DNA of 18,529 nt from Fictibacillus gelatini DSM 15865 (lineage in GTDB: Bacteria > Bacillota > Bacilli > Bacillales > Fictibacillaceae), in NCBI RefSeq assembly GCF_000430745.1, contig NZ_AUMP01000047.1, forward strand, positions 1 through 18,529, written 5' to 3'. The number at the start of each line of letters is the position of its first letter. Position 1 is the stretch's first letter. The notes under the pieces were generated by a model that worked only from the letters and a program-made list of their open reading frames with translations, did no database searches and was not told where the DNA came from. Positions 1-18,529 of the stretch are shown here, one piece after another. Position numbers and translations under genes: made by a program.

Positions 1-43
1 CTTCACGTGGTGAAGTACCCCCCTTCACGTGGTGAAGTACCCC
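1..43. repeat. Two tandem 22-bp direct repeats (iteron-like), each with an internal CTTCAC-GTG-GTGAAG palindrome; the array may continue beyond the left edge
   Basis: cttcacgtggtgaagtacccc occurs at 1-21 and again at 23-43, a period of 22 bp. The repeats lie inside the RepA_N-like ORF and are read in two different frames (GVLHHVKG versus GTSPRE). Confidence 0.6.
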
Positions 44-460
44 TTTTTCCTCTTTATCCTCAAGGTTTTTATAATTCATTGCCTTTAATTCTTCAGTAAT
101 TTTTAAGATCGTGTATTTGTTGGAAAGATTTTGGTCACCAGTTTTTCTTATGGTTACCTTAATTAGTGCTTTCTCTTCAAGTTTCTTTAATGATGATCTC
201 ACTTTGTTTTCGCTACATACGGCGAGTTGCGCTAATCTTTTTATACTTGGCCACCCTTCTTTAGAGTTAAAATTAGCAAATCTCTTCAGAACGATATAAA
301 CCATTTTTTCATAAATATCACTAAAAATAAGTGAGTCAATAACAGCGTGTTCCAGAAATACAAAATTAACCTCGTTTTGATCTTCAACTTCTATGTGATC
401 GGGTTGATCTACAAATTCTATATTTCTTTTGGAACTTGTGATATAATTTTCTTCAGACAT
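1..460 (-). CDS. Partial winged-helix replication-initiator-like protein (RepA_N-like); 3' end lies beyond the left edge
   Basis: Absent from the ORF track because it has no stop in the window. ATG at 460 (complement of cat 458-460), open down to position 2. Hand translation: MSEENYITSSKRNIEFVDQPDHIEVEDQNEVNFVFLEHAVIDSLIFSDIYEKMVYIVLKRFANFNSKEGWPSIKRLAQLAVCSENKVRSSLKKLEEKALIKVTIRKTGDQNLSNKYTILKITEELKAMNYKNLEDKEEKGVLHHVKGGTSPRE... The stretch VYIVLKRF..GWPSIKRLAQLAVCSENKVRSSLKKLEEKALIKV..NKYTI fits the wHTH pattern of RepA_N/DnaD-type initiators. Track ORF 111..299(+) is its antisense shadow. Confidence 0.6.
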   Translation of the reverse strand, partial: MSEENYITSSKRNIEFVDQPDHIEVEDQNEVNFVFLEHAVIDSLIFSDIYEKMVYIVLKRFANFNSKEGWPSIKRLAQLAVCSENKVRSSLKKLEEKALIKVTIRKTGDQNLSNKYTILKITEELKAMNYKNLEDKEEKGVLHHVKGGTSPRE

Positions 461-514
461 TAAATTAGCCGTCCTTTCTTTTAGATTTCGTCGTCTAAAG
501 GGAGGGCTTTTTTT

Positions 515-697
515 TTACTTTTTTCCTCTCTCTTCAAGCCACTTAATAACTTCGCTTTTTTGATATCGGAGTGCTTTTCCACTTCCGATATGAGGCATTC
601 CTTCCTGACGCCAACGATAAGCTGTTGCTTTTCCAATTTTTAACCATTCACATAATTCGGATTGTGTTAATAGTTCTTCATCAAATTTTTCAACCAT
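515..697 (-). CDS. Small excisionase/MerR-superfamily HTH DNA-binding protein (HTH_17-like), 60 aa
   Basis: MVEKFDEELLTQSELCEWLKIGKATAYRWRQEGMPHIGSGKALRYQKSEVIKWLEERGKK. This matches the classic pattern LT..E.a..L.i...T.YrW...G.P.i..Gk..ry.k.ev..WLe. I chose ATG 697 because AAGGGAGGTG lies 6-7 nt upstream. The track start at 772 lies inside the predicted promoter. Confidence 0.8.
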   Translation of the reverse strand: MVEKFDEELLTQSELCEWLKIGKATAYRWRQEGMPHIGSGKALRYQKSEVIKWLEERGKK

Positions 698-750
698 TAA
701 TGCACCTCCCTTTTGATCTCTATTGATAACTAATGAACCCCACTGATTAC

Positions 751-779
751 ATTTTAGCTTCAATGGAAACAATTATCAA
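751..779 (-). promoter_or_regulatory. Sigma-A-type promoter for the HTH/rep operon
   Basis: On the minus strand: TTGATA (779..774), a 17-nt spacer, then TAAAAT (756..751), about 50 nt upstream of the ATG at 697. Confidence 0.5.
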
Positions 780-959
780 GGTTATTTGTGGAAAATAAGA
801 GGAAAGACCTACCACCTTTTTTTGAACATGACTAAATTCCTAAATTTCAGACACAGGAACATACGTTTCTATTATAACACTTTGGTTTAAATTTTAAAGG
901 ACAATGGCGCTCGGGAAAAGTACTATAATTTTCTAGTACCGAACTAGTGCTCGTCCAAT

Positions 960-1146
960 CAAACTCCCCACCCCCTCAACCTTTGAGGGGCACACTCGCC
1001 GTTTGGCGTTAAGGCGTGTCGGGAAAAAACGCCCTCCATCGCCTTTGGCTCTCCAGTGTTGGTGCAGTACCCACGCCGGGCGTCAACCCTAAAGGGTTCT
1101 CCACTGCGTTCCGACCTGCTGTCGCAGGTGACTGGCTGATTAGCGT
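960..1146. other. GC-rich (about 60% by hand count over 961-1140) hairpin-dense non-coding island; candidate single-strand origin (sso) or structured plasmid RNA
   Basis: Flanking DNA is AT-rich. Local hairpins: 972-990 (cccctcaa/ttgagggg), 997-1008 (cgcc/ggcg), 1013-1033 (ggcgt/acgcc), 1085-1098 (aaccc/gggtt) and 1114-1129 (acctgc/gcaggt). TAGCGT occurs at 1141-1146. The only ORF here (959..1204, minus) has no RBS and an atypical composition. Confidence 0.4.
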
Positions 1147-1365
1147 TCTTTCTTAAATAGGTTTTTGGCCGGATTTTAAAATAGGACAATTTAGCACATA
1201 CCATAATTTAACTGCTGAAAAATCAAAACTCATTTATCTTTAACTAAGCCTAAAATCTATTTAAAATAAGTTAAGACAAGCTATAATTAAATTGATTCTA
1301 TTTTCAATTCAGATCGTATGTGATTGAGTAAGAGTAAAAAACGATTGAGGGAAGATGGTGAAAAA

Positions 1366-2193
1366 ATGGACAATGGAAAATGGCGCCCTATTGGAGAAGT
1401 CGCAAAGCTTCATGACATTACCGTCCCCCGGCTTCGATTATGGTGTGATAAAGGTCTTGTTGAATATGATAAACGTTCCAACTCGCGCTATATTCCAGAC
1501 TACGAATGGAAAAAAATAGAGAAAATCAAAAAAATGTTTGACCAAGGTGAAAAAAATGGAACAAAAGTAACCTTTGATGATGTAAGAACGGAACTGGTGA
1601 AAGACCAATTGTTGGAACAAAAAGAGGAAGATCAGGAGCAAAAGAAAGCTGATCGGATGATGAAAATTGCTTTAGAGCGTATGTTAAACGACAGCATTAA
1701 GGCTTCCTTTGAAGAAATCGCCGCCGGGTTCATACAAATAAAAGAAAACATGTCGGAGATCCAAGAGCAGCTTAAAAATCCTCTTCATGTAGAAGATAAA
1801 CAGGCTCAAGCCCGATTCGATCAAGTGGATATGCAGCTAAAAGCGATGGCGAGCATGATTGAACGGTTAGAGAGGGAAAAAGAAGAGGAAGCGCGCCGCC
1901 GCAAAGCTGCAGAGGAGCGAATCCAAGAGTTAACCGATCTCTTTCGCACTTACGTTGAATCCAACTCCGCCCTGGGCAAGAAAAAAACATCCTCGGAAGA
2001 GGATGAAATGAAAGTTCAAGTGACCAAGATCATGCTACGGGATGAAGCCGAAAACCTTTGGCGGCAAAAGCCGGCCACCGAACGGCAGAAAAAATCCGGA
2101 TGGTTCGGAAAGGAAGAAGACCTAGAAAAGAAAGATCGGTTTATTGCCGATTACATTGAGGCGCATCTAAACAAACGTTTAAGAAACGAGTAA
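1366..2193 (+). CDS. MerR-type HTH protein with a long coiled-coil C-terminal region (RacA-like architecture)
   Basis: The N-terminus WRPIGEVAKLHDITVPRLRLWCDKGLVEYDKRSNSRYIPDYEWKKIEKIKKM fits the MerR HTH pattern (..iGevAkl.gvs...LR.w...GL......n..R.Y...d...i..Ik). The remainder is charged heptad-like sequence (EQKEEDQEQKKADRMMKIALERM...LEREKEEEARRRKAAEERIQEL). The start is uncertain: ATG 1366 is preferred and an in-frame TTG at 1324 is possible. Confidence 0.7.
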   Translation: MDNGKWRPIGEVAKLHDITVPRLRLWCDKGLVEYDKRSNSRYIPDYEWKKIEKIKKMFDQGEKNGTKVTFDDVRTELVKDQLLEQKEEDQEQKKADRMMKIALERMLNDSIKASFEEIAAGFIQIKENMSEIQEQLKNPLHVEDKQAQARFDQVDMQLKAMASMIERLEREKEEEARRRKAAEERIQELTDLFRTYVESNSALGKKKTSSEEDEMKVQVTKIMLRDEAENLWRQKPATERQKKSGWFGKEEDLEKKDRFIADYIEAHLNKRLRNE

Positions 2194-2226
2194 CTAGCAC
2201 TCTTAAGGGGGCCAGCAAAACGAGGA

Positions 2227-2967
2227 TTAGAATTTCCTTAATGTCTGGCGTTCCCCTTTTATGAATTCGATTAATCTTTCGTCCAGTTTCTCTAAATCGA
2301 AATACCGCTGAAATGAACTGGAGTAAATCCAATCAATTATCCGTTCTTTTGCAATGACTTTAATACATCCTTCAGAACAAGCTCTTTCCGTTTTCCCAGT
2401 AAATGGCCAATTGGGGCTGATTGTAAAATAATCGCCTCCGTCTTTGCTAGACATTTTCTTGGAACAGTTTCCGCAAGTAAATCCCCAGACTTTATTTATA
2501 TTGAACCTTTTTCTTTTGATATTCAAACCCTCAAAAGGAACTAGATACTTATCTTTGTTCTCAGGATCACTTAAAAAACGCCTACTCATATAATTGTCTT
2601 GATTCTCTTCCTCTATAAATTCATCCAAACCATTTAGTTTGATTGTTTTTAATAATTCATTTGCAATAAATTCCATTTGTTTTGTGCTTAGTAATGTTCC
2701 TTGTCCATTGTGAAAGGTTAAATATTCCTCGCCATTTTCACTCATCAAAATTGTCGGAACAATAGCGTTCATTCTCATGCCATCTACAAATTTTTGTAAT
2801 TCTGAAGGGGTGTATTCTGGTAAATGCTCCAATCTATGTTTTTTAATACAAGAAAGGCATACATGTATATATTTACCGAAGCTTTTTATATAAGAATTTG
2901 GACGTTCAATTGTTTTAGTTAAAGCATGCAAATGCCCGCAATAGGCGCACCATTTTGCTTTTTCCAT
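2227..2967 (-). CDS. Hypothetical protein with two Cys4 zinc-ribbon-like clusters, 246 aa
   Basis: ATG 2967 is preceded by AAGGAGG with a 6-nt spacer. N-terminal CAYCG...CLSC and C-terminal CGNC...CSEGC motifs are present. It lies 44 bp downstream of the 3012..3686 gene, so the two probably form an operon. I recognise no family. Confidence 0.75.
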   Translation of the reverse strand: MEKAKWCAYCGHLHALTKTIERPNSYIKSFGKYIHVCLSCIKKHRLEHLPEYTPSELQKFVDGMRMNAIVPTILMSENGEEYLTFHNGQGTLLSTKQMEFIANELLKTIKLNGLDEFIEEENQDNYMSRRFLSDPENKDKYLVPFEGLNIKRKRFNINKVWGFTCGNCSKKMSSKDGGDYFTISPNWPFTGKTERACSEGCIKVIAKERIIDWIYSSSFQRYFDLEKLDERLIEFIKGERQTLRKF

Positions 2968-3011
2968 AATTGTCCTCCTTATAGACTGACCAATCAAATA
3001 AAAGAGTGTCT

Positions 3012-3686
3012 TTAGCCTAAGCTGCTGTGATACAAAAAGGCCTCATCATGATACAGTAATTCATATAAACATAGCTCGATGTATAAGAAATCGGCGATGT
3101 TGTGCCAGTTTGCTTTCTCTTTCACATGCTGCACAATATAATGGGGCAGCGAGGTAAAGATTTTTTCCTGTTCATTCGTTTCGTATTTAGGAAAACGGTA
3201 ATTCATTCCCTTTAAAACCGCGTAAGAGATTAACCCATTGGCCGTGATAAAGTGCTTCTCGCAGTAGGTGAGCAGCTTCTCGTGACAGTCACGATTCAAA
3301 AAGATCAGCGCTTTTTCGCTTTCTGTCTCCCCATGCTTTCGTAAAAGAAAATGGTCATCGGGCAGCGTTTCCAATTGATCGGAAAGGATGTAGCCTAGCA
3401 TTTGATTACGGCTCATTTCGTACTGTTCCGCTAAATAAGTTAAGCGAATAATAAGGGATTCCGGCGCTTTGCACATAATCGACTTTTTTTCTAATATGTA
3501 TTTGTTTTCCAAGTTAATCATATCAACAACCGTTCGCTCTGTTTTCATGCAAAAAGGCAGTAAAAACAAGATTCCGGCGGGCTTGCTCAAGTTTAAATTG
3601 AACCTCAATTGATCGAGCCTTTCGTGTGCTTTCGCTGAAAGCCTCACTTCAAGGCTCCCTGTATTTCCTCGATTAATTTTTGGCAT
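3012..3686 (-). CDS. Hypothetical DNA-binding protein built from about four ribbon-helix-helix-like modules
   Basis: Four segments of about 50 aa each show a beta-strand/helix/helix pattern: SLEVRLSAKAHERLDQLRFNLNLSKPAGILFLL; SLIIRLTYLAEQYEMSRNQMLGYILSDQL; ALIFLNRDCHEKLLTYCEKHFITANGLISYAVLKG; KIFTSLPHYIVQHVKEKANWHNIADFLYIELCLYELL. RBS GGAGA lies 6 nt before ATG 3686. The module assignment is by eye only. Confidence 0.6.
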   Translation of the reverse strand: MPKINRGNTGSLEVRLSAKAHERLDQLRFNLNLSKPAGILFLLPFCMKTERTVVDMINLENKYILEKKSIMCKAPESLIIRLTYLAEQYEMSRNQMLGYILSDQLETLPDDHFLLRKHGETESEKALIFLNRDCHEKLLTYCEKHFITANGLISYAVLKGMNYRFPKYETNEQEKIFTSLPHYIVQHVKEKANWHNIADFLYIELCLYELLYHDEAFLYHSSLG

Positions 3687-3758
3687 GCTTGTTCTCCATT
3701 CTTTTTACTTTTATTTTTACAGCGAGCGAGCAAAAAAACAATGTTTAAAACCCACTTA

Positions 3759-3784
3759 ATTTTTGAATATTAATATTCAAAAAT
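3759..3784. promoter_or_regulatory. Perfect 26-bp palindromic operator ATTTTTGAATATTAATATTCAAAAAT between divergent operons
   Basis: The sequence equals its own reverse complement (checked base by base). It overlaps the -35 of the predicted plus-strand promoter. The same 18-bp core recurs three times at 5055-5137. Confidence 0.7.
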
Positions 3785-3804
3785 GGTCGTAGAAATGGTA
3801 TACT
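3776..3804 (+). promoter_or_regulatory. Promoter of the Zn-ribbon/SprT-like operon
   Basis: TTCAAA (3776-3781), a 17-nt spacer, then TATACT (3799-3804) preceded by TGG (extended -10-like). The GGAGG RBS and ATG 3852 lie downstream. Confidence 0.5.
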
Positions 3805-3851
3805 AATAGTAGGAAGATTCAGAGAACACAAGGGTTAAAGGAGGTTCAATT

Positions 3852-4256
3852 ATGATCTGTTCCTATTGCCGTTCGGATAATAAAGGGAATGTGCAGTGTG
3901 ATTTTTGCGGTGCGCCGTTGCGGCAGATACGGCCAAAAGTCAAAAATATGGTCACCCTTGACATGTGCGAGCTGCCGTTTGGCCAACTGATTACGTTTCA
4001 CACCTATGATCTCCTTCTTTTGCTGCGATTAGTCCGCCAAGAACGCACAAACGCGTATGACCTCATGAGAACGGTTCAGAAAGCCCCAGAAGACATTTTA
4101 ATCGATAAAGATACCTTAACCTTCGCAGAGGAACAATACCGCCTGTATACCAAACGTATGAAGGTCATTGAAGGCATTCTCATTGATCGGATGGGATACA
4201 AGCCTAAACGAGTAGATAACCAGTTATTGGCCAAACTCAAAAGCCGACTTGCTTAA
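3852..4256 (+). CDS. Hypothetical protein with an N-terminal zinc ribbon, 134 aa
   Basis: The protein begins MICSYCRSDNKGNVQCDFCGAPL (CxxC...CxxC). There is a strong RBS (AAAGGAGG). It is the first gene of an operon with the SprT-like gene. Confidence 0.8.
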   Translation: MICSYCRSDNKGNVQCDFCGAPLRQIRPKVKNMVTLDMCELPFGQLITFHTYDLLLLLRLVRQERTNAYDLMRTVQKAPEDILIDKDTLTFAEEQYRLYTKRMKVIEGILIDRMGYKPKRVDNQLLAKLKSRLA

Positions 4257-4320
4257 TGATCCGCCTTAAGGCGGGCTGACTTGCCTTTATGGCAATCATT
4301 CAATAATGGAGGAATCCACG

Positions 4321-4998
4321 ATGTCAAACATTCAAATGGCGATTGATGAACTGCATAAAGCGTTTCAAAAGTTAAATAAAGCCTTTTTTCATAATGAATT
4401 GCCGGAGCCTGCGATCACCATTCAATCGAGTGGAAAACGCAAAGCAATGGGTTGGTGCACGTCAAAAGAGGTTTGGAGCGATAAAGAGGGGAAAATCCGG
4501 AAATATGAACTTAATATCGCTGCCGAATTTCTCGATGTTGAATTCATGGAGACAATGGACACGATGCTTCATGAAATGGTTCACCTTTACAACGCCGTTA
4601 ACGGAGTAAAAGACACATCTAGAGGCGGAACGTATCATAATAAGCGCTTCAAAGAAGAAGCCGAACGCCGGGGCTTTTATTTTGAACATGATAAGCCTGA
4701 TGCAAAATACGGTTGGTACAATCCGAAACTAACGGATGAAACGAAAGAAAAAATCCGTAAACTAAAAATCAACGAAAGCGCCTTTTCCATCGCCCGCCGC
4801 GGTGTGATCGTCTCACCAGAGGAAGGAAAGGAAAGAGAAGAGGGAGAAAACGAAGGAGAGGAAAAAAAGCCCAAATCGTTTAAATGGGTTTGTCCCGAGT
4901 GTGGCCTAATCGTTCGATCAACGAAAGACAATATTTTTATTAAATGCGGGGAATGTGATCAAAAAATGGAAAAAGAAGAAAAAGAAATTGAAGATTAA
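4321..4998 (+). CDS. SprT-like zinc metalloprotease domain protein with a C-terminal zinc ribbon (ArdC-protease-like)
   Basis: MLHEMVHLYNAVNGVKDTSRGGTYHNKRFKEEAERRGF contains the HExxH motif and the SprT-like signature. The C-terminus has CPECG...CGECD. I chose ATG 4321 (GGAGGA 7 nt upstream) over the track start at 4306. Confidence 0.8.
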   Translation: MSNIQMAIDELHKAFQKLNKAFFHNELPEPAITIQSSGKRKAMGWCTSKEVWSDKEGKIRKYELNIAAEFLDVEFMETMDTMLHEMVHLYNAVNGVKDTSRGGTYHNKRFKEEAERRGFYFEHDKPDAKYGWYNPKLTDETKEKIRKLKINESAFSIARRGVIVSPEEGKEREEGENEGEEKKPKSFKWVCPECGLIVRSTKDNIFIKCGECDQKMEKEEKEIED

Positions 4999-5020
4999 TC
5001 TTCAATTTTTCACTTGCTCA

Positions 5021-5056
5021 AGCAGTTGAACATTCGGTTTCAATTGCTCTTTTTTT
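5021..5056 (+). terminator. Rho-independent terminator of the SprT-like operon
   Basis: Stem agcagttgaa (5021-5030) pairs with ttcaattgct (5039-5048) at 9 of 10 positions. The loop is 8 nt and is followed by cttttttt. Confidence 0.7.
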
Positions 5057-5137
5057 GAATATTGATATTCAACTCTCGAGTTCATTTTGAATATTAATTC
5101 TCAAAAACTCTTTTTCTTTCTGAATATTAATCTTCAA
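5055..5137. repeat. Three phased copies of the TTGAATATTAATATTCAA operator core
   Basis: The copies are 5055-5072 ttgaatattgatattcaa, 5087-5104 ttgaatattaattctcaa and 5120-5137 ctgaatattaatcttcaa. Start-to-start spacing is 32 and 33 bp (about 3 helical turns). Each copy has a T-run on its 5' side and an A-run on its 3' side, like the site at 3759-3784. Confidence 0.65.
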
Positions 5138-5161
5138 AAAATGAAGGGAGCATTCCCACCT

Positions 5162-5279
5162 ATTTTGCACTGCAAATGGGGGGAGAGCAAGCGCCCCCCA
5201 CCCCGATCAGCGAAGCTGATTACGGGGGGCAGAGATAAAACCGTCTGGCAGACGGTGTAAAAGCCTTGCTACGCAAGGT
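5162..5279. other. Candidate origin of transfer (oriT): GC-rich inverted repeats upstream of the mob operon
   Basis: Elements seen: IR ttgcactgcaa (5165-5175); G6 (5178-5183), C6 (5194-5199) and G6 (5224-5229) tracts; hairpins gatcagc/gctgat(t) (5205-5221), ccgtctg-g-cagacgg (5241-5255) and ccttgc/gcaagg (5264-5278). AAGCGCCCC at 5189-5197 resembles, from memory, the MOBQ nic core AAGTGCGCCCT. Confidence 0.4.
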
Positions 5280-5440
5280 CTGAAAAGATGGCAGATAGTT
5301 TAATAGTGTATGGCAAACTGTTTTGAATTTAGTTATATCAAGTATTTGAAGTATGGCAAAACAGGATTTAAGTCCTATTTACAGTTTATTACCAATTCCA
5401 TTAAACTAGGGTCATAGACAAAGGGAAGGAGGCGGAAAAT

Positions 5441-5926
5441 TTGGCAGTCAAAGTAAAGGACACGTTCCGAATTGATTCAAAAATTTTAAGCGAATTTAAA
5501 AAACTGTGTGATCAAAAGGAACAAAAATATTCCCATGTCGTTGAGCAGTTAATGGAAATGTACATTCAAAAAGATGGGGAAATGTTGCTCGAAGATTTAT
5601 TTGCCCCTCGGCTAGAGGACATGGTGAAACGAACAATTAGAAAAGAAATTGATCGGGTCGCTGCCATGATTAATGATGTCGATGTGGATGTGAAAGCAAA
5701 TCTCTATTCCATTCCGGCCATGTATGTAAAAAATACAAAAACCATAGAAAAGGTGATTACGAGCTTTTTTCAGCATCAATTAGTCCGGCAGGATGGATTT
5801 TCAACGGTAGATGGTTTCAGCCGTTCCGAAGGAGACGACATGTTGCAGCGTTTTAGACGATTAGCGCGAGAAGACATCAATCAACGGAAAAAAGAGAGAG
5901 CCAAAAAGCGAGATGATGAATTGTAA
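5441..5926 (+). CDS. Ribbon-helix-helix relaxosome accessory protein (putative)
   Basis: TTG start at 5441 with GGAGG (5428-5432) 8 nt upstream. The N-terminus DTFRIDSKILSEFKKLCDQKEQKYSHVVEQLMEMYI fits an RHH. Its stop overlaps the relaxase start (TAATG at 5924-5928). Confidence 0.7.
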   Translation: MAVKVKDTFRIDSKILSEFKKLCDQKEQKYSHVVEQLMEMYIQKDGEMLLEDLFAPRLEDMVKRTIRKEIDRVAAMINDVDVDVKANLYSIPAMYVKNTKTIEKVITSFFQHQLVRQDGFSTVDGFSRSEGDDMLQRFRRLAREDINQRKKERAKKRDDEL

Positions 5927-6612
5927 TGGCTGGCTTTGTTTCGCATCGTTATCGAAAAAGTTTAGATGACAGCCGAGAACATGTGAAATATATCGCTTTT
6001 CGTTCGAGGGAATTGGCGACCGATCGAGGCGGAGCCTTTGACGCTCAAAGGGATAATGCCGATGTCAAAGCCTTTTTAGATAACTTAGACGATAAGAAAA
6101 CGAGGCATTCCAGTGTCGCTGTTTCGCATTCCCTTTTGTTTTCAATGTCAGGTTGGGAGTGGGAAAAAAGCCATTTTGAGCGCGGCGACTATCAGGAAAT
6201 GATTCGAAATATCATGAAAAATTATGAACTGGACACAGGAAGGAAACTAGAATGGATTGCCGCCGAGCATTGGCATGAAACCCATCCTCATGTGCATGTC
6301 GTTGTCAAAGCCGTTTATCAAGACCGGGACGGCGTACAAAAGCGCCTCAATTTTAGCGAAGAAGACCGGGCGAAATTCAAAGAGCTATTTCAAGAAGAAA
6401 AGAACCGGCTTCGAGGATTTGACCTCGATAAAGAGTTAGAGAGGGAACGAGAGGAGCGCCGTTTGGAATGGGAACGGCAACAGAAGGAAAAAACCAGAAA
6501 CGACTATATCGATGTTTTGTTAAGTGAACTGAAACGGAATATGGAACAAGAACTGCAGCGAGAAGAATACAGACGGCAAATGGCCAAAAATCAGATAGAC
6601 CGTTCACGATAG
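5926..6612 (+). CDS. Compact MOBQ-like relaxase (MobA/VirD2-type nuclease domain), 228 aa
   Basis: The candidate catalytic Tyr lies in REHVKYIAFRSRE (compare RSF1010 MobA AKADYIQREGKY). The histidine triad lies in LEWIAAEHWHETHPHVHVVVK (compare LAIHAGGGENPHCHLMIS). It sits between an RHH accessory gene and a T4CP gene. Confidence 0.7.
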   Translation: MAGFVSHRYRKSLDDSREHVKYIAFRSRELATDRGGAFDAQRDNADVKAFLDNLDDKKTRHSSVAVSHSLLFSMSGWEWEKSHFERGDYQEMIRNIMKNYELDTGRKLEWIAAEHWHETHPHVHVVVKAVYQDRDGVQKRLNFSEEDRAKFKELFQEEKNRLRGFDLDKELEREREERRLEWERQQKEKTRNDYIDVLLSELKRNMEQELQREEYRRQMAKNQIDRSR

Positions 6613-6624
6613 GAGGAGGATAAC

Positions 6625-8463
6625 ATGAAAAGGAAACCAATAATTCTCGCATTGTCCGTGGCATTATTGATGACCCTATTTCTAGATTATGTGTTTGCAT
6701 TATTAGTTACTGGGGTTCCGTTGTCGCTTAAGGTTCTAAACAATCCGGCTGCAGCCAGTCGAATCAGTTTTCTTCACGATTATCTTTTAAACCCTATACG
6801 CCTCATAAGGGAAAGTTTTCAAACTCCGATCTTTGTAAAAGCACAGTTAGTGTTTTTAGCTTTATTCCTATTTTTATTTGGTAAAAAATTATGGCAAGGC
6901 CGGAAACACAAAGCCGAAGACGCTTCCGACTATGCGGCTTACGGATCGGCACGCTACGCAACAGATGAAGAAATCGAAAATCATATGGATTTCTCTATCG
7001 GATTTGAAAATGAAGGAACGATTGTCGGTTTGCATAAAGGAAAACCTGTCGTCCATCATATGAAAAGCTTTAAAAACCGAAACGTGGCTCTATTTGGGAA
7101 ATCAGGGAGCCAAAAAACGAAGTCTTATATTATCCCGAACATTTTAAACACGACCAGAGATTCACTTGTCGTGACTGACCCTAAAGGGGAGTTATACCGC
7201 GATACGGCCGATATTAAACGAAAGCAAGGATATAGGGTTCTTGTATTAAATTTTAAAAATCCATATCAAGGCATGCGGATTAATCCATTAGACTATGTGA
7301 ATCATGATACAGATGCTTTAAGAATCGGGCAGGCGTTATTAAATAACTCTACAGCGACGGGGGGAGAAAATAAGTTTTGGGAAATGAATGAAGCCATTTT
7401 GATCGCCTCCGTTATTCTTTATGTGAAATATTTTCTACCACCAGAACAACAAAATTTAACGAGTGTATTCAACATTTTAAATTGCACGATTGAAGAAATA
7501 GGGAAACTCTTTGAGCCGATTGACGAACGGCATATTGTCAAAAAGAAGTTCCGTCAGTTTATGAGTTTTGATGAAAAAACACGCTCTATTTTGTGGGGTT
7601 CAAGTAAATCGGCCATTGACCTATGGTCATATGAAGAAATTAGCAAACTCACTTGTACCAGTGATTTCCGCATTGAAGATATTGGAAAAGAAAAAACCAT
7701 TTTATATATTTTGGTACCTTCGGCTGACCGAACTAAACGACCGTTATCTTCCACGCTCTTTTACTTGTTATTCGCGCAATTGAAGGCGGAAGCTGAAAAA
7801 TTCGAAAGCATTCGTTTACCTGTTTCCGTCCGTTTTCTTATCGATGAATTTGCGAATATCGGTAGAATTTCTTCATTTGATGAAGAGCTTTCAGTTTGCC
7901 GAAGCTACGGAATATTTGTAACGATCGCGATTCAATCCTTAAGTCAATTGGAAAAAGACTGGGGTGCGAATGGCCGAAAAGAAATCATTGATAACTGCGA
8001 TATTCGCCTTTTCCTTGGGTCTAACGATTACGACAGTACTAAATATTTCTCCGATCTTCTGGGAACCACAACCATGCGAATTAAAAATGAATCGGAAACG
8101 GAATCGGGTAATGGAACATCAATGGGTGAGTCGTATTCGTATATTCAGCGGAACCTAGAAACGCCGGATGAATTAAACCGAAAAGCCGATGATACACTCA
8201 TTGTCTTTGTTCCTGGCTCCCATCCATTAAAACTTAAAAAGGCGTACTATACCCATATCCCTGAAATTAAAGCCTTAATGGAAAGCGCGTCATTGTCTAA
8301 TATTTTTGAGTTTCAACGAGAAGATGATGACTACAGCGAGTTTATCCCACAAGAGGCTTTAGCCCTTCTTGAAAAAGAGGAATCACAGCAACAGGAAGAG
8401 CCACAAGAAGAGAATAAGGAGAAAAGACAAGAAAACGAAGAAGCGCTGCCGTACTGGGATTAA
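6625..8463 (+). CDS. Type IV coupling protein (VirD4/TraG family)
   Basis: It has N-terminal TM segments. The P-loop region ALFGKSGSQKTKSYIIPNIL aligns to the VirD4/TraG pattern ..PTxSGKGvg.vIPNLL. Walker B is VRFLIDEFANIG. The protein is 612 aa and has a strong RBS (GGAGGAGG). Confidence 0.85.
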   Translation: MKRKPIILALSVALLMTLFLDYVFALLVTGVPLSLKVLNNPAAASRISFLHDYLLNPIRLIRESFQTPIFVKAQLVFLALFLFLFGKKLWQGRKHKAEDASDYAAYGSARYATDEEIENHMDFSIGFENEGTIVGLHKGKPVVHHMKSFKNRNVALFGKSGSQKTKSYIIPNILNTTRDSLVVTDPKGELYRDTADIKRKQGYRVLVLNFKNPYQGMRINPLDYVNHDTDALRIGQALLNNSTATGGENKFWEMNEAILIASVILYVKYFLPPEQQNLTSVFNILNCTIEEIGKLFEPIDERHIVKKKFRQFMSFDEKTRSILWGSSKSAIDLWSYEEISKLTCTSDFRIEDIGKEKTILYILVPSADRTKRPLSSTLFYLLFAQLKAEAEKFESIRLPVSVRFLIDEFANIGRISSFDEELSVCRSYGIFVTIAIQSLSQLEKDWGANGRKEIIDNCDIRLFLGSNDYDSTKYFSDLLGTTTMRIKNESETESGNGTSMGESYSYIQRNLETPDELNRKADDTLIVFVPGSHPLKLKKAYYTHIPEIKALMESASLSNIFEFQREDDDYSEFIPQEALALLEKEESQQQEEPQEENKEKRQENEEALPYWD

Positions 8464-8497
8464 TTTATATAAAAAAATTCTATATAAAGGAGTGTTT

Positions 8498-9787
8498 ATG
8501 ATGAAACCTCAAATGTTCGGTGATGGCACGCTAACAGTTAACGGAAACCAAGTGATCTATGATATTCCAAGGCAAAAAGTACGGATAGAAAGCCTTGACG
8601 AATTACGGGTTTTAAGGCAGGAACATTCCATGTTTCTGCCTGTCACCGATCTCCGGCAGGACGACCATTATTTAAAGATTGTTTATGAGGTGCCGGAAGG
8701 CTACCACCCTTTTAATCTCTTAAAGAGAAAAGGGGATTTCCTGTTAAAATTAATGATTTCGGAGGATATCCTCGAAATCCGCCATTTAGAGGATGAATTG
8801 ACGACCATTATTCATCCGAATAATATTTTTTATTCAGGTGTCGGTAAGGTTAAATTCATGTATAAAGCAATTAAAGACGTTATGCCGGCCAACGGCTTTA
8901 AAGCTATCCCTTTAATGTTCCAGTTGCAAGCTCTCATCCTTTCCCTCTTTACCAAAAAAGACTATAACGAAATTAAAAATCAAGGCTTTGAGCCGTTTGC
9001 ATCCGTAAAAGATGAAATCGTGCAATCGATCATTAAGGCTCAATCGATAGAGGGGCTTCAGCAGGCCATCGCCCATTTTCGCGAACAGGAGCAACAACGG
9101 GTTTTAGCGAAACAAGAAAAGAAAGGGAAAGGCATTAAAATGCCGGGTGCTGCTGCTCTTTTCGCTATCATGATCGGCGCAGCTACCGGAGGAATTGGAA
9201 CTCACCTTGTCGAGGTGCAGCCTATAAAGTCAGGGCTCCAAGCCGATCTAAAAGAAAGTAAAAAGAAACAGCAGCAGCAAGAAATGTTACTCGAGGGTTA
9301 TCGGTTGGCCGCTGCTCATAAGCCGCAAGAGGCCATTAAAAAATTCGAATCCGTTCATGGTTTAACTAAGGATGATAAGGAAATCCTTTCCCATCAGTAT
9401 TTTTTGTTAGACAATCCGGAGGCCTGGGAGACGGCCGCTAAACTCAATCCGGCATTAAAAGATGATGTCGCTAAAAAACAGCTTGAAAAGAAAATCTCCG
9501 ATATCGAGCAAGCCTTTAAGCAAAAGGATTATAATAAGGCTATAGATTTGGCCAAAGGAGTAAACGATCAAAGAGCGAAAAAATTAGTAGGGGAAAGCTA
9601 CTTAGAAAAAGGAGACATCGAAACTGCATGGAAAGTCGCTACGGATATTAAAGATGTTCCTCTCCAAATTAAAGTTCAGGAAGCCTATTTGAAAAAAGTG
9701 GATTCAGACAAGAAATTATCTAAGGATAAGAAGAAAAAGAAAATGGATGCTATCAAGAAACGAATAAAGAATTTGAAAAAGAGGTGA
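8498..9787 (+). CDS. EssB/YukC-like (type VII secretion) bitopic membrane pseudokinase-fold protein with a TPR-like, Lys-rich C-terminus
   Basis: By-eye alignment to EssB/YukC N-domains: YDIPRQKVRIESLDELRVL versus F.FQR.K.KLE..LELDML; DHYLKIVYEVPEGYHPFNLLK versus DDALVVHIRPPSSFLPFAAIR; TIIHPNNIFYS versus LIVCPENIVFD; VKFMYKAIKDVMPA versus PYFLHYGVKESLPP. A single TM segment (PGAAALFAIMIGAATGGIGTHLV) is followed by a helical repeat region. I chose ATG 8498 (AAGGAG 5 nt upstream). The track start at 8369 overlaps the T4CP gene. Confidence 0.6.
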   Translation: MMKPQMFGDGTLTVNGNQVIYDIPRQKVRIESLDELRVLRQEHSMFLPVTDLRQDDHYLKIVYEVPEGYHPFNLLKRKGDFLLKLMISEDILEIRHLEDELTTIIHPNNIFYSGVGKVKFMYKAIKDVMPANGFKAIPLMFQLQALILSLFTKKDYNEIKNQGFEPFASVKDEIVQSIIKAQSIEGLQQAIAHFREQEQQRVLAKQEKKGKGIKMPGAAALFAIMIGAATGGIGTHLVEVQPIKSGLQADLKESKKKQQQQEMLLEGYRLAAAHKPQEAIKKFESVHGLTKDDKEILSHQYFLLDNPEAWETAAKLNPALKDDVAKKQLEKKISDIEQAFKQKDYNKAIDLAKGVNDQRAKKLVGESYLEKGDIETAWKVATDIKDVPLQIKVQEAYLKKVDSDKKLSKDKKKKKMDAIKKRIKNLKKR

Positions 9788-9795
9788 GAGGACAT

Positions 9796-10068
9796 ATGAA
9801 AGTTTCTTTTAAAGATAATGTCCAACGTGATTTTCCATATAAAAAAGGTGATTATGTTACGGTTGTTGTCCGATGGTTATATGAAAATGAAAAAGGGGCA
9901 GACCTTTATTATCATGGTACAATAACTGATATTGATAATAATGGATTTTGGTGCGTGCTTGACGATAACAAAACGCAAGAAGAGTATTTTAGCTTTAGTG
10001 AGATTGAAAACGTGATTGACGGTGATCGTATTCCTGGTTCAAGTAAAAGGCGAGATATTGACAATTAA
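9796..10068 (+). CDS. Small hypothetical protein, SH3/Tudor-like beta-rich pattern, 90 aa
   Basis: The sequence KGDYVTVVV...YHGTITDIDNNGFWCVLDDNKTQEEYFSFSEI gives the pattern. ATG 9796 follows GAGGTGAGAGG. It abuts the stop of the EssB-like gene (9787). A GTG at 9784 is an alternative start. Confidence 0.65.
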   Translation: MKVSFKDNVQRDFPYKKGDYVTVVVRWLYENEKGADLYYHGTITDIDNNGFWCVLDDNKTQEEYFSFSEIENVIDGDRIPGSSKRRDIDN

Positions 10069-10128
10069 TTCGAAATCAAATACCATAAAAGGGAACACTT
10101 GTTCTAGAAATTGATCCCCTTTTTGTAT

Positions 10129-10160
10129 GCCACCTTTCCCCTTTTAGGTGGCTCTTTTTT
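10129..10160 (+). terminator. Rho-independent terminator ending the mob operon
   Basis: gccacct (10129-10135) pairs with aggtggc (10146-10152), followed by tctttttt. Confidence 0.65.
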
Positions 10161-10176
10161 AATGGAGGTGATGACC

Positions 10177-10401
10177 ATGATTTTTGAAAGCGATCCACTT
10201 CCCGATATTGAACGCAAAATTCAGCGAATCCTAGTCAATTGTTCCTTTTATCAAAAAACCCCTTCTATTGCGGAGCTATGCCTATGGACTGGCCGTGAAC
10301 CTGGGGGGATTTTTGAAGTTCTTAAATCATTGGCTAACAAAGAATACATCAAATGGTCACCCGAAAAGCCGGAGGAAATCACCCTTATTGTTCAGTTTTA
10401 A
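10177..10401 (+). CDS. Small winged-helix (LexA-N/MarR-like) DNA-binding protein, 74 aa
   Basis: TPSIAELCLWTGREPGGIFEVLKSLANKEYIKW resembles the LexA-type wHTH pattern (PSirEia...g..s...v..hL.aLe.kGyI). GGAGGTG lies 6 nt before ATG 10177. The track start at 10111 lies inside the upstream terminator. Confidence 0.6.
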   Translation: MIFESDPLPDIERKIQRILVNCSFYQKTPSIAELCLWTGREPGGIFEVLKSLANKEYIKWSPEKPEEITLIVQF

Positions 10402-10502
10402 GTCTTAATCCACTAATAAAGGTATTTAATTCTTTTTGGAGAAATATAAATAAACTTCTAGTTCTTGGGGCTTTCAAAACTGAAATACGGGGGAAAAAAA
10501 TT

Positions 10503-10637
10503 ATGAAAAATGACAAACATGACAATCAAGATCAACAGGATACTTTTGATCGAGCATTTTTAGGGAAACCAGGATTTATGTTATTAATATTAGTTCTTAT
10601 CGTAGTCGGTTCTCTATTATACAATTATTTCAAATAG
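10503..10637 (+). CDS. Small single-pass membrane protein, 44 aa
   Basis: MKNDKHDNQDQQDTFDRAFLGKPGFMLLILVLIVVGSLLYNYFK. A GGGGGA RBS lies upstream and a terminator follows directly. The N-terminal part of track ORF 10353.. overlaps the previous gene. Confidence 0.5.
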   Translation: MKNDKHDNQDQQDTFDRAFLGKPGFMLLILVLIVVGSLLYNYFK

Positions 10638-10652
10638 TATCAGAAAGCAAAG

Positions 10653-10681
10653 AAGAGGCCTTTTTTGGCCTCCTTTTTTTT
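10653..10681 (+). terminator. Rho-independent terminator
   Basis: gaggcc (10655-10660) pairs with ggcctc (10667-10672), followed by a T-run ending at 10681. Confidence 0.65.
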
Positions 10682-10806
10682 GATAGATTAGTTCCATTAT
10701 AATTTCCATGTCGAAAAGTTTTGGAAAAATATTGTTGAAATTTCAAAAAATTTGTTCTAATCTTAAGTTGTAACAAAAATCCAAATGAAGGAAAAGAGGG
10801 GTTTTT

Positions 10807-11556
10807 ATGAAAAAAGCATTGACATCTTTGACTTCACTTTCATTATTTTGTTTATTGGCCGCTGCTCCCGCGAATGCAGCCTCGAATGACCATGAAATTA
10901 AAAGTAACAAAGAAACTCCAAGAGTAATTTATCAGGCAAAAGAGGAAAAGGACATAAACAAGCTATACAAAAAAGCAGTTAATGGTGTTTCCGATATTTC
11001 CGTTTTAGATCCGTTACATAATAGGGCTAAATGGAAACTTACTCCTGAGAATAAATCTGCAAAAGCAAAAAATACTGATATAGATCAATACGAAACGGCT
11101 CAAATTTTAAAAGTAGAAAAGGTAGGAGACACAGAAGTCCGAAATATTGCAGTTACAAGCTTTGCTGATGTTGGAATAGAATCTATTTCTGGTAGCCAAA
11201 ATGGATCAAAATGGGATCCATCTTATAGTGTTAAAGCTTATAGTACGATGTATTATACGCAAACGGTAAAGAGTGATGGGCTTACTTACGCTAAAGTAAC
11301 TAGAGGAAAAGGTGGATGGACGAATTCCGATCCCCAAGTTTATATTTCCAGCAAAAAGGTTATTTTAGGAACCACTGGCTGGCCAGCAGGAACCCAAACG
11401 TCAACACACTATCCTAGTGGCTCAACCTTTGATTATTCAGTATCTTTTGATTATGTAGCTTTATCTGCTGGACATGCTATTGGTGTAACCTCAAGCTGTA
11501 CTTTAAAGGATACAAGTGATACTTGGTCTTTGAAACTCAACAATAATTTACCTTAA
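10807..11556 (+). CDS. Secreted hypothetical protein (Sec signal peptide), 249 aa
   Basis: MKKALTSLTSLSLFCLLAAAPANA/ASNDHE has a typical signal peptide with an AxA cleavage site. The C-terminal half is beta-rich. I recognise no family. Confidence 0.8.
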   Translation: MKKALTSLTSLSLFCLLAAAPANAASNDHEIKSNKETPRVIYQAKEEKDINKLYKKAVNGVSDISVLDPLHNRAKWKLTPENKSAKAKNTDIDQYETAQILKVEKVGDTEVRNIAVTSFADVGIESISGSQNGSKWDPSYSVKAYSTMYYTQTVKSDGLTYAKVTRGKGGWTNSDPQVYISSKKVILGTTGWPAGTQTSTHYPSGSTFDYSVSFDYVALSAGHAIGVTSSCTLKDTSDTWSLKLNNNLP

Positions 11557-11606
11557 AATCTAGTATTTCTTCAAACACGTTTTATGCATTTTTTTATACA
11601 AAACTA

Positions 11607-11643
11607 AAGGGTTTGGCCATTTTTTAAAAACGGCCAAACCCTT
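11607..11643. terminator. Long hairpin between convergent genes (probable bidirectional terminator)
   Basis: A perfect 12-bp stem, aagggtttggcc (11607-11618) with ggccaaaccctt (11632-11643). The loop is A/T-rich and could extend the stem. Confidence 0.5.
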
Positions 11644-11845
11644 GATTTATCAATGATGTATAGAATCTTGCATAAACGGGTAAAACAATCAATTGTTAAA
11701 ACCCTTGATAGAGCTGGATTTTTAAAATTTCATTACTTCCCAAAATTAGCATTATGTCAACTGAGAATGTATATCATATACACTTTTTAGGTTTGTTACG
11801 ATTCACTTTCGTTGGTGTTATTGAATATCAATTAATTCTAAATGA

Positions 11846-12436
11846 TCAAGTGGTAGAACCAACTTGAGAAGGTGTTTTCGTTTTCTTTGATATATATTCA
11901 CCACGCCAGATTTCTTCGAATGCTTTTTCATCTAACTCGAAATATTCATCAGCAACTTTTTTTAAATCTGTACTCTGACCTTTTGTTATGACTACCTCTA
12001 CTATCTTGCCTATTTTTTTCACTTCTTCAATAGGAGTCATATAGTCTGTGTCTCCGCTAATAATTATGGCTGTATCGTAGCTATTCATGTAAGCGCCAAT
12101 TAATAAATCTGTTGTTAAATTAACATCGGTTCCTTTTTCCGTTGCTACGTATGTTTTTGGATTGCTAGGGTCAAACACCACCTGAGGAATTTTATTTTTT
12201 AAAAGGGTTCCCATTTTTACTGTTGTCCGTGGTACAGTTTTTAGATATCCTATAATCCCATTTTGTACCGGTTCGTTTACTGTATAAAAGTATGTACGCA
12301 ATAAATGGCGATTAGGACGTTTATTAACAATAAAGTTACACAACTTTTCAAAGTCATATTTTGGTGGCTGATTTAAGTAATGCTTGCAAGCGTGATAAAA
12401 ATTATTAGCATCAATAAAAATCATTACTCTTTCCAT
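11846..12436 (-). CDS. NYN-domain (LabA/PIN-like) putative ribonuclease, 196 aa
   Basis: VMIFIDANNFYHACK...EKGTDVNLTTDLLIGAYMNSYDTAIIISGDTDYMTPIEEVKKIGKIVEVV matches the NYN pattern (IDg.N......kGvDv.la.D........D...l.SGD.Df.p.......G..V.v). The RBS is GGAGG. Confidence 0.85.
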   Translation of the reverse strand: MERVMIFIDANNFYHACKHYLNQPPKYDFEKLCNFIVNKRPNRHLLRTYFYTVNEPVQNGIIGYLKTVPRTTVKMGTLLKNKIPQVVFDPSNPKTYVATEKGTDVNLTTDLLIGAYMNSYDTAIIISGDTDYMTPIEEVKKIGKIVEVVITKGQSTDLKKVADEYFELDEKAFEEIWRGEYISKKTKTPSQVGSTT

Positions 12437-12461
12437 ATTTTTCCTCCGGTGAATATAATAA

Positions 12462-12489
12462 AAGGAGGTCAGGCGTACCTAACCTCCTT
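12462..12489 (-). promoter_or_regulatory. Leader hairpin (terminator/attenuator-like) between the NYN promoter and its RBS
   Basis: On the minus-strand RNA, AAGGAGGU and ACCUCCUU form an 8-bp stem with a 12-nt loop, followed by UUUUAUUAUAUU and then the real SD GGAGG (12447..12443). The stem arms are themselves an SD-like and an anti-SD sequence. Confidence 0.45.
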
Positions 12490-12537
12490 GGTTCACTATT
12501 GATTGGTTACAAAGCCTTAGCTAATAATAACCCTTAA

Positions 12538-12566
12538 ATTATACTCGCAAACCCGTAGGTTATTAA
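12538..12566 (-). promoter_or_regulatory. Candidate promoter of the NYN gene
   Basis: On the minus strand: TTAATA (12566..12561), a 17-nt spacer, then TATAAT (12543..12538). This gives a leader of about 95 nt. Confidence 0.45.
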
Positions 12567-12698
12567 GCAAAATCAGTATTGTTGTATTTATTATAAACAT
12601 ATTTTGTAATAGAATGCAACCTTTTCTTAAATTTTCGGAATTTTTCACCTGTATCAGAAATGGTACAAGATTTTTTGAATTTATTGTATAATGGACAT

Positions 12699-12850
12699 AA
12701 GAATTCGGCAAAATGAATAACATGAAAATGACCGCAGGGGGGACAACCCTACGGTCATGCAATAGACGGTTTCCCTCGGTGGGAATCGGCTTGTGCTGAT
12801 AGACTGCCTTAAAGAGTTTTCGTAGGTCTCAAGGGCAGTCTATTTCTTTT
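12699..12850 (+). ncRNA. Candidate antisense antitoxin sRNA of a type I toxin-antitoxin locus
   Basis: A plus-strand TATAAT at 12687-12692 is preceded by TG. The transcript would contain hairpins at 12728-12758 (atgaccg..cggtcat) and 12771-12785 (ttccc/gggaa), plus a terminator (atagactgcc 12799-12808 with ggcagtctat 12834-12843, then TTCTTTT). It would be complementary to the stop codon and 3' UTR of the minus-strand toxin mRNA. The boundaries are inferred. Confidence 0.35.
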
Positions 12851-12923
12851 GGTGAAACGACAGTATAGCGACAACTAAAGTGGCAAAACTAATCATGATG
12901 GAAATTGCCTCTGCTACCGTCAT
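12840..12923 (-). CDS. 27-aa hydrophobic peptide, holin-like type I toxin (below the ORF-track size cut-off)
   Basis: AAAGGAGGTGAAGCCT-ATG starts the ORF. Translation: MTVAEAISIMISFATLVVAILSFHQKK, then a TAG stop at 12842..12840. A single TM helix with a C-terminal KK resembles the Bacillus 'putative holin-like toxin' peptides (M...EAl.lMi.Fg..vv.il). The SD can be sequestered by an upstream anti-SD. Confidence 0.6.
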   Translation of the reverse strand: MTVAEAISIMISFATLVVAILSFHQKK

Positions 12924-13231
12924 AGGCTTCACCTCCTTTCGGATCAAAAAGGAGAGTGGAGCCGACCCCTGCCCTTGAGAAAAGCCGAATCTATTGCTTT
13001 TTTATTTTATCATTTTTAATGGAAAATTTATGTTGAAATTCCGCGATTCTATTAAATTTAACGTGCAGAGAAACGCTCTATTTTAAGATGAAACTCGATT
13101 GAATGGACAACCCATCATGTCATCTTAAAATACGGACGTTTAATTTTGGCCAATCTTCGGGAATAAATGAAAAAACGAATGATTATGCCAGGGAGAAATC
13201 AGTTTGTATTCTTTTTCCTAACTAAGATGCG

Positions 13232-18529: not shown

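What the first reader, a model, noticed from the sequence alone, without database searches (positions are those of the whole stretch)
8498..9787. A type VII secretion EssB/YukC-like pseudokinase membrane protein inside a relaxase-T4CP conjugation operon
The 429-aa product, whose gene starts 35 bp after the VirD4/TraG-type coupling protein gene, aligns by eye to EssB/YukC along its whole N-domain (YDIPRQKVRIESLDELRVL; DHYLKIVYEVPEGYHPFNLLK; IIHPNNIFYS; VKFMYKAIKDVMPA). It also has the same overall architecture: a cytoplasmic pseudokinase-like domain, a single TM segment and a helical-repeat ectodomain. EssB is known as a core scaffold of Firmicutes T7SSb, where it partners the FtsK/SpoIIIE-type ATPase EssC. 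Here there is no EssC, EsxA/WXG100, EssA or EsaA in the window. The neighbouring ATPase is a T4CP, which belongs to the same FtsK-like ATPase superfamily. This suggests a T7SS scaffold subunit has been recruited as a T4CP partner or adaptor in a Gram-positive conjugation system. As far as I know, that arrangement is not part of described Gram-positive T4SS models.
Basis: partly seen in the sequence, partly recalled or inferred. Interest (0 to 1): 0.7.

Follow-up and report, generated by a model that had tools for sequence, protein, structure and literature searches.

The report
EssB-like pseudokinase in a conjugation system
The gene does encode a membrane protein related to the type VII secretion scaffold EssB/YukC and sits in a DNA-transfer (conjugation) gene cluster, but this kind of protein was already described in 2026 as TraF of plasmid pIP501, so this is a new member of a known kind.

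Summary
ORF 8498-9787 encodes a 429-aa protein with one membrane-spanning segment. It has an N-terminal pseudokinase domain (Pfam YukC, E=9.6e-21), one TM helix and a TPR-like helical ectodomain. It lies 34 nt after a VirD4-type coupling protein (T4CP) gene, and no T7SS gene is present in the window or its sister contigs.

The novelty claim does not hold. Its best solved-structure relative by sequence is pIP501 TraF-N (8CBA, E=1.6e-7). Kuhlmann et al. 2026 showed that TraF is an EssB/YukC-like pseudokinase essential for conjugation. A 2023 pUC11B study had already listed EssB similarity for a TrsF-like gene.

Homologues occur on 196 plasmids, 172 of them typed conjugative, and in every T4SS cluster I inspected. 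Most lie next to VirB4; some, as here, lie next to the T4CP.

The T4CP-partner idea remains untested. In pIP501, TraF bound only itself and the VirB8-like TraM, and the T4CP here shows no FHA domain.

Most likely this is a scaffold subunit of the mating channel.

Side finding: the closest distinct relatives form a conserved chromosomal clade at the end of Tad-pilus/FHA/PP2C/kinase loci (27 of 27 loci). I found no description of this.

The parts
8498..9787 (+). TraF-family / EssB-YukC-like membrane pseudokinase with one TM segment (429 aa; alternative start at 8501)
   Evidence: Pfam YukC E=9.6e-21. PDB sequence search gives TraF-N 8CBA E=1.6e-7, EssB 4ANO 1.5e-3 and 4ANN 0.02. AF2 model pLDDT 92.8. 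Foldseek matches 6Z0F, 8CBA, 4ANO and 4ANN.
8498..9130 (+). Cytoplasmic pseudokinase domain (about aa 1-211)
   Evidence: Strands lie at aa 5-120 and helices at 139-211. TM-score to 8CBA is 0.82, rmsd 3.0 A, 23% identity. The positions equivalent to the kinase catalytic loop are I104, H106 and N109. Position 104 is mostly hydrophobic across the family, with no Asp among its six commonest residues, which cover 63 of 66 members. N109 is kept in 64 of 66, and there is no DFG Asp.
9140..9214 (+). Single transmembrane helix (about aa 215-239)
   Evidence: Best Kyte-Doolittle 19-residue windows fall at aa 213-238. The AF2 model has a helix at 218-239. A Lys-rich stretch, KQEKKGKGIK, lies on the N-terminal side, which by inference suggests an N-in topology.
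9218..9784 (+). TPR-like all-helical ectodomain (aa 241-429) with a Lys-rich tail
   Evidence: The domain-only AF2 model has pLDDT 97.5 and ten helices. The top Foldseek hits are the EssB ectodomain 2YNQ (E=1.6e-3, TM 0.35-0.44), followed by TPR proteins. The domain is conserved full-length in relatives.
6625..8463 (+). VirD4-type coupling protein (T4CP, CD1115 family) with two N-terminal TM helices
   Evidence: Pfam T4SS-DNA_transf E=2e-82 and TraG-D_C. NCBIfam NF045973 scores 366 bits, above its cutoff of 250. Hydrophobic segments lie at aa 5-31 and 67-86.
5926..6612 (+). Short relaxase-like protein (228 aa)
   Evidence: Weak profile hits: RlxS E=2.4e-10, MobP3 E=2.7e-7 and Pfam Relaxase E=0.003, all below their cutoffs. 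It carries the histidine motif HWHETHPHVH and an N-terminal Tyr in HVKYIAFR.
5441..5926 (+). 161-aa ORF whose stop overlaps the relaxase start; possible relaxosome accessory protein
   Evidence: The overlap reads ATGA...TAATGG. The same ORF order is conserved in the sister element L014. The function is inferred from position only.
9796..10068 (+). 90-aa ORF starting 8 nt after the EssB-like stop codon; function unknown
   Evidence: It is called in L003 and L004. It has no Pfam hit and no TM segment.
17672..18523 (-). VirB6-like TrbL_4 channel protein, part of the opposite-strand mating-channel operon
   Evidence: Pfam TrbL_4 E=1.1e-23. In L004 the operon continues upstream with a 182-aa protein, a lysozyme-like/M23 hydrolase and a VirB4-like ATPase. 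In L014 it also includes TraC-like and TrbC/VirB2-like genes.
17039..17668 (-). 209-aa protein with one TM segment, directly after TrbL; candidate VirB8-like (TraM-position) protein
   Evidence: It has an N-terminal TM segment at aa 7-35 and a soluble C-domain. It has no Pfam or PDB sequence hit. The VirB8-like assignment is inferred from position only.

Best explanation
ORF 8498-9787 encodes a TraF-family member: the EssB/YukC-like membrane pseudokinase of Gram-positive type IV secretion systems. It belongs to a conjugative element of Fictibacillus gelatini. The catalytically dead kinase-fold domain sits in the cytoplasm. One helix crosses the membrane. A TPR-like helical domain projects into the wall zone. 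The protein most likely acts as a non-enzymatic assembly scaffold or interaction hub for the mating channel, holding cytoplasmic and extracytoplasmic T4SS parts in register, as proposed for pIP501 TraF and for YukC in the T7SSb. Shown here: homology, fold, topology features, loss of catalytic residues, and T4SS gene context conserved in a 53%-identical sister element. Inferred: dimerisation, partners, and any requirement for transfer.
For: The best PDB sequence match is pIP501 TraF-N 8CBA (E=1.6e-7), ahead of EssB 4ANO and 4ANN. Foldseek gives TM 0.82 and 23% identity to 8CBA, and a full-length match to YukC 6Z0F. The catalytic Asp position is hydrophobic, and the model has no strands after residue 120, so no beta-swap domain, as reported for TraF. 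The window and its sister contigs carry a relaxase-like gene, T4CP, VirB4, a hydrolase, TrbL, TraC-like and TrbC genes, and no T7SS genes. Homologues occur on 196 plasmids, of which 172 are typed conjugative and 171 are staphylococcal, including pSK41 itself, at the TrsF position. Every plasmid or ICE-like context I inspected is a T4SS cluster. pIP501 TraF is essential for transfer, self-interacts, binds the VirB8-like TraM and co-purifies with most Tra proteins (PMC13037476).
Against: There is no functional data for this protein. A stop mutant of the TrsF/EssB-like gene trs13 of lactococcal pUC11B did not change conjugation frequency (PMC10221548), so the role can be dispensable in some systems. 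The gene is in the relaxase-T4CP module here, not in the channel operon. That fits a coupling-side role at least as well as a channel-scaffold role. The ectodomain's similarity to EssB-C is weak (TM below 0.45).
Confidence: 0.6

Rival explanations
1. One reading: the protein is a dedicated partner or adaptor of the T4CP. It docks the FtsK-like coupling ATPase to the channel in the way YukC/EssB docks EssC.
For: The gene follows the T4CP by 34 nt with its own ribosome-binding site. The same order is kept in the 53%-identical element L014. T4CP adjacency recurs in Bt p113275 and Priestia pPmC-129-1 (TrbL, EssB-like, T4CP) and in B. mycoides p78 (VirB4, T4CP, EssB-like, TrbL).
Against: In pIP501, two-hybrid assays detected no TraF-T4CP (TraJ) interaction, and only low amounts of TraJ co-purified. 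YukC binds EssC through EssC's FHA domains, and no pIP501 Tra protein has an FHA fold. The T4CP here shows only TM helices plus the VirD4 ATPase domains. The T4CP-adjacent members cluster together, so the adjacency may reflect one ancestral rearrangement and not repeated selection. Most relatives are next to VirB4.
Confidence: 0.2
2. The protein is an accessory or regulatory transmembrane sensor. It would link wall-side or recipient-contact signals to the cytoplasmic transfer machinery, and would be helpful for transfer but not required.
For: The pUC11B trs13 mutant showed no transfer defect. The closest distinct relatives (P0004, P0005, P0010) are encoded with an FHA protein, a PP2C phosphatase and an active-type Ser/Thr kinase. 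That points to a signalling setting for this lineage. Pseudokinases commonly act as allosteric transducers, as discussed in PMC13037476.
Against: The window has no kinase, phosphatase or FHA gene. pIP501 TraF is strictly essential, and its TM helix can be swapped with only a small loss of transfer. That argues against sequence-specific signalling through the TM helix.
Confidence: 0.12
3. The protein is a stray or incidental T7SS component: a real EssB whose T7SS partners lie elsewhere on the replicon, with no role in conjugation.
For: NCBI's pipeline names it 'type VII secretion protein EssB/YukC'. It passes the Pfam YukC threshold.
Against: It scores 80.5 bits on the TIGR03926 EssB equivalog model against a cutoff of 229.75. 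Genuine EssB proteins score 337-363 bits. No T7SS gene is present in the window or in the visible 13.9 kb of the 22.5-kb sister contig L004, or in L003 or L014. Synteny with the T4CP is conserved at 53% identity.
Confidence: 0.03

Closest known systems
TraF of Enterococcus plasmid pIP501 (PDB 8CBA; Kuhlmann et al., Microlife 2026, PMC13037476), with TrsF of staphylococcal pSK41/pGO1-type plasmids
   Same: It is a T4SS protein of similar size with one TM segment. It has an N-terminal pseudokinase fold (TM 0.82, 23% identity, phmmer E=1.6e-7), a single TM helix, a TPR-like helical C-domain, no beta-swap domain and no catalytic Asp. It is encoded in a VirB4/VirB6/VirD4-type Gram-positive conjugation cluster.
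   Different: Its gene position differs: after the relaxase and T4CP on the strand opposite the channel operon, instead of between VirB4 and the VirB1-like hydrolase. Its sequence still matches the Pfam YukC profile strongly, whereas staphylococcal TrsF does not match it at all. It is closer to Bacillus-plasmid, Tad-linked and one EssC-linked clade than to TrsF.
EssB/YukC of the T7SSb (PDB 4ANN, 4ANO, 2YNQ, 6Z0F, 9QKS)
   Same: It has the same three-part architecture and the same pseudokinase fold. The ectodomain's best solved-structure match is EssB-C. It passes the Pfam PF10140 threshold.
   Different: It has no EssC, WXG100, EsaA, EssA or YukD neighbours. It falls far below the TIGR03926 equivalog cutoff. 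It has no beta-swap element. Only the N-terminal half of the Pfam profile is matched. B. subtilis YukC itself is not found by pairwise sequence search.
trs13 (TrsF-like) of lactococcal plasmid pUC11B (PMC10221548)
   Same: It is a single-TM protein in a conjugation cluster, with HHpred similarity to EssB 4ANO.
   Different: trs13 sits after VirB4. Its stop mutant had no effect on conjugation frequency.

Membership tests
Pfam PF10140 (YukC) | Whole-protein score at or above the gathering score of 27.4 bits | tested here: met
   74.5 bits, E=9.6e-21, but only profile positions 2-177 of 357 are matched.
T7SSb EssB/YukC (functional equivalog) | NCBIfam TIGR03926 equivalog score at or above 229.75 bits | tested here: not met
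   80.5 bits. Canonical EssB proteins in T7SS loci score 337 and 363 bits.
T7SSb EssB/YukC (functional equivalog) | Encoded together with EssC (FtsK/SpoIIIE with FHA domains), WXG100/EsxA, EsaA, EssA and YukD/EsaB | tested here: not met
   None is found in the window or in L003, L004 or L014. For comparison, L018 and L021 are real T7SS loci.
T7SSb EssB/YukC (functional equivalog) | Cytoplasmic pseudokinase fold, a single TM helix and a helical ectodomain | tested here: met
   AF2 models. Foldseek matches 6Z0F, 4ANO and 4ANN with probability 1.00. The ectodomain match to 2YNQ is weak (E=1.6e-3, TM 0.35-0.44).
T7SSb EssB/YukC (functional equivalog) | Beta-swap element between the pseudokinase domain and the TM helix (a YukC feature according to PMC13037476) | tested here: not met
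   The AF2 model has no strand after residue 120. Helix 184-211 leads into TM helix 218-239. This is a prediction only.
TraF-type T4SS pseudokinase (pIP501 TraF / pSK41 TrsF) | Sequence and fold homology to the TraF N-domain (8CBA) | tested here: met
   phmmer E=1.6e-7, the best PDB hit. Foldseek E=2.2e-10, TM 0.82, rmsd 3.0 A. tblastn to TrsF-position genes gives about 1e-13 to 1e-14.
TraF-type T4SS pseudokinase (pIP501 TraF / pSK41 TrsF) | Encoded within a Gram-positive T4SS cluster (VirB4, VirB6/TrbL, VirD4, cell-wall hydrolase) | tested here: met
   T4CP and TrbL are in the window. VirB4 and the hydrolase lie just beyond the window in L004. The complete set is in L014.
TraF-type T4SS pseudokinase (pIP501 TraF / pSK41 TrsF) | Gene located between the VirB4-like ATPase and the VirB1-like hydrolase | tested here: not met
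   Here the order is relaxase, T4CP, then this gene. The VirB4-adjacent order is seen.
TraF-type T4SS pseudokinase (pIP501 TraF / pSK41 TrsF) | Essential for transfer; self-association; binding to a VirB8-like protein | not testable with these tools
   This is known only for pIP501 TraF. A possible VirB8-position protein is present at 17039-17668, identified by position only.
Active Ser/Thr protein kinase | Catalytic-loop Asp and the DFG Asp | tested here: not met
   The equivalents are I104, H106 and N109. Position 104 is mostly hydrophobic, with no Asp among its six commonest residues (63 of 66 members). The DFG-equivalent segment reads F-M-Y-K-A, with family consensus x-x-Y-R-G. The mapping goes through the TraF alignment.

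The most novel reading that the evidence does not exclude
In this lineage the EssB-like pseudokinase may have moved out of the channel operon into the relaxase-T4CP module, where it would act as a docking adaptor between the coupling ATPase and the channel. That would be a T4SS counterpart of the YukC-EssC contact that does not use an FHA domain. The same lineage would also be a portable membrane hub exchanged among three envelope machines (T4SS, T7SSb and Tad pili), because its nearest distinct relatives sit in Tad/FHA/PP2C/kinase loci.
Probability: 0.15. Interest if true: 0.6.

Novelty: new member of a known kind. Interest (0 to 1): 0.3.

Why it matters
For the finding as posed, the value is mainly corrective. 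The EssB-like protein is a regular component of Gram-positive conjugation machines. It was recently characterised as TraF, so it is not an unrecognised recruitment.

Two modest additions come from this work. First, the 2026 paper stated that no TraF homologues were found in other T4SSs. Here the family is broad: 115 representative clusters, 196 plasmids and several gene-order classes. Members such as this one bridge TraF and EssB at the plain sequence level. That helps annotation, because NCBI currently labels these proteins as type VII secretion proteins. Second, the variable position of the gene (next to VirB4, next to the T4CP, or first in the channel operon) gives a natural experiment for finding which partner it serves.

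The Tad-pilus-linked clade may be the most original lead. It places a YukC-like pseudokinase beside an FHA protein, a kinase and a phosphatase in a third kind of envelope machine.

Tried and rejected
- Megablast of the operon against plasmids found nothing.
- The word-indexed protein search found only 3 and then 6 relatives. The exhaustive HMMER search was needed.
With the single protein it found no relative among reference genomes, so the source replicon could not be extended beyond about 22.5 kb.
- I first read '0 of 66 members at E<=1e-60 on TIGR03926' and the P0072 context as meaning T7SS EssB proteins are uniformly the most distant group. That was wrong. P0028 (E=5.8e-22) is EssC-adjacent yet scores only 113 bits on TIGR03926. 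The family is interleaved by context, and the equivalog model misses one EssC-linked clade.
- The NJ tree is rooted arbitrarily, has no bootstrap and is sampled around the query. I use it only for nearest-neighbour statements that the E-value ranking also supports.
- PDB sequence searches of orf209 and orf249 gave nothing.
- The P0079 contig was too short to show context.
- Complex modelling with the T4CP was not possible with these tools.
Full report
**1. Observation.** ORF 8498-9787 (+) translates cleanly to 429 aa. Gene callers use the second Met, at 8501, giving 428 aa, and NCBI names the identical protein 'type VII secretion protein EssB/YukC [Fictibacillus gelatini]'. An AAGGAG site lies at 8487-8492. 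The upstream T4CP gene ends at 8463, and a 90-aa ORF starts 8 nt after the stop codon. The layout therefore looks operonic. The upstream protein is a VirD4-type T4CP of the CD1115 family, above the NCBIfam equivalog cutoff, with two N-terminal TM helices. The 228-aa protein before it matches relaxase profiles only weakly, but it carries HWHETHPHVH and an N-terminal Tyr, so 'relaxase-like' is reasonable. Pfam YukC matches aa 24-201 with E=9.6e-21 and 74.5 bits, above the gathering score of 27.4.

**2. Anatomy.** An AF2 model built on a 66-sequence family alignment has mean pLDDT 92.8.
- The beta-rich lobe spans aa 5-120 and the helical lobe spans aa 139-211.
- The TM helix is at 218-239. This is the only strongly hydrophobic stretch, and it is preceded by a Lys-rich segment.
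- The C-domain is all-helical.
- Foldseek against the PDB returns full-length YukC 6Z0F (E=1.5e-12, 425 columns), pIP501 TraF-N 8CBA (TM 0.82, rmsd 3.0 A, 23% identity), EssB 4ANO and 4ANN, the T7SSb core unit 9QKS, and then ordinary kinases.
- I mapped the catalytic loop through the TraF alignment. The equivalents of the kinase Asp/Lys/Asn are I104, H106 and N109. Across the 66 family members, position 104 is mostly hydrophobic with no Asp among its six commonest residues (63 of 66), N109 is kept in 64, and no DFG Asp exists. The protein is a pseudokinase.
- The model has no strands between the kinase-like domain and the TM helix. It therefore lacks the beta-swap element that distinguishes YukC from TraF according to PMC13037476.
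- Modelled alone, the C-domain has pLDDT 97.5. Its best solved-structure hits are the EssB ectodomain 2YNQ, but only weakly (E=1.6e-3, TM 0.35-0.44), followed by TPR proteins. PMC13037476 reports the same pattern for TraF-C.

**3. Surroundings.**
- The + strand module runs: MerR-like, SprT-like, 161-aa ORF, relaxase-like, T4CP, EssB-like, then small ORFs.
- The - strand at the right end carries TrbL_4 (VirB6-like), a 209-aa single-TM protein and a small polytopic membrane protein.
- Sister contig L004 shows that the - strand operon continues with a 182-aa protein, a lysozyme-like/M23 hydrolase and a VirB4-like ATPase.
- A 53%-identical homologue (P0002, locus L014) sits in an element with the same two-module layout, plus TraC-like and TrbC/VirB2-like genes.
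- The left end carries an HTH_36/DnaD_N protein and an HTH_17 protein.
- Pfam scans of 27 window ORFs and 3 sister-contig ORFs found no EssC, WXG100, EsaA or YukD.
- This is a Gram-positive T4SS element whose EssB-like gene sits in the DNA-processing and coupling module.

**4. Relatives and their contexts.** tblastn finds homologues on 196 plasmids. Of these, 172 are typed conjugative and 171 are from Staphylococcus, including pSK41 itself (NC_005024) and a record annotated TrsF. An exhaustive HMMER search finds 115 representative clusters, and many align full-length.

Contexts I inspected:

| Context | Members |
|---|---|
| T4SS, gene between VirB4 and the hydrolase (pIP501/pSK41 order) | Staphylococcus pLRSA417, Peribacillus, Mesobacillus, C. 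tyrobutyricum, Carnobacterium, P0060, P0119, P0051 |
| T4SS, gene next to the T4CP | window, P0002, Bt p113275, Priestia, B. mycoides p78 (a shorter 301-aa form) |
| T4SS, TrbL then EssB-like, with an IS5-disrupted region downstream | Bt pLM3 |
| T4SS, first gene of the channel operon in a chromosomal element | P0019 |
| Canonical T7SSb | P0072 |
| Adjacent to a 1515-aa EssC-type ATPase | P0028 |
| Tad/Flp pilus loci | P0004, P0005, P0010 |

Ranked by E-value to the window protein (P0002), the order is:
- P0002 (T4SS), 2.2e-131
- P0004 (Tad), 8e-50
- P0005, 1e-38
- Bt-type T4SS, 1.5e-33
- P0019 (T4SS), 2e-25
- P0028 (EssC-linked), 6e-22
- Peribacillus-type, P0051, P0060 and TrsF-type T4SS, 5e-14 to 7e-11
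- C. tyrobutyricum-type T4SS (P0070), 8e-10
- canonical EssB P0072, 3e-9

On TIGR03926, canonical EssB proteins score 337-363 bits, above the cutoff of 229.75. The EssC-linked P0028 clade scores about 113, Tad-linked members 92-108, the window protein 80.5, other T4SS members 53-86, and TrsF-like proteins do not match. The family is a continuum in which contexts interleave. The window protein belongs to a T4SS subclade and is not a canonical EssB.

**5. Literature.** Kuhlmann et al. (Microlife, March 2026; PMC13037476) solved TraF-N of pIP501 (8CBA) and identified YukC/EssB as its closest structural relatives. They reported the following:
- A traF deletion abolishes transfer.
- Both soluble domains must be linked through a TM helix for function.
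- In two-hybrid assays TraF bound only itself and the VirB8-like TraM.
- In pulldowns it co-purified with most Tra proteins but with little T4CP.
- No Tra protein has an FHA fold.
- They proposed that an ancestral T7SS pseudokinase gene was acquired by a T4SS.

A 2023 study of lactococcal pUC11B listed 'EssB similarity (4ANO, 100%)' for the TrsF-like trs13, and its stop mutant showed no change in conjugation frequency (PMC10221548). Its claim that the arrangement is not part of described models is out of date. The 2026 paper's remark that no TraF homologues were found in other T4SSs is not borne out by the survey above.

**6. Mechanism.**
- *Most likely (0.6):* a non-catalytic scaffold or hub of the mating channel. 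This extends TraF and YukC by homology and is supported by the conserved three-part architecture and by T4SS contexts in all the plasmid and ICE-like loci inspected.
- *T4CP-adaptor model (0.2):* this keeps some weight because T4CP adjacency is conserved in this subclade and in Bacillus plasmids. It has no direct support, however, and the only experimental system argues against it. The known YukC-EssC contact uses FHA domains, which are absent here.
- *Accessory or signalling role (0.12):* this is suggested by the dispensable trs13 and by the kinase/phosphatase/FHA neighbours of the nearest clade, but the window has no such genes.
- *Stray T7SS gene (0.03):* effectively excluded.

**7. Verdict.** The protein is a new member of a known kind, TraF-type EssB-like T4SS pseudokinases, with an unusual operon position. 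Interest is about 0.3. The points a specialist would note are the breadth of the family, the sequence-level bridge between TraF and EssB, and the mislabelling of these proteins as T7SS proteins in automated annotation.

**8. Side finding.** Using a subfamily alignment, I retrieved 24 chromosomal loci from Oceanobacillus, Virgibacillus, Ornithinibacillus, Gracilibacillus, Paucisalibacillus and Alkalicoccobacillus. All 24, plus L012 and L020, carry the same same-strand block: prepilin peptidase, DUF6382+FHA protein, PP2C phosphatase, Ser/Thr kinase, YukC-like gene. The short contig L016 shows the FHA-to-YukC part only. In most loci, TadB/C, Flp and TadE-like genes precede the block. None has a T4CP, TrbL, VirB4 or EssC match within 10 kb. 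Searches of the held literature found no description of this. YukC binds an FHA domain in the T7SSb, so a pseudokinase-FHA pairing under kinase/phosphatase control in a Tad pilus locus is a testable lead.

Noticed in passing
L012:10001-11359, L020:10001-11392, L016:3533-5014, and L023-L046 (match at 10001 onward in each): The closest distinct relatives of the window protein form a chromosomal clade in halophilic Bacillaceae. The YukC-like gene is always the last gene of a block: Tad/Flp pilus genes, A24 prepilin peptidase, DUF6382+FHA protein, PP2C phosphatase, Ser/Thr kinase. All 27 loci fit this pattern, although the short contig L016 shows only the FHA-to-YukC part. None has a T4SS or EssC marker within 10 kb. 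I found no description of this in the papers searched.
   Followed up: yes
window 14366-15781 (target-site duplication TCATA at 14361-14365 and 15782-15786): A 1,416-bp insertion is absent from sister contig L004. It has 38-bp imperfect terminal inverted repeats (GGGG...TAAG) and a 5-bp target duplication, which are Tn3-family hallmarks. It has no transposase. It carries a TetR/QacR-like repressor (14982-15545, -) and an SMR efflux pump (14605-14982, -). Its GC content is about 32%, against about 38% in the conjugation modules on either side. It looks like a non-autonomous resistance cassette inserted in a conjugative element.
   Followed up: yes
L021:4261-10165: P0028 is a YukC-like protein directly upstream of a 1515-aa EssC-type ATPase, yet it scores only 113 bits on the TIGR03926 EssB equivalog model (cutoff 229.75). 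The curated model therefore misses at least one EssC-linked clade. That clade is closer to the window protein than pSK41-type TrsF is.
   Followed up: partly
L048:6992-7897 (B. mycoides p78): A shorter 301-aa homologue lies between the T4CP and TrbL. It appears to lack most of the helical ectodomain, which suggests the C-domain is dispensable or lost in some T4SSs.
   Followed up: no
window 17039-17668 (-): A 209-aa protein with one N-terminal TM helix lies directly after the VirB6-like TrbL gene, at the position held by the VirB8-like TraM in pIP501. TraM is the only heterologous two-hybrid partner of TraF. This protein has no Pfam or PDB sequence hit, and its fold was not tested.
   Followed up: partly
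window 5441-6612 (+): The relaxase-like protein is only 228 aa, well below relaxase profile cutoffs, but it keeps the HxHxxHPHxH motif and an N-terminal Tyr. A 161-aa ORF precedes it, and that ORF's stop overlaps the relaxase start. The same pair is conserved in L014 (189 and 232 aa).
   Followed up: partly
window 10807-11556 (+), 13283-13951 (-), 11846-12436 (-): Two proteins with signal-peptide-like N-termini (249 and 222 aa, no family hits) and a NYN-domain nuclease lie between the two conjugation modules. Their function is unknown.
   Followed up: no
window 8498-9787, and NCBI annotation of the plasmid homologues in L002, L005, L006, L007 and L047: NCBI's pipeline names the T4SS-encoded homologues 'type VII secretion protein EssB/YukC', although they lie in conjugation clusters and fail the EssB equivalog cutoff. 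This is a systematic annotation issue.
   Followed up: partly
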